A stretch of DNA of 58,065 bases, counting the filler, from Porpidia crustulata (Eukaryota): NCBI GenBank assembly GCA_964255105.1. It is 5 parts of 5 records of this genome, joined end to end, with 100 filler letters (N's around TTAATTAATTAA, not from the genome) between each part and the next. Parts side by side here need not be neighbours in the genome. Positions count along the whole stretch, not along the records: positions 11,639 to 23,173 come from CAXUWE010000641.1; 4 more parts are not named here. One strand, 5' to 3'. Numbering within the stretch: position 1 is the stretch's first letter; every line of letters starts with the position of its first letter. The position numbers and the translations under genes are program-made. The notes beneath the pieces were generated by a model that did no database searches, was not told the origin of the DNA, and saw nothing but the letters and a program-made list of their open reading frames with translations. This document shows, in pieces, positions 1 to 58,065 of this stretch.

Positions 1-170
1 ATGATGTTCATTCCCTTAGATAGGAGCTTCGTGCTCGACTCATGTAATAGTCAATACCATTAGTTCTATTGTCTAAGCTATCTGCAGACTTCAGTCTATA
101 GTAGCCAGGAGTTCGTTACTCTAGTCCATCTCTGCTTATATCTTGTGTTGTTATTAGAACAACCGTTACA
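1..170 (+). mobile_element. Probable 3' end of an LTR (retrotransposon fragment) at the contig start
   Basis: AT-rich non-coding stretch ending ...AACCGTTACA at 170 (CGTTACA is the inverted form of a TGTAACG LTR start). The ankyrin-remnant reading frame begins right after it. A contig starting inside a repeat is typical. Confidence 0.4.
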
Positions 171-610
171 TTATCACGCCAAAGTTGATGCAGCAGAACC
201 ATATTCTAAAGCCCTATGCAAAAGTGTACTGGCCCGTACATTACAAGTACATCGAGGACTATGAGTCCCATAAATTACTTAGAAAAGTATTGCGATTCAC
301 AAAGCAAGGCTCAAAGACATCTCCCGCATATTTGCAGTGGGCATCAGAGATTAGCTCACAATACGGAGGTGACCGCGAATGGAACATAAACGAATTATTA
401 GGAGTCAACTTTGATGATCGACTGGGCTATAGGCTGTTGTTCGCATCATCTAGACCCCATTCATATCTCAGTGCAGCGTGTGCTTTTGGGTTCCTATCAT
501 TCATGAGGGACTGTGAGCTGTCCTCAGCCGACTGGAGCCGACGTCAATCTTTACGGAATCAGAAGTACACGTTGCTACTCCTTGCTGCGGAGGAAGGTCA
601 TTATCAAGTG
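171..610 (+). pseudogene. Remnant of a NACHT/ankyrin (fungal NLR-type) gene, truncated at both ends
   Basis: Translation has YAKVYWPVHY (post-NACHT YA..YW..H motif), YLSAACAFG and LLLLAAEEGHYQV (ankyrin). The ankyrin consensus stops abruptly at 610, where the LTR starts. Confidence 0.6.
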
Positions 611-865
611 TGTCACGAGACTGGACTGGGGCAAAGACTGTATTCTAGTAACTAGGGTTTTAGATACAAGACGTTGCACGAAGAAGAAAGGAAAGCAAGA
701 AACAAGCAAGAAACAGGCCGTTAAGTAGGTGCGCCAAGCCCAACTCCGGTGTTGATCCCCCAAGTGATAGGAAATCAATGAACCGTACCGTGCCCAAAGT
801 CCTAACACCAACTTTTTCTAACACCGGATTTTACCTTTATCCGATGTCACGTGCCAACCGTGACA
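611..865 (-). mobile_element. Solo LTR (Ty3/Gypsy-like termini), 255 bp
   Basis: Begins TGTCACG (611) and ends CGTGACA (865), a perfect 7-bp terminal inverted repeat of TG...CA type. The minus strand carries a CTAGAATACA polyA-signal-like motif near its 3' end. Flanks (AAGTG / CTGAC) are not a target-site duplication. Confidence 0.65.
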
Positions 866-968
866 CTGACGCAGCCACAATTCTGTTAGGTCCCATGGCA
901 AGCATTTCTTTGTTACAAGGTCTGTGGAGGCTCTAATGTTTCAAGCAAGGACATCCACGTGGACCAAT

Positions 969-1115
969 TTATCCTCCTTCCTAATGCGCATAAGTTTTAT
1001 CATATGCATGACATCAATTTGGTAGTCGGGTTTCTATGACCACTTGCTCGGGTTAATATGGTGGACTGCATCCTCGATAAGATAAGCAACAAGCTAGTGT
1101 TCTACATGTGATAAG
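969..1115. promoter_or_regulatory. Cluster of GATAA sites (putative AreA/NIT2 nitrogen-regulation sites) upstream of the NCS1 permease
   Basis: TTATC at 969 and 997, GATAAGATAAG at 1076-1086, TGATAAG at 1109, all within 250 bp of the ATG of a nucleobase/allantoin-type permease. Confidence 0.45.
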
Positions 1116-1210
1116 GATTGGAGATTGGCGATGAGACGTCACACCACCTCAGTGTATAGATATAGGTGAGTCCCTGACTTCTAATGCGATATCGATTGTC
1201 CACAGTGAAC

Positions 1211-3102
1211 ATGACCAGCAGGTTTCAGCTCTCCCGGCCCAAACGTCCCCATTTGCTCGTTGAGCAAGAAGAATCCGCTTTCTTAGGCCCTACTGGCACC
1301 TCCCGATGGAGTAATAAGGGTATGACTGTTCGTTCTTTCTTTGAAAATATGAGGCAATACTGACCGCGCTTTTGTCTCAAAGACCTAGATCCCATCAGGA
1401 GAGAGAACCGGAAATGGACAATCTTCAGCCTCATCGCGTACTGGCTGAGTGACGCTTTCAACGCAGCAACGTGGGAGTTTGCGGCTTCGATGCTTGCCAT
1501 TGGCTTGAGCTATAAGGACGCCCTTGCTATTGTTGCCATTGCCTTCTTGACCGTCAGTATTGTCATATCGCTCAATGGTGCGATTGGCGTACTATACCAT
1601 GCCCCGTTCCCGGTGCTTGCACGCGCAAGTTGGGGCTTTTGGGGTTCCTATGGTAGGTTTCGTCGCCCCAGATCAAGGTGGTCTCTAATCGCTCAGTGGC
1701 CATTATATCTCGGGTCATCCTGGCCATGTTCTGGTTTGCTATTCAAACGGCCAACGGTGGCGATGTCGTCCAAGTAATGATTACTGCAATATGGCCAAGC
1801 TTCGCAAATCTGCCCAACCACATCCCCAAGTCACAGGGAATTACAACGGCGCAAATGATATCCTTCTTCCTCTGTGAGTCTTCTCCATTCCAAATAGGCA
1901 TACCTCGACTGACCGAGTGAATGTTCCTAGTCTGGCTGATGCAAGTTCCATTCCTCTACATGCATCCCAACAACCTTCGCTACCTCTTCATCACCAAATC
2001 GATCCTTGTCCCCATCTGCTTCATTGCTATTCTCATATGGTCATTCCGCTCCACCGGCGGTACTGGCGGCGCGCTACTTTCGTCAACCGCAAAAAGTTCA
2101 ATCGGCGGTTCTGCCTATTCATATGCGTGGCTAGCCTCGTTCACGTCGGTCATAGGCAATTACAGTACCCTCTCGGTAAATATGCCAGACTTCAGCCGTT
2201 ACAGCCGCGCAGGCGTCAAGTGGCAATGGCTCTACGTGCCCATGCTACCCATCGTGTTTACGTTCATCTCCTTTTGTGGTATTTCCGCAACCTCTGCGGG
2301 TCTCACCCATTATGGTAGTCTTGAGTGGAATCCCGCAGCATTAATACAGCAGTGGCCAAATCGATCCTGCCAATTCTTCGCTGGGGCTGCATTTGCTCTG
2401 GCAGCCCTTGGTGTCAATATCTCAGCCAACAGCCTCTCTGCAGCCAACGATCTCGCTGCACTCTTCCCATCGTATATCAACATCCGTCGGGGACAGCTGC
2501 TATGCGCTGTTGTGGCGTGGGCGCTCGTGCCCTGGAAAATCCTAGCCAGCGCGGGTAGCTTTTTGAATTTCATGTCCGCGTACAGCGTCTTCCTGGGCCC
2601 AATTGCTGCAATCTTGGTCTGGGATTTCTGGTGGATCCATGGGGCAAAGTATGACGTTGTTGCTTTGTATCATCCAGACAGGCAAGCCCCAAATTGCACT
2701 TTACTAGGCCTTGATGCTAACTCGAGCAGCATTTACCGCTATTCCTATGGCTGTAATTGGCGCGCCATCGTCGCCTTCATCGTCGGTGTCGCTCCTAACA
2801 TGCCCGGCTTCATCAACAGCGTTAACCCCAAGATTAACGCTGGTGTCGGCGTGCGACCATACACTTTCGCGTGGCTTCTTGGCTTTGTCATCACGTCACT
2901 GATTTATGTGGTTCTATCGATGGTGTTCTCGCCAAAGGAGACGATGATTGAAAGAGCGATATTACCAGACGAGGTGTATGAGAGGATGGAGCACAGCAGT
3001 GCTATAATTGAGGGTACGGCGTTTGGGGATGATGTGGAGAAGTCGAATGGGCGAGAGTCTTGGAAGAAGGCGGAGGCCGAAGACGAGTTGAGGGTGATTT
3101 AA
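1211..3102 (+). CDS. NCS1 family (Fur/Dal4-like) allantoin/uracil permease, 5 exons
   Basis: ATG 1211 MTSRFQ...RWSNK / DLDPIRRENRKW, YHAPFPVLARASWGFWGSY, NMPDFSRYS, GVNISANSLSAANDLAALFPSYINIRRG, NWRAIVAF. Four introns with branch sites, one GC-AG (2682-2729). Confidence 0.93.
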
Positions 3103-4977
3103 TGCTGCTGCTTGCTTTGGGTCACCTTATCTTCTGGTTCCAAACTGATAGACAACGACGTTAGCATCCTTTGATCAATTCCATGGAACGCTGAACACCC
3201 CAACTATCATTTTGACATCTTGGCCATCGGCCGCTGTAGTAGGTATTGAAATTGTATCCTTGATAGTCGTTGACCGACTTGGTCTGGACCTGAGTACTCA
3301 CGCGTCGAAAAGCGGGCTAAAGTTGACCTGGAGAGGTTACTCGCCTACCATGAAAATATCGTCCGTGGGACCTGGAGAATATATTCGCATTCCGCTTCGA
3401 CAATCTTCGTGATCCTTCGATCGAACGAGAAACAGAATGCAAGGACTGCGAAGAAGGACATTAGCTTACTCGAAATTATGTCTAACCTGGCCAATACTGT
3501 GTTTTGACTCGTCTTTACCCCTGTCGTCTTGTGCAGAATAGATCTGTGCCCACAGAGTGGTTGGAATTACGCCGAGGGTGGCTTTGCGGAAGACTTGAAC
3601 AGAATCATTACTCGAAAGCGAGGACTTTAGTAGGAAGGCAATTAGATGTTAGGCGGCAGACTTCTTACAATGAGAATATTCTATATACTATCTGAGACAA
3701 GAAACTTCGGTGCTCAGCAAGACTAAAATAATACTGACATGATGTAGTGAAGACAATGCCACTATTCAGCATTTTCAAACTTTGATCATGTATCTTTATT
3801 CAGTCCGAGAAGAGAGGCGAGGAGCTTCTATGGCTTGTGCCAAGACCAAATATATCTATTTTGTACATAGACAGCTTTTCCAAACGCCAAAGTGTAGCTA
3901 TGCCAGGAACGGCAAGCAGCAACATGGCACACTTTACCAGTTTATCTCCAAGATTCTCCCATCTTGAATTACCTGAAGATGAAGAAATAAATTAAATTAA
4001 CCATGCAGGTGGGATGGGACGTGTTTCGATCATCCTGGCCCAGTTCTAATGATCTGGGATTGGCCATAAAGATGCAGGAAAAACTGGTGTAAACTGCGGT
4101 AATGAAGCAACGTTGATTCTCTGGAGACTAACTGTCAATAATTGCATCGTGACAGTTATTGGGGTAGAGCTACTCAGCTCATGGATATCAATCTTAGTAA
4201 GATTGATACCATTTCAGGGGCTGATCATGGCTTGGGTCGCAAGGACGACTTCATCTATGCTAGTTCAGCTGCATTCGCTGGATACTCGAGCATTAGTTCT
4301 GGTTGCTGTAATTTCTAGGAGTTTCTGTGTTTACGCCATGTGCGAGCTCTAGAGAGTAGTCGGCAGGCTTCATCGATCTGTCTTTTTCGGCAATGTCTCG
4401 AGGTTATCTCCCAACCTACCAAGATCTCACAGACAAATCAAGTCCCACTATTCCGTTTCTTATCGCCTCTTGCTGTTCATGATGGTCCAAGCTGGCACAT
4501 TGAACAAACTATCGGATTCCATAATCAAAAACACGATATCGTTGGAGACTGGTAATGCCTTAAAACTTTGTAACAAAGTACTTTTACTAAAATTCAAAGG
4601 CTCTCTCATTTCCGTGTAGAGAAGATCATTTCGCATGGATTGGTGAGCTCGAAACAGAATAAGCCGCTGTTGGAAGAATTAAGGAGATGCGAACAGTCCC
4701 GAACCTAAATCATCACAGAATTGCACATTACCTTACCATCAGGAGAGCTGACTGCAACCCACTGAGCTTAGTCCAAACAGCAACAAGTGTTCCCGCGTTG
4801 TAGGCAATATCCGAAGCAGGCAAGTAATGTGTGCAAATAAATCACCAAGTGGCACTCAAGTATGTTAAGGCTTTGGCCGATTCAGATGAGCGCAGGTTCT
4901 AATGGCTCCGTCTGTGATATAGGCAAATCTCAAATCCTCCGAGAACCAGTCCAGTCAGTCTTTGGAGCGTTGAATTT

Positions 4978-5594
4978 CTACCTCACAATTGCCCGGTCGA
5001 CACCACTATCCGTTGCAAAAACAAAGAGGCCCATCCCATTATTTCTTCCCACTTGGATCCAACCCCCCATATGAGCATCTCGCGTACATTTATTATTCAC
5101 CGACAGTAGAGCATGCCACAACTCCTGATACGTCGCCAGATCTCGATCCGGCCATCCACCCTGTGGCGGCTCCGGTGAAGGTGATGGGAACAAATTTGGC
5201 GGAAATTTTCCAATGAGTTCGATTGCCACAGTACATTTATCGGCGGTGTAGCGTCGAGGGGTTTGCCGCTTTCTAAAAGAGGTGCTCGAGTGAACTCCAT
5301 ACCCACAGAATTCAAATCTTCTAGAACCGTAGCTAACGACGTCATGATCGTATAATTTTTCAAAGGCTGCCTCACAATCTTCGGAGAAGGAGGTGCAAGC
5401 CAGAAGATGGATTGTGTGCACTCGGGTTCGAAGATCGAGAGCGAGAGCGAGGCAGTTGATGTCGCATTCGCGGACAACACAGCAAGAGGTTGGAAATTGG
5501 CTGGTTTAGTGCTTTGAGTAATGGCCATAGTTATGGATAAAGTAGTGATAGTTCCGATCAGTGAACAGAAAAACCGAGAATTAAGAGGAATCAT
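4978..5594 (-). pseudogene. Small secreted Cys-containing protein split by a single frameshift (pseudogene or sequencing error)
   Basis: Frame 1 gives a hydrophobic leader and ...FEPECTQSIFWLAP. A second frame continues FSEDCEAAFEKL...TPRRYTADKCTVAI...C...GWIQVG...GLFVF. The switch is near 5390 in a CCTCCTTCTCC run with no intron signals. Confidence 0.5.
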
Positions 5595-6401
5595 CTCTTC
5601 ATATATTGAAAATTATTTAGCTGCACTGACATGGTTGAGGAAGTTGGATGCCAGAAATCTTTTTTCGAGACACTTCATGCAATATTTAGTGTGACAGTTA
5701 GATTTGTATCATTGAAGAAGCGCGGCTGTTTTTCTGGTTCAACATAAATCCAACATGGTTACACGTCTAAGGTTATACGCGTACGAGTGAAAGGGTATCT
5801 CCAAGGTATCTCGTCATCCAACGATAACAGCCTTAAGACCATAGACTGCGGCTTCCGTTTACATTGGAAAGAAATTTGATGAGAGAGGAAAGACGGGAGA
5901 TAGGGAATAGGAGGTAAGACATGAATGAAGAAGAACACACGGAGGAGGGGAGGGTGTTCATATTTTGTGGAGATGTCGCATCCAGCTCTCAATTCGCATG
6001 GCGATGAAGACGCACACAGTTGATGAAAGCTCGATATTAAAGATGAGGAGGTTGCTGCCAAGTAGGAGAGATTGATACGATGGGTACCTAAATATGGCTT
6101 ACCCGTATGTACCCCTAGTTCGGCCACCGTACTAAGGGTTAGGGTTTCAACATCGGAGTAGTCCATCATCAGCCCGGTAAGGGCTCAACGTCAGGCTGAG
6201 GACATGAACCACAGGTCCACAGCCTCGCCGGCTGCATATCTCATGACTCGAGATTTGATTCGCTGAGACCGTGCAGCGTCTAGAGCTTCCCCACCTCCAA
6301 GCTTTTCTCCTTCTCGTGACCATGACTCTCCATTTCCTTCTCGGGGCACGGGTCATTCATTGGGGACCGAACTCTATTTGCAAAGTCGTGTCATATTACA
6401 G

Positions 6402-9400
6402 ATGGCACAAGCAGCGTAGGATGGACTACTCCAACAACAGTTTCAAAATGCATTGTTGACATCGGACAGGACCGAGCCACTTCTCGCAGCCTTGAACGAG
6501 TTCCAAAATGCGCTGTCGGCAGATCAAAAAGCCAGGCTCTGGGCTATGAATGCCGCTCCTGATGCTGATGCTGTCCTTCGGTTTACCGCAGAAATTGATC
6601 GAAGTAATTCTCGACGAAGAAGCCGATGCGTAGCTAGCAGGCTGCACAAATCTCTTGAAAGCGTTCAGCAATTTACGACCATCGTCGACACTTTTGTTAG
6701 CTCAAATCCTTCCATTGCGGCCTTAGTGTGGGGAACTTTCAAGGTCACAATACTGGTATTAATGATCCCTGATATGATCCTGTCCAAGTGCTGAATACTC
6801 CGCTAATGTAGCACAGGCTGTCAGCAACTTTTCGAGTTTCTTTGACAAGCTATCTGAGTGGTTCATGAATTTACAGACCGATTGTCCCAGGTTCTCTGAC
6901 TATCAAAGGCTTTTTCCAGACTCGCCACGACTGACCAGAGCGTTATGTCTATTTTACGCAAGTCTAGTCAACTTTTGTACCAAGGCTTTAGGAGTAGTCA
7001 GCCGAGCCGGTATGTACATCCTCCACACCCAAATTTCGAAACACACAAATCCTCATGAAGTGAGACAAAGAGATTTTGTGTTTTCTGTCACAAACCTAGA
7101 GAAGTACAGACCTTGAAACTGAAAGGACTTTCAACAGGCATCGTACAATCTATAAAGTCCTTTTGGAACCCTTTCGAGGTAGAATTTAAATCCTTCACTA
7201 CTGAAATACGACGGCTCAATGGAGAGGTTGAGAAAGAGATACATTTGGCAGCAGCCCAGGCCGCAGAAAACGATCAGCGTCTGCAGGCTCACGAACGCCA
7301 AGCTGCAGATAGTCACAGAAAACTAGGAGCATCGCACTTCCGAAAATTTCTTCAGCTTAGTACAGATGATCAAGAATGGAAAGTGAAAGTTCAGGAAAGG
7401 GAGTCAAGTAAGTCAGTAATTTTCCGAATCACCAATCAATCTGACTTAATTTCTTAGTGGCTTTGAAACAGGCTCTTCTCGACAAACTCTCAACATATGA
7501 CTTCGTAGCTTCGCTAAAACGGGAAAGGAAAAAACGATATGGATCTACGGACCAATGGTTGAGCAAGACATCTGAATATAATAAATGGCTGCAAGACAAG
7601 TCATCGTGTTTTTGGTTATCCGGTATTGTTGGATCCGGTAAAACTGTTCTTACTGCTGCCGTTATAGATGAAATTCTTTGTCACCAAACCTGTGAAAGTT
7701 ATCCGATAGCCTTTTTCTTCATGCATAACAGTAACGCCAAATCTCTTGAAGCTTCCTCCATATTAAGATGTCTGATCAGGCAAAGTCTCACCGTGGATAC
7801 CTTGACAATTAATATCGAACATCAGCTCAAGCATTGTCTAGAAGCCAATTCTCCAGACGCGGACGAGTTGCTCTCAATAATGGAAAGCCTGTCTCAAAAG
7901 TCCTTGATCCACTTTATTGTCCTTGACGGTCTCGATGAACTTCCCAAGTCTGAACGAGACATTGTTTTCAAGGTTATAAAGGTATTACTCACCACAGGAT
8001 CAAACATCAAGTTTTTTGCCTCCAGCCGTCAAGAAATCCGCCGAGAGATGGAGATCAACTTTGGTCAGTATCACCATAGGGCAATGTCCTGCGATGAGGT
8101 CCAGAAAGATATCAAAGAATACATTGAGTTGTCAATTGAAGAAAAGCTGGCGAAAGAGGAGCTTATTCTTGGCGACCAAGGTTTGCTCCCTGAAATCACG
8201 AGTACTTTACTGAAAGGGGCACGTGGGATGTAAGTAAGCAAGGGTCGCTTCTCAACGATTTATTATTTCAGGACCATTGGTTTTCTCGTGCGGAAAATTT
8301 AAATTCAAGCTTAAAATTCCCGAAATCTCTTCAACTAAGTCTAAACTAACTATTCGAGTCAGGTTTCTATGGTGTTATTTCCAGATAGAGGACATCTGTA
8401 GCCAAATTTGCGATGATGACATACGTGCCACAATCCGATCTCTACCCACAGATCTTCCAGAAACGTATCAACGAGCTCTCCAACGTATCACAGTAGGTCA
8501 AAAATCCAAAGTTGCAGCGCAAGTCTTCCGTTTTATCGCAGTTGCTCAGCGTTCCTTGAGTGTTGATGAGCTTCGGGAAGCTATTGCTGTACGGCCTTTA
8601 GCGTCAAGTATTGAGGAAAGCCATTTGGTGAACGACACTCGTCAACTGGTCTTATGGTGTGCAAGCCTAGTTGTACAGGACGAAGAGGAGGATCTTTTGC
8701 AGTTTGCTCATCATTCAGTAAAAGAATTCCTGGTCTCAAAGCCGGACGAGATTACTCTGACACATTTCCATTTCGGGCTCTCAGAAGCCAAGCATGAGCT
8801 TGCTACCACTTGCTTGACGTACCTTAACTTTGAAGCTTTCAAAGGCCATTTGGATACAACTTTCCCGCCTCATGCACTTACAACCGCTCTTACTCCGGCA
8901 TCCATCGTCAAAACTTCCATTTCCCATTCTAGAAGCCCTACAATCTACAGGTCATGGCTGAAAATCGAAAAGTTTCTCAGTAGTCGATCTACCCAAAATC
9001 CCGATATTTGGAGGCAACTCCACTACGTAAAGGGGGGATTACATACAGGATTAGTCCGCAATCTCCAAGCCCGTCATAGATTCCTGGCCTATGCCAGTGA
9101 GTACTGGCTCTTTCATACGGCTAGTCTTATACCTGAAGATGAGGAAATATTCGGCTTGTGGAAGAGCTTAGTACTCGCTGAAGACACCGTAGCGGCAAGA
9201 CCTTGGACTGCCGCGCAGTGGTCCATCAACAACTATGTTATTGGACAGTACGCCGTTCAAAACAATCACTGGGCATTGGCTACTTTACTCAGGACTGAGG
9301 GTAACCCATTGACAGTAGAGCAAACAGCAAGTCTCATGCTCTCGGCAGCTCATGATAATGAGACCGCTGTTCTCCATAGCATGATTAGCGCCGATCCTTC

Positions 9401-10259
9401 TGCCAAAAGTGCTTTAGAATTTGCTGCATGTTTAGCAGGAGGCCAGCTCCAAGAGATGTTTGTACGACTCTTGCGAGCCAGAGAATATAAAAATGGCAGA
9501 AGCAAGTCACTCATCAGAGGGGAGTCACGGAACGTTGTTTTCGTCAAGTCTGGTAAAATCAGCGAGGAGAAAATGCATGAGTCTAGCATTTTAGTTGAAA
9601 GCTCCTTCCATGTTGCAGAGCTGATGACTGATGACTACAAATCCCTACGCGCAGCAGCCTGGGACGGAGATCTCGGGATTCTGAATATAGGTTTAAAGCC
9701 CTTACTCGACCCAACAACTGGGGAAGTTAGCATTAAGAATCTTTACTTCCACACTGCGTTACATGCCGCGGCGCAAAATGGACAACTAGAGGCTCTAAGA
9801 CAACTCCTACATTGTTTGCCCAAAAGTCTTCGTTTACAAGGCTTTCAGATCAACGTGTTGAACAGTGCAGCACGATGTGGACATCTAAAGGCGGTCCGCT
9901 CATTCATTACAATTGGCTTTGAGGTTACGTTTCACTACATAGATTACGCAACCCCCCTTCACCACGCAGCATATAGTGGACATCTAGAAGTAGTTTGCGA
10001 GCTTCTGGGTCGAGACGATTTTTTGAACTTTACAGAAATCAAGCTCTTTATGGATAAGAGGTCAGACTCCAATGGTCTTACTGCATTGCACCTCGCCGCA
10101 GAACAGGGCCATCTAGAGATAGTGAAAGTTCTTCTCGCTGCCGGAGCAGATCCTTTGCTAAAAGCGGATCGTGGCCAGGGACACTGTCTCGCCGAAGATA
10201 TGGCGCTAGATAGGGGCCACGAGGAGGTATGGAAAGTACTTAAAGACTCTAGATTTTGA
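6402..10259 (+). CDS. Fungal NLR: helical N-terminal domain (Goodbye/DUF7708-like), NACHT, winged-helix, ankyrin repeats; start region uncertain
   Basis: VDTFVSSNPSIAALVWG N-terminal motif; P-loop WLSGIVGSGKT; Walker B FIVLDGLDE; GMFLW; LQFAHHSVKEFL; YASEYW; several TALH.AA..GHLE ankyrin repeats; four GT-AG introns. ATG 6402 is followed by an in-frame TAG at 6417. Confidence 0.88.
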
Positions 10260-11538
10260 TCCTTAAACGCAGTCGGCGTTCAATAGGAATAAAATTGTTT
10301 AAAAAATGTGTCGCTCTACTCGTCGCGTCAGTAAATACAGCTGTCTCTCACTCGATCTATGGATTTTCCGCCCGCAGCAATACCCTTGTAATAGACTGAC
10401 AACGCTTAGGGCTCTCTAAGTTGCTAGAAAGTGCCAACCCTTTTTAGATTGGCCAAAGATTATGAATTGAAGTATGGCTGAAGGGAAGCATGCTAGGTAT
10501 CGTTCGTCTTTTACGCCTACATGTAGGAAGGTACTTTGGAAATGCGCCTTGCAACTTCTAATACTGTACGAGAAGAACTAAAATATTTCCCATTTGAAAA
10601 TCTCAAGCAGGGTCATCCGGTTCGGGTCCATCCTTCTCCTTGTCACGCTGATTCTCCTTCTTATGCAAGTGTTGTATGAGTTCATCTGACGAAGAAGAAC
10701 AAGTGGACCAAGCCGAACCGTGTTTATTAGCTGTGCCCCATACCCTACATTTCCTTGGATTCCTCGCTACTTTCGCTGCGCTGCTGCGTAAACACCAACG
10801 CCCTATCTCTTACTTCTCTCCGTATCCCTTTACTCAACCACACAGTTTACTGAGTCGATGTTTGCCATGCACATGCTCCACAGCCATCCCAAGTGCTGTA
10901 TCATGGCCCTATTAGCTTGAAAGTCCGCAGTGGGAACCGTGAGAAGGGGAAAGATAAGAGCGGCTAGGAGAGCGAGGGGAAACCCAGGCAAAGACAGATG
11001 ACTACAAGTGTATTGCTTACAGAAAGGGGACTTTGTGGGAGGAATAGGACGAGGACTGTGACGTGAAGGATCAGAGAATCCAGGGCTTAATGATAGTATC
11101 ACTTGAAATCGACCATAAGGTCGGTATGGAACTACTCAACAAGATGAGCTATAAAAAGATGACGATGTAAGCCTCGAATTCACGACCAGCACCTCTGCGC
11201 TTAAGAATACTCAGCAAAATTGCAACTTCGAGCGTGTCAAAGACCTTGGGGTACGAAATGCACTGCCCAAGCGATACATCCAAAAATCAGCTACGGCAAC
11301 AAAACTAGCACTCCTGACCATATCTCCTATTTCCTACCGAGGCCAGAACGAGACATCAAATTCGCTGTTTCCTTGGGTACTTGCTAGGTCCTTTGTCGTG
11401 TCAGATGCGTTGATATCTACTTGGTGATGATTTTACAGGATCGTTGGGGTTGATTTGGAGGGATTGAATTATTAGACTGGTTGGGGGGCTATGAGGAGAT
11501 AGTGGCGAGGCTTGGAGGAAGGAAGGGCAGGTGGGTTG

Positions 11539-11638
11539 NNNNNNNNNNNNNNNNNNNNNNNNNNNNNNNNNNNNNNNNNNNNTTAATTAATTAANNNNNN
11601 NNNNNNNNNNNNNNNNNNNNNNNNNNNNNNNNNNNNNN
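11539..11638. other. Artificial contig spacer (N44-TTAATTAATTAA-N44)
   Basis: 100-nt N run with a central six-frame stop cassette, identical at four places. Confidence 0.98.
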
Positions 11639-12520
11639 GGCGTATTGGCCGGGGGCCCAGGGGAGCGGGAAGCCGAGCGAGTTTCAACTGTTTACGACGG
11701 TGACGTCGTTTTTAAGGGGCCTTGGTTGGTTTTTCGGAAGAGGGGGAGGGAGCGGTTGTGAGCTTGTAGTCGTACCATAGTGAGGAGGAAGAAGCGCATT
11801 AGATTGATTTGCTTGATGAAGTGGTTGTTGCTCTCAATAGAAAGAAGCAACGCCGGATAGATCCATCACACATCAGTTCTAACATAAGTTGTCCATTTTC
11901 TTATCTCCTTTTCTGAGCGATACCGCAGTGAAGCCATGATCACAAGCTATGATGAATTATTATAAAGCCCTACACTTTTCCTCCAGTCAAACCTTCGGCG
12001 CTCTTATGCGTCAATCCAACGACAAACAAGTCTTTCCTCCACCCCACCTTTGCGCCAGCCAAAAAATTCAGCAGCGCTCCCCACTCCTTTCCTTTTCCCT
12101 CCTTCCCAAAGAATACCTGACAATTGTCTCCCATGCTCCGCCTTTCTTCTCCTTTTTCTCTGCTGTTGGCTTCGTCCGGTACTTTCATGTTTCGGTCTCC
12201 CACCTGCCCTTCGCTCTTTGATAGTTCACGCCTCCTCTTTCGATGTCTACAGAAGTTTCCTTTTATACTTTCCGGCATTTTCTTTACGTATTGCCAAGAA
12301 CTCGCATGTCACGTCGGATCACTGCCACGATCTCGGAATTAATCTTACTTCATCTCGTCTCCTCGATACGGCTATTCTAACAAAAAAAAAGGAATCTCTC
12401 GACACAAGTGCATGATTGTTTGTCCTTTAACAATAGCAGACGCTTTGATAGCGCAACAACGATAGGAATGAAGGTAACGGAAACTGTATTAGGCGTTTTT
12501 TGTAAGTTGTCTTTTGGCTT

Positions 12521-12616
12521 TTGATCAAGTGGATTGGAAATGAAAAACGTGAAGATAGAAAAGCAAACCACTACACCATTGTACCAGCGCCATTAGGAAT
12601 CGAACCTAATCTGATT
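12521..12616 (-). repeat. Dispersed tRNA-like/B-box element, copy 1 (possible Pol III ncRNA or SINE-like repeat)
   Basis: Minus strand AATCAGATTAGGTTCGATTCCTAATGGCGCTGGTACAATGGTGTAGTGGTTT (12616-12565) matches 40349-40403 at 47 of 55 aligned columns. Weaker similarity continues to CCACTTGATCAA (12521). Confidence 0.75.
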
Positions 12617-13751
12617 GTAAACTAAACGGTTCATCACGAAGATGGGTTTTGAGACATTGATTTCTCAAGGCGCGAACTCGTATGACTTTTCTTATAGTCC
12701 TTCTCACCCATACCGTACTAAAAAGACATAGTGGTTTATTTTGCGGTTAGAGTTTCAATATACCATAGCTAGGAGGACGGCTGGAGTGTTGTGATTTCAA
12801 TGCAACAGATACAAGGTAAATGGTATTTGTAGAAAGAATTGACAAGAAAATCGTTAAAACGATTTATTGTAATGTAAGTATCGGAAGGGGAAGGATTACA
12901 GTATGGTAAAAGTACATAAAACGTTCATGTAATACGTTACCGTTTCGTCTAGAACCGCAAATGATAATACCTTATAGTGCGAGCGTTGGAATTAGTTTAC
13001 ATTGCTAAGCGAACTAAGCTTAGGTACCTTAGTTTCAAAAAGTAGTGTGGGGGGTTCCCGGAAGAGATCCTGGTAGCCCTACAGTACTACTTTACTCTAT
13101 TCGTGTGATACTTCGCTTCGACTTCCGAACGACACCACCACTACAGCCTGCCACCTGCCCTTTTGTTACACGCCTCGACCCGCATGCGCCTGCACCCTCA
13201 TACCCTGAGAATGAATCTGCTCTTCTCTTTTCGTCGCTCCTATGATGCCATACTGTCCGCTGTTCCCACTCCCCACCTCCTAGATATCCCGAACTCCAAT
13301 GGCTGCTTCGACGTAATTTGGCAAGCTCTTTCCATTGTTTCCGCTTGATAATTTTCTTACGTACTGTCATTTTCGTGCAATCGGCAAGAGATAAGGGACG
13401 TATGCAGCGTGATACAGCATACGGCAACTCTTACTTGTGATTGCCAGTTCAAGACCAATTGCCGTTGTCCAGACCTGCGTCTATAGTCTCCATGGTGCAT
13501 CGAAGGCGGGAGAAAATTGTTGCGGCATATCGATCAGAAATGTTCGGATATGCTCGCGCGACAAACTGCCTTCTCTATCATCGTTTTCTTGGCTTAGAAC
13601 CACTAGCAATCATGGTTGGACTATATACTTTTTTCCTTTATTCGTCGGACCATGCTAGCCTTCTCGTTATTACAGTTGTAAATCTCTTTTCCTTGCCACT
13701 GCATGTAATTACTACTTTGGGTCTTTAGCCTCGCCAAACACCCCACCAAAT

Positions 13752-13826
13752 ATGTGCCCTTCCAATTTTCCCTGTGGAAAATACTGTTGCCATTGCAAAG
13801 CACCATTGATCAATAGAAAACCTTGA
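13752..13826 (+). other. Candidate Cys-rich upstream ORF (MCPSNFPCGKYCCHCKAPLINRKP*)
   Basis: 24 codons, 5 Cys, A at -3, stop 38 nt before the MATE ATG. Confidence 0.3.
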
Positions 13827-13864
13827 ATACTACTCCAGCGACCCTCCGCTGGCTGCTCACTGTC

Positions 13865-15456
13865 ATGAAAAGTTCCAAGACCAACAAAACCTCATCTGGA
13901 GATTCTTCACCAGATGAGAGGTCCGGCCTCATCCCAAAATCAGGGAGTAGGGCACCGTCCGTGAGTGATGACAATGGAGAGATTTTTGACCTTGAAGACA
14001 ACGGAGAATCAAAGTCGAAGAATGTGCTTCGAGAATTTAAGATCCTTCTCCGGGGTTCCATACCGGTGATTTTGGCCTACATGCTACAGAATTCATTACA
14101 AACAATATCTGTAGTCATTGTGGGGCGAGGTTCACCGGAGGATCTGGCCACTGCAGCTTTCTCATATATGTTTGCTATGAGTACGGCCTGGTTGGTAGCC
14201 TTGGGCGGTACTACCGCGCTGGACACGCTCTGTTCTTCAACGTTTACTGGAAGCAAAAACCCCCATGACCTGGGCGTCCTTCTCCAACGGGCTTTTATCG
14301 TCCTCGGACTATTCTATATCCCGGTGGCTGTTCTATGGTTTTGCTCGGAACCGGTCTTCAAGGCTTTGGGGCAAGAAGATCAACTGTCGAGAGATAGTGC
14401 TCGGTTTCTCTGGTGTTTGATACCTGGTGGCCTAGGGTACATCTACTTCGAAGCCTTGAAAAAATATTTACAGGCACAAGGTTTGTCAAAGTCTTGCCCA
14501 CTCTATCTCCTGCTTATAAGTCTCTAGAAATCATGCGGCCAGGAACATATGTCCTTCTCCTCACTTCGCCTATCAACGCCGCCCTCAACTTTCTTTTCGT
14601 CTACACCTTCAAGATGGGTCTATTGGGAGCGCCTATCGCCACTGGCATTTCCTATTGGCTTTCGTTCCTGCTGCTATTGGCTTACGCGCGCTTGATCGAC
14701 GGCTGGGATTCATGGGGTGGATGGTCGCGTAAATGTCTGCACAATATAGGTACCTTCGCACGCCTTGCCATCCTTGGTGTCGTCCATGTAGGAACCGAAT
14801 GGTGGGCCTTTGAGATTGTTGCATTGGCTGCTGGCAGACTTGGAACAATTCCCCTAGCTGCGCAAAGCGTCATCATGACTTCAGACCAGGTTATGAACAC
14901 GATTCCATTCGGAGTAGGGGTTACAGCGAGCGCGAGAGTAGGGAATCTGTTAGGTGCTAAGAACGCCAAAGGTGCCGCTAGGGCTGCCAATACTGCTGCT
15001 TGGTTGAGCATGATACTTGGAGCTGTGGTACTCGCGATCCTCATGGGTACCAAAGATCATTTTGCGCAGATTTTTAACAATGATCCTGATGTGGTTAAGC
15101 TCACTGCCGAAGTCATTCCTTTCGTCGCTTTATTTCAGGTTGCGGATGGTCTGAATGGGAGCTGCGGAGGTAGCCTCAGAGGGATGGGAAGGCAGCATAT
15201 TGGAGCGGCAGTCAACATCATCAGCTATTACTGCGGTGCACTACCTCTCGGGATCTATCTCGCATTCCATGGATGGGGCCTCAAGGGGTTGTGGGTTGGC
15301 CAATGTATAGCGCTGTACATTGTTGGGATCCTCGAGTGGGCCATTGTGGCCTTTTGTAACTGGGACCATCAGGTCAAGAAGGCATTTGAGAGAATGGATG
15401 AAGGCGAAAGGGTCGAAAATGGTACGCTCTCTCCAGAAGATGGGAATACTAAATAG
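13865..15456 (+). CDS. MATE family efflux transporter (ERC1-like), 2 exons
   Basis: GGTTALDTLCS, YFEALKKYLQAQ, EWWAFEIVALAAGRLG, RVGNLLGA, FQVADGLNGSCGGSLRGMGRQ; intron 14481-14527. Confidence 0.95.
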
Positions 15457-15766
15457 AGCATCCGGCCATTCGAGAATGGATTCCGAATTCTGTATGCACA
15501 TACTAGAAATGAGTTTATCACTCCAATCTCCTATCTCAAAATGCCGAAGTCCGCTTTGCATAGTATCGAATGAGCGCTATACGGCAGAGACACAGGTAAG
15601 CAGCGAGGAAGAAGCACCGTAACAGCTTGATTTGACTGGTACCTCATAGCGTCAATAGCTACTTTTGGTTCGAGGCCGTGACAACAATCTTCCATGTTCC
15701 AACAACATTTCTCGGAAAATTCTCCTTAGGTAAGGTCCTACTTATTGAGTGTCATAGAAACGAGAG

Positions 15767-15881
15767 CTATCACGTTTTCTCCGATAAGATCTTGTAATCG
15801 CTTACACAATTACCCGGGCTAGCTGCAGCAGATGGCAGATAGCTAAAGGTAGCTAAAGGCAGCTACAGATAACCCTGATAC
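15767..15881. promoter_or_regulatory. GATA motifs plus a 10-bp tandem repeat (AGCTAAAGGT/AGCTAAAGGC/AGCTACAGAT) upstream of the ureohydrolase
   Basis: CTATC 15767, GATAAG 15783, GATAG 15838, GATAA 15868; three imperfect 10-mers at 15841-15870. Confidence 0.3.
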
Positions 15882-16180
15882 ACAGCAAACGTTCTCCCCA
15901 TCAACGACCAATGACCATCGGACTATTCAAAAAGCTTTACCTCATCAGGCTCTTCCGCCTTTAGGTAGCAGATGTGTGATGATGATACCTTGATACCATT
16001 CCCATGGATCTGGAGCCCATTTGCATTACCCAACAGGAACAAGTTAGATGCTCCCGTGGAAGCGGGGGCTTCGTGTACCTTCGACGCGGGGCTCATGTAT
16101 TACGTAGGAAGAGAATCTGGCGCGTCGAGATCTTTTCTTTCTGTTGATTTCTTTTCAGTCCGATCAATCGTCTTTGTTGA

Positions 16181-17791
16181 ATGCAATTGAGTCTCATGAT
16201 GCTGTTCAAACTGCTGTCTATTGCTGGCTATGCCGCCGTCACCTTTGCGCATGGTAATCATGACCAGAAGCCTATTGCAGGGCCACATAAGAGCTTGTGG
16301 TATAATTCTCGCAATGCCATTCCGGGGGATGGTGGAACCCAGGTATGACAATCTTGGAGATTGTTCATGACTGCTTGCTGATTGGCAAAGGCCGACTCTG
16401 TTTTTTCCGGGATCAGCACGTTTGGAAGGTTGCCCTATTTTCCATGCCTCGCCAGCGATGAAGAGAAATACGATATTGCGTTTCTAGGTACGTGCCATGT
16501 AATGGCCGAAGCACTTGCCGTGTATTCGAATAAAGAATTCACCTATGATGCAGGAGCTCCTTTCGACACTGGAACTTCTTACCGCCCTGGCGCTCGCTTC
16601 GGGCCTAACGGAATCAGACAAGGTTCTCGCCGTCTTAATCTCTAGTATGTAGACTCTGATGAGTCTGAGGCTTACTCTTGAACGGGGCAAAGGCTCACGT
16701 AAGGTGCGGTTCAGCGGCGGATACAATGTCCCACTTGACGCGAATCCTTTCAACAGTTGGGCAACGGTCCTGGATTGCGGAGATATCCCTGTGACATCGT
16801 ATAACTCCCATCTTAACGGTCTCATAGCTATGCCAAGAACTAATTTTCACGAAGTTATGACAATGCCTACGCTATCAAGCAAATTGAAGATGGTCACAAC
16901 AGCCTCCTATACCGCGCACCTGCTACCGATGCAAGCAAGAAGGGTCCATCAAAATCTGGCAAGACCTTACCTAGAGTCATCACTCTAGGTGGTGATCACA
17001 CCATCACACTTCCTCTTCTCAGAAGTGTAGTAAGAGCCTACGGACCAATTACAGTCATCCACTTTGACAGCCATCTGTAAGGATGTGCCCAGGATTGAGG
17101 GTGCTCTGTCTAACAAGATGGTAGGGATACTTGGCGACCGAAAGTCTTCGGCGGTGCTCCCACAGATCAAGCTTCAATCAACCACGGCACTTACTTCTAC
17201 CACGCTCATGAAGAAGGCCTACTTGCCAATGATACCAACATTCATGCCGGCATACGAACTACGCTCTCCGGTCTTAGCGATTATGACAACGATGGCTACT
17301 GCGGTTTCGAGATCGTTGAAGCCCGTGAAATTGACACCATCGGCATGGATGGCATTATTAAGAAAATCAAAGACAGGGTTGGAATGACAAAGCCGGTGTA
17401 TCTGAGCATTGATATTGATACTCTAGACCCTGCGTGTAAGTTGAAATCCTTCCATTTCTCTTTGCGGGATCGTCACTGGAAAACACCGTTCTTGCTACAT
17501 GACAGCACCATGGTCCTAAATTGCAGTCAATTGACCAAGTACTTTACAGTCGCTCCCGCCACTGGTACCCCTGAAACCGGCGGCTGGTCCACCCGCGAAC
17601 TCCGCACGATTATCCGTGGTCTTGAAGGCATCAATTTCGTCGCGGCAGATATTGTCGAGGTGGCGCCTGCGTACGATACTAACGCCGAGCACACGACTAT
17701 GGCGGCCGCGGATACGCTTTACGAGGTCATGACTTTGATGGTCAAGAAAGGTCCGCTGAGCGCGATGGTCGCACAAGATGAGGAGCTCTAG
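16181..17791 (+). CDS. Ureohydrolase (agmatinase/guanidinobutyrase type, arginase superfamily) with N-terminal signal peptide
   Basis: (MQLSL)[18 protein letters not shown] leader; [62 protein letters not shown] (Mn-binding motifs); six introns. Start could be 16181, 16196 or 16199. Confidence 0.93.
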
Positions 17792-18380
17792 ATCATTGAA
17801 GATAGGACGAAGAGCGTAAGAGAGAATCATGAGACACCAATAACAAGTAGGGAGTGGGCTCAGGGGTTGGAAAAGCAGAGAAGCATATGTGAATAGTCAA
17901 TAAAATCGATATATAAGTGATATGCAGCCAAATTAAATAACATTGTATCACGTTTCACACTAGACGTTCCTTCAAAGAGCTGCTACATCGTGGCACTAAA
18001 GTAAGTATTGAGTCAATTGTGGTTCAGAATTCAAATGCGAATATGCTTCAAAAGAATCTAAGTTTTGAGCGAGCCATAACGTTGGGGCCCCCAACTGCTG
18101 GAATTCTGGGCAACATCGTAAGCTGATTCCTATTTGAAGCGCTTAGGTCACATATTTATTATATCCTATCCAGAGCAGCATTTTTGTATGGAGCTATGTT
18201 AGGAAGTTTTTTCTCAGAATGGCAAGGATTGAAAAAGTCGGGAAGCTCATTGATGACGTCAAAGATTAGATATCCCGGCTAAATCCATTTGGTATACTTT
18301 CACACTTCATACCAAGTGCAACTGTACATACTCGTAAGCGTGACTCTACGCGCTGGACTTTGGCAGACTCCTTGACCTGC

Positions 18381-20883
18381 ATGTTCAAACTTCTTCAGAG
18401 TCAAGTCACCGCATGGTCGCATAGATTTCCGTCAAAGCTCTCACCTCCTGCATCATACCCCTCACGCCTGGATATTCGCCCCCTATCGCTTCGCGTGCAT
18501 TCGAGAGCAAGGGTTTTGCAAAAGCAAGGACTTGTAATGGGCAAAAGAAAGAGTATCTCGGCGCTGGCGTCAGAGCCTGCTCCCACCAATGTGCCAATAC
18601 CTGTACCCTGGAATGACAGCGTAACTCGGCCTGCGAAACGAAGGAAAAGCCAGCGCGAAATAAAGGCCAAGGCTGAAGACTCTTTTACCAATCCGAATAA
18701 GAATGCCAACGTGCTAGACGGGCCCCAAGCTTTGCGTGCCTCTCCAGACGCGGACGAGGCAGACGAGAGCCTAGATGTAGCGAAGGCGGGAATAGATGTC
18801 AGCAAGCAAGTCAAAGAAGAAGACGACGAGGTTCCTTCGTTAGTCACAGGAGGCGATTCCGACTCAGCGCTATCCTTCCTGTCCGATGTTGAGTCGCCCG
18901 TGAAAACGACGCCTATCAAATCAAAACAGGAAAAAGTGGTGGATACGAAACCAGTGACGAAGGGAGCTGCGGCACCTAGCAAGGCAAAATTGTCAACATC
19001 TAAAAAGGAGGAGAACAAGGAGCCTCAGTTCCTTGACCCAGAAGCTGAGGGCGAGGAAGAGGCTGATGAAGAAGAAATCCAAGCTGCGCTGTCAAGGCCA
19101 CCACCTGTAAATAGCAATTACCTACCTTTACCTTGGAAGGGCCGATTAGGATATGTACGTGTCAAGGTCTCAACCTAAATACTCTGCTAACACTACCAAG
19201 GCCTGCTTAAACACCTACCTGCGTTTTTCGAATCCTCCCGTCTTCAGCTCAAGAACCTGTCGCATTGCATCTATTATTGAAAATCGCCATCCACTAAAAG
19301 ACCCAAACCAGCCGCCCCATGCGACCAAGAATAGACCCGATAAAGACCAGCCAGCAGACATAAAGCGCGGCCAGGCCTTTGTCGAAAGCCTGGGTGTAGC
19401 GAATGCTCGCGATATCGTGAAGATGCTCAGATGGAATGATAGATATGGCATTAAATTCCTGAGATTAAGCAGTGAGATGTTCCCATTTGCTAGTCACGAA
19501 GAATATGGATACAAGTTAGCTCCTTTCGCATCGGAGGCCTTGGCTGAGGCCGGCAAGGTTGCAGCTGAGCTCGGTCATAGGCTCACGACCCATCCTGGCC
19601 AGGTAAGGCTCGTAGCAGAGTAATTTAAGATTTCAGCTGATGTTGTATCGCAGTTCACGCAGTTAGGCTCTCCTCGAAAATCGGTCATTGACAATGCATT
19701 CCGTGATCTCGACTTTCACACGGAATTATTGAGCCTACTAAAATTGCCACCACAGCAAAATCGAGATGCTGTAATGATACTACACCTCGGGGGCGTATTT
19801 GGCGACAAAGCGGCGACTCTGTATCGATTCCGTGAGAACTATAAGAAGCTTTCTCAGGGAGTCAAAGATCGATTGGTGCTCGAAAACGACGATGTCAGTT
19901 GGTCCGTTCATGAGCTACTCCCTTTATGCGAAGAACTCAACATTCCAATGGTACTTGACTTTCATCACCACAACATTATTTTTGACGCCGAGCAAATACG
20001 AGAAGGTACGAAAGATATCATCGATTTGTTCCCGCAAATACTAGCAACGTGGAAAAGAAAGAACATAACACCAAAGATGCATTACTCTGAGCCTACGCCT
20101 GCCGCTATCACTGGAAGACAGCGCAGAAAGCATAGCCCTCGCGTCGCTACTTTGCCACCATGTCCTCCCGATATGGATCTCATGATTGAGGCCAAGGACA
20201 AGGAGCAAGCTGTTTTTGAACTGATGAGAATGTTTAAGCTCCCAGGGTTTGATACCTTTAATGATATGATACCCCATGTGCGAAAGGACGACAACAAGCC
20301 TGTTAAGATTGTGAAAAAGAAGACACCCAAAAACAAAAAGGCAAAGAAAACCGATGAAGATGAATTGGAGGCTGCAGAAGAAGCTATCGAGGCCGAGGAG
20401 GACACTATACCGGTGGAGATTCCTGACGACGAAGTTGGCATGGGTGGCCCAGAAGGAAGGGTCTACTGGCCTCCCACCATGGAGCATTGGCTAAGGCCTG
20501 TCAAGAAAGTCATCAAACCCAAGGCCGAGAAATCGAACATAATGACCCCTGCGCAGAAACGAAAAGCTGCTGCCGCGGGGTCTGCAGGAACGGTGAAAGA
20601 GGAAACGAACGAGGATGCAACCGCTGCTGTAGCCGCGACGCCTACGCCGGCCAAGAGAACCAAGGCCGCTCCCAAAGCGAGTACGAAGAAAGCCGGAAGT
20701 GCGAAGAAGGCGGCGAAAAGCGTTCCGACACCTTCGACTTCAGAGGATGAAGCGTCGGAGCAGGAGGCAGATCTTTCGAAGGAGGTGACGCCTGTTCCAG
20801 CCACCAAGAAGGCGAGCTCAGCAAGGAAAAGCGCGAGGGCGAAGAAAATTAGCTACGCTGAGGAAGAGGCAGACTTGGAATAG
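18381..20883 (+). CDS. uve1: UV-damage endonuclease (UvdE/UVE1/mus-18 family), 3 exons
   Basis: LPWKGRLGY/ACLN, FSSRTCRI, RLSSEMFPFASH, HRLTTHPGQ/FTQLGSP, RLVLENDD, VLDFHHH, KMHYSE, DLMIEAKDKEQAV. Confidence 0.96.
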
Positions 20884-21500
20884 TTCCGCTGCCTGACATT
20901 TTAACATATCTCTATTTACTCTATATACATACAATATGTCGGCACTCTCGACCTCGAATAAAGCCCGGGGTTCCCACACATCGCACTACAACATATGCTT
21001 GTGGTGATGATGCAGACGAACATGCTGTCTCTAACATAGCTTCTTCGACCTAGGATCTTTGCCTCGTTTATTACGGCAATCTCGAATGTTAGGGCTCTTC
21101 CGTAGCGTGGCAAGGATGCTCGTAGCGCCAATATAATATGACGTCTTAGAGGCCGAGCAAGCTTTATAGTGCACAGGCCGCGGGAGCTTGGAGCTTGAAG
21201 GCTGTTGAAGGTGCCAGGGTGCCAACAGGTAGTCAGCCGTGCCAGGTTTGGCTCATAATGGAATCCTATTATTCAAGGCAAGATGGCTGCCCTAGAGTGC
21301 CTAGCCATTTACTCCTCTTTGGCAAAAAGGGCTGTCGTCCAACTTAGCAATTCGAAGCCTTTTTAATCCTTCTCGTCTGATCTTATTGTACATATATTTT
21401 CTCTCTATTTGACCTCACTGATCAACATATTCCGTTACTTCTGTACCTACGTCTGCCTTGGCATTGTTAGCGTAATATTCCTCCAATCGTTGAACCCCAA

Positions 21501-23173
21501 ATGGTGTCGCAAAAGGTAGTTGACCTGTGCCAAGGCACCACAACCGTTAGTTCCGAACTTGGCAAAGATGCCACCTCGGCGCCAGGGAAAGTTATCAAGA
21601 GGCTGTACGGAGACGACATTGGCGGTCATGATGAACACAAGAAATTTGTAGATCCAGAGCCCACCGCCGAAGACCTCAAGAAGGCATGGTCGTGTGGGAA
21701 ATGGGGAGACTCGCATCCCAGCGATTTCTTCCTTAAGGCAGGCTTCTTCTCATCCACAATCGACACATCAATCTGACAGTGCCGTCTAGGTCTACCACGA
21801 CGCACTATGTTCCCTCGAGGGAGACCCAATGATTGGCATGACCTCTCCGCCGTTAATGGGCAGCTACGGCATCGTTCCATTGAGCATCATTGCTCCATTA
21901 CCCGACATTTGCCGTCACATGTCGAATTGCATCGCCCGCGCTGAAAAAGAGGTTTTCCTGGCCACAAACTATTGGCAATCTTCCGACGCCTCGACCTTGA
22001 TCACCAACTCGCTCAAGGAGCTTTCTCGTCGCGCGGGAGAACGGGGTCAGAAGGCGATTGTAAAGATTATGTATGACCGTGGAAATGCGAAACAAGTCAT
22101 CGACAACCATCAGATTGTATCGGTCGACGAATATACTGGCAAAAACGTTCGCCTTCCACACCCAGACGAATTACCGCATGTGGATCTACAGGTCATCAAT
22201 TATCACCGTCCTGTCTTTGGAACGTTTCACTCCAAGTACATGGTGGTTGATAGGAAAATCGCCATTCTGAGCAGCAATAATATCCAAGACAATGATAATC
22301 TTGAGATGATGACGCATATCGAAGGACCTATCGTAGATTCGTTCTATGATATGTCATTATGCTCGTGGAATAAGGAATTGAAGCCTCCACTACCGTGTCT
22401 GAATTCACCAGCTGCACAAGGAGGTCTGCCTCGTGATGACCAACAAAATCATCACCAACCGTCGTCAATAAACGTACCAGGCGATATTACAGGACCAAAT
22501 ATCGGAGGAGCGAGTTCATCAAACGAGCCGCATCCGCATCTCGCAACCGGAGAGAGGATTGGAAGCCCTAGTGCCCTCAATCGTGCAACACAAGCATCGG
22601 GCCAAGACGAACTGTCAACCAAAACCGGCGCTTTGAATCTTAACCAAGAACAAGGCATAGCATCTGCTGGCACCTCGACCGAGCCGCATCCCCACATACC
22701 CAGTGGGGAAAGTCTAGGACGCTCAAATCTAGCCGATACTGGATCTGGGGATCTTGCAAAAGTGGCCAATGTTGTCCAACCAAGTAACAGAGCAAGCCTT
22801 CCGGAGCATACCGCGAAAGATCCCAACTACGATCTAGATATTCCAGCGGAAATCGCTCGAGCCCAGTCGGTCCTGCTGCCCAGAGGTTCTGAGAGAAGAA
22901 TCGATGCCATCACCCGACACTTGAGTATGCTAATCTTCGTTTCGACTGTGAAAGGTACTAACGCTTGATAGACACAACGATTCAGCCGGACACGAAAAAC
23001 AATGCACCAGACATAGCTGAGGGCGATGAAATGACACCCTTGATCCCGCATCCTATAAACGTCCCAATTCCAATGGCCATGGTCTGCCGTAAACCATGGG
23101 GAGGTGAGTCTTATCGTCTTTGCATCCCACCATCTCACTAACCCCCCCAGCCCCCAACCACGCCAGCGTGCAC
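21501..23173 (+). CDS. Phospholipase D/nuclease superfamily protein (HKD motif), 3' end truncated by the contig end
   Basis: FHSKYMVVDRKIAILSSNNIQD is HxKxxxxD-x6-(S)SxN; IARAEKEVFLATNYW; first intron GC-AG 21738-21789; further introns near 22925 and 23103. Confidence 0.88.
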
Positions 23174-23273
23174 NNNNNNNNNNNNNNNNNNNNNNNNNNN
23201 NNNNNNNNNNNNNNNNNTTAATTAATTAANNNNNNNNNNNNNNNNNNNNNNNNNNNNNNNNNNNNNNNNNNNN
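23174..23273. other. Artificial contig spacer
   Basis: N44-TTAATTAATTAA-N44. Confidence 0.98.
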
Positions 23274-26200
23274 AAGGGGAAGGGAGGGGGAGTAAATGAT
23301 GTAAAGATTTAACGACGCCAGGGAATGAGGATGGTTTCTTGTTATTGTGTCACTATATAGCAAGGTTCTGTATCTAGACAATTCTCTTTGATTCAAGGGA
23401 TCGATTGAAGACCCGATCATTCAGCAAAAGCAGGAGGTGAATTTATGCAGAGTTTGGAATATAATTGATTTTTTGGTATACAACCTTTCAAGCAATCACG
23501 CTCGTTAAGCCGACATCTTCAGAACGCCGTCCATGAAAAACGCAGTCTGAGGTCATTTCGAATCTATTTGTACACTAAGATGGCCAAGTATCTATATTTT
23601 CAATAGACGGAAATTGAAATAGTCCGTCAAAAGTGTTGGATTTTGTATATCGAGTCTAAGTATTACCTTACGGAAAAGGTACGCGAATAATCACGACTTC
23701 TTTTTCTTCCATTTGGAGGATGAAATTACTCAGGGCGCGGCTATTGCTTGGATTCCTAGGCTTGACCGGGTTTTTATATCTTCGCATCCTCCGAATCGTA
23801 CATCTCGTACTCGATTTGTTTCGTAACAGGCATATCAAATATAAGGAAAACTGATAGACAGAATGATTTTTCTGTATAGAACTTGCTGTTTCGAAACCAG
23901 TTCTGGAACAGAATACGAAAATGTAATGTAACTATATATGGCACTTGAGGATTTCATTTTCCATAGAGGCCTGAAAGCCGAATTGCAAATACGAGCAGCA
24001 GGTCGTAGATCTGAAGCAAAGAAGCAGACTTTGAGAATCAGAAGCTGAAACGAATCCGAGAATCGTCATTCGTGATATCATTCGATAATCACTCAAGAGC
24101 AGTCGCTCAACTGGAGCTGGCGTGCTTACACTTAAGATCGAAAAGCGAGCATGAACATGCCTGATTAGAGACACGAAACCGGGTGACACTGGCAATCGTG
24201 AGTCGTCGCCCGGCCGTGTGCGTCGAGTGCTCGAAACATGATGTTTCAGACATCCGCAGGTGAGCATATGAGCATGTGAACAGTAGCTACGGGAGGTGAG
24301 CTGCCGCAAGGGTTTGCTTTGATTTTGATGGAACGGATGAGTACTCAATATCGTCAGGTCCATGATCAATGATATTGGCAGTTACCAAGACGCTCTCAAG
24401 TGATAAGGTGGACCCTGTGTGCCTGTCTTGCAGCTTCTGCTTACTCAGTCACACTAGAATATTCGCGGATGAAAACTACGCAGCCTTAAGTACATACCGT
24501 CATTCCTCCCCGGTCAATTGCTACCGGGCAAAGAGTGTGGGTACTGGCAACTGTCGGCACCCCAGAATACGAGACGAGTCATCAGACCATACATCGTGTT
24601 GACTCTGATTCCGATATACGCACATGATTACTGCATACTGCGTAAAAGGTTATTTCCTGCTTCAGCTGGTCTCCGGCGACCTCCCGCCGAGGCCATTCGG
24701 CTGCACTCTTGGCTAATCGATTGGTAAATATCCTCTCCGATAGAAGGCAAGCTTTTGCATGCATATGCGAGCGGAAACGCAGTGGCTCCGCCTGGTTGCG
24801 ATTTGTCTATTCTTTGGGTCGATCTCATCCACTGTCCTAAATCAGGTGCGGATAATTATCGTGGGCTCGGTGCTGGCGCGGCTGTCATTCCATGCACAAC
24901 ATCCTACTATGGCCTTTCTTGTTGCTGGAAGGGTCGCGTGAACAGTACAACACCAGGATGTTATCTTAGAAAGCGGCCAGTCATTGTCTCCTGACCAAGC
25001 GATCAACTAGACTCACCGACCTAAACTCGAGTACAATCGGGTGATGGTTTGATGTTGCGAGGCAGATCCTATAGAGGGTCATAAGACTGCGTCAAGTCAA
25101 TGCAGTTGTGCAGACGGAATGCAATGCCCTCAGGGATTGAGCTGAACTGTAGAGATCGTGTTGCCTGAGATCTCACGCTTAGATGCGGGACCAGAGAATG
25201 GAGACGGAAGTTGTCAGGGCTATGCAGTCGTCCTCGCAGGAGGACAAGAGGAAAAGATCAGCGCGAATATGACTGAAATTCAAGATCCAGACAGAGAAGA
25301 GAACATAATAACAAGAATTCGAAAACGTCTACAACGTTATTTCACCACTTCTGTTCATTGAATTCTGCAATCGCTGAAGTTAAACCATTCTTATGAAAAC
25401 AGAAGCGCTCAGCAGCTCGCAGAACGAGTGGTAGGCAGAGCTGATACGATTGAGAGAATTCTGCCAGTGCTGAAAGACCTGGCTACTATTCGCGACGGCG
25501 TGTATCGGATTCCCGACAATAATTGTTTCGAGGAAACGATCGACCTCCTACGGCGATGGACTGCCATCCATTCCAAATCCGGTTTTTGAGAATGCTTTTC
25601 AGACCGACATATCTTCGCCTGTTGTACACATGCTGGAATCATATAATTTTCGATGGTATTCTCCATGAGGAAATGGAATCAACAATATCTGTGGAGCTGA
25701 AAGTTCTTAAGTCTTAGGCTGGCACCAAGCGGAATCAATTTTCATTAATTATCCGTTAATCGAAGCGCAGCCGTAGTGAGCCAGAGAGTCGGTTTCTTGG
25801 TACGGGCTACGGAAGTACCTCTGCATCCGCTTCAATTAGATAATTAGTCGAGTGATCGTCATTAGTTACGGAATACAGCATGCAGGTTGCAGAAGCAAGC
25901 GCATGGTTCTTCTCCAACCGGCCACAGAAAGATTCCGGCGAGGCATGATTTTTTGGGTACGACCGACTCTATGGACAACCGGGGTATTCTGGTCGTTATG
26001 ACATAAGGTAATGCAACTAAGGTTACGAGGTATCCTGGTCGATAATAATACCATCAACCAAAGCTGAGACGTTAATTATCTCCCTAGTCCGTATCATGGT
26101 CAAATTTGGCATTGTAAATCCTGCCGCTTTTGGCTCTTACTCTAAGCACACCAAGAGTAAGGTAGCCTTCAGGGCTCTCCTTTGGGAAAGTAGTGGACCA

Positions 26201-26470
26201 GAAGCGCGCCTTTGCACCCTGATATGCTTTATCGATTCTACGTATTTTATCCGTAATTTTGGTTCTGGCCCAAAGATGAGAGGCATTCTCATGGGTAAGG
26301 TGAGGTACGTATGTATGTATGTAGTTAGCCTTTCGTGCCCATGTGCGCCTAGATTTTAGGAGTCCTAACAACTTAATCTTTCTTCTTACCCTTCTCTTCT
26401 ATCGTACGTCTTCGATCATTTCTCCAGCTTCCTCGATTCAATTACACTCGCTTCTTCATTCGTTTTCCTC

Positions 26471-27930
26471 ATGGACCATCAACAACAGTTCAACTTCTCC
26501 CATCATGGGACTGCTACAAGCAGTGCTATCCCCAGCACCATAGGAACCCCGATCCGCCCTGGGTCACCCAATTATAGCGAACATCAAGATCATATTGAAC
26601 CCGCTCCTCGCAATCCTTTTGGAACTCCTTTTGCCTCGGGACCAGTTTCAGCCAATGCTTCTTCTTCTGCATTGAATTTGCATCAACAGCGCGAGAACCA
26701 GAAGTACTTCCATTCACGACGGGTAAAGAAAGGCGAAATCGAGAGACCTTGGTTGGATAGGAAAGATCCGAAAGAGAAATGGGTCACCATCATCCCTTTG
26801 ATTGGCCTTGCTCTTGGTTTTGCACTGGCGGGATTTCTTGTGTATGATGGACTTCGGACCGTCGTACACCACCAGTACTGCCCAATCTTAACCGAAGACT
26901 GGTCCAATGGCTTCAATACTAAGGTCTGGACAAAAGAAGCTGAAGTCGGTGGATTCGGGTCAGACTGCTCCGTCTCCAAATTTCATCAAGTACTAATATG
27001 ATGTGCAGAAACGGCCAATTCGAAGAGACCACCATCACTGAAGAGAATGTCTTCATCCAAAACGGAGCGCTACACATCAAACCAACCCTACAGGATGCTA
27101 ATCTCATCAACACCAATGGCGTTCTTGATTTACAAAAACAGGGAATCTGTACTTCCAATGTCTGGTCGAACTGCCATGCTGCCACCAACCTCACCAATGG
27201 CTCTATCATTAATCCCGTCAAATCGGGCCGTATCAACACCAAAAAGGGCGCCACCATCAAATATGGACGTATTGAGGTGACCGCTACACTCCCATCCGGA
27301 GACTGGATGTGGCCTGCAATCTGGTTGATGCCAGTCAACAGCGTATATGGTCAATGGCCCAAATCCGGAGAAATCGATATCGCAGAATCTCGTGGCAACA
27401 ATTATACCTATGCACAGGGTGGCAACAACATTATTTCAAGCGCCCTTCACTGGGGACCTAATACTGCTAATGATGCTTGGTGGAGGACCAATGTGAAGCG
27501 CAATGCCTTACATACTACTTTCACTAAGAAACCTCATACTTTTGGCTTGGAATGGAGTGAGAAATACATCTTCACGTACATTGACACCCGCCTTCTCCAG
27601 GTCTTGTACACCAATTTCGATCAATCCTTGTGGGCTCGTGGAAACTTCCCGCTCTCGGACTCGAACGGAACACGCTTGGTCGATCCATGGAGTCAAACCG
27701 GTAACAAAGCTACTCCTTTTGATCAGGAATTCTATCTCATTCTCAATGTTGGAGTTGGTGGTACCAACGGTTGGTTTAAAGACGGTGCTTCTGGGAAACC
27801 TTGGGTGGACCAATCTTTGACTGCAAAGAAAGACTTCTGGGAGGCCCGTAACTCGTGGCTCCCAACTTGGCAAGACGCTGGCGAGATGATCGTCACAAGT
27901 GTAAAAATATCGCAGGAAGGGGCGTGCTAG
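26471..27930 (+). CDS. Glycoside hydrolase family 16 (beta-1,3-glucanase/glucan-binding type) with cytoplasmic N-tail and one transmembrane anchor
   Basis: Ser/Pro-rich N-tail, KYFHSRR, TM segment WVTIIPLIGLALGFALAGFLVY, GDWMWPAIWLMP, catalytic SGEIDIAESRG (ExDxxE), PFDQEFYLILNVGVGG; intron 26959-27008. Confidence 0.94.
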
Positions 27931-30900
27931 ATGATCTGTAATCCTTGCGATGTTATGAACATAGACTTTCGTGGAGTTTATTTTGGGTATGAATGGCGCA
28001 TAAGAGCTTGGAAACGGGCTTTGGAGTTTTTGGCTCGACTGTTTTGGACCCGTTCTATGCACAAAACTTGGAGATGTACAAGCTGTCCTAAGTCTTGGTA
28101 TATACTGCAGCTTAACATAATACATAATTACACTCCATATACCTATCCTCCAACTCGTGCGATCTGGAGACCATCACCCTGACGTCGTCAATAAGTCTTG
28201 CGCGTATTTTTTAGTTTCCCGATTGCCGGTGCTTTCGATGCATCACACCACGGATCCAATTCTACAGCGTCGAACAGCTAGAAATGCACAGAACGTTCTC
28301 GTTCGTGCTGCACGCAGAGCCTCACATCACAAGTGACGGGGTCCTGAGCCCCTAATCAGGACACGCGACAGCACAATGCATGTGGCAGCAGATGGCCCTG
28401 ACGCGGGGACAGATCAGGACCAAACGCGTGCTCTATGACGGATCCATCAACGCCTCTCATCTCGCTGCCTCCCGATCGGTCACCGTAATGTTAGGTATCG
28501 CGCTTTGAGGCGCCTCAATCAAAGTGCATGAGTGATCTGAGCGTAGTGCAGGTGGTGTGGCTGCATCTAGACACGGTTACAGAGAGCCTCACGAATTTGT
28601 ACCAGCTGGAAAACATTCTAAATTCTTAATCCAGATATTATCCCTATCCGATCTTCGAGATTTGAATCTACACAATCCAGCACTATGATACGAATTCGGC
28701 ACGATCTGCCACACATCCAGCAATCGATTGCGAGCAACATCTAATCTCAGATTGATCGACTTAAGCACGCCAAGTGACCAGATGAGGTAGATCTTCCAGC
28801 ACAAATTACAATACGACGTATCTTGATTTGTTCCATACCATCCTGGCTGTTCCATCTGAAGCTTTTGAGTCAAAAACCTAGAGAACGACTTGACTACCAC
28901 ATACAACTTATCAGTGATCATTCCGCACGGCTGTGTTTTGCCTTCCCATGGGTATAAGTACCGTAGAGTATGATGTGGCAAGGCAGGAACGTGGTTATTC
29001 TGTATGTTACGCCGCTTTTGCAAGACTTAACCACGGTAACCGTCAACGCAGTTCCTGGATTTTCATAGTACTGCCCCTAGCGAATTTCTCTACCCGCAGG
29101 CACGCACGCAAACACTACTAAACACTAGAGAACAGACCGTACATCCTTTTCTGCCCAACAATTTTCTCGGTGGAAAACTGATCCGACCCACCCTGAATAG
29201 CTCCCATTGTGTCTGACCGCAGCGTGTGGTTTGACGTGGTTACACACGAGCGTGGGACGACCATCGTACGACCATTCGCGGTCGCACAGGAGGCGCCTGT
29301 CAAAGGCATTGCTCGCCTCGAACTACGAAAAGTGAGAGGGGCATACAACCATTTCGATACGAGACCGTAACACGAGAGGACTAAAGAAGCTGAAGCGGGA
29401 GGTATGACCCTACGGTCCCTGCCTCAAACTTATGCCTATGAGTTCCAACTTCCACAACTTTACAAGGCTTGGAGTGTGCCGGATGCCCGGCTCTCATCTT
29501 CTATACCATGAACATGCATGGGCTGGGGAAGTGAACCATCACTCTTGGCAATTGGCGATTGGCGAGCCATGTTGTTTTACCCCCTCATGCATACGCCGTC
29601 CACGGTAGGATCTTCTGAACGGAATCGGAGAATTAAAAATTATAAATGAAGTGACAACGCTATGAGCTGCCAAGCATTTGCCAATTTACAATTCGACTAA
29701 CCGCGTGGCTAGTTTACAGGTGGCTCAACCTTATCGGCTCATCATGGATTAGAGACCTCAAGGAATCGAGAGAGATATAGCGATACATTATCCAACTGCA
29801 CACTATGCTTATCGACTACCGAGAGTTCGGCCTACAACAACCATGAAGCACATCGAAAACTTGATAGCAACAGGATCGCACCAATTATGTGGCGTATGTC
29901 GTCTAGCAAATTAAAATTGATTGGGGATCTGTGGGTAATTGCTGGCTTGTAGACTTGCCTGGGGTCCAAACATGCACGTACAGGGTCAATTCCATGCGTG
30001 GTCGGTTGCCGGCCAGGAATAGAAGTACAGGAGCGGCACCAGTGGGTCCAGTCCAGCGACTATCACACCCACTGGACTAGGCCCTGCTAGTACGGGGACT
30101 GGTACTATTTTCTCTTCTTATACGGGGTAACGAATTTAACAATACCTTAGTCGTCCTCAACGGCCTGGACGGGCGCTAATTCGATCGCCAGAAATGGCTA
30201 GAGGCGAAGGCGACTACCTACCTCTTTCCAACACTCTTGAGGGCGCAATCTCCCAAAAAGTTCAAATCGAACGTCTAAAATGGTGAGCGCATCTAAAGTG
30301 GGTCCTCATCTAACCACTTTCATGCACCATCACCATGCAAGACCTCTCTATTTGGAGATCGCGTTCTCGGCCTGCCGCTCGTGGGAGGACTGTGGCAAGT
30401 AATCAGCGCTTTGAACTTCATGCCACGCTCGTATCATGCTTTGGCCATACTTTGCGCTCAATGCCACGCTCCCTTTGCTACGTCGAACCTCACTCCTTTT
30501 GTCTCCAGGTCGGTAAGCATTGCAGTGGGGCTAAAGCATAGAAGCTGTAAAGCAACGCTTTCTGAGCTGCTCCACACGGGGAAAACATCGCTGTACTCTC
30601 ACGGTGATGTAGTGACCACATCTGGATTGCTGTTGGTACGGTAGATTTCATTAGAGGGTTTGCCTAGATTCTTGTTGCCGCTCTCCATTTGAGAGGTGGG
30701 CGTCAACCATAGTCCGTGGGATTGATATGCTTGAGACACCAGCAGGTATTGTATTGATTGAACCCCTGGCAAGGATTCCTACTAGGGTACTGATAGTCCT
30801 CTTGTGTCAGGTACCATGGCATTCAGCACCAGGTTAATTGTTCAATTTGGCCCGATTGATTGCTGTGGCGGCCTGCTTTCGGAAAGGCTCGCATTCTGTA

Positions 30901-31515
30901 ACGGACTAGATCGTGTGGTATCTTTGGGATGCCAGCGATCTGCCGTATCTCGATGCTCGTATTTCTTACATCACTTACAGCCCCTACGATAAAAAAAAGT
31001 AGGCACTGGGAAGAAAGTCTTTCTTTGTCAGCGCTGTTGGTGTGGGCGGAGAGTCCAGGCTATTCGTTCTTCTCCTCTCACTAGGCCTTCCAATAATAAT
31101 TAATTCCCCAAGCATTTCTGTCATTCACGTTTTTCTCCTCTCTTCATCCTTCAACCACCCTCGTTCCTCCACAGCGACGTCGCGGTCGACCACCAATTGT
31201 CGGGACTCAGAGGCTACCTGCATCGTCACAAGGTTTGCTCTGAGCAGGACCCCAGGTGTATGTATCTTTCCGTCTTCTGCGTGCGTGCAATGCAAGCTTA
31301 AGACTGACGAGCCGATAAGATAGTGTAGTGGTGGACCGCCCTATGTTTGCCATTTGAATCATCTTTGTCAATCTACACTCGTTGTCAGCAATCATAGTTC
31401 AGCATTCGTTTGTCAGGTCCTCACTGGTTTTCACATTCGCTCTCCCCTACCAATTCTTGACCAACGCTTGATCAATTCTTCAGCTTGCAGCAGTTAGCCG
31501 CTGAAATCAATAATA

Positions 31516-34500
31516 ATGGGTATCGGTAATTATTTCAAACCTAAGGCGGCGAAGGGACAGCCGGTCCCTGCCACTGATCCTTTGACGGAGATGTCTGAGA
31601 AAAATCCCACTCGATTTGGGAACAACATGGAGATGAGTGCCACCGGGACCCCACGAAACATGTCTTCAAGGGCGTCTATCGCCCCATCAACCCGAAGCTC
31701 TTACTATGTCGACGAGATTAAGCATGAAGTAATGGTAAATTACCTTCATCAGCAACAATGCTCTCACATGTGGGTCGATGACATGAGGAGTGGTGAAAGA
31801 GAAGGTGTCTTGTTGAGAAAAAGCCGCAACAACTACCTTGCTTGCCCCCCAGATTTGGTACACTCTCACTTCGCCATGGCGATAGGGCAATTGAACTGTC
31901 AGGTCAGTAGCTTCCCGCTTCGAAATAATACTTCAAGGCTCATGTAATGCAGGTTGCCATGACGGTGAACTCTCGGGTTATCAAGACCTTCCTTGGATGG
32001 TCACCCGACGCAGTCGATGTGCCATTGATGAACGGTCTGCGTGTGCAGATTCTGCCCAGCGTCGCCGACCTGCCAAGAGCGCGCAAGCATCAGTTTGCTG
32101 CCTTTCTCGCGGAGGAGCAAATGTTGGTGGTATGGGATGACGATGCTCTCCACTTGATCCAACGTGCCAAGGCTATTGAATCAGAGCTTATGGAGCTTGT
32201 ATGGAAAACTGGCGAGCCCGAAGAGGTCGAGGAAGGGCAAGCCACCAAGAAGGGCCCAAAAGTCTCAGAACTCGAAATTGATGAGGAGTCCGGTGCCATC
32301 TTGCCTCAAAGTCGACCTACTCACCTCCTCAACACCATCCTCGTTGCTTTCACTCTGGTCCTTATCGTTACCGTCTTAGGTGCTGGTTTCCGCGAGCTTG
32401 CCATTGAAATTGACATCGATCAAAGTTACATGCGTCTTGCCTTTGTCGCTTTAACACCTGTGCAAATATTCTTCACCTTGGTAAGACTGACCAACGATGT
32501 TGTTTCAACTTCTCGAAGCTAAACGTGCTCCAGTTCTTTGCTCAGGTTATCGTGGGTTGTATCGCTCAATGCATCGGTCCTGTTCGCCAGATGTGTATGA
32601 ACTCCAAGTTCTACTCTGCAACTTGTTCACCTCGTCTTGTGGACCGAACTTTGCCACATGTAACGATTCAGTGTCCAGTCTACAAAGAAGGGCTGCATTC
32701 CGTCATTGCACCTACCGTGAAGTCCATCAAGCAGGCGATTTCGACTTACGAACTTCAAGGAGGCTCTGCGAACATGTTCATCAATGACGATGGGCTTCAA
32801 ATCATCGACGAAGAAGAGCGACAGGCACGCATTGACTTTTACGCCGACCACTCTATTGGATGGACTGCTCGTCCCAAGCATGGTAAAGATGGTTTCGTCC
32901 GGAAAGGAAAATTCAAGAAGGTATGTCATTTTATACTTGATTTCTTTTTTTGTTGCACAAGCCAGGGTCCAATATGTTTCCGGATCCCGTACGGCCTAAA
33001 TAAGGCTTTGATTGGCCTAGTTCCTTTCAAAACCGCCCCGTGACCACTCCTTCCCATGTTTGGCTTGCGGTGGCGCAAATATCATAGCTGAATTTGGGCA
33101 ATTGAACGAATCAAATCGCTAACCATACCATTTTAGGCCTCGAACATGAACTTCGGTCTGATGATTTCTTGCCGTGTTGAGGAGAAACTGCAACTGTATG
33201 ATCGTCCCTTTGATTGGTCGCAAGCCGACGAAGCGGTCGCCTATGAAAAGTGCCTCAAAGAAGTCCTTGATGAGAGTCAAATTGCATGGGCCGATGGCAA
33301 CATTCGGATCGGCGACTATGTGCTTCTTATCGACTCGGACACTCGTGTTCCTGCTGACTGTCTTCTTGATGCTGCCTCCGAAATGGAGCAGTCCCCAGAT
33401 GTGGGCATTATGCAATTCACCTCTGGTGTCATGCAGGTCGTCAACACGTACTTCGAGAACGGCATCACCTTTTTCACCAACTTGATTTACTCGGCCATCA
33501 AGTACACGGTCTCAAACGGCGATGTTGCTCCCTTTGTTGGTCACAACGCTATCCTTCGCTGGGCTGCCATTCAACAGGTCTCTTACGTAGACGAGGACGG
33601 TTACGAGAAATTCTGGTCTGAGTCTCACGTATCGGAAGATTTCGACATGTCACTCCGTCTACAGTGCAATGGTTTTATCATTCGCCTCGCCGGATGGGCC
33701 GATGAGGGCTTCAAAGAAGGTGTCTCGCTTACAGTCTACGATGAACTTGCTCGGTGGGAAAAGTACGCTTATGGCTGCAACGAACTTCTTTTTCATCCGA
33801 TGCGCAAGTGGATCTACAAGGGTCCTTTCACCCCCCTCTTCCGCCGCTTCTTATTCTCCAACATTCGTTTCACCTCGAAAATCACCATCGTTTCTTACAT
33901 TGGTACATACTACGCCATCGGAGCCGCATGGATTATGACAACTGCCAACTACTTTGCCATTGGATGGTTCAACGGATACCTAGATAAGTACTACATTGAC
34001 TCCTGGAAGGTTTGGTTTTCCATTGTCATCGTCTTCAACGGACTCGGCAATGTAGCTCTTGCTGCAATGAGATATCGTGACGACAAGGGTGGTTTCATCT
34101 CCAATCGTAAGTCGTCTATTTCTCACAAAATCTCTCGCTAACTTGTTCCTCAGTGATTATGAACTTTAAATGGACATTCATGCTTTGCATCTTCCTTGGC
34201 GGTCTTTCTCTCCACGTCTCCGCTGCCCTTCTCTCTCACATGTTCGAAATCGACATGACCTGGGGTGCCACTTCCAAAGAAATGGAGTTTTCGAATTTCT
34301 TCATCGAAGTTCCCAAAGTGCTCAAACGCTTCAAGTTCAGCATGGCCTTTTCGATATTCGGCATCGTCGGTATGATTCTCCTCGCCACAGGGTCGTTCAT
34401 CCCCCCGGATTGGCAAATCAAAGATTTCGTTGCCATCTTGCCCATGGCGACGGTGACGGCTAGTCACTTGCTGTTGCCAATTGTGCTCAACCCAGCATTG

Positions 34501-34518
34501 ATGACGTTCTCGTGGTAA
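31516..34518 (+). CDS. Glycosyltransferase family 2, processive multi-TM polysaccharide-synthase-like protein, 5 exons
   Basis: LPHVTIQCPVYKEG, INDDG, FKK/ASNMN, LIDSDTRVP, FVGHNAILR, SEDFD, ELARWEKYAYG; 2 N-terminal and about 4-5 C-terminal TM segments; introns 31903-31952, 32481-32533, 32921-33136, 34107-34153. Confidence 0.93.
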
Positions 34519-34807
34519 AAGAATTTGATATTATGATTCTTTTTTTTGAACCTTCGAAGCCGATACGCGCCTTACCTGACGCCTATATTTTTCTTTTAAT
34601 CGATGATCAGCCTATTTGTCTCGGGGAGTTTGGGATAGACATGAAAGAGAAACACACATACCATCCGGCGTTCTTTGGATCCGGTCCACATTCGCTTGTG
34701 TTACGATCTCAGGTGGGGTATATTGATGGATCTACACTCGCTTTACATATGACAGGAGGGAGGATGGGTAGTAACATAATCTGGCCGGAGGGGGATGTGG
34801 GGGATGT

Positions 34808-34907
34808 NNNNNNNNNNNNNNNNNNNNNNNNNNNNNNNNNNNNNNNNNNNNTTAATTAATTAANNNNNNNNNNNNNNNNNNNNNNNNNNNNNNNNNNNNN
34901 NNNNNNN
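34808..34907. other. Artificial contig spacer
   Basis: N44-TTAATTAATTAA-N44. Confidence 0.98.
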
Positions 34908-35039
34908 CCCCGGATCCGACGCGTTGTTCGCCGCGAGGATCGTGTTCGCGGCCGGCGCATAGGCCACGCCATCCACCCGGTTCGGCGTGCTGGGCGTGCC
35001 CGCCACGGCTGTCGAGACATTCAGCGTCGGACCTACGGC
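34908..35039 (-). other. Non-GMC coding fragment fused in frame at the contig end (possibly bacterial, chimeric assembly)
   Basis: After ...AHSRNAAGTV the GMC consensus (xLRSxDPxDxPxINF) is replaced by AVGPTLNVSTAVAGTPSTPNRVDGVAYAPAANTILAANNASDPG. Confidence 0.5.
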
Positions 35040-36721
35040 GACCGTGCCCGCGGCGTTGCGGGAGTGCGCTTTCAGGACGATCCAGGCCCAGTGGCGGGCG
35101 TCGCGGAGGCCGACGTCGCCGTACAGCGGGTAGTAGCCCGTGAAGAAGGCGGGGGCGCCGGTGAGCAGGAGATCCGGGTCGTCGGCGGCGGAGGCAGATG
35201 AGGATTTGCGCACGAGGGCGACGGCGATGCCGTTGGAGGCGTAGACGCCTTTGCTGTCGAGGGGGCCCTTGGGGAAGGGCGCGGTTTGGTAGCGGGTCAG
35301 GCAGGGGTCAGGCTGGGAGCGCTGGAAGGTGCAGGCGGAGGTGAGGGAGAAGTCAGTCGGGGCGCGGCCGACCAGGGTGGATTCGTACCGGTCTTGCAGG
35401 TTGGTGCCGACGCCGGGGAGGGCGACGAGGAGAGGGATGCCGTGCGCGGCGAGTTCGGCGGGCGAGCCGATGCCGCTGAGTTTGAGCAGTTGGGGGGTGT
35501 TGAAGGCGCCGGCGGAGAGGATCACTTCGCTGGTGGCGGTGACGGAGCCCGGAACGCCGGCGGGCGCGCTGGGGGAGCGCGGGTCAGCGTGGTAGAGGCT
35601 TTTGCCGGTGAGGAAGTCGACGCCGGTGGCTTGGGGGGTGGGGCCGCTGGTGTTGAAGCGGACTTTGGTCACGAGCGTGTTGAGGCTGATGTCCAGGGTG
35701 TATTTCCGGGTGCCGTCCGAGTTAACGGCGTTGGCGGTATCCATGATGAAGTCTCGCGGGCCGGTGCGCTTGACGGAGGTGTCCCCAACCGCCAGCGGGA
35801 CTTGGTAGAGGTCTTGCTGTTGGTCTCGGTTAGGGGTGTCGGCGTTGATGTCTTGCGTAAGGACTTCCCCGAGGCCTACCACCGTGGCAACGACTATTCC
35901 CACCAGGGACTTACCCATCGCTGTAGCCGCGCCTACCACCAAGGCGAGCAACTTCTGGTCCTGAACGACGAGATTCAAGTCTGTCAAGCTCGTCTCGAGC
36001 CACCCGCTGAAGCCGTGACCGACAATACCATTGGGGAGATATCGATTTCTCTCAAAACGTTCGAAATACTTCCGCATGTTTTCTGGCGCCCAAGACGAAT
36101 CTCCCGTGATGGATGCGATATTCGCCCAATCGCTCTGATGCGGGTAGATGGTGATCATGGCATTATGCCCTGCACATCCGCCCAACGTTCCCGCTCTGGG
36201 ATAAAGAATTCCCAGAGGTGTGGAGCCGGCCGGCGGGGCGGCACTTTCCCCGGGTAGGTTGACAAAAGTCCCGCCGTCCGGTGTTCGCCATACAAACTTC
36301 GAGTCCTTCTGCTGCTGAGCGTCGTCGGCATAATGGCGGACAAAGTAGTCCCACCGCTGCGCTGGATCCTCGCTCGATTGCAGCTGCAATGCAGGAACTT
36401 GCTGGAGTATACTGCCGCCTTGGTCATCTCCGGCATCGATGAGCAGAACTCTGTGTCCGGCAATAGCCAAGCGAGCCGCGACGGGACCACCACCGGGCCC
36501 AGAGCCTACAACCACATAGTCGTATACTGAGTCTATTATAGTTGCCCGCTTGTTGGCGGTCCGGTGCCTAGGACTGATGCAGCAGTCAGCTACAACGAGT
36601 TTGAGAGATTCTCGTGAACGCTGTAGTCTAAGTTCCAATTCGTTTCCTGGACTTACGCTGCCTGGATTAACACAAAGGTCGTTAGGAAGGTAATCAGGCT
36701 GAGTAATCGTGTTGCATTCAT
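35040..36721 (-). CDS. Secreted GMC oxidoreductase (AA3, choline-dehydrogenase-like), 3' part missing
   Basis: Exon 1 MNATRLLSLITFLTTFVLIQA (signal peptide), intron, then ..NKR (Kex2-like site), YDYVVVGSGPGGG (FAD), YPRAGTLGGCAGHNAM, EVILSAGAFNTPQLLKLSGIG, LPGVGTNLQDRYE. Confidence 0.93.
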
Positions 36722-37528
36722 ATTGACTTCCCCTTTGCAGAGTCGATATCCAATCAGTGAACTTAAATTCCTTTGTGTACTTGTTTCGAGCAATGAGATT
36801 CAGGTCTGATAATTATTGTAAAAGTTGAACGTTCGCGACGATCAAATACTTTACATTGGAAATATTGCCATCGTGAACGTTAAGGAGAGGGCACCTCCTT
36901 TATGCTGACTGACCCATGATCAAATTGAGCCGCACCAGTAATTCGAAAAGGGTCATGTCAACCAAGTAGTAGGCTGAATAGTCCATATGAGGAAACTGAG
37001 GAGCTGCACGAGACTTGTGTCCAGGTGATGAGTGGAGAGAAAAGTCATCGGCGATGAGAAGCAGTTGCATGTATGCAGTAAGTTTGGTAGCGTGAGGTAC
37101 GTCCAGGGGTCGCGGAGGGGTTTGTCCGGTCCGAATCCTCGAAAGGGAATCTCGCTTTGAGGTTCTTGCTCACTTGAACCCAGTTGGAGCGACAGAGAAG
37201 GATGGCTCAATACATGTGACTCAAATTTGACATGCTGTAACCCGGGATTTGCTGCGACTGGTCCCGGTTGCTTGTAGTATGACTCGTTGAAAGAAGAATT
37301 TGCAATGTGATATGAATCGCAATGTACGGAGGACTTCACCTATCGGCTCAAGTCGTCAATGCACGTAAACTGCTCAGGGGCTGGCCAAGTTGAATCATTA
37401 CGGGCTATCATCAGGGTCGTGAAACCCATACAAAAAACCATGGGAATACTAAAATGATCGGTAAGCCATTGTCGTGAGCTCGAAACTTGCGACCAAACCC
37501 TCGCAGACCCTATATCTTCTTACAATTC

Positions 37529-38801
37529 CTAAGCCCAATCATTCCTATAAGTCTTTGCGTTTAAATTCTCCAGCGAATGTGCCTTCTCCTCCGTGATAAT
37601 CACCTCCGTCGTTTTCCGAATTGACCAAACATCCAAGGGTCCGATTTCCGCATCTCTGGATGAAAAAAAGCCCCCTTGTGCATGCGTAAACCGACTGGCC
37701 GAAGCGTGCGAGGAGGGAAATTTAGACAGAGGCTGGAAGGGGTGGGAACGGTGGGCCGGCGAGATATGCGGGCCACTTTTGACGAAGAAGTACATGGTGC
37801 GGGCGAGGGCGAGATTGGCCGCTACAATACAAAGGTATTCTTCGACGCTGTCTCAGGTCAGCACTCTATATACTGTGGAGAGGGTGATTCAAAACGGACC
37901 AGCCAAAGATGAACAGATCCGTCATGCTCCCTGCGATTATCGTCAGAAATGCCGATGATGCCAAATGGTGGAGGACTCACAAGTCAGATCATTTTGGGAA
38001 TACCCGTTGACAGCAGACCTTACCACACCAAATGCCGTACCACTACGTGACATGTGAGCGATAGCTGAACAGGTCGGAGATGACAGTAAGCATACACCAA
38101 GCCGAGACTCATGAGACCACACACAGATGCCTTGAGACGAAAGGTGATGTTGACATTCCAGAGTACTGCGGCTGGCAAAAGGGCGCAGATGAAATCCGAC
38201 ACGATAGCATAAGCTCGTGTATTATCAGCATCGAATACGTCAAAGCAAAGAGAGTGGCCATACCGGCTTGGGTCCAAAGAACGGAGTTGTACACAGACTG
38301 ACTCGTACATGTTCCTTTGCTTCTGTCCCAAAAAGTACTTATCGGTCGGCATTGAACGAACAAGATGATCTCCGGCACGACGGCTGTGATGACCACACCC
38401 GCCATCAATGTGTAAATCACCCACTTGATCCAGCCAGTGGTCTTAGTCCGAAGGAATAGGAGGAAAATTGAGAGCTTGGTCAGACAAAAGATGCCGAAGA
38501 ATAGAGTCATCACAGCAAAGCTCCATTTGGTCGCTTCCTTGGTCTTTTCGACGCCGAGGTAGAACGCATGTCGCCCAGCACCTTCGTGATACTGAAGACC
38601 ACAAAAGATGATTTGTACAAGCAGCAAGACGGTAGCAAGCGCGATGGTGAAGTCGTCCCAACCTTGCTGGCGATTGGCCAGCCGCACGCCTACTCTCAAG
38701 ACGGTCGTTATCGCTGAAAAGAGGCCGAGTACGACAACGATTATGATATGAATTGTGCCCTTGGACACATCGCCATCTGGGGGTGGAGTTGTGAAATCCA
38801 T
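37529..38801 (-). CDS. PTH11-like (fungal rhodopsin-domain, CFEM-less) integral membrane protein
   Basis: PPPDGD N-terminus, LRVGVR, GWDD, GAGRH, TKLSI, QCRPISTFWD, SDFICALLP..LWNV, VEEYLCIVAANL; several GT-AG introns. Confidence 0.88.
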
Positions 38802-39506
38802 ATCAAGAAAATGATATTGTACGCATTTACTGGAGAGATCGTGTTCGGAGGAAGTGGGTACTAATAGAGGGACCAGAACGGGACGATCAGAGTCTCATTA
38901 CGAAGAACTCCCCATAAGCTGATCAGGGTGTGAAGAACGAAAGCTGAACATGCTGAGTTGAATCATACGAAGAGAGGAAATCAAGAGCAACTACACAGAG
39001 GAGTGACGGCTGCGCCTCGTTCAGACATACATGAACGGAGCCAACTCGGGTGTGCCTATCGTGCTGCCGAAGCTATCAGGGTGTCAGGGTACCCACACTC
39101 ATCGACAGCATACAAAATCGAACGCCATGAGGCACGGGTATATGCAACCAGCAGAACGGGTGCAAAGGACCGACCTGCGGCACCTAACATGTGGCATGCC
39201 TCTCAGAACGAGGAGGAACATGCAGGGCACAAGGACAAGGCCTCGCCAGGGTATTAGTTTGAATCAGAAAGGGAGAGAGGTCAGAGTCGGTGGCCCGTTT
39301 CATGTTCCAACAAGCTGGCCCAGCAATACGCCATCTCACCGCTGACGAGTTGCCATGCATTGTTTTAATGCATGAGTGGGAATAAGATGACAATTAACGA
39401 TGTCCAGTCAGACCTGCAGAGGAGCTCGGCGGATACAACCAACTTCTTCCAGCGCCCTGGGTGCCTGGGAAAGCCACACACACTCTCTTTATCCAGGCCT
39501 GCCTAT

Positions 39507-39536
39507 CCTGCCACCCTGCCACCCTGCCACCCTGCC
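39507..39536. repeat. Short tandem repeat (CCTGCCAC)3.75
   Basis: cctgccac cctgccac cctgccac cctgcc. Confidence 0.85.
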
Positions 39537-40348
39537 TACACATAACAAGGGTCCGCTCAAGGCTCGGCGCTCAGCGATAACGGGAGATTCGGTTAGGCCA
39601 AGGAAAGCGAGATTCCAGTGGTGTGTACTGACAATGCAATTGATCCATTTCTAACGACCCGTCTACCATCTGCAACGCAAAAATTATTGCAGCTGTTGAA
39701 AAGCAAAGATTGGCTTTATTTGAGAATGGTTGTGCCGCAATATGGTCAGAAGAATGCGATTGGTGGATCTTTAGGAACGACTGAACGAGGGCTGACAGAC
39801 TCCTGAAGTTTCCGCTGTCTGCATTACATCAATTGGAGTACTAGTTCATTTTACCCTGTAGAAAACCATCGCTAGTCCAAATTACCTTACTCTAGCGTAA
39901 TTAGACGAGATTGCCCGTGTGCGTGAGCGGAGAGACTTAGAGTCACACAGTGAAGAACTACAAGCTCGCTGTCGCTTCGGGCGCATTCTGTATACTACAA
40001 TTTGCAATTGAGAGCAATGACTTCGATATTGTGTACAAATTCGGGCTTGATTAGCAGTGTTCTGAAAAACGAAAAATTACTGTTATCAAAATTATGCAAC
40101 AAAACAAACTGTATTCTGCATCTTGCAAATGCAATGTCGCAAGATAATTCGACGACAGCGCGCTTGAATTTCCTCACTTGAACCAGATGTTCAAGATAGT
40201 CAGTCGGGACTATTCAGATACCTTGGATTAATTCGATCCGTGCCACCCACCTACGCAACCTGAAGATAACGTTCCTAGGAGCTCATGAACATCTCTTTGC
40301 CATCTTCCCCTCTCCTACAAGCCACCATGTGTTTGCCGTTGAATAGTT

Positions 40349-40430
40349 AATCACAATAGGTTCGATTCCTATCTTGGCGCTGGTACAGTTGGTGTTGTGG
40401 TTTTATCTTTTCTCCATGTCCACTTGTCAA
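40349..40430 (+). repeat. Dispersed tRNA-like/B-box element, copy 2
   Basis: AATCACAATAGGTTCGATTCCTATCTTGGCGCTGGTACAGTTGGTGTTGTGGTTTT; homologous to 12565-12616 (minus); downstream CCACTTGTCAA also shared. Confidence 0.75.
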
Positions 40431-40561
40431 TGAGCTCGAGCTTTTTCTTACGGCGCAGCGGTTCCCGACCCTGCTCTTTCTCACTGACTGCGCTCCTATT
40501 TGAAATATGATCGTCGGTATATTACCCTGCCGGAACTTTTAAACCATTGTCTCCAGCCGCC

Positions 40562-40980
40562 TTATCTAGAACGAAGCAAGGGAACAGGGGGAACGTCCAG
40601 CACATTTTCTCCTACACCTCCATACCTAATACTCCGCCACCAAAAACCATCGAACCGCTCAACCAATAAGCCCATCAATAACCTCTCTCGTTTCTCCCCC
40701 CTCTGCCCTCTGACATAACCATCACTGACCCTTCCACCACACGCACCCAATCCCTCAACTCTGGCTAACCTTCACCAGATCATTCGCCACACCCTCAACC
40801 TCGACCACGCCCGCATCCCGCACGCCCCCATCCGTCCTTCGCACCGCCGCCATCATCTCCCGCATCCAAAACCACACCACACCACCACAGCTCACTCTAC
40901 CTACCCTCGCGTGGACACACCACTCCTCGCCACCAAAGCCAGCACGCTCAAGACACTGCACAAAAGAGCCGCCTGAGTGT
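40562..40980 (-). pseudogene. Possible highly degenerate MFS (DHA1-like) transporter fragment
   Basis: Broken frames give GGSFVQ...VVWFWMREMMAAV (cf. GG.L....GWRW...FMRETYAPV) and GACGGRVSDGYVRGQRGEKRERL (cf. G.LSD...PE.RL). Similarity judged by eye only. Confidence 0.25.
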
Positions 40981-41739
40981 CTGCCTTCGCGACGACAATC
41001 CCCACGAATCTGATGCCCCGAGGACGGTGTGGGGGATTGCCCGCCGCTTGACCGAAGCCCGAGGGGGGACTCGGCCATGGAGGACCGTCGATGTATCGAT
41101 GGAGCTCGCAAGACTATTCCATAATATTTTCCCTTGGTCGCGAAGGGTAGTCGTAGGCTTCGCTAAGCGGCCATAAGGGTTTAGATTCCGAATTACGAGA
41201 ATAATGGGCGCCGTCGCCGTGAGTGACGAGCAAATTTACAAACGACGATGATGCTGGTAAGGCAATCACTGTTATCTGGACCCTTTGCAGCTACTATCAA
41301 CATACTTTTCAACATATCTTTTTCCTCGGATACTTCAGAATTCATGTTCAGCGCACTTTAACCCGTCTCTCATCACAACGAATCTCAAAAACTAGATCCC
41401 ACGAAATCAAACTTCCTCGTCAAAGGATAACAGATTCGAACGTTTAAAATGACAAAATATTCTTGCTAGTGGGTCGGCTCGACAAGATCTGCACCATCTG
41501 AAACAAAACTTTTGACAATCTTTATAATCAGATAAAACCTCTTGATGATTCTTCATGACGATCTCAGCGTCTGATCAGTAGCTCGTATATCTTCTTTACT
41601 ATTCGTAACCTTAGATAAGCTTGTGAGATATACATCGAGAGCAAGTGACTTCTTTTGCAATTCTACATCTTCCATACATCGCAATACTCGGCATTTTTCT
41701 CCATGACTAACACGCAAACTCCGAAACCTATCTTCGATC

Positions 41740-43165
41740 TTAATCTTCCTCCCCCTCCAAGACAGCCTCGATCAATCTCTGCACGCCCGATTCCTTCGTC
41801 TTAATGCCAGTAATCTTCAGTCCCACGGACTTCAGAAGGCTACGCCATTGAGGCTCTGTCCACTCCGAAGATGCTGCATGAGCCATCATGAACCAGTCCA
41901 GCAAGGTGACCTTCCACGATGCTCCGACGTCCAAAACGACATTTTCGTTGATGAGGATCTTCGAATATCCATTCTCCATGGCTGGAATAAGCTGATGAAG
42001 GACTTCGCGGCATCGCTCGTCGGTCCAGTCGTGGAGGACGGAGTGTAAATAGTAAGCTTTTGCCCTGGCATCTATTAGCAACGAAGAAAGAGCAAGTCGA
42101 GACTCCAACCTTTCACCGGCTATGGAGTTGAAAGTTGTGGATGGTTAGTTCAATCCCTGTGTCTATGTAATCTATCTGGCTGATGACACTCGGAATATCC
42201 TGCAGAACGAGACACCCAGGGAGTTCGGGATGCTTTGCCTTGAATGTGATCGAAACGTGTCCCAAACTTCCACCAACGTCCACAATTTGAGCCTCGGAGC
42301 CGCCTTCAAGGCCATTCCCTACCCTTTGTTTCACAGGATAAAAATCATGTTCTGCCCACCTAGGCTAGCCCCCGATATATCCAACCATATGATTGTTGAA
42401 TGCCTGTTAGACTGCTAGATGCTCAACTCTCCAATCCTTGCAGGAAAGCTTCGTGTCATGCCCGTATTGGAATGGCCCGTTATTCGGATCTTGGGGATTC
42501 TTATATGTGTTGTCCGACAGATAGTTAGGAAGTTTGAGGAAAGATGGCCCTGCACAGTCGAGACTGTACTCTCCTTCAGAGTTTCTCCGGCTATATACGA
42601 GACTACTCACCAAAAAGGTACCCCATCACGGTACTTTGAAATGGTCAAAGCCTTCGAAAAAGCGGTGGGTGCAAACTGGTCTGCTTCAACTTCCGCAATC
42701 ATGTGCATTGCAGAAGGGTGTTTCAAGATTCTTCCTACATGTAGCGAGGACCTGTAAGCGTCTATCATTCGTCCGAGAACAAAAGCAACTAACCAACCAG
42801 CACAGGATCTCCACCGACCTTGATCGCCAGTTCCGTACTGCTCTTCGTACGATCATCCTCATCCATCGGTCGCACAAACAACCCAAGTCAATGGCTACTC
42901 GGGTAGCAGTGTTCCTGATTGGCTAGTAAAACAGGTTCAGCTAGGCCTAAAGATGTTAGATCTAGGTATCTACCTCTGCCCACGTCATCCAAGTGATTGC
43001 CTCAATGGGTGTTTCGAGCGCAGCAATTAGACGTCAGGCGTTTGCTATCAATTATTCTCGTGCACCTGCTTTCTTCTAAGAAAATACTTCTTCGATCAAA
43101 GTAATATTACTCAGAAGAGCAGTGACGGCAGTAGATTGAGTGTTCCAGGGAGTAGTGGACGTCAT
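41740..43165 (-). pseudogene. SAM-dependent O-methyltransferase (secondary-metabolite type) pseudogene
   Basis: LIAALETPIE, GPFQYGHDT, AFNNHM, VDVGGSLGH, LVLQD, AKAYYLHSVLHDW, SKILINENV motifs, with at least six in-frame stops and a frameshift near 42130. Confidence 0.9.
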
Positions 43166-43885
43166 CCTGAGAAGTTAACAAAGCTATTAGCTGGATATGC
43201 TGGGATCGATCAAACTCGACTCGAACAGATTCATCTAATAGTAGTAATATCCCCCAATTTTCCCTCAGAATGGATATACTTATTAGATCCCTCACGCCGT
43301 CTCACATAAGCCACATCCTCACTTTCTCTTCAATTTTCAAATCTCTATCCTGCTATCATCGCTATTGTTCTCATTCCGCCTTATTTCGCCGTACGCCTGC
43401 TTTCATGCTACCTCGGTTTCTCAGGAATGAGAAAGCAAATACCCACGAGAAATATTCGGACAAACACAGCCGCATGAAACCATTCATCTGCAACCACACA
43501 CGTGTGTATCCAACCAAGTCGCGGATTCCCTTGTTGCCTGTCAGCCATACGTAGTATGCGTTCTTACTATATGGTGGTATTGCACCGTGTAAGAAGGCTC
43601 CCGTAGAAAGAGGAACGTACCACTGCATTACTGTACTCTCTCCACTCAAAATCGAATGCATTGCTGAACAGAATAACACAAAAAAAATTAAATACCTTAG
43701 ACTTCCCTAACCTTCTTTCTTTAATTTACCATCAGTCTTTGAATCTAGTCAAGCCTTTACTGCACCTTGAGAATGTTTGGAAACTAACCTCGAAGCATCC
43801 TCAAGGAGATAAAGCCTCAGATCTTGTCTCTGCTTGGGTCATCGCTTTTCGGCCAGTAGGCAAGACACGATCTCTAAAGCTAGAC

Positions 43886-44880
43886 ATGGCTGGCCCTCCT
43901 CCTGGGGGAGATGTGACTATGGCACCACTTCTGGACGGTGTAGACTGATCGATGACTCGCCTTGCTTTTACTTTTGTCGTCTACAGGCTCTTTCTCGCTA
44001 CAGAATCATCCGTAGGCCTGGAATAGATGATTTCGTTATTACTATATCAATTGTAAGTAGATCTTGCAATAAACTAATTTGATGAGGCAATCACATTCTT
44101 GAATTCGTTGCTTTCAAAGGTTCTGAATATTATTTCTATTTCGTTTACCACCGTGGCCAATGCGACGGGTATGGTGAGATATTTATATTACTTGACACCC
44201 AAGCAGAAAACAAACACCGTCAAATTAAATATCATCGGTTAGCCGTTTGGCATAATGGCTTTTTGCGTACCAGGACTCGCTGTTACTTTTCTGAAAATTT
44301 AATTGATGCCACCAAGGAAACATGCGAAATGGTTCCTTGACTTCATCACAATGAGTTCTCATCGTACTCTCGATCCTTGCTGCGAGCTTTCTGTTTGTTC
44401 AATGTTCTCCTGTGGAGGCTTTGTGGAATCCTACCATATCGTCCCATTGCTGGCCACCGTCCATTCTATCAAACTATACGATATTCGTGGGCGGTATGCG
44501 TATCTAGGACCATTGTGATATCTGTGAAGTGATCGCTGAATATGATAAATTTACTCGGCATTCTGTGATTTGAGCCTGACGATCTTTCCGACTACGCTCT
44601 TGTGGAATCTCCAAATGGACCTGAGAAAGAAAGTTGGAATCTGCTTTGTGATGGGTTTAGACGTGTTGTTAGTCGTCTGCAGTACTTTTCAAGTGACTAC
44701 CCGGAGGACTAACGAAGATGTGGATAGTGCCTTCATCTGTGATATCATCAAGATAACCAAGCTCGACGAACTACAGGATCATGCCGACTTTACGTGTGAG
44801 GAGGTGCTGTCGACTTGATCAAACCAAATCACTGATTCATTCTCGCCTGGGGCAACCGTTGATCTTCTATTATAGACTGT
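43886..44880 (+). pseudogene. Second PTH11-like membrane-protein gene, pseudogenised
   Basis: MAGPPPGGDV, GIDDFVI, GMVRYLYYL, DLSLTIFPTTLLWNLQMDLRKKVGICFVMGL, DFT; in-frame TGA/TAG/TAA and frameshifts. 3' end approximate. Confidence 0.82.
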
Positions 44881-45939
44881 GGGAGTATTTAGCTGTTGGC
44901 GTTGATATATATAGTGGATTAGCAAAGAACAAGTGCGGTCGCATTTTGTTCCAACATTAGCTGTCCTTCACAGAATCCACCAGCACGTCGTAATCATATC
45001 CAACACACTCAAATCATCCACTGCGCCCAAACACGGGGCTTATTGCGAGCAGAGGGCTGAGACCTGCAATGGAACATAGCCAGACGAATGGTCTCCGGAG
45101 GAAATGGCAGGCCACTGAAGAGAAGGAAGTTAAAAAAGGGAAGGATCTTCGTCTTCGGAATTGGGCGAAGAGGCGCAATCGACTTAACGAACTATCTTCA
45201 TTGAACTCGTAACTCTTAAAAGTACCAAATATGAAAGGATATATGCTGGAGGCACAGTTATTAGTGATAGGAAGACTTACTGCAGAGGACAATCGGATAA
45301 AGGGACTCGTAGAAGGCCCTAAGCCATCGGATATTAACTTTGAGGAAGGTCTTAAAAGATGTAGAAGAGGTGATACAGGTGCTGCAATATTGAGTTCCTA
45401 GCATTTGACCGGGTAAGGAGGGAAGGCGGGGGGGGGGTGCACGTAGATCGTTGTTCGAAATCGTTACTTATGCGAAGATAGAAAAGTGTGTATGCAATGC
45501 CAGTGTCTTTTTTAGTTTTGTTCAGCGGATCGCTGGTTGGTGTCCAGGCAACTGATTTTGGCGTCTCGGTCATTTGTATCTCCATCATGGCCGAACGGAA
45601 ATGGATCCGTTGTGCATTTTTTGCTTTTATCCTTCTTCCGCGGTCCACTTCGTTTTCCTCTTCTCTACATGTGAATTGAGATGAGATGCAAATTGATGTG
45701 CAAAAGCCGATTTCCATGACCTACTTACTGTATTGTAGGCCCCCCCCCCTCTTTCCGCCGTCACACACCTCTTTCAAGTCCATTGAAATCGGCCCTAGCT
45801 GTTGACAGAGGCGATCGTGAACGCGGATTCGTTGTCGTGTGCTTCATCACTTCTATAAAGTCCCAGTGAGTGTATCACCTTGACTTCTGTATGTTCTGTT
45901 TGACTGGTATCAAGCAAGAGTAATTTATTAGCAAGACGG

Positions 45940-46056
45940 AGGAGGGTAGAGGGATAATTAACCCCGTGTGCTTTCTCGTAACCTTCTGACGCCCGCTTAT
46001 ACATCGCCTCTGCCTCCGCCAGCTTGCCTTGGTCGGCGTATAGGATGATCGCCAGG
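45940..46056 (-). pseudogene. Isolated TPR-repeat remnant of the kinesin-light-chain type found in fungal NB-ARC/TPR NLRs
   Basis: ILYADQGKLAEAEAMYKRASEGYEKAHGVNYPSTL matches the LY..QGKL.EAE.MY.RAL.GYEKA.G..H.STL repeat. Confidence 0.75.
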
Positions 46057-46437
46057 GATTCATGCCAACAATGCGCCTGAGAAAGCGCATATTCTAACAT
46101 TCTAAAAGGCTCCCTTCGCCATAGCATCACTCTGGAGACAAGCAGTGCTGAATGAAACATGGTGTGAGAAAACTTAAATACGGGATGGAAAGACGAAATA
46201 AAAATCCGATATGCTCCATCACATACTTTAAAGGTTGATAGTTCAAGGGTCCCACTAACCGTACACCCCGTCAGATGAGGCTTAGTGTCATCCTAATAAG
46301 GCTTAGTATCTGGATTATAAACCTTTCCCCTAGCAAATCGCTTCTTCGTCATTTGCTTGAAAAATATCGAGCAATTGCATTCCGTTCTAATTCGGCCAAA
46401 AAGCATTCGTTTTAAAATTGAAGTGTGATTCAAAGGC

Positions 46438-46537
46438 NNNNNNNNNNNNNNNNNNNNNNNNNNNNNNNNNNNNNNNNNNNNTTAATTAATTAANNNNNNN
46501 NNNNNNNNNNNNNNNNNNNNNNNNNNNNNNNNNNNNN
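46438..46537. other. Artificial contig spacer
   Basis: N44-TTAATTAATTAA-N44. Confidence 0.98.
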
Positions 46538-47507
46538 GCGGCGCATGGCGTGTTCTTCGACAGTGAAGTGTTTTTTGGTTTGGGGTTCTATTCGGGGTGA
46601 GATTTAGAGTTTGTGTAGGACTTTGATCAGGGTAGAACGAAGACGTGGACACACCCATTGGTAGATGTAGAAAGTCATTCTCCGACATGACTTGATCTAA
46701 TTTGCTCCTCTGCCTCTTGGTCATCTTGCTGATATCCGGTGTGCTGCCTCTGCTTCCTGGACCCAGGCTCCGACCGTCGTCGTCTTGGTTTGTCTCGTCC
46801 GCGTCACCGTCGGCGTCTTCATCGGCGTCATCGGCTTCGGCTTCCGAGTCTAGGTCGGAAAGTTCTTCGTCGTCTTCTTCCATTTCCATTTCCTTCGATT
46901 CCACTGATTTGGCTTTGCTGTCTTTGGCGGCAGTGACGATGACGGTCGGTTGTTGGACTGGTCCGGTCATCTTGAGTATGGGTGGGGGAGGCAGTGGTGG
47001 GCTGTCGTCCATTTCTACGTCTCCATCAATGCCGGCATCTGCGTCTCCGCTATCGGCTTCTGCTTCCTCCTCTTCATCTTCATCATCATCGTCTTCATCT
47101 TCGTCTTCTTCTTGTTCGCTAGGGACCTCCTCGTCCTCTTCATGATTATCTTCATCATCCTCCTCGTCCTCATCCTCGCTCTCGCTTTCCACTACAATGC
47201 TTCTCTTTGCTCGACTACCCCTAGGCCCACTAACAATTTCTCCGCCTACAAAGGAGTCCCTCGAATTAATGGATACGCTCTTCTGCTGTCCCGACGTTGC
47301 TTCGCGTAGTTTACTCGAGGGCATCTTTACAGTAAGGTGGATAGATTTCTTGGCATCTTCCGGAGATCGAGATTCGTCGCGCGCAACAGTCACTGCTCGG
47401 GTTTGGTTTCCTGAAGCGCCGCGACGGGGGCGCCCCATCTTGCGCGGCGGGCTTGCGTGAGATGTTAGAGAAGCGCGAGAGCGAAGGGTACGGCGTTCGG
47501 CAGGCAT
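46538..47507 (-). CDS. IES2: INO80 complex subunit Ies2 (PAPA-1 family), 3' end truncated
   Basis: LTVKMPSSKLRE, long D/E tract, TPDISKMTKRQR, FLHLPM / EPQTKKHFTVEEHAMRR after an intron; this is the start of the conserved Ies2 coiled coil. Confidence 0.8.
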
Positions 47508-48304
47508 TTGGCCTCGATGTGGAATGACAATTCTTTGGGGATGTAGAAAGTGGCAAGGTTGAAAGATATGCAATAGGAGGAGCTAAAGCTGCAACGCAAT
47601 GTGTGTGACAGACATTCGACCTGTCAAACGAGGGAATCTGCAGGAACGATAACAGAAAACGGGGGGCCACATGCACGCTGCCCGAGAGCTGGGTTTACTG
47701 GGCTCAAGGCTTATACAAGAACAATGGAAGATAGAGAGTCAAGTGTGCTTTCTTCGTTCGGTGGATAAAACAATAGATGGCAGGAATGCTAAGCCTCAAG
47801 GTAGTGAAAACAAGGTATCACGTACATTTTTGTGTTAATGTTCAAAGGCTGGCGAGAAGGAGCAACATCGGCAACTTTGGCGGCCTGTGGCCTATCGTCT
47901 GTGCCTTGCGTACTATCATAGCTGACGCTGCGAAATCGCTTAATTGGTCTCTCCGCCGCCATCCTCTCCTGATGCCAAACGTTGTCTGAGCTGACTTTAT
48001 AGCACTGAGGTAGCCGACGTCAATAGGAGATCTAGAAACATGGCAGATTGATTTGGACACGATCTGTACAGAACACTATATAAACTTGGACGCTCCTTAC
48101 GAGAACTTCCTCTCGCACAAGATATTCTTAGCTCCCCAGTCATTTCTACCAGACTTTGATGATCGAGATTAGATTACGCCCCAGCGCGCTAGGCCATCGG
48201 TACAGCGATATGGTAATATATTCAGCCGAGGTCCAGCTGATTGGCACCACGAGGTTTATGAATATTCTGACTGAAGGCCTTCATAACTGACACCAAATTC
48301 GAAC

Positions 48305-49462
48305 ATGAGTGACCAGCAAAAGCCGACTCCGAAGGCTATACCCGCGTGGCAGCGCGACTTGCCCCCTGATTCAGCTACAAATGCTGAAGAAGTGCCTACG
48401 AAGGACCCCAACAGTCCCGAGGACCGTGATCCCGGTTCAAGGGCTATTCTCATCGAACAAGCGTCGCAGTTTCTCGAGGACCCCAAGACGAAACATGCAA
48501 CAATGGAACGCAAGATGCAGTTCCTCGAATCGAAAGGCTTGACCAATCACGAGATATTCGAGATGTTGGGTATTGCTCGGAAAGACGATGTCCCCGTCAA
48601 AGCGGAACCCGAAGGCGAGACTGGAAAGGTCCCTGACCAGTTGTCCCGTACGCAATGAGACTTTGATGCTGACGCCAGCTTTCAGTCCAACTCGCAAGAA
48701 GTACCAGCGCAGCAAATCAAACCCAGCGCCGCAGAACCCCAAGACCCAGCGCCAACAGCTTCCCACATGGAAGCCCCGCCAATAATCACCTATCCCGAGT
48801 TCCTCATGCATTCCCAAAAGCCTCCGCCTCTCATTACTGCGCAACGGCTTCTGAACGCTTTTTACATTGCAACAGGTATCGCAGCTACGATATATGGCAC
48901 CGATCAATTCATTGTCAGTCCTATGTTAGACTCTTTGGCTACTGCGCGACATTCTCTGTTCGATACTGCTGCTACGAATCTTGATACCCTCAACGGAAAA
49001 CTTGAGCACATCGTATCTATAGTGCCAGGTCCATCATCACCGGTCGGTGATGAGTCTTCTACTCTGCAAGACGAAGATGATGAAGAGGTCACGCAATTCT
49101 TCCACCGCTCTATCGCTACACAGACATCCCCAGATATCTCCCGCATCAGCTCCTCCTCTTCATCTCCGGCGCCGCAGATGACCCCTTCTCCAACTGATAT
49201 TCAGAATACCCAACTCCAGAAGCTCCACAGCCAGCTATCGTCCCTAGTCCCTTCCACTGGACAAGATAATACGTTGGAAAGCCGACTGACAGATCTGCAG
49301 ACCTACCTCGGAGGTATGGCATATGGAGGCAATCTACAATTCGGTAAGGTAGGAGGCGAAGAGAAGGATGAGATTTCCAAGGTCAAGGCGGAGATTAGAG
49401 GAGTGAAAGGGGTATTGTTGAGTGCAAGAAACTTTCCAAGCGGAATTGCAACAAGAAGCTAA
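48305..49462 (+). CDS. Peroxin Pex14/17 (Pex33) family docking protein, 2 exons
   Basis: Pex14_N-like QASQFLEDP...KMQFLESKGL, PPIITYPEFL, hydrophobic segment, C-terminal KAEIRGVKGVLLSARNFP; intron 48629-48685 joins the two ORFs in frame. Confidence 0.85.
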
Positions 49463-49567
49463 GGTTGGGGGAGCAAGAAGAGTCAAGATTCATCAATGAA
49501 AGTGCAGAGCTATGAGCCTGATCGACTTTACTCCTGAGATCCCAATTCTGTCTCTCGGCTATATCTG

Positions 49568-50176
49568 CTATGAAGCCCTACCTCCAACTGCAGCCTTTGG
49601 AACCCGCAAAGGAGATTCTGACCGCTGATGACTGTTGCTCTGGTGCCGTCTTGTCCTCTTGTGAGACTCGGTCTGGTCATCATCAGACTTCTGAGCTTTT
49701 CGCAGTTTCCTGGAACACCTCCGACACACGCAAACCTTGACCAGCGCATTCTTCTTCGCGCCATCTTCCGTGTAAGCGAAATTAAGCTCGAAGGTCTGCA
49801 GCTTCTCCGAGTGCTGATCAATATCTCCTCGGTTTCGCCCAGAGCAGTTGAGGCATCCGCAGGTGAATTGCCCTTGCCCCGCAAGAACCTCGGCCTTCGT
49901 CCGCCAGCGTAAGGCAACTTTAAGCTCGCGCCACCGGCTGAGGTCGATCAGTGCATATTCGCGGAATAAACTGCTGTAGTATTGTCTGGCGAGAAGTTTC
50001 TCTTCGTTGACTTCCACATCACGATCCTCATCTCTGACAAACTGATGATTTTGCTCAAGGATGTCCCGCTCGGAGCGGAAATTTGGAGGAGATGGAGGAG
50101 CCCCGCCGTAAAAGCGGACGTACGAAGAGGCGCGTTGGAGGTGACGGTCGTACGCTGAAGTACTGGAGGCGGCCAT
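49568..50176 (-). CDS. FRA10AC1: FRA10AC1 family protein (spliceosome-associated)
   Basis: NHQFVR, YYSSLFREYALIDLSRW, ALRWRT, GQFTCG..C, FELNFAYTEDGAKKNALVKVCVC..C. Confidence 0.92.
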   Translation of the reverse strand: MAASSTSAYDRHLQRASSYVRFYGGAPPSPPNFRSERDILEQNHQFVRDEDRDVEVNEEKLLARQYYSSLFREYALIDLSRWRELKVALRWRTKAEVLAGQGQFTCGCLNCSGRNRGDIDQHSEKLQTFELNFAYTEDGAKKNALVKVCVCRRCSRKLRKAQKSDDDQTESHKRTRRHQSNSHQRSESPLRVPKAAVGGRAS

Positions 50177-50780
50177 TGTCAGAGGTCTGATTGAAATTTG
50201 TATCTTGACCTCCGATATTCTGGTACAATGATATAGTTTTCATGAAGACTTCTCCTTCGGTCTAGTAATTTCCGCCCCACCTCCTACCGGGCTGACTACT
50301 GAAAACTCCTGGTCAGGGCGTGGAGTATGTTGGACTTCAAAGACTGTCCTGCAGCGAGTAAGCGTATGCTACGAATAATGCGTTGGCACTTGAATGCTTA
50401 CTGCTTCCCTAATTGCTTTTCTTTCTCTAATTCCTCGAATGAGGGCTTTAACGTGTATATGCCTAAATTGGATGAGTAGGCGGATTCATGGTTTGGGTTT
50501 TGGCTCACTAGTTGCGATCCCAACTCCTGTCAGAAACACAAGCGTTAGTAGACTTTGAAGCCTGCTCATTGCATCAGTCGATGTCGTCGATTGTGATTGT
50601 TTAATGTTGGTGTCATATATATTGAAGAGTGCGCTAGAGTAGATCGACACTACATTAGAGTAGCTGTGGATAAGATAAGATCTGATAAAGTCGCGTAACC
50701 TAGAGAAAGGCGCGTAAACCTCTGGCACACTACAAAGACTGTCAGAAGTAGTTATCCAAACGCTATGAGTTGTATCTCAG

Positions 50781-53700
50781 ATGGCAGATTGGAGAGCTCG
50801 AGGATATGTCCCTGACTCAGACGATGAAGATGACACTCAAGGCTCCGAAAAGCCAATCGCATCAGTTGCCAACGAGGACTTCGAGCATATCGATAATGTT
50901 GATGAGCCCGTGCAGAATCAAGAGCGAAGGAGAAAATATGGGACCAAGCACAAAGTACATATGGGAGGTGGCGGAGGAGCAAAGAAGTGGGGGCTCGATA
51001 ATCACCAGGGACCGGAGAATGGGCAGGCAAAAATAACAACGACTGACTATGGGAATAGTCAAGCCACACAACGCCATCAGCAGGACCATGAGATAATTCA
51101 TGACACACCTACGTCAAGGGATTGTGACGAAATTGATGAACTTCAGCAAGATCATTATCATGATACAACAGCTACACTGGTCGAAACAGAGCTTGGTCGC
51201 AATGTAAATGGCCAAATCAAGGAGCCAAATACGAGGACAGCGCTCACTGATGGCATGGGCTCTCTTTCTTCTTCACCGCTCACAGAGCTCATGCAAAGCT
51301 CGTTAGAAGCCTCGCCGACAGCGGCACAATGGGCCAGTCCGCCAAATGGTCGAGGTAATGTCGTGGATACGCAGCTATCAAAAAGACTAGCCAACCAAGA
51401 GGCCTTCAGTATACCTGCTCACACTTTGACCTCAGATCTGCGGCCAGGAGATGCCACACCTAAGAGAAACTATGGTAGGCGAAATCTACGGCACCGAAAT
51501 CCAATACAGCTTCACCCTTATGCTATCGAATGCGAAAAGTATCGTCAGATACTAAAAGCCAGGGGTGTGAAGCCGCTACGGATCGCTCAAATGGAAGCGA
51601 AACTTGGAAACTCGCTTAGGCAGGACACACAAGAGCAAGAATTCGACGCCGGAGAGAATAGCCAGGTGATTGATCCAGATGATGACACACAAGATCTGCT
51701 CACCTCATCTCCTTCAGCCAGTCATACTGTAGCGACATCGCCCCTTCAAAGTTTGTCCGACATTTTTCAGTTCGAAGGAGACGAGCTTCCTGACATGGAT
51801 TTGCTCCTCTGTCAACCTTTTGCGCGCGTTCCGCCACAGGGGAACAAACGTCGGAAAACCACTCATACATTTTCGAAGAAAATGCAGAGGCGTGTCGACC
51901 AGCCAAGATTCAGCCTTCCCAAACCGTTGGCTACACTTCCAGAAGATGCCGTTTCAATGGTTGATGTACCTCCTTCGCCTCCCCGATCCGGAAGCCCGAC
52001 ACCAACCACGATAAGGAGGCCCCCCAAAGACGTATTCCGTATTCCCCAAGGGCTATCGCCAAAGGCTCTTCCCACCCCAGTGACATCGTCCGAGCCAAGA
52101 AACAATCATGCTGTAGAGATATTCGACGACCTAGAGACCACTGACGATTCTGAAGGTGAATCGGCGAACCAATACTCTATTGAGGGCTCTCAACCGGGAA
52201 GCCCCATTTCTGAAAAAAATAGAAGCGAGCAACTTAAACGCGTGCAGCGTAAGATGAAAGGCGTTCTTCCTGCATCCTGGCTCAGGATCGATCTGAAAAC
52301 TCATATCAAGAAGCCAGAAAAAGTGGACAGGATACATAGGAGTCAATCGCCAGTCCTAAAAAACCAACGTGGAGTAGCTAGTCACGTCTCTAGAATGAGA
52401 AGCGGAAGTCCGGGAACACCCCCCGGCCAGCGGCTTGCTATTGCGCTGTCTGACGATGAGGGTTCGGACCTGGATCCTGTAAGACCAAGTAGCGCTGCAC
52501 ATTCTAGTCAACGTCGATCTCCAGCTCCTCGACTTGAAACCCGAAAAGACCTTAACGATAGGGGCCTCTTGGCTGCTGATTGGGGAGAGGTTGACGAGGA
52601 TAATCGGGTCGATACGATGTTACCTCCCACTAGGAGGTTGACCACATATCCACCAAAAAGAAGGACAAAAGGCCAGACTACACTGACGGGTTTTGTTTTA
52701 GAACGACCATGCAGATTTGGGGGAAATTCCAGTCAAAACCCTCAGAGATTGTCTACGCCCCAGTCAAGAATGACTGAAAAGCCTAAGAAGGGCCGAAGTA
52801 ATATCCCCAAGTTTCTACCTCCAAGGCTTAGTGTGCTTGATGCAACCGCGCAGAATCAGCTCTCGCACAACCATACTCCACAATTCCTCAAAATTGCCTC
52901 TCGTACAGCGCGTTCACGAAATGATCGAGGTAGACATAGTCCGTCGAGAAAATTTCTGCGATTGGGTACCGCCGATGATACGAATGACACCAACGAAACT
53001 CTGCGAGAATGGCGAGCAGGGACCCTTGCACCTACCTCCTGCGTGCCCAGATTGAACCATGCGGAGGCCCTCAGCCGGCAGCCTCTTAATCCTCGGTCTC
53101 CTAACGTCCAATTGCCGCAGCTGCCAGTTGGACAAGACTATATAACGAAGAAGAATCTTCGCTTCTCACCCAGGAAGATACAACCTATGGATCACGCTTC
53201 AAGGCCAACGAAACCTCCCTTACTTCAGAGTTTACTCGACAACGTAGTTGAACGCAGAACTGTATCGGAATCTCAGCTAAACCATAACAGTCGGCGATTG
53301 AAGATCACCAAGGTCAAATTCAACCCCAAGAAGCGTGGGCTAGTATCATCATCCCTCCAAATGTCCACTGGCTCAAAACCAGCAATGTTAGAAGCCTTGC
53401 AGGAGGCTGAGGATCGGTCTCATTGGGGGTCAGCTTTGAGAAGGAATATAAATAATATTGATCAAAACCAGATTCAGGCCAGAGCCTCGAACATATTACT
53501 AGCCAGGTTCTTCGACGAAGAAGATACACCCGCATTACAAATTACGCCGGCGGCAAAGAGTCATGCTTTGGGCGCTCGTGAACTCCGCCAAGCGAGTCAC
53601 ATTGGCACTGGGAACGCCCAAAAGCGAAAGCATTTCCGCAGAAAGCAACGTCGACCACGCCGCCTAGATGTTGACAACTTCAATTATAAGCCAGCAAGTA

Positions 53701-56700
53701 GCTCCTTACTGTTCAATGATGGTCTCGACCACCCAGAACTTCGTTCCGAAGCAGACCACGCGCAAGTCACTGGCTTAGGACCTTTTGGAACACAATACAC
53801 GGATAGCTTCGATGTCACACCTTTTTCTAAGGGAATATGTTTCCACCAGAGTACTTTTATTGGTAGCGGGGCCTTTGCGAAGAGCCTCGATCTTGCCACT
53901 TTCAATGCTTTAGACAGACGAAGAGGCTTTGTTTCACTGGACACTCCTTACGATATGTTCAGATGGGGACCTTGGAACGACGAGGTGTCCGGGCAACTTG
54001 GCCAAATTTTCGAAATCATATGTGAGAAGCTACGGGTCGTTTCAGCGCAGGATCATGAAGTCCGCATTTCCGTAACCTATGAGCAGGCAATCGTTTTGCT
54101 CAGAGATATTACAATGTATTTTTCCGAGCACCTGAGCTTTCTGGACCCCGTGGATAGGATTTCGTGCTTGCAGAGGTGTACTATGTTAGTATCTCTGGTC
54201 CTGGATGGAATATGCGGCTGCATCCATCCTAGCGACGCAGATGAAGACCCCACGAAGCGTTCAGAGAACGATAAATTCCGGATCCAGTCTTCGACGCTTC
54301 TTCTTGTGATTACCAACCAACTCCGCCAAATTTCCCAGCACGAGCTAGTGCCGCAAGTCATGAAAGATGATATTCACTCACTAGTCTTACAAACTGCCTG
54401 CGAAACGCTCAACCGAGTGATCAGGAGTGGACTCGGAGCTTTTCAGCTATGGTTGGAGCAGCCTAGGAACCTTGATACGTCCGCAATCACTATCCGAGAG
54501 AATCATTACCCTATAGAAGCGCTTGTAGTAAGCCTACATATTACCAGGGCGGCTACAGGTTCGATGACAATGTTTTGGGAGATTTTGAACAACCTGATGA
54601 TGGTAAAGACTTCTGGGATGCCTCTCAAGATAGACGTGCAAGTCCTTGAAGGCCAATGGCAGAGACTATACAGCCTCCTCCCATTTCTCGATTTTGACAT
54701 ACAAGGAATACTCGACCATTGCCAGCGTCACAAATCTCATGATAATTGGAAACCTGTCAAGCAGATGATAGTCCAGATACTGGAAGCGTATGTGTCTGGT
54801 GCACAAGTCCCATCAGCGAGCCTCAATGTCTACTGCCGTGCCCTATATGGTCGATGCCTTAATCTGATCAATGTTTGGGGTTGGCAGAGATGTGAATCCA
54901 TTATTGGAACTTTGTTCGATTTCTTTGCTCGAAATAATCTGGCCCATTTGAAAAATGAAGAGAGCCATGGCTCTCCGCTCTTTCTTGAGCACTTAGATAA
55001 AGACCCTTCACTTGAATTGTCTCTAGACGATCGATGCTTTCAACTTCTTCTGAAAATTATCGGCAGCGGACTCAAGTGCATGCGCCAGGTTTACCCCGAG
55101 AAAAAGGTTCGGGATATCGTTTGGCGCCTGATGCCAAATCATGGTCGGTTCCATCCAAAAGAAGAAGCTATACATCAAGAAGATTTAGATGCCCTACGCA
55201 ACCATCACGATTTGCTCTCAACACTATACTGGGTAGCACCTCTGGGCTCCCGCCCACGGCTAAGCGTCATCAAAAATCTTGTAGATATAGAATCTTCCCA
55301 CCGAGAAGTTTGTCACATCAACATTAGAGCCTGGTCAAATTTGGTCAGATTTCAATTATCGACAGACGAATCTGTATCTAACCTAGAACCTTTCGCGGAC
55401 TGGTATAGCGATCTACTACGACAGATCATCCACCAACACACTTTAGCTCGTACCGAGGCAGAGGAACAGGTCAGATCAGCGCAGGGTTCCGAAGGCCTTG
55501 TTATCTCGAAAGACTTACTTGAGTCTACGATAGCAGGGAACCAGCGGCAGGTCGAGGTAATTCTCAGTGATGCTCTATTGTCTCTGAAACGTGCACTCGG
55601 TGAAGCTAAAACTCGTGAAGCGGCCGAAGTTTTGCTGCCTTCGACTTTGACCGAAGTATTTTTGCTATTTGATGCTAGACGGCCACAAGTCAATCGGAGT
55701 GTTGTAGAAGCATTAGACGTTCTGCTTGCCTACACAACTCATTCTTCTCGACCTCTGGATCCTCTAGTCCATATTAGCAATTCGAATGACGACAGCCAAG
55801 ACTATGGTGACTGGTCGGGGTTCGATGAAGGCAATCTTTTGCACGCCGACAAGGAAGTCAGTTCCCAGACTGTTCAGTCAGCCGAGCGACTTCAATACGC
55901 TTTTCATGAACCTCTCAGACACCTACTCTCAAATTGTTTTGGTGCAGACTTCGTGCCTGACGAAAATCTTCTCTTAAAGCTCGTCGAGGTTTGGATCGTT
56001 GTGGCTAGAATTCTAGTTGGCTGTGGCTTGAAGTCTTGGAGTGACTACATTGGTCAATTTGGCCAAAATACCTGGATTTCTTTGAGAGACACTGAACAGG
56101 CTCGCAAATATACGACGTATTTTTTGGCTATGCTGGTAGAGACTGATATCGAAGTTTACAACGAGAACAAGATGTTCTTTCTGACCTCCTGGATAACATC
56201 TTTGGCTGAGCGAGAGTCCCTACTCAAATTCCAGCACCGTTTTACGTCAATTTTATTGAATACAAATTCCGACGACCTTTTGCTTCAAAATTTGCCATTC
56301 TATGTGAACAAGAGAACGAACCGCTTCGATATCACAGCAATCGAATTCTCCCAACGCAGACTATCATTGATTTCCAGTATTCTTTCCAATATGCGGGAGT
56401 CAGTGGACGGTGCTCTCTATGCTCTAGCTGTCGATGCTACAAAGCTAAGACAGGATTACAGGGAAATCCTAAAGTGTTTCATGTTAACGATGAAAAATCG
56501 ATATGAGGACCTTGGGCATGGCTCTGACATCAGAGGCGCTTATGTAGACTTCGTCCATCGGGTTGTGGAATTCTTGCAACAACATACGTCTGGTATCTGT
56601 CCAGTGGACCGCTTCTTTATGGACTCGAGTGTGTTTCCACTGCCGGCTACGGACCCAACATATGTAGTTGGGCAGCTCAAGAACTACGGGTTAAGATTGC

Positions 56701-57599
56701 AAGAATCAAGAACGCCAAAGCAACTTACAGTCTTTCTACAGTCGGTCTCGGAACGGGCTGTGCTAGATGGACATCAGGAGTATCTGGTCGGTCAACTGTG
56801 TGCTGCATTTACTACTACATTCGAGTATGGCGATCCAAGGACGCCGACTTTACGAACTTTCATTGTCAAGGCCATCGTCCCTGCATACATAGACGTAGCT
56901 TTTGGCACCTCCAATGGCTGGCTTCTCGCCTTACCTGTGCTTCAAGCAGTCGAGAAGGTCTTCGATGAAATGCTGACCGCCCTAGACGGGACTAACCCAG
57001 CTAATGTGACGGCGATACTATCTACAATCATAGACTTTTATGATTGCTTGTGCGCATCGTTCGGCCTGCTTGTTGATCATTCGAGCTTATTTGATCAACC
57101 CAAGATTTTGAAAGTGCTTGGAGTGTGCTACTCAATGATTACCGCCATAGTCCCACTCCTAGATTACATTACTCGTCTCGCCGAGTCTCTCCAGCCAGGA
57201 GTTGCGCACCTTGACTTTTTTCAATCTTACGCCACTTTCGTGTCAGAAATACTAGTCGGGCATGTGGATACACTCTCCCCGGAAACACACAATCTCGACC
57301 CAGTCCCACAAGATGTCCACCTGGCAGACGTCCGCCAATTCGCATTACATGAGTTGAGGGAAACGTTGGATAAGAATTGGACCTGCCACGAGGAGTACTA
57401 CTTCAATGTGCGAGGGAATTCCCGGAGACAGGTCATGGTTGACATAGGATCGTATGATGAGGAGAAAGAGGGTTTGATGGTCGAATTGGAGAAGTTCAGG
57501 CGATGCTTGGGTGCAATGCCGGCATTGGGAGAAGCGGATCAGGACTCGAATGTGAGGAGTCCTGGGGGAATCAGTCTGGAGGACATCCTTTCGTCCTAG
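50781..57599 (+). CDS. MMS22: Mms22/Mus7 family replication-stress/DNA-repair protein, 2272 aa
   Basis: WRARGYVPDSDDE N-terminus, RNLRHRNPIQLHPY, KGVLPASWLRID, FHQSTFIGSG, TLFDFFA, LMPNHGR, LRNHHDLLSTLYW, SHREVC; uninterrupted 6.8-kb ORF. Confidence 0.88.
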   Translation: MADWRARGYVPDSDDEDDTQGSEKPIASVANEDFEHIDNVDEPVQNQERRRKYGTKHKVHMGGGGGAKKWGLDNHQGPENGQAKITTTDYGNSQATQRHQQDHEIIHDTPTSRDCDEIDELQQDHYHDTTATLVETELGRNVNGQIKEPNTRTALTDGMGSLSSSPLTELMQSSLEASPTAAQWASPPNGRGNVVDTQLSKRLANQEAFSIPAHTLTSDLRPGDATPKRNYGRRNLRHRNPIQLHPYAIECEKYRQILKARGVKPLRIAQMEAKLGNSLRQDTQEQEFDAGENSQVIDPDDDTQDLLTSSPSASHTVATSPLQSLSDIFQFEGDELPDMDLLLCQPFARVPPQGNKRRKTTHTFSKKMQRRVDQPRFSLPKPLATLPEDAVSMVDVPPSPPRSGSPTPTTIRRPPKDVFRIPQGLSPKALPTPVTSSEPRNNHAVEIFDDLETTDDSEGESANQYSIEGSQPGSPISEKNRSEQLKRVQRKMKGVLPASWLRIDLKTHIKKPEKVDRIHRSQSPVLKNQRGVASHVSRMRSGSPGTPPGQRLAIALSDDEGSDLDPVRPSSAAHSSQRRSPAPRLETRKDLNDRGLLAADWGEVDEDNRVDTMLPPTRRLTTYPPKRRTKGQTTLTGFVLERPCRFGGNSSQNPQRLSTPQSRMTEKPKKGRSNIPKFLPPRLSVLDATAQNQLSHNHTPQFLKIASRTARSRNDRGRHSPSRKFLRLGTADDTNDTNETLREWRAGTLAPTSCVPRLNHAEALSRQPLNPRSPNVQLPQLPVGQDYITKKNLRFSPRKIQPMDHASRPTKPPLLQSLLDNVVERRTVSESQLNHNSRRLKITKVKFNPKKRGLVSSSLQMSTGSKPAMLEALQEAEDRSHWGSALRRNINNIDQNQIQARASNILLARFFDEEDTPALQITPAAKSHALGARELRQASHIGTGNAQKRKHFRRKQRRPRRLDVDNFNYKPASSSLLFNDGLDHPELRSEADHAQVTGLGPFGTQYTDSFDVTPFSKGICFHQSTFIGSGAFAKSLDLATFNALDRRRGFVSLDTPYDMFRWGPWNDEVSGQLGQIFEIICEKLRVVSAQDHEVRISVTYEQAIVLLRDITMYFSEHLSFLDPVDRISCLQRCTMLVSLVLDGICGCIHPSDADEDPTKRSENDKFRIQSSTLLLVITNQLRQISQHELVPQVMKDDIHSLVLQTACETLNRVIRSGLGAFQLWLEQPRNLDTSAITIRENHYPIEALVVSLHITRAATGSMTMFWEILNNLMMVKTSGMPLKIDVQVLEGQWQRLYSLLPFLDFDIQGILDHCQRHKSHDNWKPVKQMIVQILEAYVSGAQVPSASLNVYCRALYGRCLNLINVWGWQRCESIIGTLFDFFARNNLAHLKNEESHGSPLFLEHLDKDPSLELSLDDRCFQLLLKIIGSGLKCMRQVYPEKKVRDIVWRLMPNHGRFHPKEEAIHQEDLDALRNHHDLLSTLYWVAPLGSRPRLSVIKNLVDIESSHREVCHINIRAWSNLVRFQLSTDESVSNLEPFADWYSDLLRQIIHQHTLARTEAEEQVRSAQGSEGLVISKDLLESTIAGNQRQVEVILSDALLSLKRALGEAKTREAAEVLLPSTLTEVFLLFDARRPQVNRSVVEALDVLLAYTTHSSRPLDPLVHISNSNDDSQDYGDWSGFDEGNLLHADKEVSSQTVQSAERLQYAFHEPLRHLLSNCFGADFVPDENLLLKLVEVWIVVARILVGCGLKSWSDYIGQFGQNTWISLRDTEQARKYTTYFLAMLVETDIEVYNENKMFFLTSWITSLAERESLLKFQHRFTSILLNTNSDDLLLQNLPFYVNKRTNRFDITAIEFSQRRLSLISSILSNMRESVDGALYALAVDATKLRQDYREILKCFMLTMKNRYEDLGHGSDIRGAYVDFVHRVVEFLQQHTSGICPVDRFFMDSSVFPLPATDPTYVVGQLKNYGLRLQESRTPKQLTVFLQSVSERAVLDGHQEYLVGQLCAAFTTTFEYGDPRTPTLRTFIVKAIVPAYIDVAFGTSNGWLLALPVLQAVEKVFDEMLTALDGTNPANVTAILSTIIDFYDCLCASFGLLVDHSSLFDQPKILKVLGVCYSMITAIVPLLDYITRLAESLQPGVAHLDFFQSYATFVSEILVGHVDTLSPETHNLDPVPQDVHLADVRQFALHELRETLDKNWTCHEEYYFNVRGNSRRQVMVDIGSYDEEKEGLMVELEKFRRCLGAMPALGEADQDSNVRSPGGISLEDILSS

Positions 57600-58065
57600 T
57601 GAACGACATTGCATTTATGACATGTATCTAGCGGCATTCCCAGGTGTTATCGGCATGGTTATGAAGACAAGGAGTAGACGCCGAATGCTGTCAATGTTCC
57701 ATAATTGGCTTTGGATGATCAAAAGCTCGGTTTTAGAATTGAGACAGGGTTCTAAGTATAAGTAGATCTTCCAGCCAAAAACCGTCTACACAGTCAGAAT
57801 TGACTGATGTGTATGATGAAGCTATCATCACATTTGGCATTATAGCGTGTCTTGTTCTTCGAGATGCACACGACAATCTGCCCAATCGGGACTCCTTAAA
57901 GCTTGACCCATCGCTCCTACTCGCGTACCGGGATGAGGTCACTATCTGTCGCACCTCGCAACTCATCCCACCAAACCTCATATCTTCATCCCCCACACGA
58001 AACCGACTCCCCCAGGTACATGGAGGCCCACGAACATGCTCTACGACAGCCAACCGCCCCCACAC

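Follow-up and report, generated by a model that had tools for sequence, protein, structure and literature searches.

Results

Two related elements in the window

The window analysed here is a stretch of 58,065 bases composed of five pieces of about 11.5 kb with N spacers between them. The exact B box GGTTCGATTCC occurs in it twice, at 12606 on the minus strand (copy 1) and at 40359 on the plus strand (copy 2), and since the window consists of pieces joined by N spacers, the two copies lie in separate pieces. One copy is located upstream of a MatE transporter gene, at a distance of about 1.2 kb, and the other between a gene with a Fung_rhodopsin domain and an O-methyltransferase gene. When the two neighbourhoods (3 kb and 4 kb) were aligned using blastn, a single significant match was obtained (47 of 55 columns; E 4e-10), reproducing a similarity reported in an earlier note on this DNA; a looser alignment of the copies matched at 61 of 78 columns. 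In both copies the B box sits in a hairpin resembling a tRNA T-arm, with the 5-bp stem and TTCGATT loop that the note had described (TTAGG/TTCGATT/CCTAA in copy 1, ATAGG/TTCGATT/CCTAT in copy 2), and the outer pair is T-A in the first and A-T in the second. The 55-column alignment contains five substitutions and three gap columns, and four of the substitutions are transversions, as previously counted.

Copy 1 is an 82-nt unit on the minus strand (12557..12638) that reads CGTGATG...GCTTTTCT. Its T-arm-like hairpin, ATTAGG/TTCGATT/CCTAAT (12592..12610), includes the B box at 12606-12596 and is followed by a stretch that resembles the 3' strand of a tRNA acceptor stem, TGGCGCT plus a G (12585..12592), and then by the conserved trailer GTACAATGGTGTAGTGG, which leads into a T-rich end (12557..12584). 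Joined with CTAA, TGGCGCT plus G makes up a 12-mer that is complementary to the primer-binding site of the family, a complementarity seen in full-length relatives (below). The unit is flanked by a perfect target-site duplication, ATCTT, upstream at 12639..12643 and downstream at 12552..12556. The span previously assigned to the element, 12521..12616, overlaps it, but with the wrong limits: the span runs 36 nt beyond the 3' end at 12557 and stops 22 nt short on the 5' side, where the true unit reaches 12638.

Copy 2 is an 84-nt unit on the plus strand (40330..40413), reading TGTTTGCCG...ATCTTTTCT, with its hairpin at 40356..40372 and the B box at 40359-40369. A 2-nt insertion, CT (40373-40374), separates the hairpin from the acceptor-like TGGCGCT plus G (40375..40382), and this LTR reads CCTATCTT; the conserved trailer and T-rich end occupy 40383..40413. 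The duplication here is CCATG, at 40325..40329 and 40414..40418. Both copies, for which the earlier note had recommended a search for target-site duplications, are thus bounded by perfect 5-bp repeats, and their boundaries agree with the ends of the family. Duplications of 6 bp (ATCTTC and CCATGT; 1.5% for both in a shuffle test) were considered and then replaced by 5 bp plus one coincident base, following the rule of the family.

A profile built from 44 duplication-bounded long terminal repeats (LTRs) from metagenomes found copy 1 (E 1.8e-18; envelope 12636-12552), copy 2 (E 6e-12; envelope 40329-40415) and nothing else in the window. Two nhmmer profiles likewise yielded only chance-level matches as third copies in the window, and both candidates, 43600-43657 (E 0.057) and 50220-50240 (E 0.89), were rejected when reading them revealed no B box.

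A dispersed family in the source organism and in metagenome relatives

In the source organism's own sequencing run, 56 contig pieces match a 501-nt stretch of the locus. Two of these are the locus itself, breaking inside the element, while the 54 further pieces cover only about 12557-12644 and have unlike flanks; ten contigs end their match exactly at 12557. Two other organisms from the same study (B and C) gave 5 and 59 pieces, and across the three organisms the acceptor-strand 8-mer and the trailer are conserved equally with the B box. The element belongs to a multi-copy family, dispersed over the genome in many copies, as had been anticipated from the two copies in the window.

Further relatives came from a metagenome scan with a pattern that fixes 22 core bases. 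In eukaryote-like metagenome contigs this pattern occurs at at least 120 loci, which yielded 133 instances and 98 independent insertions among the matches listed. As a specificity control, 596 billion bases of prokaryotic genomes contained three matches, all from one Arthrobacter coding region and none in a tRNA, and viral contigs contained no match. Because the selection pattern fixes them, conservation of those 22 bases within the metagenome sample is circular. The host is, on weak evidence, probably an ascomycete.

Copy 1 is identical to its nearest metagenome LTR among the matches listed at 70 of 88 columns over the whole length, and copy 2 to LTRs of metagenome subfamily B at 71 of 85 columns from end to end, both termini included. 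Compared with each other over whole LTRs, the window copies match at 68 of 90 columns. As the two belong to different subfamilies, the substitutions between them are unlike those of RIP. That the window itself holds only two copies would suit an explanation by chance similarity, or by decayed tRNA gene fragments spread through segmental duplication. Against this stand the E value of the blastn match, the dozens of further copies with unlike flanks, and the contrast between three prokaryotic matches and at least 120 eukaryote-like loci, and we regard such an origin as vanishingly improbable.

Full-length relatives and the identity of the window copies

The relatives' copies have sharp ends, and nested insertions and subfamilies are present among them. 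Among the matches listed, a perfect 5-bp duplication surrounds 54 of 86 solo copies, versus 2.1 on average (at most 7) in 200 controls with swapped flanks. Also among these matches are 13 composites of 286-313 bp, in which an LTR of 81-97 nt is followed by the primer-binding site (PBS) TGGCAGCGCCATTAG, an internal domain of about 120-137 nt and a second LTR. Eleven of the 13 carry a perfect 5-bp duplication around the whole composite; in one more (L013) the duplication was recognised by eye, and one composite is cut by a contig end. In each of the four full-length subfamilies, TGGCAGCGCCATTAG comes directly after the 5' LTR. Of 14 composite loci listed, 8 have two identical LTRs (81/81, 87/87, 88/88), and in L073 the LTRs match at 83/85 positions; the identical pairs indicate recent activity in the metagenome hosts. 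At 286 bp, the L073-type copy would be marginally below the reported minimum (292 bp).

Since the relatives show sharp ends, 5-bp duplications and composites with identical repeats and a primer-binding site, we interpret the window copies as solo LTRs. Each is very probably a solo LTR from a TRIM, a miniature and non-autonomous LTR retrotransposon, in which the LTR is built on the 3' half of a tRNA. This half comprises the T-arm with its perfect B box, the acceptor 3' strand, the discriminator G, a trailer of about 30 nt and a T-run. In the window we found solo LTRs only and no full-length element, nor did reading the sequence directly 3' of copy 1 reveal a primer-binding site; the LTR-PBS-LTR anatomy accordingly rests on the metagenome relatives, which are 78-84% identical to the window copies. 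Judging from this anatomy, an autonomous LTR element would provide in trans the enzymes that reverse-transcribe and integrate the element RNA, with the 5-bp target duplications as the result, and recombination between LTRs would then leave solo LTRs such as both window copies, which would no longer be mobile. No autonomous partner was found, and the PBS-like pattern TGG[CT]AGCGCC is absent from the window.

The internal domain of the composites contains a second B-box-like motif, a covarying GC hairpin and a G/T-rich tract. The A-box-like TTAGCCGCAGG is conserved after the primer-binding site, at tRNA-like spacing. The tract before the 3' LTR is a conserved G/T-rich ..GCCTGTTGGTTGTGGGTCG, preceded by the covarying hairpin and with no clean polypurine run. 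LTRs begin with TG or CG and end with CT or TT, in place of the canonical TG...CA; such ends lower the claim to a typical LTR element, while the evidence from the repeats, the PBS and the duplications remains. Inspection by eye revealed a convincing A-box-like stretch within the LTR only in subfamily C (TGGTCAGTTCTGG); TTGCY, lacking box A spacing, is the most that both window copies and subfamilies A, B and D offer.

The earlier note had listed a SINE-like element among its candidate identities, and a tRNA-derived SINE, or 5'-truncated Pol III retrocopies moved by a LINE, would indeed be expected to produce dispersed tRNA-like copies that contain a B box, end uniformly on the 3' side and vary in how far their 5' similarity extends. 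Similarity among the copies does have a constant 3' end and a variable 5' extent, but the latter reflects subfamily divergence in the first 28 or so nucleotides of the LTR, not truncation. Among the matches listed, a duplication of constant length, 5 bp, borders 54 of 86 solo copies as well as 11 of 13 composites. Identical direct repeats enclose an internal domain with a primer-binding site, the copies have no A-rich, simple-repeat or LINE-like tail, and no tRNA head can be recognised in the LTR. Because of the fixed duplication, the LTR-internal-LTR composites with their primer-binding site and the missing A-rich or LINE-like tail, we conclude that the family is not a SINE, an identity that we rate as highly improbable.

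The two other candidates named in the note were a small Pol III RNA and a TFIIIC boundary site, by which the copies would be functional host RNA genes or host TFIIIC-only ('ETC'-like) sites rather than transposon remnants. A perfect B box, a T-run 25-30 nt downstream and a core conserved in three organisms are features that such host elements could share, and solo LTRs could secondarily take such a role. ARAGORN called no tRNA gene either in the window or, with introns allowed, in the 120 loci listed. Rfam at its gathering threshold gave no tRNA or other credible family in the window, and at E up to 10 it gave no credible family for both copies and four full-length relatives, with all rows at E of 4 or more, so that neither tool recognised a small RNA and the Rfam search proposed in the note returned no known family. 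Folding stability is not unusual, as neither window LTR by itself folds more stably than shuffled sequence does (z +0.45 and -0.32), and in copy 2 the 2-nt insertion falls between the hairpin and the acceptor strand. Insertion hallmarks, namely duplications, subfamilies and nested insertions, accompany every copy, and a host boundary site is not needed to explain them; we consider a host function of this kind very unlikely.

Two further RNA candidates were also rejected. The motif GTGATGA at the 5' end of copy 1 recalls a C/D-box snoRNA and is absent from copy 2 and from the relatives. A permuted tRNA or giant tRNA-like RNA made from the internal domain and the 3' LTR was detected neither by ARAGORN with introns nor by Rfam, and was kept only within the priming idea discussed below. 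Altogether, with this identity taken jointly with the account of a tRNA-bearing TRIM, we hold with good confidence that we have the best explanation of the window copies. Contig matching and profile searches led beyond the window, to further copies in the source organism and its relatives, and the stretch that the earlier note had singled out turns out to be the conserved core of a retrotransposon LTR, in spirit the match to part of a known transposon that it had named as counting against its reading.

A possible source of the primer

Lying 31-38 nt downstream, CAGCGCCATTAG in the primer-binding site has the 12-mer CTAATGGCGCTG of the LTR as its exact reverse complement. This 12-nt complementarity is present in all four full-length subfamilies, and TGG, the complement of CCA, precedes the primer-binding site. 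Predicted folds of the 5' LTR plus PBS pair the 12-mer with the primer-binding site, and these folds are only weakly better than shuffles (z -0.89 and -1.96). No full-length copy with a changed 12-mer (CCTATT or CCTAGT types) was present among the 120 loci listed.

Since the 12-mer exactly complements a primer-binding site that is preceded by TGG, the RNA can pair into the 'top half' of a tRNA, which would consist of the T-arm stacked on a 7-bp acceptor stem. We propose that the tRNA-like core is conserved because this pairing supplies the primer for minus-strand synthesis, which it may do in cis, as in Tf1; from the complementarity we judge this proposal to be evenly poised between right and wrong. 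Alternatively, RNA derived from the LTR could undergo tRNA-style 3' cutting and CCA addition to yield the primer. In its specific form, in which an LTR transcript (or the 5' end of the element RNA) would fold with the PBS as a tRNA 'top half', be cut after the discriminator G by the cell's tRNA 3'-end machinery, receive a CCA tail and prime reverse transcription, this scheme is speculative and rather unlikely to be correct. If true, it would amount to self-priming by tRNA mimicry and would stand between retroelements primed by tRNA and those that prime themselves in the Tf1 manner. TFIIIC and Pol III may also be attracted by the B boxes and T-runs, a role put forward for Helenus/TRIMp3.

The T-stem pairs are kept in 95/98, 94/98 and 71/97 insertions among the matches listed, with exchange of T-A for A-T. 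The covariation of the closing pair that the earlier note had pointed out between the two copies holds across the family, the outer pair being T-A in 57, A-T in 12 and T-G in 2 of the 97 insertions listed; in 21 of the 97 it is a G.A mismatch, and these belong to subfamily B, the most recently active. The hairpin of copy 1 is present in the minimum-energy fold of its LTR, and that of copy 2 is not in the minimum-energy fold of its LTR alone. In a single case, the 3' LTR of L013, the sequence reads ...GGCGCTG-CCA-G..., with CCA exactly at the discriminator.

Several points weigh against the priming proposal: the G.A mismatch in subfamily B, the weak folding, the CCA being a single case, the circular conservation of the core in the metagenome sample and the alternative that a host tRNA is the primer, as the primer-binding site would be accounted for equally well by a host tRNA sharing this 3' end. 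With the identity of the elements unchanged, a host tRNA would in this alternative prime at the PBS in the mode proposed by Kojima, the tRNA part of the LTR would be a Pol III promoter and terminator or a relic, and the complementarity would stem from shared tRNA ancestry. The model has been published for the nearest known group (PMC10886601), and it agrees with the perfect B box, with the T-runs that end the LTR in the window and in the relatives, with the conserved second B-box-like motif and TTAGCCGCAGG at tRNA-like spacing in the internal domain, and with the TGG before the primer-binding site, as for any CCA-ended tRNA primer. Conversely, complementarity between LTR and PBS was looked for by Kojima and is reported for no Helenus family (PMC10886601), so that a coincidence between the tRNA identities of the LTR piece and of the primer is a priori unlikely. 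A promoter role would account for the conserved B box but leave the equal conservation of the acceptor-strand 8-mer and trailer in three organisms unexplained, most LTR subfamilies have no clear box A, and about 160 kb of host sequence scanned contained no host tRNA with this 3' end, there being no tRNAs in it. Priming by a host tRNA is, in our view, somewhat less probable than not.

Discussion

For annotation, our results mean that two 'intergenic' elements, together with dozens more in this genome, are transposon remnants to be masked, not tRNA fragments, SINEs or small-RNA genes. With them, tRNA-bearing TRIMs reach a probable ascomycete, the smallest sizes known for LTR retrotransposons (286-313 bp) and a family in which the tRNA-like end of the LTR complements the primer-binding site of the same element. 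A link between LTR and PBS was sought in the published survey of tRNA-bearing TRIMs and was not found (PMC10886601); the complementarity described above differs in this respect. If the pairing supplies the primer, it would show one route from tRNA priming to self-priming, and how a non-coding retrotransposon parasite secures its primer. Each solo LTR also places a perfect B box and a T-run near genes and, going by these motifs, could act as a TFIIIC site.

The TFIIIC-only 'ETC' sites of yeasts are isolated B boxes without a tRNA gene, found at single conserved host loci. The elements described here share the isolated B box without a tRNA gene, but form a mobile family with target duplications. 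With tRNA-derived SINEs (SINE2) they have in common that they are short, dispersed, tRNA-related and non-coding. These SINEs differ in having a full tRNA-like head with A and B boxes and variable, LINE-dependent duplications (4-14 bp in the AfuSINE families of Aspergillus fumigatus; PMC5063351), and in having neither terminal direct repeats nor a PBS.

Among LTR elements, ordinary TRIMs and SMARTs, the latter the shortest reported at 292 bp (PMC10886601), resemble the present family in size class, in the LTR-PBS-PPT-LTR layout, with a G/T-rich tract at the place of the PPT in the present family, in having no coding capacity and probably in depending on an autonomous partner; their LTRs have no part derived from a small RNA. 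Cassandra TRIMs of plants (565-860 bp) carry 5S rRNA sequence in the LTR, and their transcription by Pol III was shown experimentally (PMC10886601). The likeness lies in a TRIM LTR that contains a fragment of a Pol III-type small-RNA gene with conserved promoter and terminator motifs. Cassandra differs in its 5S rRNA, its plant hosts and its demonstrated transcription.

The target duplications of Tf1 are 5 bp long. In Tf1, the RNA's initial 11 bases anneal to the PBS, and RNase H cleaves between bases 11 and 12 (PMC7175516). The parallel with Tf1/sushi elements is that the LTR itself contains a segment, 12 nt here, that exactly complements a PBS shortly downstream, in a fungal host group and with 5-bp duplications. 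Tf1 itself is autonomous and its primer stretch is not tRNA-like, whereas here an acceptor strand lies beside a T-arm and the PBS has retained the TGG to which a CCA tail would fit.

The closest known kind, going by description, is Helenus/TRIMp3. Kojima (2024, Biology 13:119) described TRIMs with tRNA-derived LTRs and, in fungi, 5-bp duplications (PMC10886601). Helenus elements measure 311-1263 bp, the box A of their LTR is worded TRGCY ... YGG and their box B GGTTC, and their fungal hosts are Pucciniales and three Agaricomycetes, with Ascomycota not mentioned (PMC10886601). Shared with Helenus are a tRNA-derived LTR with a B box, in both window copies and in all relatives (whose core is fixed by the search pattern), a PBS directly after the 5' LTR, the 5-bp duplications of fungal Helenus, many solo LTRs and several co-existing subfamilies. 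The present family differs in that its LTR has the 3' half of a tRNA only, with no cloverleaf and, in most subfamilies, no clear box A; in its LTRs of 81-97 nt and whole elements of 286-313 bp; in the second B-box-like and A-box-like motifs of its internal domain; in its host, which is probably an ascomycete; and in an LTR whose tRNA-like 3' end is exactly complementary to its own PBS.

Two matching elements in the Porpidia crustulata window

An alignment of 3 kb against 4 kb of the window gave a single significant match between the two elements, at 47 of 55 columns (E 4e-10), in agreement with the similarity reported in the earlier note, and four of the five substitutions across these columns are transversions, as it had counted. 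A looser alignment matched 61 of 78 columns. The B-box that it had pointed out, GGTTCGATTCC, is present in both copies and nowhere else within the 58,065-base window, and the described hairpin reads TTAGG/TTCGATT/CCTAA in copy 1 and ATAGG/TTCGATT/CCTAT in copy 2, with an outer pair of T-A and A-T, respectively. Immediately 3' of the hairpin is TGGCGCT followed by G, with the place and length of a tRNA acceptor 3' strand and discriminator, and then a conserved 25-30-nt trailer that closes in a T-run. ARAGORN found no tRNA in the window, Rfam gave no match there at the gathering threshold, and neither copy had an Rfam tRNA match at E up to 10.

The likeness between the copies ends at the same points in both, and a short direct repeat flanks each. 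Copy 1 is an 82-nt repeat (LTR) at 12638-12557 on the minus strand, with the duplication ATCTT at 12643-12639 and 12556-12552, and copy 2 is an 84-nt LTR at 40330-40413 on the plus strand, with the duplication CCATG at 40325-40329 and 40414-40418; over their whole length the two LTRs match at 68 of 90 columns. The span originally proposed, 12521-12616, was therefore 36 nt too far at the 3' end and 22 nt short at the 5' end. The duplications were initially read as 6-mers, a reading replaced under the family rule by 5 bp plus one coincident base; in 1.5% of shuffles both copies had a 6-mer pair of this kind. As neither copy continues into a primer-binding site (PBS) or a second repeat, both are solo LTRs.

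The copies sit in the second and fourth of the five ~11.5-kb pieces of the window, between which linkage is meaningless; N-run spacers around TTAATTAATTAA separate the pieces at 11539-11638, 23174-23273, 34808-34907 and 46438-46537. The flank just upstream of copy 1 (12648-12667, minus) holds a perfect 6-bp inverted repeat, TTGAGA and TCTCAA 8 nt apart, that is absent from copy 2 and the relatives. Flanking genes are MatE downstream of copy 1 (13817-15456, plus), Fung_rhodopsin (38109-38894, minus) and Methyltransf_2 (41740-42144, minus). MatE lies in two reading frames, 13817-14527 and 14398-15456, a split that fits a short intron of the sort a fungal gene is expected to have. Ascomycota are the most common taxon in the protein-atlas clusters nearest to the Fung_rhodopsin protein, which tentatively suggests that the host is a fungus, probably an ascomycete.

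The element is repeated in the source organism

Of the words sampled from the copy-1 locus, a fraction of 0.98 was present in contigs of the source organism (run X1). These contigs, and those of two other organisms from the same study (B and C), were aligned to window:12350-12850 at a likeness of at least 80%. The expectation of many copies genome-wide was borne out, with 56 X1 contig pieces matching the copy-1 stretch. Two of them are the copy-1 locus, with breaks at 12585 and 12587, within the element; the remaining pieces span only ~12557-12644 before running into unlike sequence (loose-end agreement 0.41-0.63), and 10 of them lose the match precisely at 12557, where the duplication places the 3' end. 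Organisms C and B yielded 59 and 5 matching pieces. Past the trailer, the loose ends are A-rich on the plus strand, corresponding to a variable-length T-run in the element's sense. Summed word depth over the core was 1031 in X1 versus 8-10 in the flanks, 11,953 in organism C (contigs ~55 each) and 88 in organism B (contigs ~17 each); word depth is not a copy-number measure, and the number of elements may lie anywhere from dozens up to perhaps 100-200. One X1 contig links 12594 back to 12557: in that copy, another one than copy 1, the acceptor strand and trailer of the LTR are duplicated in tandem.

Metagenome relatives place both copies in one LTR family

Scanning metagenome contigs for GGTTCGATTCCTA, 0-3 bases and TGGCGCTGG, a sample chosen by 22 fixed core bases, returned at least 120 loci. 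Among the matches listed, which lie on contigs up to 660 kb, there were 133 instances in 114 unique contexts, or 98 independent insertions after merging any insertion met in several assemblies. As a specificity control, prokaryotic genomes totalling 596 billion bases contained the pattern three times, always in one Arthrobacter coding region with no tRNA there, and viral contigs contained it 0 times. The Arthrobacter matches (L121-L123) are chance occurrences of the 22-base core within GC-rich coding sequence, in a stretch read by eye as the conserved GDS-type motif of a putative SGNH/GDSL-like hydrolase.

The LTR subfamilies differ in their first ~28 nt and have sharp ends, starting TGT or CGT and finishing CT or TT. 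A perfect 5-bp duplication surrounds 54 of the 86 solo-classed copies among the matches listed, while pairing left flanks with the right flanks of other copies gave 2.1 on average and at most 7 over 200 trials; the 32 copies lacking a duplication include decayed copies and 3' LTRs of composites missed by the tag. Since no tRNA gene lies within 300-400 nt on either side of the ~98 insertions among the matches listed, nothing points to targeting of tRNA genes.

A profile built from 44 unique metagenome LTRs bounded by duplications recovered copy 1 (E 1.8e-18, envelope 12636-12552) and copy 2 (E 6e-12, envelope 40329-40415), and nothing credible in the rest of the window. Copy 2 matches subfamily-B LTRs at 71 of 85 positions, end to end with both termini covered, and copy 1 matches an LTR of the type at metagenome locus L097 at 70 of 88. 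Both copies are thus solo LTRs left by a recently described kind of transposon: the finding is real, but what was found is a transposon remnant and not a new class of Pol III gene.

Full-length relatives are built like miniature LTR retrotransposons

At least 13 distinct places in the metagenome contigs carry two direct copies 117-137 nt apart, forming LTR-PBS-internal-LTR composites of 286-313 bp. A perfect 5-bp duplication bounds the whole composite in 11 of 13; in L013, where the 3' copy has a deletion, the duplication CTTAG was found by eye, and the L116 composite is cut by the contig end. The repeat pairs are identical at 8 of 14 composite loci (81/81, 87/87 or 88/88) and match at 83/85 in L073. 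At L024/L028, a 293-bp full-length element with identical LTRs and the duplication GTCTT has inserted into an older copy's trailer; the LTR and PBS of that decayed copy carry G-to-A and C-to-T changes.

TGGCAGCGCCATTAG stands immediately after the first repeat; its T belongs to the repeat, as the last base, in subfamilies A and B, and in C is a base on its own. Four blocks of the internal domain are kept across all four full-length subfamilies: the PBS with an A-box-like TTAGCCGCAGG after it, a second B-box-like GGTTCGAA(T/A)CC, a covarying hairpin (GTCCGG..CCGGAC versus GTCTG..CAGAC), and a G/T-rich tract adjoining the second repeat. With an LTR, a PBS, a short non-coding core, a tract at the polypurine position and a second LTR, the composites found in the metagenome relatives, rather than in the window's genome, have by their sequence the organisation of a miniature LTR retrotransposon. 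In two respects they depart from the textbook layout: the LTR ends are not TG...CA, and the tract before the second LTR is not a clean purine run. The second B-box-like motif was noted in the internal domains of L059, L077, L080, L014, L073 and L056, together with the A-box-like motif and the covarying GC hairpin, and lies at a tRNA-like distance from where the acceptor-like AGCGCCA starts (~47 nt in subfamily A). The LTR/internal junction looks like a circularly permuted tRNA.

Among the 98 insertions listed, the stem positions left free by the search pattern are mostly complementary, with pair 51:63 formed in 95 of 98, 50:64 in 94 of 98 and the outer pair 49:65 in 71 of 97. The outer pair is T-A in 57, A-T in 12, T-G in 2 and unpaired in 26, 21 of these last carrying subfamily B's G.A. 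Of 14 copies with T at position 65, 12 have A at position 49; of 81 with A at 65, 2 do. As these are inherited states, not 12 events, the T-A/A-T exchange may have happened once or a few times. Folding energy lends the hairpin no support: the LTRs of copies 1 and 2 are no more stable than shuffled sequence (z +0.45 and -0.32), and a 5' LTR joined to its PBS is only weakly more stable (z -0.89 and -1.96).

An LTR 12-mer pairs in sequence with the element's own primer-binding site

The LTR 12-mer CTAATGGCGCTG, covering the T-stem 3' strand, acceptor strand and discriminator, is the exact reverse complement of CAGCGCCATTAG in the PBS, which lies 31-38 nt downstream in full-length relatives and has just before it TGG, complementary to a CCA tail. 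In predicted folds of the 5' LTR and PBS the two pair, as a 12-bp helix or, in L014, as a T-arm leading directly into a 7-bp acceptor-like helix, which in the model is the 'top half' of a tRNA. Pairing in cis could supply the primer, by analogy with Tf1. Alternatively, LTR-derived RNA could be cut after the discriminator, CCA-tailed by the tRNA 3'-end enzymes, which require only an acceptor and T-arm helix, and then prime. These two routes taken together give a self-supplied primer about an even chance; the CCA-tailed RNA taken singly appears unlikely. The same match would be expected if a host tRNA with this 3' end were the primer and the LTR piece only its descendant, which we consider possible but somewhat doubtful.

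In the 3' LTR of L013 (sense index ~600-680), ...CCTAATGGCGCTG is followed by CCA-G and then the T-rich end, so that CCA falls exactly after a discriminator-like G and 16 nt of trailer are absent. This single case may be the footprint of a copied CCA-tailed LTR-derived RNA, or it may reflect a rearrangement between two complementary arms.

Comparison with known systems

As defined by Kojima 2024 (PMC10886601), Helenus elements are TRIMs (non-autonomous miniature LTR retrotransposons) with tRNA-derived sequence in their LTRs, and form TRIMp3 with Cassandra (5S) and Ajax. Their hosts there are Pucciniales, three Agaricomycetes, several animal phyla and Selaginella, and the fungal members have 5-bp duplications, many solo LTRs and probable mobilisation by Copia. 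The present family is of the Helenus/TRIMp3 kind, with five differences. Among titles of later papers on Helenus/TRIMp3, and of papers on fungal TRIMs and self-priming, none described such a family. Its LTR has only half a tRNA, with no clear box A, and its internal domain also has promoter-like boxes. LTRs of 81-97 nt and elements of 286-313 bp compare with 311-1263 bp for Helenus and with 292 bp for SMARTs, called the shortest in PMC10886601. The host is probably an ascomycete, whereas 'Ascomycota' occurs 0 times in PMC10886601. Finally, the LTR is complementary to the PBS, a property that section 3.6 of PMC10886601 reports as sought and present in no family. The family is a remarkably small variant in which the tRNA-like end matches the element's own primer site, and this merits follow-up by a specialist.
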